DNA from: a virus
Taxonomy: Duplodnaviria; Caudoviricetes
Reading direction: 5' to 3' (one strand)
Virus record (IMG/VR): IMGVR_UViG_3300009529_000012
Location: 1 to 46,575 of that record
DNA: 46,575 nucleotides
A program made the translations under genes and the position numbers. This document shows, one piece after another, positions 1 through 46,575 of the stretch. The notes beneath the pieces were generated by a model. The model worked only from the letters and a program-made list of their open reading frames with translations, ran no database searches and was not told the DNA's origin. Each line of letters opens with the position of its first letter. Within the stretch, counting starts at the first letter, position 1.

Positions 1-62
1 GATTTGTTATTTTTTTTGTTGAAATTATATATTTAAAAAATAAAAAAATTTTTAAAAAAACT

Positions 63-99
<37 letters not shown>

Positions 100-310
100 A
101 AACTACATACCACCTAACTAACAAACAAACAACTAACAAAATAAAAATCATCAACATAATACCGGGTGTCAATCAAACAAATATATGGTTGAACACCATT
201 GTCCCCATTGTTGACTGGTACGTTGACACTACCATTGACAATGTTACTGGCGGGGAGGGCCACTGTGGCAACAAGGTTGTCCCTGAGGCAAGAACGACTG
301 GATCATGATG

Positions 311-389
311 GACTGGGCTAAATTAAACCAGAGACGACTGGAGTGGACTAAATTGACCACGAGATAGCGTGACTGGGCTAAAATGACCC
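311..389. repeat. three ~30-bp-spaced copies of motif B (TGGRCTAAAWTR(A)ACC)
   Basis: TGGGCTAAATTAAACCA at 314, TGGACTAAATTGACCA at ~345, TGGGCTAAAATGACCC at 374; related to the spacers of the 83-bp doublets. Confidence 0.6.
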
Positions 390-465
390 TCTGGGGGGTT
401 TTACTAACTTCGGGGGTGTGGAAAGACCCAGAGAATACTCACACCACTTTTGAGGCTCTTGCTTT

Positions 466-501
466 CTACATTACTTCCCTCTACATCACTTCCCTCTACA
501 T
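466..501. repeat. 15-bp tandem repeat CTACATYACTTCCCT x2 running into a motif A copy
   Basis: ctacattacttccct / ctacatcacttccct / ctacat. Confidence 0.8.
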
Positions 502-522
502 TGATTCAACATTTGATTCAAT
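500..522. repeat. motif A palindrome copy
   Basis: ATTGATTCAA CAT TTGATTCAAT. Confidence 0.8.
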
Positions 523-599
523 CGAGGACTACTTCGCCTGTATGACAGATACTCTTTTTTTACTTATTATATTAGACATCACCACAAAAGAAGAACTAT

Positions 600-622
600 A
601 TTGATTCAATTTTTGAATTACT
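600..622. repeat. motif A palindrome copy
   Basis: ATTGATTCAA TTT TTGAATTACT. Confidence 0.85.
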
Positions 623-666
623 CCAGCACGTTGTGATGAATGTGGCTCCTAGAGGGCCATTGAATA

Positions 667-695
667 TTGACCTTTTCTCCCTGATATGGTATGAT
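667..695 (+). promoter_or_regulatory. sigma70-type promoter for the structural arm
   Basis: TTGACC-17 nt-TATGAT with extended -10 TG, 35 nt upstream of the first + strand gene. Confidence 0.7.
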
Positions 696-730
696 GGAGG
701 GGCAATTAGGTAAATAAAGGAGAATGAAAC

Positions 731-1030
731 GTGACAATTTGGCTGAAACAGGGAGTTCTAGGAGACTTACGTCGAGATGCTCGAAGGTGTAAGGGAAGAT
801 TAGTAGAGTTTTACGAGAAGCAAGGACTTGATTTCTTCATAACTTCATTGAGAGAAGGAAATCATCATCCTGCAAGTTGTCACTATGAGGGAGACGCCTT
901 TGATTTCAAGAGGCAAGGACAAGAGAAGGGAGAAATTCAAAGAGTCTGTGGAAAGGACTTCGATGTTGTGGGATATAGTGACGAGAGAGACATTTTTCAT
1001 GTAGAGTTTGACCCAAAATTGCTAGATTGA
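731..1030 (+). CDS. peptidase M15-like endolysin (Zn peptidoglycan peptidase)
   Basis: SCHYEGDAFD and FHVEFD match the SxHxxGxAxD...HxE pattern; GTG start after AAGGAG. Confidence 0.7.
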   Translation: MTIWLKQGVLGDLRRDARRCKGRLVEFYEKQGLDFFITSLREGNHHPASCHYEGDAFDFKRQGQEKGEIQRVCGKDFDVVGYSDERDIFHVEFDPKLLD

Positions 1031-1048
1031 TTCAATTTTTGAACCAAA
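1026..1048. repeat. motif A palindrome copy (supplies the TGA stop of 731..1030)
   Basis: ATTGATTCAA TTT TTGAACCAAA. Confidence 0.85.
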
Positions 1049-1060
1049 GGAGAAAAGAGA

Positions 1061-1843
1061 ATGGCCAGAGTCATGAGAAGAACTCCAGCTACTGAGGAGG
1101 CAGCCTCTTATGGGTATAGGGATTTTCTCCAAGACATTGTAAAGAAAGTTGTGGCTGATACTACTAGAGGCCTAAAGGAACCACTAGACTTGAGTAATGA
1201 AGCCTTGCTGGAAATGGGACTTGCTGGAGTTGGTGCAGGGACAAAGATTGCTAGAGGACTTGGAAAAGGGAAATTCCCCTTCTCTCTGAAGACTACAGAT
1301 ATTCCTCTCTGGGATGCTGTGCTAAAGAAACCTGCTTATCACAAGAAGGCTAAGGGAATAGAAAGGAGAATTGAGTTTATGTCTCCCAGAGAATATTTTG
1401 GGTTAGTCGAGAAAAAGACAGGCTTCGCTCGAGATGTTGGTCGTCCTTTTGCTAGTATTGCTAATCCTGAGGTTGTTAGAAAATATGCTGAGGCTATGAG
1501 AAAAGGAACTAAGTTTCCTATGCCTGCTCTAGAATATAGAGCTAAGGGAGAATACTTTGGACAAGAAGGAAGACATAGAATGCTTGCGGCCAAAGCTCTT
1601 GGTATAGATAGAATTCCTGTTCTTGTAATGAGGAGTACCCCCGAGAAGAAATTGATGGAGAGATTTTCAAAGGAAGGTCTGAAGTATGATGCCTTCACAG
1701 AACCTCTCCCAGGTTATGGTTATCACCAGTGGACTCTTTATGGAGAAGGTCCTGCAAAAGGGGCTACATTTGGTACTAAGACTACTGAGCTAGGGGAGAT
1801 GGAAGCTAAGATTGCTAGTCTTATAAGGAAGTTTTCAAAATAA
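1061..1843 (+). CDS. ParB/sulfiredoxin-like domain protein
   Basis: VRKYAEAMRKG..FPMP...EGRHRMLAAKALGIDRIPV is the ParB/Srx GxHRxxA motif. Confidence 0.65.
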   Translation: MARVMRRTPATEEAASYGYRDFLQDIVKKVVADTTRGLKEPLDLSNEALLEMGLAGVGAGTKIARGLGKGKFPFSLKTTDIPLWDAVLKKPAYHKKAKGIERRIEFMSPREYFGLVEKKTGFARDVGRPFASIANPEVVRKYAEAMRKGTKFPMPALEYRAKGEYFGQEGRHRMLAAKALGIDRIPVLVMRSTPEKKLMERFSKEGLKYDAFTEPLPGYGYHQWTLYGEGPAKGATFGTKTTELGEMEAKIASLIRKFSK

Positions 1844-1847
1844 CTAC

Positions 1848-1870
1848 ATTGATTCATTTTTTGAATGAAT
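1848..1870. repeat. motif A palindrome copy
   Basis: ctac ATTGATTCAT TTT TTGAATGAAT. Confidence 0.85.
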
Positions 1871-1887
1871 AGAGAAGGAGAAAGAGG

Positions 1888-2385
1888 ATGGGCGCTCACT
1901 CTAATAACTTAACACCTACAATATCTCAATTATGGCCTCACCATAGAAGTATGGCAAGAATGTTTCTGGAAGGAATGCAGCCAGGAGAGGTTGCTTCAGT
2001 GACTGGCTTCTCTCCAGGGCAAATTACGAGAATTCTTCATTCTCCCCTCTTTGAAGCAGAGCTTGCAAGGCTTGAGTCCCAGGCAGAGATAGAAGTTGTG
2101 ACTGTAGGGAATGAGTTGAAGAAAATGGCTTCTAGGGCTATTGAGATACTTGATGAGAATCTCCACTCTCAGGATGAAGTCGTAGTTTCTCGAGAGTTGA
2201 AGACCAAGACTGCTTTTGATGTCCTCGACAGGAGTGGACACGGCAAGAGACTTGACCCCCAGAGGCACCTCCACGCTCATGCTCATGTACATAAGAAAGT
2301 GCAGGAGATGGAGCAAGTGGAGTTGTATGAGACTGTGGAAGATTTGCTCCAGGAGGATGAAGAGGTGATGGAGGCTGAGAGTTGA
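1888..2385 (+). CDS. probable terminase small subunit
   Basis: N-terminal HTH (PGEVASVTGFSPGQITRIL); overlaps the large terminase start. Confidence 0.55.
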   Translation: MGAHSNNLTPTISQLWPHHRSMARMFLEGMQPGEVASVTGFSPGQITRILHSPLFEAELARLESQAEIEVVTVGNELKKMASRAIEILDENLHSQDEVVVSRELKTKTAFDVLDRSGHGKRLDPQRHLHAHAHVHKKVQEMEQVELYETVEDLLQEDEEVMEAES

Positions 2386-4223
2386 TTGAAACTATTAAAT
2401 ATCCTAAAGACCCTGCAGAGAACCTCAGGTGGAGAACTAAGCTTCTTAGGAAAGCAAGAGTTAACTTGGAATTCCGGGAGATGCTTAAAAGGCTCTTCTA
2501 TGAGGATATTCTCTTTGCTTTTAACGCTTTCTTCTACACCCTAGACGTAAGACAAAGGCCTCATCATCATCAGCCATTTTGTACTTACAATTATCAAGAT
2601 AGGGAGATACTTGCACTACAAGATGCAATAAACAGAGGGGAGGACAAGTGCCTTGAAAAGTCAAGAGACATGGGAGTCACATGGATTGTACTGGGAACCA
2701 TGTTCTGGTTTTGGTGCCAACCTAGTGGCGGTGCAGATTTCCTACTTGGATCGAGAATCGAGGACTATGTGGACAAGAAAGGCGATCCACGTACTCACTT
2801 CGCTAAGCTCCGCTACCTCCTTAATAGACTCCCCAAGTGGCTCAGACCTAAAGGCTTTAATCCCAGAAGGCATGACACCTTCATGAAACTTGTGAATCCA
2901 GTGACCGAGAGTAGTTTCACTGGAGAGAGTAATAACCCTAACTTCAGTACACAAGGGCGTTATCTTGGAATTCTTTATGACGAATTTGCCAAATGGGAAG
3001 GTTCTGATGAATATGCCTGGACAGCTGGCGGTGATGCCTCACCCTGCAGGATTGCAGTTTCTACTCCTTTTGGTGCAGGAGGGCAATTTTATAGGCTGGT
3101 TACAGATGGGAGAACTCGAAAGGCTACGCTCCACTGGAGCTTGCATCCAAGGAAAGCGAGAGGACTCAGTTGTCTTTGGCCAACTCCAAACGAGCACGAA
3201 AAAAGCGATAGAGGAGCTAGTTGGGAACCAGAAGAGAAACTGACAAGTCCTTGGTATGAAGCGCAGTGCAAGAGACGGCTTCCTAGTGAAATTGCCCAGG
3301 AGTTAGATATTGACTATCTAGGAGCTGGTAGACCGGTGTTTGAAGGAAAAGCTTGGGAGATGCTTAAGGCTTGGCACAAGAGACCAGATGAGCCGGTTAA
3401 GTTTCTTGTCCCTCACTTGTATGACTTCACTACAGAGGCTATTACAAGTCCTAGTGACTGGGAGGGCTATATTGTCGTCTATGAAAAATATCAAAGTCTC
3501 CATAGCTATTGTCTTGGTGTTGATGTGGTTGAGGGAGTCGAAGGAGGAGACTACGCATTTATTGTCGTGCTTGACAGGAGCACTAAAAACGTCTCTGCGG
3601 TCTACTGGAGTAGGCTTGACGAGATTCAACTTGCTTTTGTTATTTTCATTGTTTCTAAGCTATATGCTGACAATGAGGATGTTGATATCGAGCCTTGGAC
3701 TGGGATTGAAGCTGGTCCGGGACCTGGTCTTGCGACTTTTGACAAAGCATTCGACTTGGGAGTCGGCAATCTCTTTATGGCTCCACGCTATGATGTCACA
3801 AAGGGAAGTGTCTCGTTCAAGAAAGGATGGAGAACAGACAGAAGTTCAAGGGCTGAGTTAGTAGCAGGAGTGAGAGAGTATCTTCTCAATAGGGCAGGGA
3901 ATTTAAATAGTCAAAGGCTAGTGGGAGAGTTAATGACTTTTGTCTACAATAAGATGGGGAAGCCGATTGCCAAGAGTGGAACTCACGACGACGGAGTGAT
4001 AGCCTTTGGCATAGCACTACAGGTAGATGAAATTGCTCCGCTTGAGGAGAAGGCAAGGAAGGCAAAAATGCTTGGAATGAGAGAGGTTATTGAGTTGACT
4101 ATGAGAGAGCCTGAGAAAGTGCCTATATCGACAAGAGAAGAAATGTGTTTGGCAACAATAGCAGAGAAGAAAGCCTTTAAGGATGATACTGACTTTTTGG
4201 AGGAGGTAGGAGGATGGCTATAA
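2382..4223 (+). CDS. terL: terminase large subunit
   Basis: KSRDMGVTW Walker A-like, ILYDEFA Walker B, VSTP coupling motif, LGVDV and HDDGV nuclease motifs. Confidence 0.9.
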   Translation: MIETIKYPKDPAENLRWRTKLLRKARVNLEFREMLKRLFYEDILFAFNAFFYTLDVRQRPHHHQPFCTYNYQDREILALQDAINRGEDKCLEKSRDMGVTWIVLGTMFWFWCQPSGGADFLLGSRIEDYVDKKGDPRTHFAKLRYLLNRLPKWLRPKGFNPRRHDTFMKLVNPVTESSFTGESNNPNFSTQGRYLGILYDEFAKWEGSDEYAWTAGGDASPCRIAVSTPFGAGGQFYRLVTDGRTRKATLHWSLHPRKARGLSCLWPTPNEHEKSDRGASWEPEEKLTSPWYEAQCKRRLPSEIAQELDIDYLGAGRPVFEGKAWEMLKAWHKRPDEPVKFLVPHLYDFTTEAITSPSDWEGYIVVYEKYQSLHSYCLGVDVVEGVEGGDYAFIVVLDRSTKNVSAVYWSRLDEIQLAFVIFIVSKLYADNEDVDIEPWTGIEAGPGPGLATFDKAFDLGVGNLFMAPRYDVTKGSVSFKKGWRTDRSSRAELVAGVREYLLNRAGNLNSQRLVGELMTFVYNKMGKPIAKSGTHDDGVIAFGIALQVDEIAPLEEKARKAKMLGMREVIELTMREPEKVPISTREEMCLATIAEKKAFKDDTDFLEEVGGWL

Positions 4224-4522
4224 GAGTAGAATCATACAAAGGAGAAAGAAGTCCTTATAGTGTTGGTATGACTAGAAGGAGACCTGGTGGTGAGGGGGGA
4301 GAATTGGAAGAACTCTTCGAGCAACTCATGGAAGGAGGAGAACTGGAAGATGTTGAGGAACTCGAGGACTTTGACTGGGAAGGACTCTGGGATAGTTTCA
4401 TGGGAGAGGAAGAGGGGGAGGAGCAACAGGGTTCTCTCTATCCTACAATGTTCGGGACTCCTACTTCAAGACAACCAGGAGCAGGAGTGATTGGTAGAGG
4501 AAGACCTTTTCAATTTTACTAG
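4214..4522 (+). CDS. acidic hypothetical protein
   Basis: RBS GGAGG, tight packing with neighbours. Confidence 0.6.
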   Translation: MAIRVESYKGERSPYSVGMTRRRPGGEGGELEELFEQLMEGGELEDVEELEDFDWEGLWDSFMGEEEGEEQQGSLYPTMFGTPTSRQPGAGVIGRGRPFQFY

Positions 4523-4531
4523 GAGGGAGAG

Positions 4532-4822
4532 ATGCCTAGATTCACAGCACCAACAACTATTGAGGAGATGGAAAGGAGACTTAGGCCTCTTGAAGAAGAG
4601 TATGAAATGGCTCCTGGGAGGGAGGAGGAAGAGGAGGAAGGACTCTTTGGACCTCGGGGCTTTTTTGGAAACATTAGAGACTACTACCAGACAGACTCTT
4701 GGGGTGGTTGGTGGAGAGGACTCTTTGGGAGAGAAAGGAAGAAACCTGCTTATACTGTTTATCCTGAATGGGGAGAAGGAAACATAAGGACCCTACGGGA
4801 GATTATGAGGGAGACTAGGTGA
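4532..4822 (+). CDS. hypothetical protein
   Basis: RBS AGGAGG, tight packing. Confidence 0.6.
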   Translation: MPRFTAPTTIEEMERRLRPLEEEYEMAPGREEEEEEGLFGPRGFFGNIRDYYQTDSWGGWWRGLFGRERKKPAYTVYPEWGEGNIRTLREIMRETR

Positions 4823-4989
4823 TGCCAGCAGCTTTTGAAAGGTGTCTGAAGGCAGGAGGGAAAATTAGGACGAAGAAACTTGGGGATGGAAGCTATATGA
4901 AGATCTGTGTTCTCCCCAGGGGAAAGAAGGGATCTAGAGGGGGAAGGACAGTAGGCGGAGAAGTTCATAAGAAAAAGAAGGAGAAATAG
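4822..4989 (+). CDS. small basic protein (55 aa, not in ORF track)
   Basis: MPAAFERCLKAGGKIRTKKLGDGSYMKICVL...; TGATG overlap, fills the gap exactly. Confidence 0.6.
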   Translation: MPAAFERCLKAGGKIRTKKLGDGSYMKICVLPRGKKGSRGGRTVGGEVHKKKKEK

Positions 4990-4990
4990 A

Positions 4991-5293
4991 ATGAGACTTA
5001 AAAGGAAGGTAGATGAGCTAGAGGCTCTTATAAATGCTCGCTTTGATAGTGTCGAAGAGGCTCTGAAGAGAATCATTGCCAGAGGCGAAATTGTGAGTGT
5101 TATAGAAAGACAGTTGAAAGATGAGAGAGAGGAGAAGAAAGAGCTTCTTGACAGACTAATGGCTCGGGACTTTGAGTCTTATAAGACCTATACTGCAGAA
5201 GAAGGACTCGAGACTGTAGGAGAGGACATAAAGCCAGAGGAAGATCCTGACATGGCAGGAGAAGTTTTTGAGGTTCCAGAGACAACAACCTAG
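4991..5293 (+). CDS. coiled-coil hypothetical protein
   Basis: RBS AAGGAG, helical charged sequence. Confidence 0.65.
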   Translation: MRLKRKVDELEALINARFDSVEEALKRIIARGEIVSVIERQLKDEREEKKELLDRLMARDFESYKTYTAEEGLETVGEDIKPEEDPDMAGEVFEVPETTT

Positions 5294-5316
5294 ATTGATT
5301 CAATATTTGAATTAAT
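5294..5316. repeat. motif A palindrome copy
   Basis: directly after TAG: ATTGATTCAA TAT TTGAATTAAT. Confidence 0.85.
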
Positions 5317-5704
5317 GAGGAAAAATGAAATGCCTGACTACGGCAAGAGACCGAGGATTAAGAGAATAAATCCTATGCCTTCCCTCAAGAGGGTTAAGAA
5401 ACTTCCTAGCAGGGAGCAAGTTGAAGAGAAGCTGATGGGAGGAGTTATCTATGAAGCTGGGAGACTTGCCGGTAAGCAGGCTGCCATGATAGCTTATAAC
5501 TTTGGCATGAGAAATCCTGAACAGTTGAAGTATATAAGGAACTTTGCCCAGGACAAGGCTAGGAGAGACACTCTTGAATTGCTGGATGAATTAAGGGCAG
5601 AGGGAGAACTTCCAGAAATAACTGTTGAAGCAAGACAACCTGAGAAGGTCGAGGAAGAGATGATTAATATGAACCTCAGACAACTCATGAAAGACAATAT
5701 CTAG
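5315..5704 (+). CDS. hypothetical protein (start possibly 5330)
   Basis: ORF filling the gap before the portal gene. Confidence 0.6.
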   Translation: MRKNEMPDYGKRPRIKRINPMPSLKRVKKLPSREQVEEKLMGGVIYEAGRLAGKQAAMIAYNFGMRNPEQLKYIRNFAQDKARRDTLELLDELRAEGELPEITVEARQPEKVEEEMINMNLRQLMKDNI

Positions 5705-5715
5705 GGAGAAAGGGA

Positions 5716-7647
5716 ATGCCAGACCACTTGAGGACAGACAAGACTACAGTAAAGAAGTGGACAAAGAAGTCTAGGAGTAAAAGCGAGAAGGAGAGAGACA
5801 CTGAATGGGCTTTTTTGAAGAAGAAGTATGATCTAGCTGTCAGTCTTAGAAGGCCTTTTGAGAGAAGATGGCTGATTGTTCTTTCGTTTCTAGCAGGACG
5901 CCAGTATGTCTTTTATAACCAGACTGCCGAGATGCTTCAACAAGTCCTCTTGAAGAAGGGAAAACTGAGGATTGTAGATAATAAGCTTCTCCCTCGCTAC
6001 AGGAAACAAGTTTCTCGCCTTATCAGGAATAATCCAACCGTGACTGTGGTTCCTTCCTCTAATGACCAGGAAGACATTGAGGCAGCTCGTAAAGGGACTA
6101 AGTTCCTCAAACACTTCTGGCGTAATGGAAAGATGAAGAAGAAAGTAAGAGAGCTAGGTGGCTGGATTTACGCTACTGGGAATGGATTTCTCTCTGATGC
6201 CTGGGACCCCAGACTTGGACCAACAAAGCTTAATACTGAAAAGGGAATTCTGGAGTATGAGGGAGACGCAACTTGTGGAGTCTGGAGTCCCCTTGAGGTT
6301 GGCTTTCCTATTGCTGGTCTAGGAGATGTTGACCTTCATGCGCTTCCTTGGATGATGAGGATGAAATACAGGGGTCTAGAATATTTAGCAGCTAATTATG
6401 AAAGAGGAAGTGAAGTAACAAATGAGCAGAGAGCTCCTGGGGCTCAGGCTGTAGCTACACTATGGAGTCCTACAGAAGGTGTCGCTACCGAGGTAGAAGG
6501 AGCTACGCTAATGGAGCTGTATCTCAAGCCTAATAAGCAATTCCCTGAGGGACTTTTTCTTGCGGGAGCTAATAAGGTGATGCTAGGAAAAAGTGCCTAT
6601 CCTTTTAATCACTTCCACATGGAGCAATTTAAAGATATAGAAATTCCTGGGGTCTTCTGGGGAATGGCTACAAGCGAGGCAGCTATCTGGCTCCAGAAGA
6701 TTCATAATATGACACTCTCTGATATTGTGCAATTTAATAAGGCTATGGCTAGGGGAAAGTATCTAGTACCTAAAGGTAGCCAGATGGAAGTGGAGCCAGA
6801 TGATACTCACGGACAGAAGCTTCTCTACAAACCAGTAATGGGACACAAACCAGAGATTCTCGATTTGAAGGGACTTCCTGCAACTTATGACAAAGCTCTA
6901 ATGTTAGTAGCCCAAGGGCTTATGGAACTCTACCATCAACATGAAGTGACACAGGGGACCAATAAGAGTGACATCAGAAGTGCAGAGATGGTAGAATTGC
7001 TTCTAGAGAGTGACGACATGGGCAACGTTCCTACTCATGCAGTCTTTGAAGAGTCACTAGAAGCTTGTCTCCACAGAATTCTCCTCAGAGTCCAGAAGGG
7101 CTATTCAACAGAAAGGATGATAAAGATTGGTGGAGAGGCAAATAACTATGAAGTAGTAAGTTTCAAGGGTGCTGACTTGAGGGACAATACTGATGTCTTT
7201 GTGAAGAAAGAAAGTACTCTGCCTGATTCTAGGACTATTAGAAATAAGAGAGTAATGGATAGATACCAGGCAGGTCTCTACGGGATGCCACAAGATCCTA
7301 AAGTGCAGAGGAAGGTTCTCAAGATGCTGGATGATGCTATTGTTGAGGATATTTATGGAGAGACTCATCTAGATGAGCAGAATGCTAACATCGAGAATAG
7401 GACTCTTCTCTCCCAGCCTGGAGTAGTGTTGGTGTCTAATGACTATGACAACGACGCAGTCCACTTGCAAGTGCATAAAAACTTCAGGAAGGGAAGAACT
7501 TATCAGAAAGTGAAAGAGAGAGATCAAGAAAATGGACTGGTTCTAGATGCTACTTTCCAGACTCACGAGAATTTTCATATGAAAGCTCTTGAAGAGAAAA
7601 TGAAGATGCAGGAAAAAGTTGTAAATCTTAATGAAAGGAGGAAGTAG
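5716..7647 (+). CDS. portal protein
   Basis: 643 aa, helical, NKLLP...P...D...A pattern of P22-like portals; lies between terminase and scaffold/capsid. Confidence 0.8.
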   Translation: MPDHLRTDKTTVKKWTKKSRSKSEKERDTEWAFLKKKYDLAVSLRRPFERRWLIVLSFLAGRQYVFYNQTAEMLQQVLLKKGKLRIVDNKLLPRYRKQVSRLIRNNPTVTVVPSSNDQEDIEAARKGTKFLKHFWRNGKMKKKVRELGGWIYATGNGFLSDAWDPRLGPTKLNTEKGILEYEGDATCGVWSPLEVGFPIAGLGDVDLHALPWMMRMKYRGLEYLAANYERGSEVTNEQRAPGAQAVATLWSPTEGVATEVEGATLMELYLKPNKQFPEGLFLAGANKVMLGKSAYPFNHFHMEQFKDIEIPGVFWGMATSEAAIWLQKIHNMTLSDIVQFNKAMARGKYLVPKGSQMEVEPDDTHGQKLLYKPVMGHKPEILDLKGLPATYDKALMLVAQGLMELYHQHEVTQGTNKSDIRSAEMVELLLESDDMGNVPTHAVFEESLEACLHRILLRVQKGYSTERMIKIGGEANNYEVVSFKGADLRDNTDVFVKKESTLPDSRTIRNKRVMDRYQAGLYGMPQDPKVQRKVLKMLDDAIVEDIYGETHLDEQNANIENRTLLSQPGVVLVSNDYDNDAVHLQVHKNFRKGRTYQKVKERDQENGLVLDATFQTHENFHMKALEEKMKMQEKVVNLNERRK

Positions 7648-7649
7648 AA

Positions 7650-8027
7650 ATGCCAATATCAAAAGAGGTATTAGAAGCATCAAAGATAGTGACAAAGAAG
7701 GACCAGGAGTTTGGAGAAAGAGTGAAATACCCGTTGGCAGTGAAGTGGAATAGATTTGTGAAGCATATGGAGGATGGAAAAAGGACTTGGGACGCTCTCC
7801 AGAAAGAAATTGATCTTGTTGGAAAGAGAGAGCTAGAAATGAGGTATCCTACTGTTGCCCAGAGGCATCTTGCAAAATTCAGGAATGTTAACTTTGACTG
7901 GGCAGCAGGTATGTTCGTTGACTATTATAGAGGAGCAGGAGGAATTGAGGCTATGTATATTGTCCTTCCTCCAGAGACAAAAACATTAAAGAAAGAGGAG
8001 AAAGAAGATGACAGTAAAGAAGATTGA
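7650..8027 (+). CDS. hypothetical protein
   Basis: RBS AGGAGG, operon packing. Confidence 0.6.
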   Translation: MPISKEVLEASKIVTKKDQEFGERVKYPLAVKWNRFVKHMEDGKRTWDALQKEIDLVGKRELEMRYPTVAQRHLAKFRNVNFDWAAGMFVDYYRGAGGIEAMYIVLPPETKTLKKEEKEDDSKED

Positions 8028-8862
8028 AGAAGGCGGCCACTCCGATGATGGGAGCAAGGATGCTGGAAAAATCCAAGTTGATGGGAAGGACTACTCGGTG
8101 GAGGATGTCCAGAATTTAATTAAACAAGGAGCATCTGCAACCCAGAAGACGCAAGAGGTTGCAGGAATACTGGCTGCTGCAGAGAAGTACGGAGTGGATA
8201 TTGAGACTTATCTGGGCCAGGCAGAAGGAGCATTTGGCGTTATGAGTCAGTTAATTGCTGATAAAGTGATTGACGAGAAGGGAAACATAGTTAAGAAAAA
8301 AGAGGAGAAACCTGCTGGTGAGAAGTCTGAAGGAGATAATGAGTTGATTAAACTTCTTAATTTGTCTACAGAAGGCACAAGTAAGTTGACGGGAGAAGAG
8401 AAAATAGCATCAATAGTTGCTAAAGCTCTTGAGCCTCAATTGGAGGACATGAAAAAGCTGGGAGAGCGTGTAACTGCTGTAGACAAGACGCAAGGAGATA
8501 TGATTCGACTTAGTCTCGAAGAGAAAATCATGAGCAAGTTTTCCAATCTGAAGCCTAGTGACGTTTCTCAGGTCTTTGGAAGTGCTATGCAGGACAGGAG
8601 CAAGAGCCTGTGGGAGCACGCAGAGGCTGCAAGTAAAGAGAGGGCAGTTGCTATTGGTGCCCTGAGGGAAGAACATGCAAAGGAGTTTGGAGTTAACCTA
8701 GAGAAGTTTGACGAAAATAAGCTGAGGGAGCAAGGAGCTGAAGGTGGGGCTGGAACCTTTTTTAAAGGAAAGACATTTTCTTTTGACAAAAAAGGAGATG
8801 ATATAGTAGATCCATCAAAGGCTGCTAACGAGTTTATCGAAAGTGTTGTCTCCCAAAGCTAG
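8008..8862 (+). CDS. capsid scaffolding protein
   Basis: KIQVDGKDYSVEDV...ATQKTQE motif typical of scaffolds, charged and helical, directly before the capsid gene. Confidence 0.7.
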   Translation: MTVKKIEEGGHSDDGSKDAGKIQVDGKDYSVEDVQNLIKQGASATQKTQEVAGILAAAEKYGVDIETYLGQAEGAFGVMSQLIADKVIDEKGNIVKKKEEKPAGEKSEGDNELIKLLNLSTEGTSKLTGEEKIASIVAKALEPQLEDMKKLGERVTAVDKTQGDMIRLSLEEKIMSKFSNLKPSDVSQVFGSAMQDRSKSLWEHAEAASKERAVAIGALREEHAKEFGVNLEKFDENKLREQGAEGGAGTFFKGKTFSFDKKGDDIVDPSKAANEFIESVVSQS

Positions 8863-8874
8863 GAGGCGGATTGA

Positions 8875-10248
8875 ATGGCTTATGCAACATTAAGTACTTA
8901 TAGTGAGGTCTTAAAGATCTTCTATCTTCCTGCCATTCAGGAACAGTTGAATCATGGAACTATTTTGAGTGATTTGCTCGATGTGAATGAGGAAGATATC
9001 AGTGGTAAAGACGCTAAGATAGAATGTCACTACGGAAGAAGTAGTGGTACAGGTGCCAGGGCAGATGGCGCAAGTCTTCCAACAGCAACTTACCAGAAAT
9101 ATATAACTGCAACAGTCCCAATGAAGTATATTTACGGCAGGATCTATGTAACTGGTCCTACTATAGCAGCAACAAGGGACGAGCGAGGAGCCTATGCCAA
9201 GGCTCTGGACTCTGAAATTAGGGGTATTACCAGAGACTTGAAGATGGAAGTTAATAGAATGCTCTGGGGATGTGGCTGGGGTATGGTGGCCAGATGGCAT
9301 AGTGGAGATCTTAATACTGCTCTTAATTGTCCTAAGAAATACAGGGGCAACAGTGCAGGTGGAGATTGTTTTGGTACTACCTTTGGGGCGAAGTACCTGA
9401 CTGATAGAGGCGATGCGGTACTTTGCGTAGTTAGTGGAATGGATGGTACCAATGCCACTTATACTGTTGGTACGATTAATATTGCAGCTACTGCTGTGGA
9501 CAAGAGTCGTACTGATTATGATATAGTCACATGTGGTACTGATGCTGGTGATCCAGCAGAAGGTGACTTCTTTGTAAGGCCAGCTTCCCTTGCATTGTGG
9601 ACAGCAGCCGGAAATGCTCACAGGCTAGAGATGATGGGCCTGAGGGGTATTGTCACTGACACGGATATGGAAGAGATAGCGCTCGTTAATGCAACTGACG
9701 CTCCTCCAGCTGCCGGTGATGGACTCTATGTTGATTCTCTCCAAGGACTTACGGCTGAGAGCTATGCTTGGTGGCAGGCCCAGGTGGACATTCATGCGAG
9801 TGGAAGGTACCAAGGCCAAAGGGCTCTTACTCTTAACCTGATGGACACTATGTTCGACAAGGTGGAAGAGACAGCCGGGAAGGACTATGGTCCTGACTTA
9901 ATTCTGACTACCCGGCCTCTTAGGAGGGAGTACACAGACCTGTGCAGGGCAGATAGGCGCTTCGTGAATACGATGGTTCTGGACGGTGGGTGGAAGGCTA
10001 TTGATTATAATGGTATTCCTTTTACTGTGGACAATGATGCTATTGATGGGGAGATTTACTTCCTCACCACTAAGGATCTCCAGATCTATCGTATGAGCGA
10101 CTATGACTGGATGGACAAGGACGGGTCTATATTGTCTCGGATAAGTGGAGTTGACGCTTATGAGGCAATCCTCTTCAGGTATGCTGAGTTGGGATGTAGG
10201 AGAAGGAATAGCCAAGGTGTGTTGTGTGACTTGGCTTATACTGTTTAG
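8875..10248 (+). CDS. major capsid protein
   Basis: 457 aa after scaffold; LK.FY.P.I.EQLN N-terminus, MMGLRGIV, G..AIDYNGIP..VD.D C-terminal pattern of HK97-fold MCPs. Confidence 0.85.
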   Translation: MAYATLSTYSEVLKIFYLPAIQEQLNHGTILSDLLDVNEEDISGKDAKIECHYGRSSGTGARADGASLPTATYQKYITATVPMKYIYGRIYVTGPTIAATRDERGAYAKALDSEIRGITRDLKMEVNRMLWGCGWGMVARWHSGDLNTALNCPKKYRGNSAGGDCFGTTFGAKYLTDRGDAVLCVVSGMDGTNATYTVGTINIAATAVDKSRTDYDIVTCGTDAGDPAEGDFFVRPASLALWTAAGNAHRLEMMGLRGIVTDTDMEEIALVNATDAPPAAGDGLYVDSLQGLTAESYAWWQAQVDIHASGRYQGQRALTLNLMDTMFDKVEETAGKDYGPDLILTTRPLRREYTDLCRADRRFVNTMVLDGGWKAIDYNGIPFTVDNDAIDGEIYFLTTKDLQIYRMSDYDWMDKDGSILSRISGVDAYEAILFRYAELGCRRRNSQGVLCDLAYTV

Positions 10249-10281
10249 GAGAATTCGGAATTAACTTTTTAGAAATAGTAT

Positions 10282-10309
10282 CCTCCCTCTAGCTATCTAG
10301 GGGGAGGGG
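10282..10309 (+). terminator. hairpin after the capsid gene
   Basis: CCTCCCTCTAG-ctat-CTAGGGGGAGG; no strong U tract. Confidence 0.45.
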
Positions 10310-10328
10310 TAAACTATGAGGAGAAAAA

Positions 10329-11222
10329 ATGATAAAAGCACATAATTTACATCCAACACTTCGAGAAGAAATTCGAGGAATTCCTCGAAGAAAGTTTCAT
10401 GTTTGTAAAGATGATGCAGAGAATGCTGATTATTTGTATAACAGCATTGATTCTGGAATGTTGTTTCATACTGTTCTTGACGCCTTAGCCGTAGCTCAGG
10501 ATTATGACGAGATTATTGTTTGGCCTGGGCAGTATAAAGAGACGGCTGCTATTGCAATTGATCAGCCTCATTTAAAATTGACTACTGCTCTCATAGGCCC
10601 AAATAAGGCTTTTACTCAAACTGAGATTAGGCAGTACGGAAATGTAGAAGCGCACTGCATTACTATCGAGGCACATGGTGTTGAGGTTAGTGGTTTCAGA
10701 ATTACACCTTATGGCGGTACTACCTATAGGGCTATTACTGTGGCTCAGGCAGCTAATTGTTATGGTTGTTATCTTCATGACAACTATTTCTATGCTGCTG
10801 AACAAACAGGTGGAATACTGACGTGTGGGTCAGCTAGTTTCAATGCTGACTCTATTGCTGTGATGAATAATGAGTTTTGGAAAGGTGGAAATGCTGGTGA
10901 TCAGGCTACTAGGGCTGCTATTCTTATGACAAAAGCATATAAACACTTGTTTGCCGGTAATACCATTACTCAGATTGGAAACACTCAGCAGTTTCTGTAT
11001 CTCACAGATGAAATTTCTAATTCCAAAATACTCGATAACAGATTTTGGGCTGTGGAGGCCGGTGCTGTAGCAATTTACAATGGTACCTCTACTCTTGGTG
11101 ACTATTTTATTGACGGAAATAGTTTCGGTGGCTATGCGGATACTGCCCATTGTATCAGTGGCGGCTATTCTACATTGTCTTGTGGTGTGAACTGGAGAGA
11201 AGGTAATGTCATAATTGCCTAG
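10329..11222 (+). CDS. right-handed beta-helix (pectin-lyase-like) virion protein
   Basis: TVLDAL...DEIIVWPGQYKE start and repeated ..NN.F / GNTI / DNRF rungs. Confidence 0.7.
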   Translation: MIKAHNLHPTLREEIRGIPRRKFHVCKDDAENADYLYNSIDSGMLFHTVLDALAVAQDYDEIIVWPGQYKETAAIAIDQPHLKLTTALIGPNKAFTQTEIRQYGNVEAHCITIEAHGVEVSGFRITPYGGTTYRAITVAQAANCYGCYLHDNYFYAAEQTGGILTCGSASFNADSIAVMNNEFWKGGNAGDQATRAAILMTKAYKHLFAGNTITQIGNTQQFLYLTDEISNSKILDNRFWAVEAGAVAIYNGTSTLGDYFIDGNSFGGYADTAHCISGGYSTLSCGVNWREGNVIIA

Positions 11223-11234
11223 GAGGATTCTATT

Positions 11235-11399
11235 ATGATGGTATTTTGTGAAAGATGCTCATGGGACTACGATGATACAAAGTATGATGAGTGTCCCGAT
11301 TGTAAAGGAAGACCTCCATATGTTCCTGTGAATCCTTTGGAGGTAGAATCTAAACCCAAAACTAAACCTAGTATGGAAGTAGAAGAAAGGGGGAGATAG
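11235..11399 (+). CDS. small Zn-ribbon protein (54 aa, not in ORF track)
   Basis: MMVFCERC...ECPDCKG; RBS AGGAGG. Confidence 0.55.
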   Translation: MMVFCERCSWDYDDTKYDECPDCKGRPPYVPVNPLEVESKPKTKPSMEVEERGR

Positions 11400-11410
11400 G
11401 CTGTTGCTAC

Positions 11411-11433
11411 ATTGATTCAATTTTTGAATCAAT
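11411..11433. repeat. motif A palindrome copy (perfect)
   Basis: ctac ATTGATTCAA TTT TTGAATCAAT g. Confidence 0.9.
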
Positions 11434-11517
11434 GCTTTGGTGTACACCTTGGAGTAGGAAGGGAGGTTTCCTTCTTTCCTTCCTTCCTCTCCAAAAACAA
11501 AAGAAGGAGATAGAGAG

Positions 11518-12324
11518 ATGATGAAATTTGAAGAATTGCAGGCGGTAGATATTGCAGGAGCAGCGATTCCTGATGTTGCTAGTGGAGCTGCTGAGGTGAA
11601 AGGGGATAAGATAGTTTACAAGTATAAACCCCTAGCCGTCGATACTCCCTATTGTATTAATGTTCTAGAGCAGGAAAGAGAGTGTACAAAGTGGCACAAA
11701 ATTTACTTTATGAAATTTAAGATTCTTCCAAGGAACTGTATGCACTGCTGGAAGGTAGTGTGTAGGCCTAGGAATTTGGATGAACTTCTTGAGCTGAATG
11801 AACTCCAGAAGAAGATGGACATTCCTGGAAAGTGCGGAATGGAGATAAGAGAGACTGAGACTTATAAGGGACTCTACTTAGGATTCTGGTATTGTCCTTT
11901 AGGGGATTTGAAAGGGGCAAGAGAGGTCTATAAGAATGCGAAAAGAAGAGTGAGAGGAGCTCTTTCTCTAGAGACCCCAGTCATTCTGAAGAGGGGTTGT
12001 ACAGAGATGGAGAATGCTTTTGGGCCTTCTCACTTGTGGACATATACTCCTCAAACGAGATTTAAAGAGATGCTACTTGACACAACAATTGTAGTAGAGG
12101 AGGAGAAACCTCCTCAGTCTGCAGTCATTCAGACTCATGTAATTGCTTTCTGGATTCACTACGCCCACAGGATGGGGGACAAGACTGCAGCAAAGCATAT
12201 TGAGAACTATCCCCAGAGTATGGGAAGTATTCCTACAACTACTTATCATGATGTGCTGCCAGAAATTAAAGAGGAGGTTGTTCCTCATGAAATTGCAATT
12301 CAAAGACTATCGGAAAACAAATGA
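11518..12324 (+). CDS. hypothetical protein
   Basis: 268-aa ORF with RBS; several Cys (CMHC, GKCG, RGC). Confidence 0.7.
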   Translation: MMKFEELQAVDIAGAAIPDVASGAAEVKGDKIVYKYKPLAVDTPYCINVLEQERECTKWHKIYFMKFKILPRNCMHCWKVVCRPRNLDELLELNELQKKMDIPGKCGMEIRETETYKGLYLGFWYCPLGDLKGAREVYKNAKRRVRGALSLETPVILKRGCTEMENAFGPSHLWTYTPQTRFKEMLLDTTIVVEEEKPPQSAVIQTHVIAFWIHYAHRMGDKTAAKHIENYPQSMGSIPTTTYHDVLPEIKEEVVPHEIAIQRLSENK

Positions 12325-12790
12325 TGCTGTGATGGTAGCTGATGTTGGCTTTAAGAAACAACTGAGGGCACTTGATCCTGAGCTGGATGTAGTGTGGGGA
12401 GGAACCAAGTGGGAAGTCTGGCGCTTTCCTGGGCAGGGGAAGAGTGTAAAGAAGCTTGCCCACGAGAGGGCAGTGCATGTAATGACTGTGCAGACTGGAG
12501 ATAGGTCCTTCAGGGAGGTGGGAGCAGATATTCTCCTCAATCTCCAAGCTGGAGATACACAGCGCTTCAGTACGAAGGAACTCTGTGACTACTTTGATGC
12601 TATGGACGATAATATCCAAAGAGCAAAGGCGAAGGAATTGGAAAATTGGCTTGAGGATAGAAGGGTAGAAACCGCTTGGTACACTAGGGGACTTAGGGTG
12701 TCTATTCCTAAGAGATTTATGATTGGAAGTGTTCTTCTGGAAGGACCAAGCAGGGAACTTAAAGTAAGGAGGGCAATAGCAAATGGCTGA
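12287..12790 (+). CDS. hypothetical protein
   Basis: start reassigned to the ATG after GAGGAGG (MKLQFKD...). Confidence 0.65.
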   Translation: MKLQFKDYRKTNDAVMVADVGFKKQLRALDPELDVVWGGTKWEVWRFPGQGKSVKKLAHERAVHVMTVQTGDRSFREVGADILLNLQAGDTQRFSTKELCDYFDAMDDNIQRAKAKELENWLEDRRVETAWYTRGLRVSIPKRFMIGSVLLEGPSRELKVRRAIANG

Positions 12791-13070
12791 TGTAAGAGGA
12801 GAGAAGGTAGAGAGATATAAAATAACTCCAGAGATGCAAAACATGCTCAAGACATATAAGAGGATAAAGAGAGTGGAGGGAATGCTACGTTATGAAACAG
12901 AAGCAAAGAAGCAGGAACTCCAGTCCCTGAGTGAGGCATGGGGAGCACTTCAGCAAGAAGCTGCGGCTATTGAGCAGGGGATGCCTAGAGAACCATTGAG
13001 GGAACTTGAAGGGATGGACTTTCCTCAAAGGGAACAGGTGTCTGAGGAAGAAATGCAACTTCGTTACTAG
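12783..13070 (+). CDS. hypothetical coiled-coil protein
   Basis: operon packing, RBS GGAGG. Confidence 0.6.
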   Translation: MADVRGEKVERYKITPEMQNMLKTYKRIKRVEGMLRYETEAKKQELQSLSEAWGALQQEAAAIEQGMPREPLRELEGMDFPQREQVSEEEMQLRY

Positions 13071-13093
13071 ATTGATTCAATTTTTGAATTAAT
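13071..13093. repeat. motif A palindrome copy
   Basis: directly after TAG: ATTGATTCAA TTT TTGAATTAAT. Confidence 0.9.
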
Positions 13094-13105
13094 AGAGGAT
13101 TTAAA

Positions 13106-13948
13106 ATGAATGCTTACAATATGTTACAGCTCCTCAGAGACCAGATTGCAGAGGCTAGTCCATCTCACTGGAGTGACATTAATCTGATTCACAGAATGAA
13201 TGTTTCTCAAAGGAAGATTGCTCTACTTGTAGGGAACTATCCTGGAGCTTGGCTAATGAAGAGTGCTAATTTGACTCCAGTTGCAAGTGTTATTACTCTT
13301 CCTGCTGACTGTGCAAAGCCTGTTTACTTGGAGGAGACTTCTAGTGGACAACCTCTTGCTTGGCTAGAGAATGTTAGGACAAGGAGAGTCTCGAGGACAA
13401 TAGGAGCCTCAGGTTTCTGGAGTGGAGCACCTGAAGTTTATCCTCTTAGGAATACTCTTGTAGTTAATCAGGCTTCTTATTCTACACAAGTAACTCTGTG
13501 GTATGACCAGACAGTTCCTGATTTGATGACTGGGAAAGCAAGTGCAGGAGAAGCGACAGGTCTTACTTTTCCTGATACTACTAATGTGATACATATAGAT
13601 GATTACTACAATGGAGTAAGTATTCAAGCAGAGGTTGGAACAGGAGTAAACACAGCTGGTGATGTCATCACTGATTATGATGGAGCCACAAGAGTTTGTG
13701 TTGTAACTGGAACATATGGTGCTGATACTGAGTTTGGAACACTTACTATGCTTCCTGAAGAATGTGAACCTTTGATTCTTCTTGATGCTACTGTACTTGC
13801 ACTGGCGAAACCTTCGAGTAATGTTGATGAGAAGGTTTTTCAATATTATCTAAATGAGAGGAGAGAGGCAAAGAGAGACTTGGTAGAATGGCTAGAAACT
13901 AGGATTAAAGGCTATGGAAGAGTAGAAATTACGGAGGAGGGTCTCTAG
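13106..13948 (+). CDS. head-tail adaptor (tail tubular A-like)
   Basis: WSD..L...N...R, LPADC and LPEE..PLI..A patterns of adaptor proteins; gene order. Confidence 0.65.
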   Translation: MNAYNMLQLLRDQIAEASPSHWSDINLIHRMNVSQRKIALLVGNYPGAWLMKSANLTPVASVITLPADCAKPVYLEETSSGQPLAWLENVRTRRVSRTIGASGFWSGAPEVYPLRNTLVVNQASYSTQVTLWYDQTVPDLMTGKASAGEATGLTFPDTTNVIHIDDYYNGVSIQAEVGTGVNTAGDVITDYDGATRVCVVTGTYGADTEFGTLTMLPEECEPLILLDATVLALAKPSSNVDEKVFQYYLNERREAKRDLVEWLETRIKGYGRVEITEEGL

Positions 13949-13949
13949 A

Positions 13950-16448
13950 ATGATTAAAATGTTCAAAGAGCCTTTTACTGGGAACTACAATGGAATTACT
14001 CCAGCTACTTTACTGCCAGTAGGAAGTGTGAGTGACGGTCTCAACGTTAGGAAGATTGGGGAAGGTGGAGGCTGGAAGCCAAGAAAGGGCTGTACTGTAC
14101 ATAATACTACTGCTCCAGGATGCTCAGCTGCGACAACAGGTTTCTTGTCTCTTCATCAATATACTCATCCGAGGAATGAGGATTATCACTTTCTAGGCCA
14201 ATTTGCCTGCACAGGTGATGGTGGAGTTTTGTATGACGCTACTGATGATCCTCCAGCTTCTGGGACTACCTTTGGAACTTCTATTAAGAGTAGTCTTTCA
14301 GAAACTGTTCCTGGCTTTTCTACTATGGTAGGAGAACATTTCTTCTATGCTGATGGAAGTGGAAGGCCTATTGTGTGGGGAGGAGACCTTCCTTTCTGCA
14401 GTGGTTTTATTGCTCATTTTGACATAGGTGATACTGGCACTCCTGATACCTATGTAGATTATACGAGGGAAGTGATAGACAACAGAACTGGTACAATGGC
14501 AGTACTGAGAGCTGACGTGCATGATGTTTACTATGTATGTAGTCCTGAGATTGCTAGTGCTGTGAAGTTGACTTTGGGAACTACAGTCAATTTGGAAGCT
14601 TCTGTATTGACTGTAGAGAGTTGGCAAGCGGGTGCTTGGGATAGTAGAACTAGTGACGCTGCTTGGGACGACGGGACAGATGATCCAGCAGGAGATACTC
14701 ACGGAAAGACTGGAACGGTAACTTGGACTGTACAAACTCTTGACACTATGAGAGTTATTGGTGGTATCATGGGTTACTGGTATAAGTTTAGTTTCAGTGG
14801 TGTATTAACTGCTGGAGTTCAGATTACTAAGTGCCAAGTAGTCTTTGCTGCTCAGAGTTTGACTAATAAGTGGAATGGAGTCTATGAATATCCAACTGCT
14901 GTTAGATTCTTTGACCAAAGTACTGGAGAGTATATAGATGCTACAGGAAAAGTGCTCAATGAATCAACAAGTCAATATATGCAGATTGGAAGTATGAATA
15001 CTGCTGATTTTATTCTTGTCAAAAGTGCTGAGCCTCTGACAGCAATAGGCTTTGCAATGGTTGTTGACTATACACAACAAGAGGCATCGAAGGTTGACCA
15101 GATAGATGTTTGGAGTGGAACTAGTTGGACAGCAGTGACTACTGGAATTATTGACGAGACTCTAGATGAGGCAGGAGATTCTTCTCTTGCCCAGACAGGA
15201 ACTATTTGGTTCAATGCTGCTGCTGTGACGGCGAAGAGGAGGACGTTTGACTGGGACAGTATTCCTGGCTATTGGTATCGTGTGAGTATAGATACAACTC
15301 TTACTGATACAGATGTTAGAGTATTCATGATGGCTACAGCGATGTTTCCTGAAGTTCTAGCTGCAGCAGATGGGGTTATTGAGTTTAAGAATAGACTCTT
15401 TACTTGGGGAGATCCTGAATATCCTAATAGACTTCGTTACAGTGCTAATGGGAGGCCAGATTGTTTCTCTGGAAGTGACAGTGGTTATACTGATGCTTTC
15501 GGAGATATGAAGCCGATTACTTGTGCTCTACGTTTTTATAACGAGTTAATAGTGTGGAAGGAAGATTCCGTGTGGCTTCTGGAGGGTTTTTCTCCTCAGA
15601 CTTTTGGGACTCTACGGATAGCTGATACTATTGGTCTTGCAAGTCCTAAGAGTGCTGTGGTTGTAGAGACAGGATATCCTGCTATGAAGACAGATGAGCC
15701 TCTCTCTATTGCCTTGTGGCAAGACACTGATGGAGTCTACGTACTTGATGGTAGGAAGCCTAAGAAGGTTTCTGGTCCTGTGGATCACTACTTTAATACT
15801 GAGTATACTACTGCTATAGCTGCAGCCTCCATTAACAACAGGCAGGCTTTCGTTGATCCACTTAATAATGAATATCATCTTCTTCTTCCAACAAGTGAGT
15901 TGGTTTACAACTATGTGAGAGCAGAATGGTATCCTCCTTGGGAGAGGAATGTAGATCTGGTTTGTGGAATTTCTCTCAGAGGGACAGACAACAGATATTA
16001 TACTTATGGAGGAGATGCTGCTGGGACAGTCTACAGACTTGAGAATGACACTACAGACAAGGCTGAGAATGCAGCGAGTCCTTACTATACTGATGTAGCT
16101 ATTTCTCACAAGATAAAGACGAGGGCTATTTCTGTTAAACAACCTGAGGCTACCACGCTTCGTTTTTCCTTTAGGAAGTTGTGGGTGGAAGGAAAAGCGC
16201 AAGATAATCCTACAGCCATTACAACAACTTTCTTCAAGAATATGATTGACACTGGGACAGCATTAGCTGTTCCTGCTGCAATCGATATGGAAGTTGATGA
16301 CCACGGTCTAGCGTTTGATGGACTTGATACAAGTCAAGAAGGTTGTGTCTGTTTTGAATTGGAGTTTTCTCTAAATAGTGCTGATCTTGAGATGGAATTG
16401 TGGAGTTTCCTCTACCAGCTGGAGGCAAGGGGAGAAATTGAGCTCTAA
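13950..16448 (+). CDS. tail nozzle / tubular B (P22 gp10-like) protein
   Basis: 832 aa beta-rich; FKNRLF...PNRLRYS...ELIVWKEDSVW beta-propeller pattern; follows the adaptor. Confidence 0.7.
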   Translation: MIKMFKEPFTGNYNGITPATLLPVGSVSDGLNVRKIGEGGGWKPRKGCTVHNTTAPGCSAATTGFLSLHQYTHPRNEDYHFLGQFACTGDGGVLYDATDDPPASGTTFGTSIKSSLSETVPGFSTMVGEHFFYADGSGRPIVWGGDLPFCSGFIAHFDIGDTGTPDTYVDYTREVIDNRTGTMAVLRADVHDVYYVCSPEIASAVKLTLGTTVNLEASVLTVESWQAGAWDSRTSDAAWDDGTDDPAGDTHGKTGTVTWTVQTLDTMRVIGGIMGYWYKFSFSGVLTAGVQITKCQVVFAAQSLTNKWNGVYEYPTAVRFFDQSTGEYIDATGKVLNESTSQYMQIGSMNTADFILVKSAEPLTAIGFAMVVDYTQQEASKVDQIDVWSGTSWTAVTTGIIDETLDEAGDSSLAQTGTIWFNAAAVTAKRRTFDWDSIPGYWYRVSIDTTLTDTDVRVFMMATAMFPEVLAAADGVIEFKNRLFTWGDPEYPNRLRYSANGRPDCFSGSDSGYTDAFGDMKPITCALRFYNELIVWKEDSVWLLEGFSPQTFGTLRIADTIGLASPKSAVVVETGYPAMKTDEPLSIALWQDTDGVYVLDGRKPKKVSGPVDHYFNTEYTTAIAAASINNRQAFVDPLNNEYHLLLPTSELVYNYVRAEWYPPWERNVDLVCGISLRGTDNRYYTYGGDAAGTVYRLENDTTDKAENAASPYYTDVAISHKIKTRAISVKQPEATTLRFSFRKLWVEGKAQDNPTAITTTFFKNMIDTGTALAVPAAIDMEVDDHGLAFDGLDTSQEGCVCFELEFSLNSADLEMELWSFLYQLEARGEIEL

Positions 16449-17532
16449 AGCTAGAAGACCTTATCTGATGGGAAAGAAGTCTGTGACTCAATTCTATCAG
16501 GCTCCTGTTAGATACTTGAAAGAACTAGTAGGGAAGGAGAGTAAGTTCGAGAAGCCTTATGTGGACGAGGAATATAGGAAGATGCACTTTGACTTTCCTT
16601 GGCCTGACTGGCCTCCTTTTCCTCCTATTTCTCCCTGGCCTCCTCTTCCTCCAATAGAGGGGCCAGTACCAGGACTTCCTGGTTGTGCTATAGTTTGTTA
16701 TGGACCTCTTGATTGTGATGAACCTATTTGGTGTCATCCTAGTATTTGGTGCGGACAAGACTTAGATTGTACTTTGTGTACTTGGGAAGTGAAGGGGGCA
16801 ACAACTGGCTTTACTGCTCATAGAACTGGAGGCGCCTGGGGAATAGATGTCTGGATAGATAGTGAATTAGTAGAGGCCGATGGCGCAGCACTTATTAGAG
16901 TGTGCATGACTGATCCTTGTGGAAATGTTTGTTGTAGTGAGGAAAGTGTAAGTTGTAAAATTTGTCCTCCAGAAGTAGCAGTGAATTGGGCTAGCGGGGA
17001 CTTAACGATAGGACAAAGTAGTAGTGTTGGGGTTTCAATAGCTGATGGATTAGGACCTTACAGTTGGAGTGTAGCAGGAACTGGATTCTCTATGCTTCAT
17101 GAAGAAACTGCAGGAGTTAGCAATACTCTCCAATCTGATGAAACAGCTTGTGGACCAGCAACAATTACAGTTACTGACTTTTGTGATGGTACAGCAACTG
17201 GCTATGTGAGGTGTACTGCAGATAGTCATTGGGTAAGTAAGGAAGGTTGTTATCCTTGTCCAGCAGCCTGTAGCAGAAATGTTTGTGCGACTTGTGATCC
17301 TCTTGATAATATTGTTGCTGGTTATAGACAGTGGGTTATGGTAGGGCAATATGAGTACAGTACTGATGATGATGACTGTCCTCCTTGGTGGGGAGACTTC
17401 ATGTGTACTACACCTAGTACTAATCCTCCCCCCTGCGGATCACCAGGAGCTTGTGGTGGGGGAGTTACATGTAATGATAACAGACAATGTATGGCATATA
17501 GTGCATTTTATCAAGAGTGGGAGTGTGTCTAA
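16438..17532 (+). CDS. Cys-rich, Pro-rich virion-associated protein (start TTG 16438 or ATG 16468)
   Basis: PWPDWPPFPP tract, Ig-like middle (GPYSWSV...ITVTD), >30 Cys. Confidence 0.7.
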   Translation: MSSKARRPYLMGKKSVTQFYQAPVRYLKELVGKESKFEKPYVDEEYRKMHFDFPWPDWPPFPPISPWPPLPPIEGPVPGLPGCAIVCYGPLDCDEPIWCHPSIWCGQDLDCTLCTWEVKGATTGFTAHRTGGAWGIDVWIDSELVEADGAALIRVCMTDPCGNVCCSEESVSCKICPPEVAVNWASGDLTIGQSSSVGVSIADGLGPYSWSVAGTGFSMLHEETAGVSNTLQSDETACGPATITVTDFCDGTATGYVRCTADSHWVSKEGCYPCPAACSRNVCATCDPLDNIVAGYRQWVMVGQYEYSTDDDDCPPWWGDFMCTTPSTNPPPCGSPGACGGGVTCNDNRQCMAYSAFYQEWECV

Positions 17533-17918
17533 TGAGAGAGAAGATAGAAACAAAATTAAGTGTCTTTGGTTTTGGGGGGTTACAGAACCTAGTAACACTC
17601 TTTAATATTCTTGAAAGAGAGAATATTTCTATCAATGATGTTAGACAATTTATAGCTTTTGCTTTAAAGAGAAGAGAAGAGAATGAAATTGGTTTTCAGA
17701 AGATGATAGCAAAGAGAGATAAGGAGATGAGAAAATTGGCTGGTAATTGTCCTAAATGTAAAACTCCTCTTAGGATAAGAACTATTCATTCACCTAAAGG
17801 AAAAGCAAATGTTTACGGCTATAGGAGTCATTATTTTTGTGGAAACGAGGAGTGTGACTATGAGAAATACTCAAAAGAACCTGTAAAAATTCTTGTCAAG
17901 AAAATGGTGAGGAGGTAG
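17532..17918 (+). CDS. Zn-finger hypothetical protein
   Basis: CPKC...FCGNEEC; TAATG overlap. Confidence 0.6.
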   Translation: MREKIETKLSVFGFGGLQNLVTLFNILERENISINDVRQFIAFALKRREENEIGFQKMIAKRDKEMRKLAGNCPKCKTPLRIRTIHSPKGKANVYGYRSHYFCGNEECDYEKYSKEPVKILVKKMVRR

Positions 17919-17922
17919 AGAA

Positions 17923-18384
17923 ATGGCTATAGGAGAAATGGGAATGTTCTTGCCTGCAGAGAGTGCTTATGGGACTCCAGGAGCTTACTCCCAGGCACTT
18001 AGGGCTGAGGCTACTAAGAGGGCAAGTTACTTGAGTGAAATGGACCAGTTCTATGCAAGTCTGGAGGAGTCAAAGAAGCAATTTGAAGAGACAATGAGTT
18101 TTAGAGAAGAGTCCTGGGAAGAAGAGATGGGACTGAGGAAAAGTGAAGTGGCTCTTCAGAGACGTCTAGGAATAGGACAATTGCTCCTGGGGATGTACCA
18201 GGCAAAGACGGGGAGAATAGCCTCAAGACAAAGGAGAGAACCTCTTTATCTAGGACGAGATGAGAAACTTGACTTTCTCAAGAAGATATGGAGAGATCAA
18301 CAGAGGAAAGAGAGTGGTGGAAGCAGTTGGCTTGGTCCCGGATTCTCTTATCCCTCTACTGGCTCCCCTGGAACATGGGACTAG
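17923..18384 (+). CDS. putative internal virion (ejection) protein
   Basis: helical/coiled-coil, first of three genes of increasing size after the tail genes. Confidence 0.5.
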   Translation: MAIGEMGMFLPAESAYGTPGAYSQALRAEATKRASYLSEMDQFYASLEESKKQFEETMSFREESWEEEMGLRKSEVALQRRLGIGQLLLGMYQAKTGRIASRQRREPLYLGRDEKLDFLKKIWRDQQRKESGGSSWLGPGFSYPSTGSPGTWD

Positions 18385-18407
18385 ATTGATTCAAAAATCG
18401 AATTAAT
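18385..18407. repeat. motif A palindrome copy
   Basis: directly after TAG: ATTGATTCAA AAA TCGAATTAAT. Confidence 0.85.
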
Positions 18408-18418
18408 GGAGAAATATT

Positions 18419-19786
18419 ATGCCAAGAACTAGTTGGGCAGACTTCTGGCAAATGCGATCTTTTATGGAGAGGCTAAAGCCGAAGGAGGAAGATGCTCTAG
18501 AGAGAGCACAGAAGGTAGTTGGATTAGAAAGTTCTTTGCTGGGTCTTACTAAGGCACGGAGAGAACTGGCTGGGCCGAGTCCTAAAGAAAAATACCTAGA
18601 AAGCCAGAGAAGTGAGCAAGTTGGAAGTGCTCTAGAGATGTTTGGAACTCTTTATAAAACTGCTTCCCCAGCCTCCAGGAAGATTCTGGGAGAACAAATG
18701 ACAAGTCTTTGGGGACTAATGAGTCCTACTGACAAGACTAAGTTTGAGATGCTGGTGAGTCATACTCCCATTAATCCGAGAATCCAAAAGGCTATGTGGT
18801 TTGAAGAGACTAATCCGAGACCTAGGATGCCTATTGTGAGAGAAGGAGATGGAACTTGGACTAATGTCCCTCCAAGGAGCCCTGAATATAGAAACATGTG
18901 GGCAGAATATGACATTAGTTCTGACGAGTGGAACACACTTAGGCAGATGGCTGTGGAAGGGAAGAGTGCTAGTGAAGCTAACTGGAAGAGTCTTCCTAAA
19001 CAGTATCAGACAGATAATCCTAAGGTCACAGCCTACAGAGATCCTCTGGACAAGAGAGTGAAGTATTTTGACTGGGGAGCAACTGACCAAGCTGAGATAC
19101 TTAATGCCGTGGAGAAAGGATGGGCTACACCGGCTGATATGATGACTAGTGGAGTAGTACCGTTGAGTGTTCCTAGAGAGTATGTTGACAGTGGAAGACC
19201 TGTGACAGTGAGACAAGTTAAGGAAGTTGTCTCTGGAGATGTGAAGTTGGACTATGATGTTGCTGGACCTTTAGAAAAGGGAAAGCGAGCTCCTAAGGCA
19301 TTGACTGATGCTATTAGTCTTATAGATAGTGGAATTCATCCAAGTAAACTTAAGGTGAAATCTCCTGCAGTTATTAATTATTACACTCAGCTAGATGCTA
19401 TTACTAAAGCCACTGGAGAAGAGAGAAATGACTTGCAAGAAGCACTCCAACAAAGTATTGCTGGAAAGTATCCTTCTGAGGAGAGGTATATTCCTTTTGT
19501 TCCTCCTCCAGAAAGACAGAAAGACGCTTGGTATAGGATACAGCAGACTCTGGACTGGGTTCCTGGCTTAGCATTTTTTGTTCCTACTCCAACTCCTGGT
19601 AAGCAGGGGAATGTAGCTCTTGTCCAGGCAGATAGACTTGTAGAATTCTTTGACAGAAATGGGAAGCCTAATAGATTTTGGTGGAGTGACATTCATAGAG
19701 TTGCCTATGATACTAATGGAGTTCCTATTAAAGAGACACTGGGGAGAGTCCCTGGAGATCAACTTAACATAGTGTGGAGTGAGTAA
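18419..19786 (+). CDS. putative internal virion (ejection) protein
   Basis: 455 aa, position in the podovirus ejection module. Confidence 0.5.
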   Translation: MPRTSWADFWQMRSFMERLKPKEEDALERAQKVVGLESSLLGLTKARRELAGPSPKEKYLESQRSEQVGSALEMFGTLYKTASPASRKILGEQMTSLWGLMSPTDKTKFEMLVSHTPINPRIQKAMWFEETNPRPRMPIVREGDGTWTNVPPRSPEYRNMWAEYDISSDEWNTLRQMAVEGKSASEANWKSLPKQYQTDNPKVTAYRDPLDKRVKYFDWGATDQAEILNAVEKGWATPADMMTSGVVPLSVPREYVDSGRPVTVRQVKEVVSGDVKLDYDVAGPLEKGKRAPKALTDAISLIDSGIHPSKLKVKSPAVINYYTQLDAITKATGEERNDLQEALQQSIAGKYPSEERYIPFVPPPERQKDAWYRIQQTLDWVPGLAFFVPTPTPGKQGNVALVQADRLVEFFDRNGKPNRFWWSDIHRVAYDTNGVPIKETLGRVPGDQLNIVWSE

Positions 19787-22700
19787 TGACTAAGGGATAT
19801 GAAGTGGAAGAGAAAGAAGGAGTTGCTGGCTATCCTTCTCCAGAGAAGAAGGGAGTAAGAGGCTACGACTTCAAGCCTCCTTCAGGACCACTGAAACCTG
19901 TGCCTCTTAGAGGATGGGAGTACAAGTTTGCTACAGGAGAATTCTTTGGCCCCAGAAGAGACCTAACTGGTGGAGGATTTTTTGAAGCTATCTATGACCC
20001 TGTGGCAACTAGAGCTGTCAGTGCTAATGTGTATGCAGGAGTGAGAACTGTTGCTGAAATTCTTCCCTATGCTAGATATATCTTTCCGAGTGGGAGGGAT
20101 GAATGGGCTAGGAAGACAACTACTGGCCAGACAGTAGAACTCGGCATAGAGGCTCTTACAATACTTCCTATAGGACTTATAGGGAAGGGACTTCAAATTA
20201 CTGCAAGGGGAGTAAGTAAGGTGGGAACTTTTCCCTTCAGAATGACAAAGAAATTTGCTCTCCAGAAGAAGGTAGGAAGGCTGATGGAACAAGATCCTTT
20301 TCTTGACTTTGCTTCTACAACTGTGAAGAAGTATGAGAGATTGTCTGCTGCAGAAAGGGCGATGAAGAAATATGAAATTGATTCTGAGGAGGCTACCAGT
20401 CTACTTCGCAGGAGACCTTGGATTTGGGAGAAAAGTGAGAAGAGTGGTGCTCTTTGGCAAGGAGAAGGAAGTAGTAATTTTAAGAAGCTCTTTAAGAAAG
20501 ATGGCTATCTGCAGAAAGATGTAGCAGAGCAACTTGGGAGATGGTCTAGGCCTCACGATGTTCAAGAGTTGAAGCATTATACAGTAGAATGGATAAAGCT
20601 TGTTAAAAAGACTTTTGGACTTAAGTATGATCCAGCTAATGTTTTTAAGATGCAAGCAGTTAAATTATTTGGAGAAGAGATAGGAAAGGCTCTTAAGTTT
20701 GGAGATGTAGATACAAGGACTTTTGGTCATTTAATTAGAGATCTCCTAGAGGAGAATCCAGCCAAACTCATGCAAAGAATGGACATAGGCTATGGACATA
20801 GAATGTTTTATCATTTCCTTCCTGCGAGGAAAGTGTTTGGCTTTGGAGAAAGAGTCTGGCAGACATTTTCTAAGATTCATGAGCCTATTGGAGAAATGTT
20901 CACCAACGCTAATAAGTATGGGACATTAATGACTAGCAGATTTCATGCTCTCTTAGCCTCTCGGGGACTTGGACGTCTTACTGCTCCGAGGGAGGCTGGA
21001 GTAGTTATGCTTAAGAAGAACTTCTCCAAGAGAGAGTGGGAACAAGCAGGAGAACTTGTCACGAGCCTTGATGATGCAGTGGGGAGAGGAATAGAGCAAA
21101 CAGGACTCCAGGGCATAATGGACCAAGCTCCTACAACTGTACAGAAGATAGCAAAGAGTTGGTTTGACTTCACTGATGATCTCTATAGGGACTACATGAA
21201 GAAGAAAATCCCCCAAGTGTTTGAGGAAATAGGACTCACAGGGAGAGGAAGAGATGGACTGGCTCTCTTGATGAAAGGAGAAAAAGGCATAGACAATGTT
21301 GTCGATGTCACTCTTTCTCAGTCAGCTAATTTAGCTTACGCTGACAAGGCTAAGATTCTTGAAGCTATGCTGGAGAAGACAAGAGGAAGTCTTAAGGGGA
21401 ATTTGGACTGGTTTGTAGACAAGCCCCTTAATGCTCTCACGAAGGCTGAAAAGGCAACTCTTAGGGAGAAGTTAGTAGGAGGACTAGAGGAACTTCTTCC
21501 TATGGAGAAAGGAAGTAAGAAAGGTTTTGTCAACTACCTTGACAAGTATGCTACGAGAATCTACAGCAAGCAATTTGCTCAGTCTATGGAGAGGACAAGA
21601 GACCTCGCTAAAAGTAGGAAGGCAATGTTTACTAAAGGGAGGACAAGAGAATTTGCAGAGGAGGGAAGAATAACTGACTTGACAAGAATTGCAGAGGCAA
21701 GAATTAATATGCAAGCAAAAGAGTTGTATGTATATAAGCCTCTGGAGAAAGTAATTGATCACGCAAGGACGCTACCTGAGAAGTTCAGGAACTACAGTGA
21801 GCATTATATTGCTAGGCAGTTGGGAGAAGCAAGTCATGCTGATGTTGCTCTTTCTCAGTGGCTCACAGGGACAGTTGGAGTGCTTACGAAAAGAGTCTAT
21901 GACGAGAGGAGTGTCGCTAACTTAGCTCACACTATTAATGACCTAGTGTATATGGGAGGTCTAGGATTTAAGCCCTTCAGTGCTATGAGGAATTACTTCC
22001 AGCCTCTTCTAATGGTTCCTGCAGACTTAGGTGGACTGAAGGATTTCTATTGGCTAGGAAAGGGTTATGCAGCTGCTTTTAAGAAACCCACGAGAGACTA
22101 TATAAAGTCTGTAGGTGCTATACAAGAGTTTGCCCCAGACTTGTACCTCAGGCCGAGAGTACTTGGCTTCGGTGGCTCCTTCACTGTAGGAGGAAAGAAG
22201 TTTGACCTTCCTTCAACTCAGACTATGAGGGACTTGGCACTGTGGATGTTTAAGAACAGTGACAGGCACAATAGATATGTTACTGGGGGAGCAGCTATTG
22301 AGAAGTGGGACTACTTCTCAAAGAAATTTCTCTCTAAGAGTCTCGGAAAAAAAGAGATGAAGCTGTTCTCTAAGAAGCTTAACCTAGGTTCTCGAGAAGA
22401 GTGGGTCAGAGCACAAATCAATGAGCATCTTCGTAAAGGGACTCTGGGAGGACTAGAGGAGGCAAAGAAAGTTTGGGTCTATGACGTTATTGCAGACACT
22501 CAGTATTTATATGGGACTCTAGGAGCTCCAATTTATGGACAGAGTGCTGGAAGCCTCGGCAAGATGGCTGGTATTTTCCAAAGTTGGTGGATGAACTATG
22601 GTGCGGCACTAGAGAAATGGGCATTGAGGACTCCAGGGGCTGTTCCCATTGTTAATAAGAGAACAATGACTTGGCTTCTTGCAGGAGCTATTGTAGAGGA

Positions 22701-23031
22701 GACAGCCTCTAAGTTGTGGCAACAGAAGACTGCTGCTAAGATGGTTCATGTAGGTCCTTTCCCTCTGAGAGTAAGTGAATTTATGATTCCTCCTACATTT
22801 GCTCCTGTCTACTATGGCGCGAAGGTACTTGCTGATGGGATTGATGCAGCTAAGTACCAGGAGCCTGAAAGGTTTAAGAGGAGTGTGAAAGCACTGGCGA
22901 AGAGTGGACTTATGTTTACTCCAGGAGGGCTACAGATGGGACAATTTTACAGAGGAGCACAGAAGGAAGGATGGGAGGGTTTTGCAAAAGCTATCGTGAG
23001 GTATGATCCTGAGAGGGAGGAGGAATACTAG
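19786..23031 (+). CDS. large putative DNA-ejection / internal virion protein
   Basis: 1081 aa, helical; SAMRNYFQ and TQYLYG...FQSW pattern seen in large podovirus internal proteins. Confidence 0.6.
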   Translation: MTKGYEVEEKEGVAGYPSPEKKGVRGYDFKPPSGPLKPVPLRGWEYKFATGEFFGPRRDLTGGGFFEAIYDPVATRAVSANVYAGVRTVAEILPYARYIFPSGRDEWARKTTTGQTVELGIEALTILPIGLIGKGLQITARGVSKVGTFPFRMTKKFALQKKVGRLMEQDPFLDFASTTVKKYERLSAAERAMKKYEIDSEEATSLLRRRPWIWEKSEKSGALWQGEGSSNFKKLFKKDGYLQKDVAEQLGRWSRPHDVQELKHYTVEWIKLVKKTFGLKYDPANVFKMQAVKLFGEEIGKALKFGDVDTRTFGHLIRDLLEENPAKLMQRMDIGYGHRMFYHFLPARKVFGFGERVWQTFSKIHEPIGEMFTNANKYGTLMTSRFHALLASRGLGRLTAPREAGVVMLKKNFSKREWEQAGELVTSLDDAVGRGIEQTGLQGIMDQAPTTVQKIAKSWFDFTDDLYRDYMKKKIPQVFEEIGLTGRGRDGLALLMKGEKGIDNVVDVTLSQSANLAYADKAKILEAMLEKTRGSLKGNLDWFVDKPLNALTKAEKATLREKLVGGLEELLPMEKGSKKGFVNYLDKYATRIYSKQFAQSMERTRDLAKSRKAMFTKGRTREFAEEGRITDLTRIAEARINMQAKELYVYKPLEKVIDHARTLPEKFRNYSEHYIARQLGEASHADVALSQWLTGTVGVLTKRVYDERSVANLAHTINDLVYMGGLGFKPFSAMRNYFQPLLMVPADLGGLKDFYWLGKGYAAAFKKPTRDYIKSVGAIQEFAPDLYLRPRVLGFGGSFTVGGKKFDLPSTQTMRDLALWMFKNSDRHNRYVTGGAAIEKWDYFSKKFLSKSLGKKEMKLFSKKLNLGSREEWVRAQINEHLRKGTLGGLEEAKKVWVYDVIADTQYLYGTLGAPIYGQSAGSLGKMAGIFQSWWMNYGAALEKWALRTPGAVPIVNKRTMTWLLAGAIVEETASKLWQQKTAAKMVHVGPFPLRVSEFMIPPTFAPVYYGAKVLADGIDAAKYQEPERFKRSVKALAKSGLMFTPGGLQMGQFYRGAQKEGWEGFAKAIVRYDPEREEEY

Positions 23032-23110
23032 ATTGATTCAATAATTGAATCACTGGGCTAAAATGGATGGGTCAAAATGGACCAGTGATTCAATTATTGA
23101 ATCAATGTAG
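23028..23110. repeat. 83-bp inverted doublet of motif A (29-bp arms, 25-bp spacer)
   Basis: CTAGATTGATTCAATAATTGAATCACTGG ... CCAGTGATTCAATTATTGAATCAATGTAG, 1 mismatch. Confidence 0.95.
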
Positions 23111-23146
23111 AAATGTAAATAACTTAACTAGGCGGAGGAAGAAGAA

Positions 23147-23488
23147 ATGTATCAAGTAGATTTGTACAATGAAGCACTTGCTCAGGGGACAGACTATAGT
23201 GCAGAGTTAGACTTAAACGACTACGAGCTTCCTGCATGGCATTTCGCTCTCTATCATATCCATACAGGAGCCGCTTCTACTCTAACTCTCACAATCCAAT
23301 ACTCTTATAATAAACATACTTGGGTTGATGGAGCAACGCTTCTGACGACTGGGGCAGTTGGAAGTGGTATGCTTTCAGTAGACGAAGCTACGATTAATAA
23401 ACTTTATGCCCAGAGATACTTGAGGTTTAAGATTGTTGTGGCTACTGCAGATGCTACCAATGTCTTCTTGTCTCTAGGAATGGCTTAA
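23147..23488 (+). CDS. small beta-rich virion protein, paralog 1
   Basis: near-colinear similarity to 23502..23855. Confidence 0.7.
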   Translation: MYQVDLYNEALAQGTDYSAELDLNDYELPAWHFALYHIHTGAASTLTLTIQYSYNKHTWVDGATLLTTGAVGSGMLSVDEATINKLYAQRYLRFKIVVATADATNVFLSLGMA

Positions 23489-23501
23489 GGAGGAGGAGAA
23501 A

Positions 23502-23855
23502 ATGTACCAAATAGACTTATATAATAAAGCACTTAATGTAGGAACAGAGTATAGTAATACAGTAGACCTAACGACTTACCGTCTTCCTGCTTGGGAATTT
23601 GGCCTCTACCATGTTCATGCAGGGACAGTAGGATCAACGCTTACTCTTAGAACCCAGTATTCCCTTCATGGTGATGCTAATGGGACTTGGACTGATGGAG
23701 CAAAGATTTTGGGTAATGGGGCTATTGGAAGTGGAGTTGTTCCTGTGGATCAAGCTGTTACTTATAAGCTTTATCCTATGAAATATTTGAGGTTTAAGGT
23801 TATTGTTGGCGTCCAGAATGCCTCAAATGTTTTCTTGTCTCTTGGCATGGCTTAG
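23502..23855 (+). CDS. small beta-rich virion protein, paralog 2
   Basis: MYQ.DLYN.AL..GT.YS...LPAW.F.LYH.H...YLRFK...NVFLSLGMA shared with the previous gene. Confidence 0.7.
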   Translation: MYQIDLYNKALNVGTEYSNTVDLTTYRLPAWEFGLYHVHAGTVGSTLTLRTQYSLHGDANGTWTDGAKILGNGAIGSGVVPVDQAVTYKLYPMKYLRFKVIVGVQNASNVFLSLGMA

Positions 23856-23864
23856 GAGTCTACT

Positions 23865-24191
23865 ATGTGGAGTCTCATGTTTGAAGAGGAGAGCATAGAG
23901 GACGAGGCAAAGTGGTCTCCTCATAAAACTCTCCGTGATTTTTCTTCTGTCCATGCTTTTGAGTACATGATTTCAGGAGTAGGGACAATAGATATAGAAG
24001 TATATACTTCCATCTCCGGAGAGGTGTGGATTTCTAACGGAGTAAAGGCTACTGGAGTTGGAAGTGGAAGTGGTCCTGGAACTAATGGGAGTGACATTAT
24101 CCCCCTTAGATTGAAGCCTGGAGACCTCATTAAGTTTAAGGCGACTGCTACAGGAGCCACTGTTCTTTCGTTGTGGTTCACCCAGAAGTAG
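23865..24191 (+). CDS. small beta-rich hypothetical protein
   Basis: RBS AGGAG, similar size and strand pattern to the two preceding genes. Confidence 0.6.
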   Translation: MWSLMFEEESIEDEAKWSPHKTLRDFSSVHAFEYMISGVGTIDIEVYTSISGEVWISNGVKATGVGSGSGPGTNGSDIIPLRLKPGDLIKFKATATGATVLSLWFTQK

Positions 24192-24208
24192 ATTTTGTTA
24201 ATAACTGG

Positions 24209-24231
24209 AATGATTCAAAAATTGAATCAAT
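24209..24231. repeat. motif A palindrome copy
   Basis: AATGATTCAA AAA TTGAATCAAT. Confidence 0.85.
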
Positions 24232-24242
24232 GGAGAAGAAGA

Positions 24243-24365
24243 ATGAGTTTTATTCAACCAGGAGAAGTCAGTCTAAAGTGGACTCTGGTTTTCATAGGAC
24301 TGTCCCTTGTCATAGGAATTGTGGCAGGTAGCTGGATTACTCTACTAGTGAGGATAGCAGGATGA
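24243..24365 (+). CDS. small single-TM protein (40 aa, not in ORF track)
   Basis: WTLVFIGLSLVIGIVAGSWITLLV; ATGA overlap with the tail fibre gene. Confidence 0.5.
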   Translation: MSFIQPGEVSLKWTLVFIGLSLVIGIVAGSWITLLVRIAG

Positions 24366-26014
24366 CTTGGAGACCTGTAGAAGCTACATTATTTCTCGAA
24401 AAGGCAGCTGCTCCAACAGTAAATGATGACCAGAATGAGGGTTATCTCGTTGGAGACATTTGGCTAGACGAGACTAATGATGCAGCCTACTTGAATCTAG
24501 ATGTGACTGTTGGAGCTGCTGTTTGGAAACATACTAGTCTTGAAGAAGCAGTCATAGATCATGGTTCTATTTTAGGACTAGGAGATGATGATCATCCTCA
24601 TTATCACAATAATGCTAGGGGTGATGCTCGCTACTATACTGAAACAGAACTGGACGCAGGACAATTAGACAATAGATACTTTAGAGAGAATGAATTTCTA
24701 AATGCTTCTGCCGGCGCAGGAGATGCAGACAAACCGGTAATTTTAGATGCTGCCGGACACGTAGATGCCACTATGATCAATGATGCCGATATAGATCATG
24801 GCACTATAGGAGGATTAGTAGGTGACGATCATTTGCAATATCATACGGATGCTAGGGGAGACGCTCGTTATTATACCGAGACGGAACTAGATGCTGGTCA
24901 ACTTGATGATAGATACTTCACAGAAGCAGAGCACATAAATTCAAGTGCTGGTGCTGGGGATTCCGGTAAGCCTGTTAAATTAGATGCTGCTGGTCATATT
25001 GACGCTACTATGATCAATGATGGAGATGTAGACCACACAGCCATTGCTAATATAGGTACTAATACTCATGCTCAGGTTGATACTCACATCGCTGATGGAA
25101 CTAAGCATTTTCTAGAAGGAGCTATAGACCACGGCTCAATATCAGGCCTCGCTGATATAGCTGATCATCCTTATGCAGTTTTGATTACAGGAGCAAGATC
25201 ACTTACTGGTGATTGGAATATTGGAAACCACAAGCTTGGGATAAATACCGTTCCTTCTTATCCGCTACATATAGTAAATGCTCCTGGTGACGAAACTCTC
25301 TTTGCGTCTTATATAGACTTAAATCCAACCGGGACACTTACGGATGATCGTGAGTACATCGGCTCATATGTTGATATTGACTCAAGTACTGATAGAGACG
25401 GCCATGCTCTTGAGCTGAAAGGTTTCAGATCTCTTGTGACCAACCGTGGGGATGCCACTATTGCATATGGCTTCCAGTCTGCTGTGACCCATGATAGTGT
25501 AGATACAGCTACCCAAATAGCCTCGATATGGGGTAATACAAGAGTACTCCAAGGCGCAGTATCGGCTGCCTATGGATCACGAAATAGGGTCAGGGTTCAG
25601 GACACAGGTGCGGTGACTCTTGCCTACGCTATGTACGGGCAGATTCAAATGTTGGCTACTGCCAAGACATTGGGGACAGCTTATGGCTCAAAACAGAGTA
25701 TTGAACAAACAGCCGGGACAATTACAACTGGCTATCTTTTTCATGGTGCATATACTGGAACGATAGGGACTAAGTGGGGGATCTATCTGACCGGCGAGAC
25801 TCAAAGTTATCTTTCAGGTAATCTCGGACTCGGGGTAGCCCCTGGCGCTAAGCTGGATATCAATTCAGACATCATTCGATTAAGAACAGCAAAAACTCCA
25901 GCCTCGGCGGGTGCGGCTGGAAATGCCGGAGATATTTGTTGGGATGCAACTTATATTTATATCTGTGTAGCTACAAATACTTGGGAAAGAGTCGAGCATG
26001 TTACATGGGCATAA
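24362..26014 (+). CDS. tail fibre / receptor-binding protein
   Basis: APTVNDD..GY.VGDIW N-terminus, His-rich DH repeats, LGINT.PSYPLHI, C-terminal G.ICWD..YIYICVATNTW motif. Confidence 0.8.
   Translation: MTWRPVEATLFLEKAAAPTVNDDQNEGYLVGDIWLDETNDAAYLNLDVTVGAAVWKHTSLEEAVIDHGSILGLGDDDHPHYHNNARGDARYYTETELDAGQLDNRYFRENEFLNASAGAGDADKPVILDAAGHVDATMINDADIDHGTIGGLVGDDHLQYHTDARGDARYYTETELDAGQLDDRYFTEAEHINSSAGAGDSGKPVKLDAAGHIDATMINDGDVDHTAIANIGTNTHAQVDTHIADGTKHFLEGAIDHGSISGLADIADHPYAVLITGARSLTGDWNIGNHKLGINTVPSYPLHIVNAPGDETLFASYIDLNPTGTLTDDREYIGSYVDIDSSTDRDGHALELKGFRSLVTNRGDATIAYGFQSAVTHDSVDTATQIASIWGNTRVLQGAVSAAYGSRNRVRVQDTGAVTLAYAMYGQIQMLATAKTLGTAYGSKQSIEQTAGTITTGYLFHGAYTGTIGTKWGIYLTGETQSYLSGNLGLGVAPGAKLDINSDIIRLRTAKTPASAGAAGNAGDICWDATYIYICVATNTWERVEHVTWA
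24554..25027 (+). repeat. 237-bp (79-aa) tandem duplication in the tail fibre
   Basis: IDHG...DARYYTETELDAGQLD.RYF...DAAGH.DATMIND.D twice, starting at 24554 and 24791. Confidence 0.9.
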
Positions 26015-26025
26015 AGGAGGAGAAA

Positions 26026-26280
26026 ATGACGAAGAAAATGAAAAAGGTTGTAAAGAAAAAGGAAGTCGAGATCAAGAAGAGGACTCCTGTTTCAGAAGAA
26101 GAACTCCGTCAAATGCTAAATGAGCAAACCCAAAAGCAGATCCAGACTTGTCGAGAAGAATGGAACGAAGCTAGTAAAAGAATTCTAGACAAATATCAAT
26201 GTGCGTTAGAAATTACTATGTTAGTGACTTCAGAAGGAAATATTCCTAGACTTACTATAATTCCTAGGAGGAGACAGTAA
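26026..26280 (+). CDS. hypothetical protein (possible fibre chaperone)
   Basis: RBS AAGGAGG before ATG 26026. Confidence 0.55.
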   Translation: MTKKMKKVVKKKEVEIKKRTPVSEEELRQMLNEQTQKQIQTCREEWNEASKRILDKYQCALEITMLVTSEGNIPRLTIIPRRRQ

Positions 26281-26285
26281 AAGAA

Positions 26286-26651
26286 ATGAATACTATTAGT
26301 TGTCCAGAACCCGAGTTTAAATTATTCGTAAGGAAGAAGTTTGAGACTCTACAAAAATGTCTTAATAGTAAAGTCTCTTGGACAATGTCAGGAGTTATTG
26401 TTGGCATTTTTACAGCAATTTCCCTACTTGTCTACAGCGCTTACAGCGGAGAACAGGCAAGACAATGTACAGAAGCCGCAAAGAACTCTACCGGAGTTCA
26501 GGAACTCAAAATTAACGTGAGAGTAATGCAAACAGAATTCAGTCATGTCAGAGACAAGCTAGAGGATTTAAAGGAAGCACAGGAGACTCAATTCGGAGAA
26601 GTTATAAGGAAATTAGACAAGCTCAACGAAAAAGGAGGCACAAGACCATGA
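26286..26651 (+). CDS. membrane protein with coiled coil (holin/spanin-like candidate)
   Basis: single TM followed by a heptad region. Confidence 0.5.
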   Translation: MNTISCPEPEFKLFVRKKFETLQKCLNSKVSWTMSGVIVGIFTAISLLVYSAYSGEQARQCTEAAKNSTGVQELKINVRVMQTEFSHVRDKLEDLKEAQETQFGEVIRKLDKLNEKGGTRP

Positions 26652-27025
26652 GAAGAACAATACTTATAATCGGTTTAGCTATCCTACTTGGTTTAGTTAT
26701 TATAGGAGTCACAAACTCCTTGGCAGGACAAGTGGTATTTGAGTGGGACGCTAATAGTGAGAGTGATCTTGCAGGCTACAGACTTTACCAGACTACTACA
26801 CCAGGACAATACGTCTATGGACGGGACAATGCTGTAGGAATTATCCCAGTAGGCACCGAGACGTTTACTCTTATTATGGATGTAGATGGAGAATTCTGGT
26901 GGGTACTTACTGCTTATGATACTGCAGAGAATGAAAGTGGTCCTTCAAATGAAGTGACTACTGTTGTAAACTTTAAACCTCCTAGTCCACCTACTGGCTG
27001 CGTACTGAGGATTCCAGGACAATGA
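26648..27025 (+). CDS. exported fibronectin type III domain protein
   Basis: N-terminal signal/TM, WDANSESDLAGYRLY...TAYDTAENESGPSNEV FN3 signature. Confidence 0.75.
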   Translation: MRRTILIIGLAILLGLVIIGVTNSLAGQVVFEWDANSESDLAGYRLYQTTTPGQYVYGRDNAVGIIPVGTETFTLIMDVDGEFWWVLTAYDTAENESGPSNEVTTVVNFKPPSPPTGCVLRIPGQ

Positions 27026-27153
27026 ACTGGTTTGGATGGCTCTTTACGGTTGTGGCTTCTGTTGCATTCGCAGGAGCATTTATTGGAGCACTCTACTTAA
27101 TATTTACTAATAGAAAAGAAGAAAGAAGAAAAAATCTAAGAAAAAGGAGGTGA
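27022..27153 (+). CDS. small TM protein with basic tail (43 aa)
   Basis: WLFTVVASVAFAGAFIGALYLIF then RKEERRKNLRKRR; ATGA overlap. Confidence 0.5.
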   Translation: MNWFGWLFTVVASVAFAGAFIGALYLIFTNRKEERRKNLRKRR

Positions 27154-27159
27154 GAAACC

Positions 27160-27312
27160 ATGAAACTAGCAGTTGTCTTAGCGTTCGCAAGAATGGCTTA
27201 TAAGATGATCTTGCGAGATCTGTTGAAGAATGCTATAGATGATCCTGCTCAAGAGTGGGATGATCTAGTTCTTAAAGTACTAGATGCCGTGTTTGGCTAC
27301 AATGAGGAGTAA
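27160..27312 (+). CDS. small hypothetical protein (50 aa)
   Basis: strong RBS AGGAGGTG; MKLAVVLAF...DDPAQEWDD. Confidence 0.6.
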   Translation: MKLAVVLAFARMAYKMILRDLLKNAIDDPAQEWDDLVLKVLDAVFGYNEE

Positions 27313-27410
27313 CTAATGTCTTGGCGAGAACGTCTTAAACTTTTTATCGGTTCAATGAAGCTATTGTTATCATATCTCAAATGGCGTTTTCGAAAAAGGT
27401 AAAACTTTGG

Positions 27411-27441
27411 AAGGGCAGGAACTTTCTCCTGCCCTTTTTTT
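27411..27441 (+). terminator. intrinsic terminator at the arm convergence
   Basis: AAGGGCAGGA-loop-TCCTGCCCTT followed by a T tract. Confidence 0.85.
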
Positions 27442-27609
27442 ACTTTCCTTCTCCTTCCTCTTTTAGTATTCTCTCCCACTCCTCTTTTGTAAGAGGAGCA
27501 AGTACATAATACTGCACTGTAGAAATATCAAAGTCCAAAAGGAGTTCCTTCTCCTCGTGGAATGATAAGGAGTCCTTTCCGTGTCCTTCTTCAATATATC
27601 TAAATTTTC

Positions 27610-28800
27610 TCATTTCTCTTCTCCTTTCCATCTATAAGATTTAATTCCATCTGCTGAGACTCTCTCTTCTACCATCCCCATAGCTATGATAGTGTCAAGC
27701 ACAGTTAAGAGTTCTGGTTTGTTTGTGTTTCTATAGTTTATAGACAACAACTCAGGGAAAGTTACATTCCTCCTATGCCTAATTTGTCTCATAATTAGTT
27801 CTATATCTACTGAGGTTATAGACCTCCCATGTCCTCCTAAAGCGTCTCCAGCAGTCTTAAGGACAGTCTCAAGAAGTTCTGTTGATGCCTCGATATCACT
27901 CAATTTTATAATAAGCTCATTAGAGTAAGAAACATGTATAGCCATAGCAACTTTAAGTGCTGTGACGTGCATTCTTTCTATGAAGGAGTGGAGTCTCTCG
28001 TCTTTTGTCGCATTCACTTTGTCGTCGAGAGTACTGTACCAATTCTCGAAATACTCCTTAGAGTTCTTTGTCCATTTGAATTCTCCCGTCAGCATAGCCA
28101 CAATAGACAAGTCATGAAGAAGTTCACTGTAGAGGTGTTCACTAGGAATGCTTGGTATAGGGACTCTCTTGTATTTATCGTAGCCAGTAATAATGGCGAA
28201 GCGACTTGTGAAGCCTTGACCAATAGCTTCTTGAGGCAAATTAGCTGCGAGCCAACTGGGAGTAGTAGCAATAAAGCAAGAAATACAAACTCCATAGAGT
28301 TTATCGTGTCCTTTACCACTAGTGCCATATTCCCATTCATCCTGAGAATCGTAAAGTTCTGTCAAGACCTCTACCATTCCCTTTGGATCTACAGCTAGGA
28401 GACCTGACATTTCTTTAGATATAAGACCGATGGGAGTTTGTGGTCTCAGTTCATTATTATAAGTAAAGTGTTCAGTTTTATAAAGCTCTGCCAACTCTTT
28501 TGTAAAATCCCTCTTAGAGAAAGAGTCAATAGAGACAGGAATACCTGTCTTCATGAGCATTTTCTTTGCCAGAGTTGGAGGTCCAGCTTTGCGACACTTT
28601 CCAGGTGGGGCTACTAGGAGTACATAGATATTAGGGAAGATTGGCTCTAGGCCGTAAGGGAGCCAAGTGCGTCTCTGGAGTGTAGTGCAGAGGGTAAATA
28701 ATCCTCCCCAGAGCCAGAAATCTCTCGGCGCTTCAGTGTCTTCGACATATTCCTGTAGTCCAGTGAGCCAGTTAGTAAGCTTCCTTTTGCCAAGTTTCAC
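27610..28800 (-). CDS. DUF3987-like replicative helicase/ATPase
   Basis: TEAP..F..W, PNIYVLLVAPPGKCRK, LYD...T, GFTSRF motifs; next to the polymerase gene. Confidence 0.7.
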   Translation of the reverse strand: MKLGKRKLTNWLTGLQEYVEDTEAPRDFWLWGGLFTLCTTLQRRTWLPYGLEPIFPNIYVLLVAPPGKCRKAGPPTLAKKMLMKTGIPVSIDSFSKRDFTKELAELYKTEHFTYNNELRPQTPIGLISKEMSGLLAVDPKGMVEVLTELYDSQDEWEYGTSGKGHDKLYGVCISCFIATTPSWLAANLPQEAIGQGFTSRFAIITGYDKYKRVPIPSIPSEHLYSELLHDLSIVAMLTGEFKWTKNSKEYFENWYSTLDDKVNATKDERLHSFIERMHVTALKVAMAIHVSYSNELIIKLSDIEASTELLETVLKTAGDALGGHGRSITSVDIELIMRQIRHRRNVTFPELLSINYRNTNKPELLTVLDTIIAMGMVEERVSADGIKSYRWKGEEK

Positions 28801-28812
28801 CTCACCTCCCTC

Positions 28813-29100
28813 CTACATTGATTCGTTTTTTGAATCAAAAGAGTTTTTACAGACAATCTCAGAAACAGGTATTCTTTCTAGTTCTTTCACAGAAGTTTGC
28901 GTAGGGCCTGAACTTACTAGTCGAAGATTATCTAAGAATGGAGCTGGCCATTCTTCTACAACATCCCAAAGGATAATTTTCTGTCCTTTAATAGTAGTTG
29001 TTTCTTCTTTATAACGAATTTTTACCAAATCAAAGTTATGTTCCCTACAGAATTCTCTTATGTTTTCTACGGGTTCTCCTTTCCACTCAAAAATTCTCAT
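28813..29100 (-). CDS. hypothetical protein
   Basis: ATGA overlap with pol; C-terminus encoded by a motif A copy. Confidence 0.55.
   Translation of the reverse strand: MRIFEWKGEPVENIREFCREHNFDLVKIRYKEETTTIKGQKIILWDVVEEWPAPFLDNLRLVSSGPTQTSVKELERIPVSEIVCKNSFDSKNESM
28817..28839. repeat. motif A palindrome copy
   Basis: ctac ATTGATTCGT TTT TTGAATCAAA. Confidence 0.8.
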
Positions 29101-31559
29101 AGCTTCACCTCCTTAAGGCTTCCCCAATCACTCCCAGTCTTAAAGTCACAAGGAATAACTAGCTCTCTATTGTTTATCTGAAGAGGAATTTCTAGAGCAC
29201 TCTTTACTTCAGCCATAGCACAGGGAATGTCAATAGGTAGACATTGTCCAACTACTTCATCGTGGACATTTAGAAGAGGTTCGAAGATACTAGAAGTTTC
29301 GTGAAGAGTCTCTATACCTACTTCCAAAATTTCTCCCACAGTAGATTGCGGTCTGAAAGCTAAGGCACTGCGAAAGAGGTTGTCACTGAGGCGACCACGA
29401 AATACTCTCTTCCTGAAGAAAGGAGCACAAGTGATAAGTGTCCTAGTAGCTCTGATTTCCTCTTTTGTTTTGTTCTGCCAAGACACAAGCATAGGGTTAT
29501 TTGTCTTGTATTGGTGAAGAAGTCTTTTACATAAGTCGAGTTTAAAGTAAATTTCTTCACGAATTAAAATTGTCTGGAGCATTATTGGTCCCATTCCATA
29601 GGAAGCAGCGTAGACAATAGCCTTAGTTATTCTTCTGTAGAATTCAAGGGTATATTCAACTCCAGTAAGATTGCTCTTGTAGAGAGCATCAGGAATGTAA
29701 TTTACATTCTCTGGGATTTGGAAGATCATTTTGCAGTCAAGCCAATGAGTATCTTCACCAGCGAGAAATGCTTCTATTAGCCTGGTGTCATTAGACTCCC
29801 AAGCAATTACCATTTTCTCGGCTGTCCTAAGGTCACCAGCAAGGAGTACTTTCTCCTCGTCAGGAATAAAGAGACTACTCACGAGGCGACCTTCCTCAGT
29901 CCTTACGGGAATGTTCTGGAGATTACCGCCTCCACCAAAAATACTTTCAGAGGACGAGAGACGATAAGTGGAAATAAAGGAGTAAGAAGTCCTGATGCGA
30001 TTATCTTTCTCTACCTTCATGCTAGCATAGGTAGAAGACAACTTTGCAAATTTTCTGTGGTCTACAATTGCTTTGAGAACCTTATTCTCAGGATGCTTTT
30101 TACGCAGTCTATTGAGAGCATCCTTGTCAGTAGTAGGCTTCTTTGTCTTGTGATTGTACTGCATAGGGAGGCCAAGGTAGCCATAGACTAGGCGGATCAT
30201 CTGGGGAGAAGAATTGAGATTCCAACTTTGGCCAGTAGATTCAGTAAGTAGCTTTTCAGCTTCAACAACCTTCTCTCCGAAAATCTTTTGCAACTCTCCC
30301 TTCTTCTCTACATTTATTTTAACTCCCCTAATTTGCATAGCAAGAAGAGAAGGAATAACACTCATAGTCCTCTTATATCCATTCCAAGTGCCAAGTTCCT
30401 TAGCATCCCTCTCTGTTTGAGGCCAAATTTCTCTTGTGACACAACAGTCTCGCCCGTTGTAGATGAATTCTGCTTCATCGCCTATACGACGACCATCCCA
30501 TACTTTACCATCGTCCTTATAGTAAGGCTCCCATGTATAAATACTTGTCAAAGTTTCAAGAGCTTTCTTTAAGTAAGGATAAGAAGCATGATAACACAGC
30601 ATAGAATCTTCGACGCTCCCAGAGGCACAGCGGAGACCATAGTAGCGTCCAAGCACACTTAGGTCAAAGAGGCAGTTGTGGAAGATTTTCTTCACCTTCG
30701 AGGAGAGAAATACCTCACTGATTTTTTGTAGTACTCTCGCTTCCTCTGGGAGACTCCAAAAGAACCTTCTGTTCCGGAGGAAAGGAATTACAAAGGCATA
30801 GTCTGGTTGAGGAGAGAACCCTATACACCAAAGAAGAGGACCTTCGTCAGAGAAGAGAGTCTCTATATCTACTGCTACAAGAGGTTGGGCAAGAAGAAGA
30901 TCAAGTTGATGAATTGCCCCTGCTGCAGTAGAGATTATTTTGAACTCCCTCTCTGGCCTCTTGAAGTCTTTAGTAGAAGATTGCTCTATGACTCTCTCAA
31001 GATCTCTGAGGAAAAGTGGGAGAGCATTCTGTTGTTGTCTCTTCTTCTCCCCAAGGAGTCTCTCTTCAGGTTCATTCATTAGTCTATTAACGTAGGAAGG
31101 ATGGAAGCAGGGGTAGACTTTGAAGCCTTCTACGAGTGTACAAGGAAGGACAGAGCCTCTCCATTTAGTGATGCGCTTCTTTCCCGTGAGGATTGTCATC
31201 GCAACTCCTCCAAGGGCCACAAGAACATTGATAGCTCCTTCTTTCTTTTTTTCCTCAAGCCAACTACGAAGGTAGTCTATATGTTCTTGTCCCTCCCAAG
31301 TTGGACGAGTGTTTTTCTTGTCTTGGAAGTAGTAGTTAATGATGTTTTTAGGAGGTCTTTGTCTAAAAATGTTTCCTATGAGAACTTCACTTCTTGCAAT
31401 ACCTACTGTTCTGAAACAGCGGTCTAGAAGTTGTCCCGCAGCCCCTACAAAGGGGCGTAGAGCAGAGTCCTCTTCGCCTCCTGGTGCTTCTCCTATAAAG
31501 CACATCTCTGCGCTTGGTGGACCTTCAAAAGGCACTATATTGGTTGTCAGTCTCTCCAT
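29097..31559 (-). CDS. polA: family A DNA polymerase with N-terminal family-4 uracil-DNA glycosylase-like domain and 3'-5' exonuclease
   Basis: GEAPG..E....PFVGAAG and HPSY (UDG4); DIET, HNCLFD, YNGRD (exo); NLQNIP, D...AE, RRITKAIVYAASYG, VHDE (pol A/B/C). Confidence 0.92.
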   Translation of the reverse strand: MERLTTNIVPFEGPPSAEMCFIGEAPGGEEDSALRPFVGAAGQLLDRCFRTVGIARSEVLIGNIFRQRPPKNIINYYFQDKKNTRPTWEGQEHIDYLRSWLEEKKKEGAINVLVALGGVAMTILTGKKRITKWRGSVLPCTLVEGFKVYPCFHPSYVNRLMNEPEERLLGEKKRQQQNALPLFLRDLERVIEQSSTKDFKRPEREFKIISTAAGAIHQLDLLLAQPLVAVDIETLFSDEGPLLWCIGFSPQPDYAFVIPFLRNRRFFWSLPEEARVLQKISEVFLSSKVKKIFHNCLFDLSVLGRYYGLRCASGSVEDSMLCYHASYPYLKKALETLTSIYTWEPYYKDDGKVWDGRRIGDEAEFIYNGRDCCVTREIWPQTERDAKELGTWNGYKRTMSVIPSLLAMQIRGVKINVEKKGELQKIFGEKVVEAEKLLTESTGQSWNLNSSPQMIRLVYGYLGLPMQYNHKTKKPTTDKDALNRLRKKHPENKVLKAIVDHRKFAKLSSTYASMKVEKDNRIRTSYSFISTYRLSSSESIFGGGGNLQNIPVRTEEGRLVSSLFIPDEEKVLLAGDLRTAEKMVIAWESNDTRLIEAFLAGEDTHWLDCKMIFQIPENVNYIPDALYKSNLTGVEYTLEFYRRITKAIVYAASYGMGPIMLQTILIREEIYFKLDLCKRLLHQYKTNNPMLVSWQNKTKEEIRATRTLITCAPFFRKRVFRGRLSDNLFRSALAFRPQSTVGEILEVGIETLHETSSIFEPLLNVHDEVVGQCLPIDIPCAMAEVKSALEIPLQINNRELVIPCDFKTGSDWGSLKEVKL

Positions 31560-31717
31560 GCCTCTCCTCCTCTAGTTGATCGTGTAGAAACATATTTAGG
31601 AAGTCATTTAAATCTTCCAGTTCATTCCTCGTGAACGATATTGATATGACATCTTCTCCTGACTGCCTTCTGGCTTCAGGAACTATTATTTCTTGATAGG
31701 CTCTTTGAAGTTTTTTC

Positions 31718-31918
31718 TTAATCTTTCTGATTGCCATCTTTTTTCTCCTCCTTTGGGAAAGGACCCCTCTCTGTTGTTACTATTAAGCCGTGCTCTTTTA
31801 TCCTTTTGTATTGAATGTTGTCATAATAAGAAAGAGCCTCTTTTATTATATTGAGAATTGTTGTCTTTCCACTTCCAGCTGGTCCTTTTACTATTATCTT
31901 AACTTTTGTCAGTACCAT
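31718..31918 (-). CDS. small P-loop-containing protein
   Basis: IIVKGPAGSGKTT in a 66-aa ORF. Confidence 0.5.
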   Translation of the reverse strand: MVLTKVKIIVKGPAGSGKTTILNIIKEALSYYDNIQYKRIKEHGLIVTTERGPFPKEEKKDGNQKD

Positions 31919-32088
31919 CCTTTTTCTCCTCCTCTCTATCTTCTGGCCAGTCATAGTGATGTAGACAACCAGGTTCTCCTCCCTTGGCCAGCAGTTTTTC
32001 CTCGCTCTCGCTGTAGTAGAGAGCACAATTACACTCTACACATCTTCCTACATAAGTAGTTCTTCCCATTAGCTACTCTCCTTTCTGC

Positions 32089-32111
32089 ATTAATTCAAAA
32101 AATGAATCAAT
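32089..32111. repeat. motif A palindrome copy (supplies the TGA stop of the exonuclease)
   Basis: minus strand ATTGATTCAT TTT TTGAATTAAT. Confidence 0.85.
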
Positions 32112-32637
32112 CGAGAAGTCCCAAATACACAGCTTTCGTTAATTTAACGTCCTCTATGGCATTGTGAAGCTGCTCCTTGTTGAAGAGAATATCAAGTCTC
32201 CTAGCACACTCCTCTAGCTTGAGCCACTTTCCTGTCTTCCACTTGACAGAGGCAAGATGCATAGTGTCTACAAGACTTACTATTGGAGGCTGCTTGAATT
32301 TCCCACTGTGGAAGCGTTCCATCCAATTATGAAGAATAGGATAGTCAAAGGAAATAAGGTTGTGGCCTACAAGAGTACAAGGTTGAAACCTCCAAATTAA
32401 GTCCATGTACTTCCTTGTGGCAGGACCATCTCCGTAGCCTCTTTCAATTAGAATTTCATCAGTGATGCCAGTTAGGCGAATTACTGGTTTGTGTAAAGGA
32501 AAGCCAGGATTGACGTAGAAACTTCCGTCTTCCAGTGGTTTTCTTCCTATTCCAAGAACACTCCAGGCTATTTGAATTGGAGTGTCTACCAACTTGTCTA
32601 GGCCTGTAGTTTCTATATCAATTACTATTTCATACAT
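32107..32637 (-). CDS. DEDDh 3'-5' exonuclease (DnaQ-like)
   Basis: DIETTG, VGHN..FD, HNAIED. Confidence 0.9.
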   Translation of the reverse strand: MYEIVIDIETTGLDKLVDTPIQIAWSVLGIGRKPLEDGSFYVNPGFPLHKPVIRLTGITDEILIERGYGDGPATRKYMDLIWRFQPCTLVGHNLISFDYPILHNWMERFHSGKFKQPPIVSLVDTMHLASVKWKTGKWLKLEECARRLDILFNKEQLHNAIEDVKLTKAVYLGLLD

Positions 32638-32829
32638 TAGTAGTTTCCTCCTTTAGTTTTTTTATCGCTTCCTCAAATCTAAAAATCCAAGCATCAAGAA
32701 AGTTTCTATGTCTATCCAGTGAATCTTCTATTTGTGCTGCTACTCCTTGCATTGTGTTTGCTGCAGCTCTCATAGAAGATCCTGCTCTACTTACATCCTC
32801 TGCTCCGAGTAGTGTTATAAATTCAGACA

Positions 32830-33162
32830 TCAGTAGCTCCCTCCTTTAAACTTAGATATTTTAATTCCTCTAGCTTTTGCAAACTTTACTTCCCTCAAAA
32901 TGCCTTCTGACTCCATCCAGCCACCAAGCTTAAGAACCCAAAATTCACTGGCTAGAGCTAGAAAGTGTTCATTATACTCTTTCCACCACTCAGCATTCCT
33001 AGGGAGTAGATGTTTTATTGCTATGGGATGCCAATGTGCTATGGGAGAATAAACAAAGTTCTCTGTAAGTGTCGCCTGGGCGCAAAAAGCACAGACAGCT
33101 TCGTAGCGATTCTGCATTACTTTCTTATTTTTGTGAGTATAAGGACTAGCTATATAGATCAT
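32830..33162 (-). CDS. DUF1937 / nucleoside deoxyribosyltransferase-like protein
   Basis: IYIASPYT, YSPIAH.H, GW.ES.G...E...A...G. Confidence 0.7.
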   Translation of the reverse strand: MIYIASPYTHKNKKVMQNRYEAVCAFCAQATLTENFVYSPIAHWHPIAIKHLLPRNAEWWKEYNEHFLALASEFWVLKLGGWMESEGILREVKFAKARGIKISKFKGGSY

Positions 33163-33866
33163 TACTTTTTCTCCTTTTCTAACTCAAGAATAATAAAACC
33201 TTTGTCAACAGTTACTTTACCAACTTCCCTATATAGTGATCCATCTCCCAAATCAATTTTCAAAGGACAGAAGACGTCATAAGTTTGAGTTATTACTTTC
33301 TCTAAGAATTGAGCAAATGTCATTTTCCTTTCTCCTTTCTAGTTCTCTCAAGTCTCTCATAAGACAAGCGAGTTTAAGATTTACGTCTACTGATATAGAA
33401 TGGATATTCCTGACTTCATCTAAGGATTTCTCTTCCAAACTTAATTCTACTATTTGAGATACTATTAGATCAATTCTAGAGACCGTTATTTCCCTGTCTT
33501 CTTTCTTAGAACTAACTTACTTTGTCTTCTCCATTTTCTTCCGGCCTTTTTTCTTCCCTTCTTACTACTTACTTTAGTTTGATGTTTTTTTGCCATTCTC
33601 TGTCTCCTTTTTCTCCAAAGTTGTTTCTAGTCTTTGTAAGAAATCATCTTTCTGTCTCCTCCCTTAAGCTACATAAAAGTCTTTCATACACTTTCCGCAG
33701 ACGTCACACCGTGGAATGCTTCTCATATCGTTTCCATCGCCAGTGGGTCCTGCCCCTAAAGCAAGGTTAAGATCTATGTGACCTTTTGCAATTATCTCTT
33801 TCACTGCACACTTGAAGCAGAACTTTTTAGTGTGGGATTCTAAATAAACATAAGCTCTAATTTCCA

Positions 33867-34067
33867 TTACTTTTCTGTCTCCTTTCTCCAAGAGTTGAAC
33901 AAATTTCCCTTTGCTTCTATTACTTGATGCTCTTCTATATTTTTTATCCTTAGCTGAAGGTGATCTAAGAGAAGAACAAGTTCTTTATGTGTTGCATACA
34001 TAAACTTTCTGTGGTACTCAGAATTCTTCTCAAGCCTTTCAATTCGTTCTTCAGTCACTTTTCTCAT
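33867..34067 (-). CDS. hypothetical protein
   Basis: RBS AGGAG; flanked by 18-bp direct repeats. Confidence 0.5.
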   Translation of the reverse strand: MRKVTEERIERLEKNSEYHRKFMYATHKELVLLLDHLQLRIKNIEEHQVIEAKGNLFNSWRKETEK

Positions 34068-35602
34068 TTTCCTGTCTCCTTTCTCCAAGCAAGAATCTCT
34101 TCCTGCTCTTCTGGATGATTTTCCCAGTAAAACTTCCACTCAGTACTCCCGGGCTCGAGTTCTTTGTAACCTCCCTTTGTAGCATCCTCCAGCTTGTCAA
34201 GTGTCGGAGTCTCAAGGGGAACCTCAGGCTCTTTGCGTTGGACAATATTAGAGAAACCATCAACCACATTCACTATTGCCAGTCTTCTGAAGTCAGGATC
34301 TTTCTCTATCATCTCCCACTTCAATTTGAGAGAAGGTTCTAGAGCTTCAGCAGCTACTGCCATCATGCCACTCCCACACATAGGATCAAGGACTTTATCT
34401 CCTGGGAGGCAGCTTCTTTGAAGGAGTTCTAAGTAAATCACAGGATGCTTGGCACTTGGGTGATTCTTTTTCATAGAAGGGGTAGGACAAGGAGTAGTTA
34501 TGACATCTGGAGCTCCTTTGCGAACCAAATTTTTGCTTCCTTTTCTACCGAAAGCAATAGGCTCGTAGGAACGCCCTGGCCATACGTCAGGGTTCCTTGT
34601 AACATGAGCACCTTGTTTGTGCCAAATGAGGGGAATTTTATTTGTAGAAAAGCCTGCTTTTGAAAGCATCTCATATACAATTTCATGCCTAACAATACCA
34701 AAAAATAGGTAGAGATGGGAGTCCCTGGCCATTTTTTTGTATAGAAGAAACAACCAGCTCTCCAATTCGTTCCTAAATTGCTCAGGTGGTATTTCACTGT
34801 CCTCAAAATCATCAGTGTTACCTCCTTTCTTCCTCACAGAGTCAAGTCCAACATGCCAGGGAGGGTCAAAGAGGACTACATCAAAGTAGCCATCCTCAAA
34901 GTCCTGGAGCTTCTCTTCCATAGAGGCTTGATGAATCTTCTTAGAGAAGAAGACCATCTGGCTTTCTGGAGTTATCTCAATCTCTTCTTCTCCATCAGTG
35001 GTTTCCTCTTTAAATGCTGTCTCTAGTCTCTCAAAGCGATCGAGTTTCTCCTCTAGCCTCTTAACAATTTTCTTCGCCTCAGTTCTTGTCTTTGCGTCTC
35101 TTACTTCTTTACTACTTTTGGCAAACAGACTTAGTTTTATGGCTTCTGAAACCGAGCCAACACTCTCCTGGACAATTTCTGCTGTGTCCTTTATTGAGTG
35201 GCCGCCTCTTACTCCTACCTTTGCAACTCCATGCTGGCTTTGTTCAAGTTGATGGAGTTCTTCTACTGCATTATCTTCTTCAAGCCACGTGAGATTCTCT
35301 CTGCAGATGTTTTCCTCAAGTTCTATTTTCTTTATTTCATAAGTGTTGTCTTCTCCTACCTCATCAATGGTAAATTCATAGTCAATTCCAAGCATTTCAC
35401 AAGCCCTCAAACGTCTTTCTCCTGCGACAAGGACAATTTTGTCTCCCTCTCGGCGACAAATTCCTCCCTGTTTTTGTCCTCTCTTTTGAAAAGAAAGAGC
35501 TAGGTTTCGTAGTTTCTTTGTGTCAAAGAGCTTCCTAGTTCTATCTGTAGGTACAACAATTTCTTCTGTTGGTGCTCCATAAACCTCTTTAACTACTTTC
35601 AT
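34064..35602 (-). CDS. ParB-domain / beta-class amino DNA methyltransferase fusion
   Basis: LVAGERRLRA, ELEEN..R.NL, HTH; then FDPPW (motif IV), HP..K and VLDPMCGSG (motif I). Confidence 0.85.
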   Translation of the reverse strand: MKVVKEVYGAPTEEIVVPTDRTRKLFDTKKLRNLALSFQKRGQKQGGICRREGDKIVLVAGERRLRACEMLGIDYEFTIDEVGEDNTYEIKKIELEENICRENLTWLEEDNAVEELHQLEQSQHGVAKVGVRGGHSIKDTAEIVQESVGSVSEAIKLSLFAKSSKEVRDAKTRTEAKKIVKRLEEKLDRFERLETAFKEETTDGEEEIEITPESQMVFFSKKIHQASMEEKLQDFEDGYFDVVLFDPPWHVGLDSVRKKGGNTDDFEDSEIPPEQFRNELESWLFLLYKKMARDSHLYLFFGIVRHEIVYEMLSKAGFSTNKIPLIWHKQGAHVTRNPDVWPGRSYEPIAFGRKGSKNLVRKGAPDVITTPCPTPSMKKNHPSAKHPVIYLELLQRSCLPGDKVLDPMCGSGMMAVAAEALEPSLKLKWEMIEKDPDFRRLAIVNVVDGFSNIVQRKEPEVPLETPTLDKLEDATKGGYKELEPGSTEWKFYWENHPEEQEEILAWRKETGK

Positions 35603-35619
35603 CTTCTCCCTCCAAGGAG

Positions 35620-35877
35620 CTATAGGGCTCCTTTCTCCTCAAGTTTCCTGAGTAATTCTAATTTCCTCTCCATCTCCTCAAGAGACATTCCGAATTTCTC
35701 TTCAAGACTCTTAGCCCTAGTAGTCCTAGAAGCCACTTTAGCTTTTCCTTTTGTGGGTCTAGCTCCACTCTCCAACCCTCTCGCAACTCTCGAGTGTTCT
35801 CTCTTTATGGCCTCCTCAGGTTCTTCAAGGGACATTTCACTTGGCGCAGGGCCAATTACTCTCGTTAGGTTTTCCAT
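35620..35877 (-). CDS. hypothetical protein
   Basis: start reassigned to MENLTR; C-terminus resembles 44925..45404. Confidence 0.55.
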   Translation of the reverse strand: MENLTRVIGPAPSEMSLEEPEEAIKREHSRVARGLESGARPTKGKAKVASRTTRAKSLEEKFGMSLEEMERKLELLRKLEEKGAL

Positions 35878-36079
35878 TAGTCTTCCTCTCTCAGCAATTC
35901 GTTTTCTGCATTCCTTCCCATCGCAGTTAGTTGTTCTCCGTTCTTCCAAACAGCAAACAATATAAGTGAAGTATTGTATCCATTTGCCCAGCATTTATAC
36001 CAAGGCATAAAGTCATCTGGATACTGCAGCTCTATCCCATTATCCTTACAGAAATTTTTAAACTCTTCTGGTAGATACA

Positions 36080-36310
36080 TCAGTAATCCTCCTCTCTCCA
36101 AAATTCACTTTTCTCTGCCTCTGCCTGCTCTACGCATTCTTTGTAGATACTTTTTACAAAAGCGTCTTTCTCTCTTGCCCCCTCAATAGCCATTTGCATA
36201 AACTGAGTGAAGAGAATTTTCATAAGCCCTACCTCAGGGAAAGCTGTTTTGAATTCTTCATAGAGAGGGCGTGGGACAAGGAAGTGAATGTTTTTCATTT
36301 CATTCTTCAT
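36080..36310 (-). CDS. possible ribbon-helix-helix DNA-binding protein
   Basis: KNIHFLVPRPLYEEFK beta-strand-P-helix pattern. Confidence 0.45.
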   Translation of the reverse strand: MKNEMKNIHFLVPRPLYEEFKTAFPEVGLMKILFTQFMQMAIEGAREKDAFVKSIYKECVEQAEAEKSEFWREEDY

Positions 36311-36510
36311 AATTCATTATCCTCTTCACACTGTCGGTAGCCTTCTTCATGTCCTTTTTCGTGTCCTTCTTCATAGTTTGATGCAAGACACTCAGCACAA
36401 GGCTCTACAGTGATATATTGCGAATGCCCATTACTTCCTTCTGTAGAATTATTACAAAGACCATTTCCACAAGAACAAAAGACTTCGAATTCTAAGTTTA
36501 ATGTAGGCAT
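36307..36510 (-). CDS. Zn-ribbon small protein (paralog family)
   Basis: CSCG..L...VEPCAEC....YEEG...G. Confidence 0.6.
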   Translation of the reverse strand: MPTLNLEFEVFCSCGNGLCNNSTEGSNGHSQYITVEPCAECLASNYEEGHEKGHEEGYRQCEEDNEL

Positions 36511-36512
36511 CT

Positions 36513-36746
36513 TTATTCTCCAAGTAGTCTATTAATAGCTCTTGCTACTTCTCCTGCACATCCTCCACAGAAGAAGAGTCCTTCTCTAATTCCCTGGCCA
36601 GTAACTTTGTCTCTCCTGAGGACTATTATTTCATGCTTTGCAAGGAGGAGAGTCCCGCAGACAACGCACCTTGGATGTCTGCCTGGGATGGGTTCATCGA
36701 GAGAATACTCAATTAACACTTTTCCTACTTCTTTAGCAAGGTACAT
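36513..36746 (-). CDS. Zn-finger small protein
   Basis: CVVC...CGGC; start reassigned to the ATG after AAAGGAG. Confidence 0.55.
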   Translation of the reverse strand: MYLAKEVGKVLIEYSLDEPIPGRHPRCVVCGTLLLAKHEIIVLRRDKVTGQGIREGLFFCGGCAGEVARAINRLLGE

Positions 36747-36778
36747 CAGAAGCTCCTTTCTCCCTCCCTTAAATTGAA

Positions 36779-36979
36779 TACTGGCAGTAGCAGATTCCGC
36801 CACTCATTACTGAGCCAGGATTCGAACCTGGACGATAGGTTTTCCCCAATCTTAGGTAGAATCAGGGGCGCATGGCCTACCACATATTTCGACATTCTCA
36901 CCTAGAAATCAAGACTCGGTAATAGTCGAATGCTTTCCTATTACTGCTCTCGCGTCTACCAATTCCGCTACTGCCAGCA
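36779..36979 (-). ncRNA. tRNA-like structured RNA (~200 nt)
   Basis: D arm GCGGAATTGGTAGACGC, T arm CCAGG-TTCGAAT-CCTGG, complementary 5'/3' ends, several inserted hairpins; no canonical anticodon arm or CCA. Confidence 0.7.
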
Positions 36980-37054
36980 AGGAAGTGGTGGAAGAGGTAA
37001 GCTGGAAGCTAACCCTTCCCAGATGATCTATGCTTGCCAAATCCACCACACTTC

Positions 37055-37077
37055 ATTGATTCAAAAATTGAACCAAT
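37055..37077. repeat. motif A palindrome copy
   Basis: ATTGATTCAA AAA TTGAACCAAT. Confidence 0.85.
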
Positions 37078-37082
37078 ACTGG

Positions 37083-37586
37083 TTAATCTGCATAAGATTC
37101 AATCGCAATCTCGCCTTCAGTCTCAAGTTCCTCAACACTCTTGAAACCGGCAAAAGGGTCTACACTATTAATCATCCTCTGGCCTTGTTGGTCGAGTCCC
37201 CGAGTCACATAGACATATCCTTCCATGTTCTCTTCAAGCATAACGTCTGTGCCTTCAACGATTCCGCCAAATTTCACTGTGAAGTCAGCAATCCTTTCCA
37301 TCTTGGCGTCGCTCACTTTCATGCCTATGCCGTCATACTTGCCCTCATCTGCCAAAGAAGGCCAGGGCAAGTACAATTTAAAGCGGCGACCATTTGCCTC
37401 TCCCTCTAGGAGACAAAGAGCAATTTCGAGATTGTCTCCAGCTTTTTCACTCTCAGGATCAGCTTGCTTCGCTTTGTTAGGGGCAATAGCAGGAGGGGCT
37501 GCAATTTTGGCTCTCTGCCAATCCTCCTCTAGCAGAATAGGCTCCTCTACGTCTTCAATAGGTTTACTAAATGTAAATGTTGGCAT
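37083..37586 (-). CDS. probable ssDNA-binding protein (DUF669-like)
   Basis: beta-rich 167 aa with an acidic tail, in a Sak4/exonuclease module. Confidence 0.5.
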   Translation of the reverse strand: MPTFTFSKPIEDVEEPILLEEDWQRAKIAAPPAIAPNKAKQADPESEKAGDNLEIALCLLEGEANGRRFKLYLPWPSLADEGKYDGIGMKVSDAKMERIADFTVKFGGIVEGTDVMLEENMEGYVYVTRGLDQQGQRMINSVDPFAGFKSVEELETEGEIAIESYAD

Positions 37587-37628
37587 TTTCTTCTTCTCCT
37601 CTCTTTTTAAAGAATTAATAGCTTCTAC

Positions 37629-37651
37629 ATTGATTCAATTATCGAATCAAT
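37629..37651. repeat. motif A palindrome copy
   Basis: ctac ATTGATTCAA TTA TCGAATCAAT. Confidence 0.85.
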
Positions 37652-37660
37652 CCTTCGGGC

Positions 37661-37870
37661 CTATACTACTTCCCAGTCCTTAGAAAATAGCTCAATCATA
37701 GTTTCTTTCCAAGGCACCATACCAAATCTACTTTCTACGTACAAGTACGGAGCAGTCATTTTGCTGTTCTTGTCAGGAAATTGTGCCTTGATTCTTACTT
37801 CCGGCGACCACTGGAAAAGACGCATAGCCTTTCCCTTTTTGACTTGTTCAAAAGCTTCTCCAAAGTTCAT
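37661..37870 (-). CDS. DUF2829 / Tad2-like protein
   Basis: MNFGEA....KKG....R..W ... VPW......L.S.DWEVV family signature. Confidence 0.7.
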   Translation of the reverse strand: MNFGEAFEQVKKGKAMRLFQWSPEVRIKAQFPDKNSKMTAPYLYVESRFGMVPWKETMIELFSKDWEVV

Positions 37871-37912
37871 GATTCTTTGCTCCTCTCTCTTTAAAGGGTT
37901 TATGGTTTCTAC

Positions 37913-37935
37913 ATTGATTCAAAAATTGAATCAAT
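37913..37935. repeat. motif A palindrome copy (perfect; supplies the stop of 37931..38239)
   Basis: ctac ATTGATTCAA AAA TTGAATCAAT. Confidence 0.9.
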
Positions 37936-38239
37936 CCTCCGGGTTTACTTGCTCACCTCCTCTCTTCTCAATGATTGTAGGAAATTCTCCGACAATTGCT
38001 TCTCTGATTACTCCAGCAGGCACATGAAACTCGCGTTTCACTTGTCTTGCTTTAAGAGTAACTTCTACCCAATCTCTGTTACCTTCATACTCAAGGATTC
38101 GTAGAACTCTTACTCTGTCCATTGGCTTCATCTCCTTTACCTTCATTTTACTCGAATCCAGAAACCATATCTCGCCTTCTGGAACCTTGTCACTGTATGT
38201 GATTTTCTGAAATCCTTCTCGTGGATCATCAAAGTCCAT
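37931..38239 (-). CDS. hypothetical protein
   Basis: RBS AAGGAG, operon packing. Confidence 0.55.
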   Translation of the reverse strand: MDFDDPREGFQKITYSDKVPEGEIWFLDSSKMKVKEMKPMDRVRVLRILEYEGNRDWVEVTLKARQVKREFHVPAGVIREAIVGEFPTIIEKRGGEQVNPED

Positions 38240-38242
38240 AGT

Positions 38243-38422
38243 CTACTCCTTCACTCTATTATTCCAACACTCTTCTGCCTTAGGCCACGTAGAACACGGT
38301 GGCCCTTTAGCTCCACAATTAGAGCATCTTATTGCACTGTCGCTCCACTCATCGAACAGGTCTGTGGCGACAGTTTCGAGCTCTTCCTTCTCTCCGCAAA
38401 ATGGACAGGGTTCAAGTTCCAT
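38243..38422 (-). CDS. Lar-family restriction alleviation-like protein (59 aa, not in ORF track)
   Basis: MELEPCPFCG...IRCSNCGAKGP......AEECWNNR. Confidence 0.7.
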   Translation of the reverse strand: MELEPCPFCGEKEELETVATDLFDEWSDSAIRCSNCGAKGPPCSTWPKAEECWNNRVKE

Positions 38423-38425
38423 AGT

Positions 38426-39310
38426 CTACTCCTTCTTTGGAAATCTTCTCTCCAGAAGGTCTCCAAAGCCTACAGCCTTCTTAGAGAAGTCAATTTCTAT
38501 AGGGTCTTCCCACCATCTCCCGAGTTGATTCAGTGTACTTTTAAGGAAGTCCCATCTTCCAGTTCCTGCCGTTGTCCGATAGTAACGGAGCTTTTCCTCG
38601 TCGTCATTGTGACGATGACAGAAATAACATTCATTGAACCAGCCAGGAATTTCCGTCCTCATTTTCCCTGTAGCCTTTGGCAGGAACTTGAGACCACCCA
38701 TCTCTTCATCCTCTATTATTTCTAAGTGTGCGGTAAGAAGGTAGTGGACAGGGAGACTCTTCAGAGAGAGAACATGGTCACTCACGTTCTTCATCTGGGG
38801 CATATAATGCTGCTTAGCAGGGGCACCACCAAGTCCCCTCTTGGGGTCAAGAAGCAGACTCCAGTTCATACAGTAGCGGAGCATTTGCGTTAGGCCATCC
38901 TCCACAATTCCATCGTAGGGGAAGGACTTTGCCCTGACTTGGCTCCAAATTTCCCTTCTAATATCCTCAGCTTTCATCCACGCCTTAGGACTCTTCGGAT
39001 CAGCATCATAGCAGTCGAGAGTCTCTATGTGAGGGAGTCCAGCAAGTGTCTCCTTCCTTCCATCATAGTCAATGACAAGCAACTTTCCTGGAAGGGTGGA
39101 GGCACTTTGAGTCTTTCCTGTCCCACTTGGACCAGCGAGCATCGCTTTGATTTTATAATTCTCAAGAGTGATGTCTGTTGCAGGAGTCGCACTCTCGAGA
39201 ATACTCTTTTTCCTAGTCCCAGGTGCTTTGTTTGCAATTTCTCCAACTTTCGTAGCTAGCGCTGTTTGCACATTCCGCTTAGGCGGATTCGTTGTCAGTG
39301 GCGTTGGCAT
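38426..39310 (-). CDS. Sak4-like AAA ATPase / ssDNA annealing protein
   Basis: GPSGTGKT, VIDYDG, IVEDGLT, LLTAH motifs. Confidence 0.75.
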   Translation of the reverse strand: MPTPLTTNPPKRNVQTALATKVGEIANKAPGTRKKSILESATPATDITLENYKIKAMLAGPSGTGKTQSASTLPGKLLVIDYDGRKETLAGLPHIETLDCYDADPKSPKAWMKAEDIRREIWSQVRAKSFPYDGIVEDGLTQMLRYCMNWSLLLDPKRGLGGAPAKQHYMPQMKNVSDHVLSLKSLPVHYLLTAHLEIIEDEEMGGLKFLPKATGKMRTEIPGWFNECYFCHRHNDDEEKLRYYRTTAGTGRWDFLKSTLNQLGRWWEDPIEIDFSKKAVGFGDLLERRFPKKE

Positions 39311-39482
39311 TTTCTTCCTCCCTCAAGTAGTTTTTTAATCCATCTGCCCACCCTTTCTGGTAAGCAAGTCTCTTTTCACGTGCGGCACAAATGCCACAGG
39401 AAACAACTTCAAGGCGACTATCGTCGTAGTATATTGTTAGAGAACCTCCACAATCTACACAGACTATATGTACAGTTGCCAT
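39279..39482 (-). CDS. Zn-ribbon small protein (paralog family)
   Basis: CVDCG..L...EVVSCGIC...AYQKG..DG. Confidence 0.6.
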   Translation of the reverse strand: MATVHIVCVDCGGSLTIYYDDSRLEVVSCGICAAREKRLAYQKGWADGLKNYLREEENANATDNESA

Positions 39483-39727
39483 TACTTCTCCTTTCCTATG
39501 TTCTCTACATAGTCATGTGCTTCTTTAAGGGAGTGGAAGTATTGAGTTCCTCTTCCGGTACCTTCATAGTAAACTCCTATACGCTCTGATATGCGTCCAG
39601 TCTCGTAGTGCCATAGGTTAAGGCTAATATCGATAGCTAGTCCTTCTCCCACCTTCTTCCCAAGGGCTTTTCTAAGTCTACGAAGCCCTGCCAAGGTTAC
39701 GTTATTAGGTAGTAGTTTGTTTTTCAT
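39482..39727 (-). CDS. hypothetical protein
   Basis: RBS and operon packing. Confidence 0.55.
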   Translation of the reverse strand: MKNKLLPNNVTLAGLRRLRKALGKKVGEGLAIDISLNLWHYETGRISERIGVYYEGTGRGTQYFHSLKEAHDYVENIGKEK

Positions 39728-39917
39728 TGGTCTTCTCCTTTCTTCCTTTATTTTTCATCCACCAAGCAATAGCTTCGAGTTCTTCTGCCTCAAAACAGCC
39801 ATCAAGGGTAGCATAGTCTTCTCCGTCTAGCCACTCAAGATACCAGCTAAGATCATAGAGACAGTTGTCTCCTTCTACAGCTTCTGATAGAAGCTCTCTC
39901 GCCTTCTTTTCATCCAT
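39705..39917 (-). CDS. hypothetical acidic protein
   Basis: start reassigned to MDEKK after AGGAG. Confidence 0.5.
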   Translation of the reverse strand: MDEKKARELLSEAVEGDNCLYDLSWYLEWLDGEDYATLDGCFEAEELEAIAWWMKNKGRKEKTNEKQTTT

Positions 39918-39919
39918 CC

Positions 39920-40861
39920 CTACTCTTCTCCTTTCCGAGTCCAAGGACTCCATTTTTCCTTCCTCCAAGTGTACTGTTCACTCATGTTATAGGTCTCCTC
40001 AAGAGTCCACGGCTCCATCTCCTGGAGACAGAGGGGCTTGTAGAGACATGGGGAGAGTCCTGGGCCACCTGCACAGGAGTATGGATTTCTTTCTCCACAT
40101 TTTGGCCAACTCCATCTGTCCCACTCCCTCCTGATGTCGTCAGCAATTCCCACAGTCTCCTTCATAAATTCTGCAATCCTCCATTCACTTCTCGTTTGCA
40201 GCTCCCTGGAGAAGCGGAGCATGTTGTCTTTGCGAGGTCTCTTGGAAGAGATGTTCATCAGGATACCAAAGGGCTTCTCGACAATTTGATGAAGTGCCCA
40301 GATGTAGCCAGTTACTTGAGAGACGTGACTCCACTGGGCCATATAGGATGGGGTAATGTAGCCTCCTGGGGCCTTGTCCTCTCGGGCCATCACTCCATAA
40401 GGAGACCACTCCACATAGGAGTCAAGACTCCCAGCATAGTAGATGTCTGTATGAGGAACTGGGAAACGGAAACCAACCTCCTCTCCCTCTAGCACTTGGA
40501 GCCACTGTTCTTCTTCTCCATAGGACTCTACATAGTAGTCAAACATAGCTATAAGTCCTTCCCAAGTGTCATTAGGCCTATTTTCAAATATCTCTACTAC
40601 TTCAGAGTCCCAGACTTTCTTCCCTGCAAGAAGCGCAGTCACTTTCCTTATTTCAAGAGGCTTCTCTCTGTTGGAGGCAGAATGCCAAGAGTTAAGTACT
40701 GCTCCCCAGGCACGTCCGTAGACAAAGTAGGATGGAGTTCTTCGATAGTCGAGGCCACGAAGGAACCAATACTCTGCCCTCGGGCATTTCAGGTAGTTAG
40801 TAATAAGGGTATTGTCAAAGGTATCTGGAGGTCCTCCTTCCTTTAATTCTATATCTTTCAT
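39920..40861 (-). CDS. PD-(D/E)XK Cas4/RecB-like exonuclease
   Basis: YLKCPR, GSLD...EDK, QVTGY, C-terminal C...C.Y..LC. Confidence 0.8.
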   Translation of the reverse strand: MKDIELKEGGPPDTFDNTLITNYLKCPRAEYWFLRGLDYRRTPSYFVYGRAWGAVLNSWHSASNREKPLEIRKVTALLAGKKVWDSEVVEIFENRPNDTWEGLIAMFDYYVESYGEEEQWLQVLEGEEVGFRFPVPHTDIYYAGSLDSYVEWSPYGVMAREDKAPGGYITPSYMAQWSHVSQVTGYIWALHQIVEKPFGILMNISSKRPRKDNMLRFSRELQTRSEWRIAEFMKETVGIADDIRREWDRWSWPKCGERNPYSCAGGPGLSPCLYKPLCLQEMEPWTLEETYNMSEQYTWRKEKWSPWTRKGEE

Positions 40862-41067
40862 GTTTTCTTCTCCTTTCCTGATTCAGTCAGAAAGCTCTTC
40901 ACACTTTCAGGGTCTACCTCAAACTCTCTTGCATCAGCACCATCAAGAGCCGCCTCCTCTGCTGCTTCCATACAAGCCTCACAAGGTTCCACTTCAATTG
41001 TATTTCCCATAGGAAGCTTCTCCACTTCTAAGAGAGCACTACAAGCTGCGCATCTGTAGGTTGTCAT
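40858..41067 (-). CDS. Zn-ribbon small protein (paralog family)
   Basis: CAAC..LL...IEVEPCEAC....E.A..DG. Confidence 0.6.
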   Translation of the reverse strand: MTTYRCAACSALLEVEKLPMGNTIEVEPCEACMEAAEEAALDGADAREFEVDPESVKSFLTESGKEKKT

Positions 41068-41091
41068 GGCTTTTCTCCTTTCTTTTTCTCC

Positions 41092-41114
41092 TTTGATTCA
41101 AAAAATGAATCAAT
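41092..41114. repeat. motif A palindrome copy
   Basis: minus strand taa-ctac ATTGATTCAT TTT TTGAATCAAA. Confidence 0.85.
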
Positions 41115-41118
41115 GTAG

Positions 41119-41403
41119 TTACTTGTCCAACGCACTGTCGAGGAGTGAAAACATTTTAAGAAAGGCAAGTAGAACTTCTTTGCCTCTTAGTCTTGCTTTT
41201 CCAAAAGTATAAAAGCATCCTATTATGTAGTTTTTGAAAGCCTCATCAAGTTCAAAGGTAGAGGTGATTTTAAATAACTCAATCTGGTCATTCTCTGTTA
41301 GAGGTTTTAGTTTAGCCTTTGCTTCTGGAAACTTCTCCTGCAGCTCAGCTTTAAACTTCTCAAATTCTGTTATGTACTCTGCTACTTTACCTGTGGCGAT
41401 CAT
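41119..41403 (-). CDS. hypothetical protein
   Basis: RBS AGGAG, ATGA overlap. Confidence 0.55.
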   Translation of the reverse strand: MIATGKVAEYITEFEKFKAELQEKFPEAKAKLKPLTENDQIELFKITSTFELDEAFKNYIIGCFYTFGKARLRGKEVLLAFLKMFSLLDSALDK

Positions 41404-41541
41404 AATTTCTTCTCCTTTCTCCCCTCCTCCTTGGAGAGGGGATTAAAGGGACAATACCAGCAAGTGAATGACGGCCATTGCTTTTTCGCTGCTTCTCTCA
41501 AGCAGGTGTCGTAATGACTACACCATTCATGCCTGTGCTTA

Positions 41542-41811
41542 TCATCCCTCTTGCTTATTGTTAGTGTTGGCCAAATTCTCGGATTCCTTTCTTTCATCCT
41601 CTTTCTCTGCAAACTGAGCTGTTTGTTCTGCAAAACTATTTAGACCACTAAGAACACCAGGCTCTAGATATATTCTATTTGTAGCAAATCCTATTCTGTG
41701 GTCATTAGCATGAAGCCATATTCCATAGCCATTATGAATAGCATAAACACCATCCCCTAAATATGTTGCTGGTCTTTCGACTCCATTGAAATTTATAATC
41801 TCCAGTTTCAT
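41542..41811 (-). CDS. hypothetical phage protein
   Basis: YLGDGVY...IWL...IYLEP.V motif common in small phage ORFs. Confidence 0.6.
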   Translation of the reverse strand: MKLEIINFNGVERPATYLGDGVYAIHNGYGIWLHANDHRIGFATNRIYLEPGVLSGLNSFAEQTAQFAEKEDERKESENLANTNNKQEG

Positions 41812-42213
41812 ATCACTTCTCTACTTTCCCTCTACTTTTTCAAGAGGTGCTCCTACTTTCGTAGGAGGTGCTGGTCTAAAAGTTCTTGAGTCATTTGGAG
41901 GATGCGGTCTAAATTATACATATAACTTCTCGCGAGAGCCTTGGCAGTATCTTTGTACGTAGATATATAGTCCTCTTTGTTATCCTCGAGGGCTTCCTTC
42001 CTCCACTTCCTAAGGGTTCTTTCGCTTAAGGCCATGTTCTTCTTCTCCTTTCATACCTGCTAAAGCATCCTTGTAGCATTCTTCACAGGCCGGGCTATTT
42101 GGATCGTACTTTCCATCATGAGGACATACTTCTGGATTTTTCCATCCAGTACAATCGTCATTTGCGCTTTCTTGGACTGTTATATCTTTGTTCACGAGTG
42201 TCACCTCCTCTCC

Positions 42214-42236
42214 ATTGATTCAAAAAATGAATCAAT
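42214..42236. repeat. motif A palindrome copy
   Basis: ATTGATTCAA AAA ATGAATCAAT atag. Confidence 0.85.
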
Positions 42237-42243
42237 ATAGTTT

Positions 42244-42663
42244 TTATTCTCCCATCACTCTACCATATTCTGCAAGAATAATACTCAGGGCAGTGAAGCT
42301 GTGTTCCTCATTCATTACAAGCACAGAGATAACTTCCCTTGGACGAGAAGCGTTAATTAGTGTTTCTACAATAGCACCAAGATGCTTTTCAACATTCCTT
42401 GTCTGAGTTGCCGCAGTTATGTTGACCAAAGTAGCCTTCACCTTCCCTACAAGGAGGAGAGTGTTGAATACTTTAATAGTGTAAGTAGACTTAGCTCCTG
42501 TAAGGTGGAAGTAGTCATAAAATAGCCAGCGGAGGTGCTCTGCCTCCTCTGGAGAGGAAGTAGAAATAGAGAGAACTTTCTCTTTGTCAAGTTCCTCCAA
42601 CCGAGAAAGGTATTTCTCTATCTCTACGTACTTCTCTTCATTATACTCTTTACTGTAGGGCAT
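42244..42663 (-). CDS. hypothetical protein
   Basis: 139-aa ORF with RBS. Confidence 0.6.
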   Translation of the reverse strand: MPYSKEYNEEKYVEIEKYLSRLEELDKEKVLSISTSSPEEAEHLRWLFYDYFHLTGAKSTYTIKVFNTLLLVGKVKATLVNITAATQTRNVEKHLGAIVETLINASRPREVISVLVMNEEHSFTALSIILAEYGRVMGE

Positions 42664-42997
42664 TCTACTTCTCCCTCAGGGTCAATAGAATTTCCCCCAT
42701 AGTTTCACAATCAATTCGTTCAATAGTCCTTCCTACTAAAAACTCTGCAGATACTTCTTGATTTCGTTGAACGTCTCTAAAAGTAGGAGAGGAAAACTTA
42801 ATCTCGCCATATTTATCAACTTCTACATAAAAATCTATTCTGACCTGTTCACTCATTTTTTCGCCTCCTTCTTTCTATTGCCCAAGGGCAGTCCAGAGAA
42901 TATTCTTTTGTGCAGACAAATGGGCCACTGATGTCAGAGCCACAGGCACAGACGCATTCTTTTTTCTCTGTCGGATAGAATTCACAGTTTTCCTCTG

Positions 42998-43384
42998 TCA
43001 CAGTTTTATCTCCTTCAGATTGTCAAGTTGTTCTGGAGAGAGAGTCATCATTTTCTCGAAGAGGCGTGCTCTTTCTTCCCTCTCAAGAGTAGCAGGACTT
43101 TTAGTAATAATGATAGGAGCAATTAGCTTTCTCTGGAGAATGTATTTGTAGTTGGCAAGGAGATTGAATTGTTTCTCTCTGGTTTCTAAGAGTTCTCTGA
43201 TTTCTTTAAGACCTCTGGAAAGAATGATAAGTTCTCGAGAAGTAGTGTTTATTTCTGCGAGGACTTCTTCTTGAGTTTCTGGGAGGACTGCAAGAGCCTT
43301 TTGCCTTTCTTCCTCTTTAGCAAATCTGCGAGCCTTCTCCTCCATTAAGGAGGGAGCGTTGGTTATGTTTATTAATTTGTCCAT
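42998..43384 (-). CDS. coiled-coil hypothetical protein
   Basis: 128-aa ORF with RBS AAGGAG. Confidence 0.6.
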   Translation of the reverse strand: MDKLINITNAPSLMEEKARRFAKEEERQKALAVLPETQEEVLAEINTTSRELIILSRGLKEIRELLETREKQFNLLANYKYILQRKLIAPIIITKSPATLEREERARLFEKMMTLSPEQLDNLKEIKL

Positions 43385-44104
43385 TTTCTACTCCTTCCCC
43401 GTGAGGCGGCGTCTTGCGACTACTTCCTTCAGTTGCTGTAGGCCTACGACTATGGCATTTCTCTCCTCTTGTGTTATTACTCCCTTCAGGGAATACTCCT
43501 TGTCTCTTCCTCTTATAGGAACTATGCGCTCGAGGAGGTTTCGGAGGAGGAGTGCTCTCTCTGCGTATTGGAGTGTTAGGTTCCCATTCATTTTGTCTCC
43601 TTTCCGAATCTTTTCTTTAGTTGATATTCTATGTATTTCATCATATTACTTTTACTGAAATCTGTTCTCTTGCTTTTGAGATAGTCGTGTCTTTTAACCA
43701 GTTGCTCTTCACTCATTGATCGGAGTCTGTTCTTGTCAACTGTGTTCATTAGTCTCACCTCCCTCCTATTTCTTCCATTGTTTCAGCATCTACGATTTGA
43801 TACCAGTTGTCCCCTGTTTGCCTTCCTGCTTCTCTTGCTTCCTCAAAGGAGTCAAAGTCCTGAATGAAATCTTCCCATCCGCCTCCTGGGTAATAAAAGT
43901 CACCCGTGAATAGTAGAAATCTTTTCATCAGTCCTCCTTCTCTTGGAAGTAAAGGAGGAAGTCGTGTTTTCTAAGAGCGTTCGGCTCAAACTCCAATACG
44001 CAAGTAGCTCTGTGAGGAGGCACTAACTTTCCATTACTCTCTACTCGTACTACTGGAAAACAGGTAGAGTCAATTTTTACTTTTAGCATTCTTTTTCACC
44101 TCCC

Positions 44105-44308
44105 TCATTCCTTTCTTAATTCACTGGCCATTGCTGCAATTAAATCCAGTCTTTCTCCTATGCTGAGATCGAACGTAACTTCGGCATAGACTTCATCTCG
44201 AGGAGTTATTTTCATTATCACTTGGTCACTGTCCTCGGTTTTATAGCCTATGACTTTGACGTCACATACTACGTAGGAAGATGGGCCTGTACGTATTGAT
44301 AATTCCAT
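44105..44308 (-). CDS. hypothetical protein
   Basis: first ORF after the promoter at 44366-44394. Confidence 0.55.
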   Translation of the reverse strand: MELSIRTGPSSYVVCDVKVIGYKTEDSDQVIMKITPRDEVYAEVTFDLSIGERLDLIAAMASELRKE

Positions 44309-44365
44309 AGTCCTTGTCTCCTCTCCCCTTCTTTGCGTAAAGGGCGTTTTTTAATCTTGAACATC

Positions 44366-44394
44366 ATTGTACCACAAAATTATGGTGTTGTCAT
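44366..44394 (-). promoter_or_regulatory. sigma70-type promoter for the middle/replication operon
   Basis: ATGACA-17 nt-TACAAT with extended -10 TG. Confidence 0.6.
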
Positions 44395-44417
44395 TGTTTG
44401 GAGTAATTTTGTTTGTG

Positions 44418-44500
44418 CTACATTGATTCAATTTTTGAATCACTGGGTCAATATGAACCATCCAAAATAGGCCAGTGATTCAAAAATTGAATCAATGTAG
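44418..44500. repeat. 83-bp inverted doublet of motif A (perfect 29-bp arms, 25-bp spacer)
   Basis: CTACATTGATTCAATTTTTGAATCACTGG ... CCAGTGATTCAAAAATTGAATCAATGTAG. Confidence 0.95.
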
Positions 44501-44507
44501 AAAGAGG

Positions 44508-44545
44508 AAGAGACAAACTCCTCTCGGCATAAGGAGCCTGTCTCT
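44508..44545 (-). terminator. hairpin terminating the first early operon
   Basis: minus strand AGAGACAGGCTCCT-loop-AGGAGTTTGTCTCT, 14 bp with two G-U pairs; T tract on the + side, so possibly bidirectional. Confidence 0.6.
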
Positions 44546-44620
44546 TTTTTGGGGTAGGAGTTTGGCAGGTCTTTAGTCTGCCAGTTACATGACTTCACCT
44601 CCTCTCTTTAGGGAGTGTTG

Positions 44621-44860
44621 TTATTCGTTGCCTGGAGTTCTCTCCCACCACTTATTTTTAGCGGGTGCTGTTTCATCGTTTTCTAAAATATTGTCCTGGG
44701 TGAAAATACATCCGCAGGGACACCAAGCAACAAAAGCTAAATCTGTGTCTTCAAAGCTTCCTGGTTGCATTGCTGCCACTTTCGGATAGCCACAGCTTGG
44801 ACATGTCTTACTGTTGGACATGACTATTCCATAGCCTAATGCGTCTTTGTGTAGTGTCAT
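44621..44860 (-). CDS. Zn-ribbon hypothetical protein
   Basis: CPSCG...CPCGC; RBS GAGGAG. Confidence 0.55.
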   Translation of the reverse strand: MTLHKDALGYGIVMSNSKTCPSCGYPKVAAMQPGSFEDTDLAFVAWCPCGCIFTQDNILENDETAPAKNKWWERTPGNE

Positions 44861-44924
44861 TTTGTCTCCTCTCTTTCTCAATTAAGTCTGTCTGCATGGA
44901 TTGCGTTAGTTGTTGTGGTTTATG

Positions 44925-45404
44925 TTATAAAAGTCCCTGTTTTTCGAGCTCTTCCATTTTAGCCAATTTCGCTTCCAATTCAGCTTGGGAGCCGCCACCA
45001 TACTTGTCAACCATTGTGTCAAGTTTCTTGGCTTTGGTCTTGACACCTTCCCCTGCGACACGTGCGCCGACTTTGTAATTGTCAGCCATCGCTTGCATGT
45101 TCGCATGGCCTTCAGGTTTCAGAGTCCCGTCTTCTGTGAAACCGACTTCTTTGTAGTCCGGGCGAGTTGTCAGCTGCCTGACTCCTGACTCGATAAGAGT
45201 CACAAGGTCGCAGTCGTAACGTTCTTGGCACTCGTCAGAAATGGACTTGAGTTCATCAATGATGCCAGTTGTCGGTAGGAGCCAGTAGACTTCGTATTTC
45301 GTGTCACTCCCCCGGTCAAAGCCGATGTTTGTGTGAAGATAAATTTTTCCATCGTCTGGCTTGTCTCCTGCAATGTGCTCAATTTCTCTTTTTTCTTCTG
45401 CCAT
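44925..45404 (-). CDS. early hypothetical protein enclosed by a 22-bp inverted repeat
   Basis: RBS AAGGAG; arms 45429-45450 and 44879-44900. Confidence 0.75.
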   Translation of the reverse strand: MAEEKREIEHIAGDKPDDGKIYLHTNIGFDRGSDTKYEVYWLLPTTGIIDELKSISDECQERYDCDLVTLIESGVRQLTTRPDYKEVGFTEDGTLKPEGHANMQAMADNYKVGARVAGEGVKTKAKKLDTMVDKYGGGSQAELEAKLAKMEELEKQGLL

Positions 45405-45496
45405 ATTAATACTCCTTTGTGGGTATTTTCCATGCAGGCAGACTTAATTGTCAAAAAGTCCCAAAGTATGACTTATTGTATGGCATCAGTAATGTT

Positions 45497-45733
45497 TTAG
45501 TTTATGGCGACTAATAGGTGGTTTTTGTTTGTGATCTTGTTTGTTTTTACGAGTATATCAATTAGTTTTTGGTATATGTCTATTGACAGACTTGGCCAGT
45601 AAGTCATAAGTGCTGCGTATAAATGACCTGAAGGAATACCTTGTTGACCTGCCTCTTTTACACAGTCACTAATGAGTTCAATAACAATTAATGCTTTGTT
45701 TTGTTTTATTGGCTTCATTTTTATTGGCTTCAT
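45497..45733 (-). CDS. early hypothetical protein (winged-helix-like) enclosed by a 28-bp inverted repeat
   Basis: GIPSGHLYAALM...Y..LI..L motif; arms 45752-45779 and 45462-45489. Confidence 0.65.
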   Translation of the reverse strand: MKPIKMKPIKQNKALIVIELISDCVKEAGQQGIPSGHLYAALMTYWPSLSIDIYQKLIDILVKTNKITNKNHLLVAIN

Positions 45734-45811
45734 ATTAAATGACCTTGCCTTCCGATGCCATATAATAAGCCATACTTTGTCAATTCGTTTCTGGTGAATT
45801 ATACCGTCATA

Positions 45812-45824
45812 TTGTCAAAGAACA
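45812..45824 (-). promoter_or_regulatory. boxA-like antitermination element
   Basis: TGTTCTTTGACAA. Confidence 0.6.
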
Positions 45825-45860
45825 TTTTGAATGTTAAAGAATGTTATCATGCTGTTGATT

Positions 45861-46097
45861 TTATTTGTCAAACTTGAATGAGTGAAAAACTTCTCTGGCC
45901 CAAAGGCCATCAGTCCTGATTGATGTCTGTAGTCTACATTGTAAGAAGTCGAGCTCCTCTTGCAATTTCTTTGCACAACTTAAACAGACTGGTTGCTGTG
46001 GATATCTGGATTTTTCATGGACTGTGCCAAATGGTATCCCACAGTATGTGTTGGTATTTGTCGGGTGTATAATGTGGACTTTATGTTGTCTGGACAT
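45861..46097 (-). CDS. early Zn-finger-like protein enclosed by a 27-bp inverted repeat
   Basis: VH...TYCG...VCLSC; arms 46117-46143 and 45826-45852. Confidence 0.65.
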   Translation of the reverse strand: MSRQHKVHIIHPTNTNTYCGIPFGTVHEKSRYPQQPVCLSCAKKLQEELDFLQCRLQTSIRTDGLWAREVFHSFKFDK

Positions 46098-46135
46098 GGT
46101 ATACCACCTTTCCCAGGCATGATAACATTATTTAA

Positions 46136-46148
46136 TTTTCAAAGAACA
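46136..46148 (-). promoter_or_regulatory. boxA-like antitermination element
   Basis: TGTTCTTTGAAAA after a C/A-only leader. Confidence 0.6.
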
Positions 46149-46183
46149 TGGTTTTTTGTTGTTTTGTTGTTGACCTGTATTGT

Positions 46184-46200
46184 TGCACAGGTTGTGCCAA
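46184..46200 (-). promoter_or_regulatory. sigma54 (-24/-12)-like promoter
   Basis: TTGGCACAACCTGTGCA: GG-N10-GC, one mismatch to TGGCAC-N5-TTGC. Confidence 0.55.
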
Positions 46201-46296
46201 ATGTCACGTTTTGGAGTAATTATTTTAAAACTCAATAAATTCAATGGGTTGTGCGAAGTTTGTTTTGTTGTTCTAACTTGTCACAATGGCGGGGAA

Positions 46297-46424
46297 GTAC
46301 AATATTTTGTACCTGGATTGATTCAATTTTTGAATTAATTGGGAAATTGTGTGTGAAGTCAATAACTTGTGGAAGGTACAATATTTTGTACCTGAATGAT
46401 GGGAAGTACAATATTTTGTACTTC
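46297..46424. promoter_or_regulatory. three identical palindromic sites GTACAA-TATT-TTGTAC
   Basis: copies at 46297-46312, 46376-46391, 46406-46421. Confidence 0.8.
46317..46339. repeat. motif A palindrome copy
   Basis: ATTGATTCAA TTT TTGAATTAAT. Confidence 0.85.
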
Positions 46425-46551
46425 TGTGTTGGTTCAATTATTGACGCAATGGAGAGTGTTTTGGGCGTCCATGCCCGTGCAAATGGGTATTTGTTTGATT
46501 GACAGGGGTCATTGGGTGCGTTTGAAATTTGTTGTTAGTTCTTTCTTTAGT

Positions 46552-46575
46552 AAAAAAAAAAAAAAAAAAAAAAAA
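46552..46575. repeat. terminal poly(A) homopolymer (24 nt)
   Basis: window ends in an A run. Confidence 0.9.

Follow-up and report, generated by a model that had tools for sequence, protein, structure and literature searches.

The inverted repeats that enclose early genes of this uncultured tailed phage are a real and conserved element, and they belong to the RNA level. Each pair of arms forms a long helix (stalk) around a single protein-coding gene, with a boxA word at its head. By analogy with rRNA operons, we suggest that the phage likely borrows the host rRNA machinery to fold, and probably cut out, single-gene mRNAs, because its relatives keep or lose boxA and pairing together.

Three stalks at the start of the early genes

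The window analysed here (46,575 nucleotides, positions 1 to 46,575 of IMG/VR record IMGVR_UViG_3300009529_000012) is a near-complete tailed phage genome. Family searches found a terminase, a P22-like portal and the major capsid protein, together with a family A polymerase, a primase, a Sak4-like protein and an exonuclease. The capsid protein shares just 24-27% identity with cultured phages, and an Rfam search of the window gave no RNA family match. The three-stalk region is the beginning of the minus-strand (early) arm and presents the following features:

46421-46406, 46391-46376 and 46312-46297, minus strand: three copies of GTACAAAATATTGTAC
46239-46251, no strand assigned: IHF-like site; relatives have a similar element ahead of their promoter
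46184-46199, minus strand: sigma54-like -24/-12 promoter TGGCACAACCTGTGCA, start predicted at about 46173
46149-46175, minus strand: 5' leader, unstructured and A/C-rich (24/27 nt are A or C)
46136-46148, minus strand: boxA1 TGTTCTTTGAAAA, overlapping 5' arm 1
46117-46143, minus strand: 5' arm of stalk 1, 24/27 pairs
45861-46097, minus strand: gene 1, 78 aa, Cys/His-rich
45826-45852, minus strand: 3' arm of stalk 1, partner of 46117-46143
45778-45829, minus strand: boxA2 leader module, with boxA2 TGTTCTTTGACAA at 45824-45812
45752-45779, minus strand: 5' arm of stalk 2, 25/28 pairs plus two G-U
45497-45733, minus strand: gene 2, 78 aa (73 if the second ATG is the start), predicted to be a small winged-helix-like protein; its SD is weak
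45462-45489, minus strand: 3' arm of stalk 2, partner of 45752-45779
45448-45460, minus strand: degenerate boxA3 GACTTTTTGACAA, overlapping 5' arm 3, in the register of the intact boxA of relatives
45429-45458, minus strand: 5' arm of stalk 3 (core 45429-45450)
44925-45404, minus strand: gene 3, 159 aa, a conserved phage protein, promoter-proximal, with its SD GGAG inside the loop
44871-44900, minus strand: 3' arm of stalk 3 (core 44879-44900)
44621-44860, minus strand: gene 4, 79 aa, rich in Cys, with none of the three stalks around it
44508-44546, minus strand: terminator-like hairpin, predicted end of the early unit
600, 1026, 5294, 11411, 13071, 23032-23106, 24231, 37055, 37913, 44422-44496 and 46317, across the whole window: copies of the palindrome ATTGATTCAA-N3-TTGAATCAAT

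We reproduced the coordinates and matches that the sequence-only reading had given for the three arm pairs: 24/27, 25/28 with two further G-U on the mRNA strand, and 21/22. As it had claimed, the pairs are mutually unrelated in sequence and boxA-like motifs lie by each of them, with the full word at 46148 and 45824 and a degenerate third one. All three stalks appear in both the MFE and the centroid structure, with pair probabilities of 0.69-1.0, mismatches aside. Stalk 3 reaches into its own boxA, pairing 45429-45458 with 44871-44900 (26/30 pairs).

The ungapped arm scores were 18, 20 and 19, and none of 40 block-wise dinucleotide shuffles of the window as a whole scored above 16. When the 87 SD-led ORFs of the window were ranked by the pairing of their flanks, the three genes came top (23.5, 21 and 19.5; median 8); the next scores, 18.5 and 17, belong to ORFs bracketed by the dispersed ATTGATTCAA palindrome. 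In the whole window, the pattern TG[CT]TCTTT[AG]A[AC]AA has just two occurrences, at 46148 and 45824 of the minus strand. Stalks 1 and 3 have 5' arms that start within boxA, boxA2 lies about 45 nt ahead of arm 2, and boxA2 and boxA3 each begin 1 nt past the preceding 3' arm. Head to tail, the order of a unit is boxA, 5' arm, SD, ORF, A/C-rich linker, 3' arm and next boxA.

The sequence-only reading had overlooked the sigma54-like promoter with its IHF-like site. We assigned the promoter on the sigma54 core consensus GG-N10-GC, and the site at 46239-46251 resembles the IHF consensus. By its sequence, the motif has the characters of a sigma54 promoter and is the predicted early promoter. Of 36 loci, 35 carry the pattern TGG[CT]A-N8-GC no more than 1.1 kb upstream of gene 3, and it is retained in phages without boxA or stalk. 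A weak sigma70-type reading overlaps it (46207-46179: TTGACA-like, 17 nt, AATAAT-like); either way the start falls near 46173, about 25 nt before boxA1. A sigma54 promoter would require a host enhancer-binding protein, and we infer that the three copies of GTACAAAATATTGTAC are candidate upstream activator sites. A literature search, judged by titles and the opening lines of abstracts, turned up nothing on sigma54 early promoters in such phages.

Gene 3 has 73 homologues (154 clusters at 50%) and a structure model with pLDDT 89. It matched no Pfam or PHROG family, and fold searches of pdb, pdb_via_wide (best Z 3.9) and viral gave no clear match; in the Atlas it met unnamed clusters alone, and this lack of a fold match does not make it a new fold. 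Gene 1 had no clear homologue and no loci in viral_contigs, with one weak pairwise likeness to an ORF in locus L021 (E 3e-4). For gene 2, a DsrD-like Atlas match at 0.88 is a lead only. Its homologues occur in five other phages (L001, L009, L011, L019 and L021), and the viral_contigs scan gave no loci.

None of the four gene-2 homologues scored is enclosed or boxA-led, and a repeat scan of L011 shows no enclosure. Thus, stalks on all three genes do not hold as a conserved feature: the gene-3 stalk alone is conserved, and those of genes 1 and 2 were seen solely here, where their pairing is argued from chance statistics and two G-U pairs, not from covariation. The boxA2 leader is identical at 47/52 nt to the leader ahead of the gene-3 homologue in L022, after which the arms differ. 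The turnover of genes within a boxA frame, which the sequence-only reading had proposed to look for, was therefore found, with the same boxA leader preceding different genes in different phages. Since one boxA frame serves different genes and the gene-2 homologues are unstalked, the triple array, with stalks on genes 1 and 2, appears to be a likely gain in this phage's lineage.

Several other elements were observed in the window. The SD region of gene 4 (about 44861-44878) can pair with the 3' side of the terminator-like hairpin (about 44505-44525, minus strand) at a score of 13.5, below threshold; this is a possible fourth enclosure, which would hide the SD and rival the terminator. The palindrome ATTGATTCAA-N3-TTGAATCAAT is dispersed, operator-like and intergenic, and two copies each make 29-bp near-perfect hairpins (23028-23110 and 44418-44500). 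Where early and late genes diverge, at the window ends (1-200 and 46480-46575), a poly(A/T) tract is flanked by an inverted repeat with TTGTTTGATTGA; it is kept in relatives (L001 3058-3289, L002, L012, L016 and L020) and is possibly an origin or genome end. On its minus strand, the window also encodes a Tad2-like anti-defence domain (37661-37870; E 1.5e-13), a Lar-like zinc finger (38243-38422), a fusion of family A polymerase and a uracil-DNA glycosylase domain (29097-31559) and a ParB-methyltransferase fusion (34064-35602).

Conservation and pairing of the gene-3 stalk

Scans with the alignment of the gene-3 homologues gave 51 loci, including the window itself (L008). After dropping four exact duplicates, six loci with incomplete ORFs and five near-duplicates, 36 non-redundant loci remained; gene-3 relatives were searched for in genome_contigs as well and none was found there. 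A stalk encloses gene 3 in 19 of the 36 loci, the window included, with 26-38 columns (bp) and scores of 17.5-28. The 17 unstalked loci have flank scores of 6.5-12. Non-cognate flank pairs (n=1260) scored 8.9 on average, and the 33 that reached at least 15 were almost all between stalked relatives with common arms or the boxA complement. Loop sizes are 260-650 nt, and an SD-like word lies within the loop, outside the helix, in stalked loci. In L002 and L017, a copy of the dispersed palindrome sits between the gene-3 5' arm and the SD. In L040 (882-1150), a second gene has its own 26-nt stalk directly after the first, without its own boxA.

The covariation that had been proposed as a check is present in the gene-3 stalk: the arm sequence is rewritten and the pairing kept. 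Beyond boxA, in the 15 loci in boxA register, an arm pairs with its own partner at 324/340 positions and with swapped partners at 1748/3616. Of 1168 comparisons in which the 5' letter is not the same in the two loci, 1077 keep the pair in both; local alignment, which trims unpaired ends, and the kinship of the loci inflate these counts.

boxA lies at most 200 nt upstream in 18 of the 19 stalked loci, the 19th carries the one-letter variant TGCTCATTGACAA, and none of the 17 unstalked loci has it. boxA and stalk thus occur together in 18 or 19 of 19 stalked loci vs. 0/17 unstalked ones. The Fisher p of 4e-9 overstates this link, because the loci are not phylogenetically independent. In the tree, one well-supported clade unites 13 of the 19 stalked loci, another holds most of the unstalked ones, and the remaining six stalked loci sit on long, uncertain branches elsewhere; this clustering implies few evolutionary events behind the link, not 36. 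The offset of boxA from the arm start is at most 3 nt in 10 of the 19 loci, 8-19 nt in five and 41-67 nt in four.

Inverted repeats could also act in DNA, as the ends of invertible segments, small transposons or cassettes. Imperfect inverted repeats of 21-30 bp around single genes resemble such ends, and the gene content at this locus turns over quickly. However, the arm pairs and lineages share no sequence besides boxA, and all stalked loci have the enclosed gene in a single orientation, pointing away from promoter and boxA. No recombinase family was found among the window ORFs by Pfam. The inversion that would have told against RNA stalks was searched for in contigs from two DNA runs, one of which belongs to another study, and no strand-changing joint was seen; contigs drop rare forms, so this check cannot exclude rare inverted ones. 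With unrelated arms, one orientation, no joints and no recombinase family, we rejected the element as an invertible segment or insertion sequence.

The mismatches themselves also go against pairing in DNA. Among the transition-type mismatches of the 19 stalks, read on the mRNA strand, G-U outnumber A-C by 33 to 15 (33/48, p 0.007), and by 32 to 11 with four close relatives removed (32/43, p 0.001). In 27 other inverted repeats used as a control, there were 37 G-U and 49 A-C (37/86). This G-U excess on the mRNA strand favours pairing in RNA. Duplex energy gave a weak result: it was better on the mRNA strand in 12 of the 19 stalks (p 0.049) and in one of the three in the window. Altogether, we consider it highly likely that the helices form on the mRNA, and an origin as DNA element ends extremely unlikely.

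We also scanned viral contigs for promoter plus boxA only, blind to the gene, and obtained 20 matches in 14 groups of near-identical loci. In four of the 14 groups (L229, L232, L234 and L246), a helix starts in or just after boxA and closes 3-17 nt past the first stop codon, ranking in the top two among 66-67 control windows. The other ten groups showed no such helix, and several of them resemble chance matches to the pattern; a stricter promoter-plus-boxA pattern gave zero matches. No likeness to gene 3 was seen in the ORFs of L232 and L234. That of L246 scored weakly on a wider gene-3 family profile (E 0.001-0.005 among seven sequences), as did the ORF of the unstalked L244, and that of L229 was borderline (E 0.01-0.02). 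These profile scores weaken the idea that all gene-blind matches are unrelated to gene 3; the L246 and perhaps the L229 ORFs may be its remote kin.

Likeness to rRNA operons and other systems

We compared the stalks with rRNA operons of the order Desulfobacterales, chosen because MAGs of this order carry the phage boxA word. The comparison is an analogy and does not point to a host. Sixty-one genomes gave 18 full-length 16S loci, 17 of which were parsed; in 16 of these 17 operons, the 5' arm of the 16S helix contains boxA. A second boxA stands ahead of 23S in 16 operons and reads TTTGACAA, like the phage word, in 10/16. Twelve of 14 23S regions have a helix, starting -7 to +6 nt from boxA in seven of the twelve. 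The same boxA 17-mer heads alphaproteobacterial 16S stalks (three operons, offsets of 8-23 nt). Moreover, TGTTCTTTGAAAA and TGTTCTTTGACAA are identical to words ahead of 23S in real operons; boxA3 is degenerate. The rrn-like geometry first proposed for the phage is borne out, as boxA placement and helix length match real rrn operons.

The phage units share with the rrn operon the boxA word on the transcribed strand, its position in or just before the 5' arm, a covarying helix longer than 17 bp (near 30 bp in both), and one boxA per enclosed unit with the units head to tail. They enclose no rRNA. Unlike in the rrn operon, the loop holds a protein-coding gene with an SD (gene 3 is conserved as a protein), the arm sequence turns over freely, the promoter is sigma54-like and the module is optional among relatives. 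Thus, the phage element works like an rrn leader-trailer unit, yet it is not one, because its loop is mRNA.

Further observations concern these genomes and the boxA words. The first boxA (46136-46148) ends GAAAA like the Desulfobacterales 16S-leader boxA, and the later ones (45812-45824 and 45448-45460) end GACAA like the commonest spacer boxA, an anecdotal likeness from one genome. GYTCTTTGAMAA is enriched in the Desulfobacterales MAGs G002 and G003 (25 and 27 copies vs. 3 of the reversed control in each), and several of the copies sit at contig ends. In a Desulfobacterales MAG locus (L081, 2478-3617), three copies of a repeat of about 80 nt each end in the boxA 17-mer; the spacers between them are single ORF-sized segments in the opposite orientation, and the whole resembles a cassette array. 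The 17-mer names no host, since a scan of genomes found it in many phyla among the matches listed. Comparing 19 kb of the window with 401 genomes of the phylum of G002 gave eight weak matches, and the two shortest and best-matching of them lie outside any repeat array.

In rRNA operons, boxA recruits NusB/NusE, and the leader is anchored by the complex, which has been proposed to carry it over to the trailer; RNase III cleaves the resulting leader-trailer helices (PMC10250234 and PMC8632103). Likewise, PMC13753749 describes B. subtilis NusB binding a GAUCUUUGAAA-type boxA. A NusB family protein and RNase III are each encoded in 5/5 Desulfobacterales-order genomes tested, which bears on the phage by analogy. 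The phage boxA is very probably functional.

The helices may also form on the mRNA with Nus help and stay uncut, clamping the ends of the gene unit against nucleases or organising the transcript. The pairing and boxA evidence fits this equally well. In E. coli, the rRNA helix matters independently of RNase III, and boxA spacing matters only in part (PMC10250234). The B. subtilis hbs mRNA offers a further likeness, a helix between 5'- and 3'-UTR that encloses the coding sequence; unlike the phage stalks, its pairing has 14 bp and modulates RNase Y cleavage, and boxA is unmentioned in the abstract (PMC5737220). However, the near-perfect phage helices of 26-38 bp have the length of rRNA processing stalks, about twice the hbs pairing, and RNase III is encoded in all five Desulfobacterales-order genomes of the comparison. 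We consider helices that stay uncut unlikely.

Other relevant precedents come from phages. RNase III likely splits the polycistronic early transcript here, as in T7 early mRNA, and protects the products. The enzyme is reportedly used on the early mRNA of SP82 too. With pairing restricted to 100 nt, the arms gave no long local helix and the fold was 87 kcal/mol less stable; T7-type local intergenic RNase III hairpins were ruled out on this ground. In lambda, the RNase III site of the N leader is a local hairpin whose cleavage relieves repression. The phage resembles lambda nut in having boxA in early mRNA ahead of a coding gene and a link to RNase III, and differs in that its helix is long-range and encloses the gene, and no conserved boxB was seen. 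boxA2 is followed by a small hairpin, seen in this window and L022 only. No lambda N-like family was found in the window by Pfam or PHROGs, though N proteins diverge. boxA in phage mRNA as such is not new, since the boxA-boxB nut sites of lambda, which serve N antitermination, and the regulation of its N leader by RNase III are known (PMC10250234, PMC5725501 and PMC8708148). Unlike the local 49-nt stem of T7 R1.1 (PMC8708148), two arms flank the whole phage gene and carry boxA. A search of the full-text literature, with subscription papers mostly outside its scope, found no description of boxA-headed helices enclosing phage genes.

In suhB and CKO_00699, boxA also lies a short way upstream of the SD, with repression and Rho termination as the outcome; the passages of PMC5725501 on them describe no enclosing helix. 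For suhB, that paper reports that boxA before the coding gene represses translation and promotes Rho termination, and PMC12360218 and PMC10931766 also describe a boxA-anchored loop that blocks translation and favours Rho termination. The phage module could be a brake or timer of this kind, in which the loop blocks translation as in suhB and lambda N, the closing and cutting of the stalk releases the block or sends the mRNA to decay, and gene 3 tracks host Nus/RNase III levels and growth state. boxA lies 24-120 nt upstream of the SD, the geometry of Nus-loop repression without occlusion (PMC5725501). Besides, stalkless relatives retain promoter and gene, which makes the module an optional control layer. 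However, repression needs no helix that closes past the stop codon, and the SD stays outside the helix. The release version overlaps with our preferred reading, leaving only the decay version as a true rival, and we regard the brake as improbable. The suhB precedent nevertheless makes a protected, well-translated mRNA one of several outcomes.

A proposed route for the early messages

Our preferred reading, by analogy with rRNA, is that boxA-held arms fold the early transcript into three gene-sized loops that RNase III separates; for this whole chain we judge the chances to be slightly better than even. Host RNA polymerase would likely start at the sigma54-type promoter about 25 nt ahead of boxA1, as the conserved motif suggests. 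NusB/NusE would then bind boxA and build an rrn-type complex that, following the E. coli model, would keep the 5' arm tethered at the RNA exit as the gene is looped out, and would shield the RNA from Rho. The 3' arm would emerge just past the stop codon and pair with the held arm, a step for which the covariation argues. Pairing would bury boxA in or next to the helix, likely releasing the complex, and the next boxA, 1 nt on, would reload it. RNase III would likely cut the 27-30-bp helix. Each resulting mRNA would hold one gene, with its ends paired and its ribosome-binding site free; it would probably be long-lived and enter translation only once transcription is complete. The conserved target of the module would be gene 3.

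This is the interpretation first offered from the sequence, boxA and rrn-type folding with RNase III release, now strengthened by covariation, the boxA-stalk linkage and the rrn geometry, and narrowed by the conservation of the stalk for gene 3 alone. Against the full chain stand the second stalk of L040 without its own boxA, the four of 19 loci with boxA 41-67 nt ahead of the arm, and the ten of 14 promoter-plus-boxA groups without a helix. Cleavage of the stalk by RNase III is reasonably probable by the same analogy, the determinants of its cleavage being poorly defined (PMC8708148). Cut ends could then be ligated into circular mRNAs, as the earlier interpretation had allowed; paired ends would keep the cut termini together, yet no RNA ligase family was found among the window ORFs by Pfam, and we consider circles very unlikely.

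More broadly, and tentatively, at somewhat less than even chances, boxA plus stalk may be a portable module that routes chosen phage mRNAs through the host rRNA production line: Nus uncoupling from translation and Rho, delivery of the 5' to the 3' arm, and release by RNase III of an end-sealed mRNA. It would make a key early gene both stable and a sensor of the ribosome-making state.

With its varied sequences and its boxA offsets from 0 to 67 nt, the natural series of arms offers a short, translatable substrate on which the debated 'delivery' model of rrn helix formation could be put to the test, and the sister phages with and without the module are a built-in control. The module also suggests a compact design for stable bacterial mRNAs. 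If the proposal is true, the machine for rRNA transcription, folding and processing, known from rRNA, lambda N and a small number of repressed mRNAs, would also be co-opted for protein-coding messages, and phages would have one more way to exploit host machinery.
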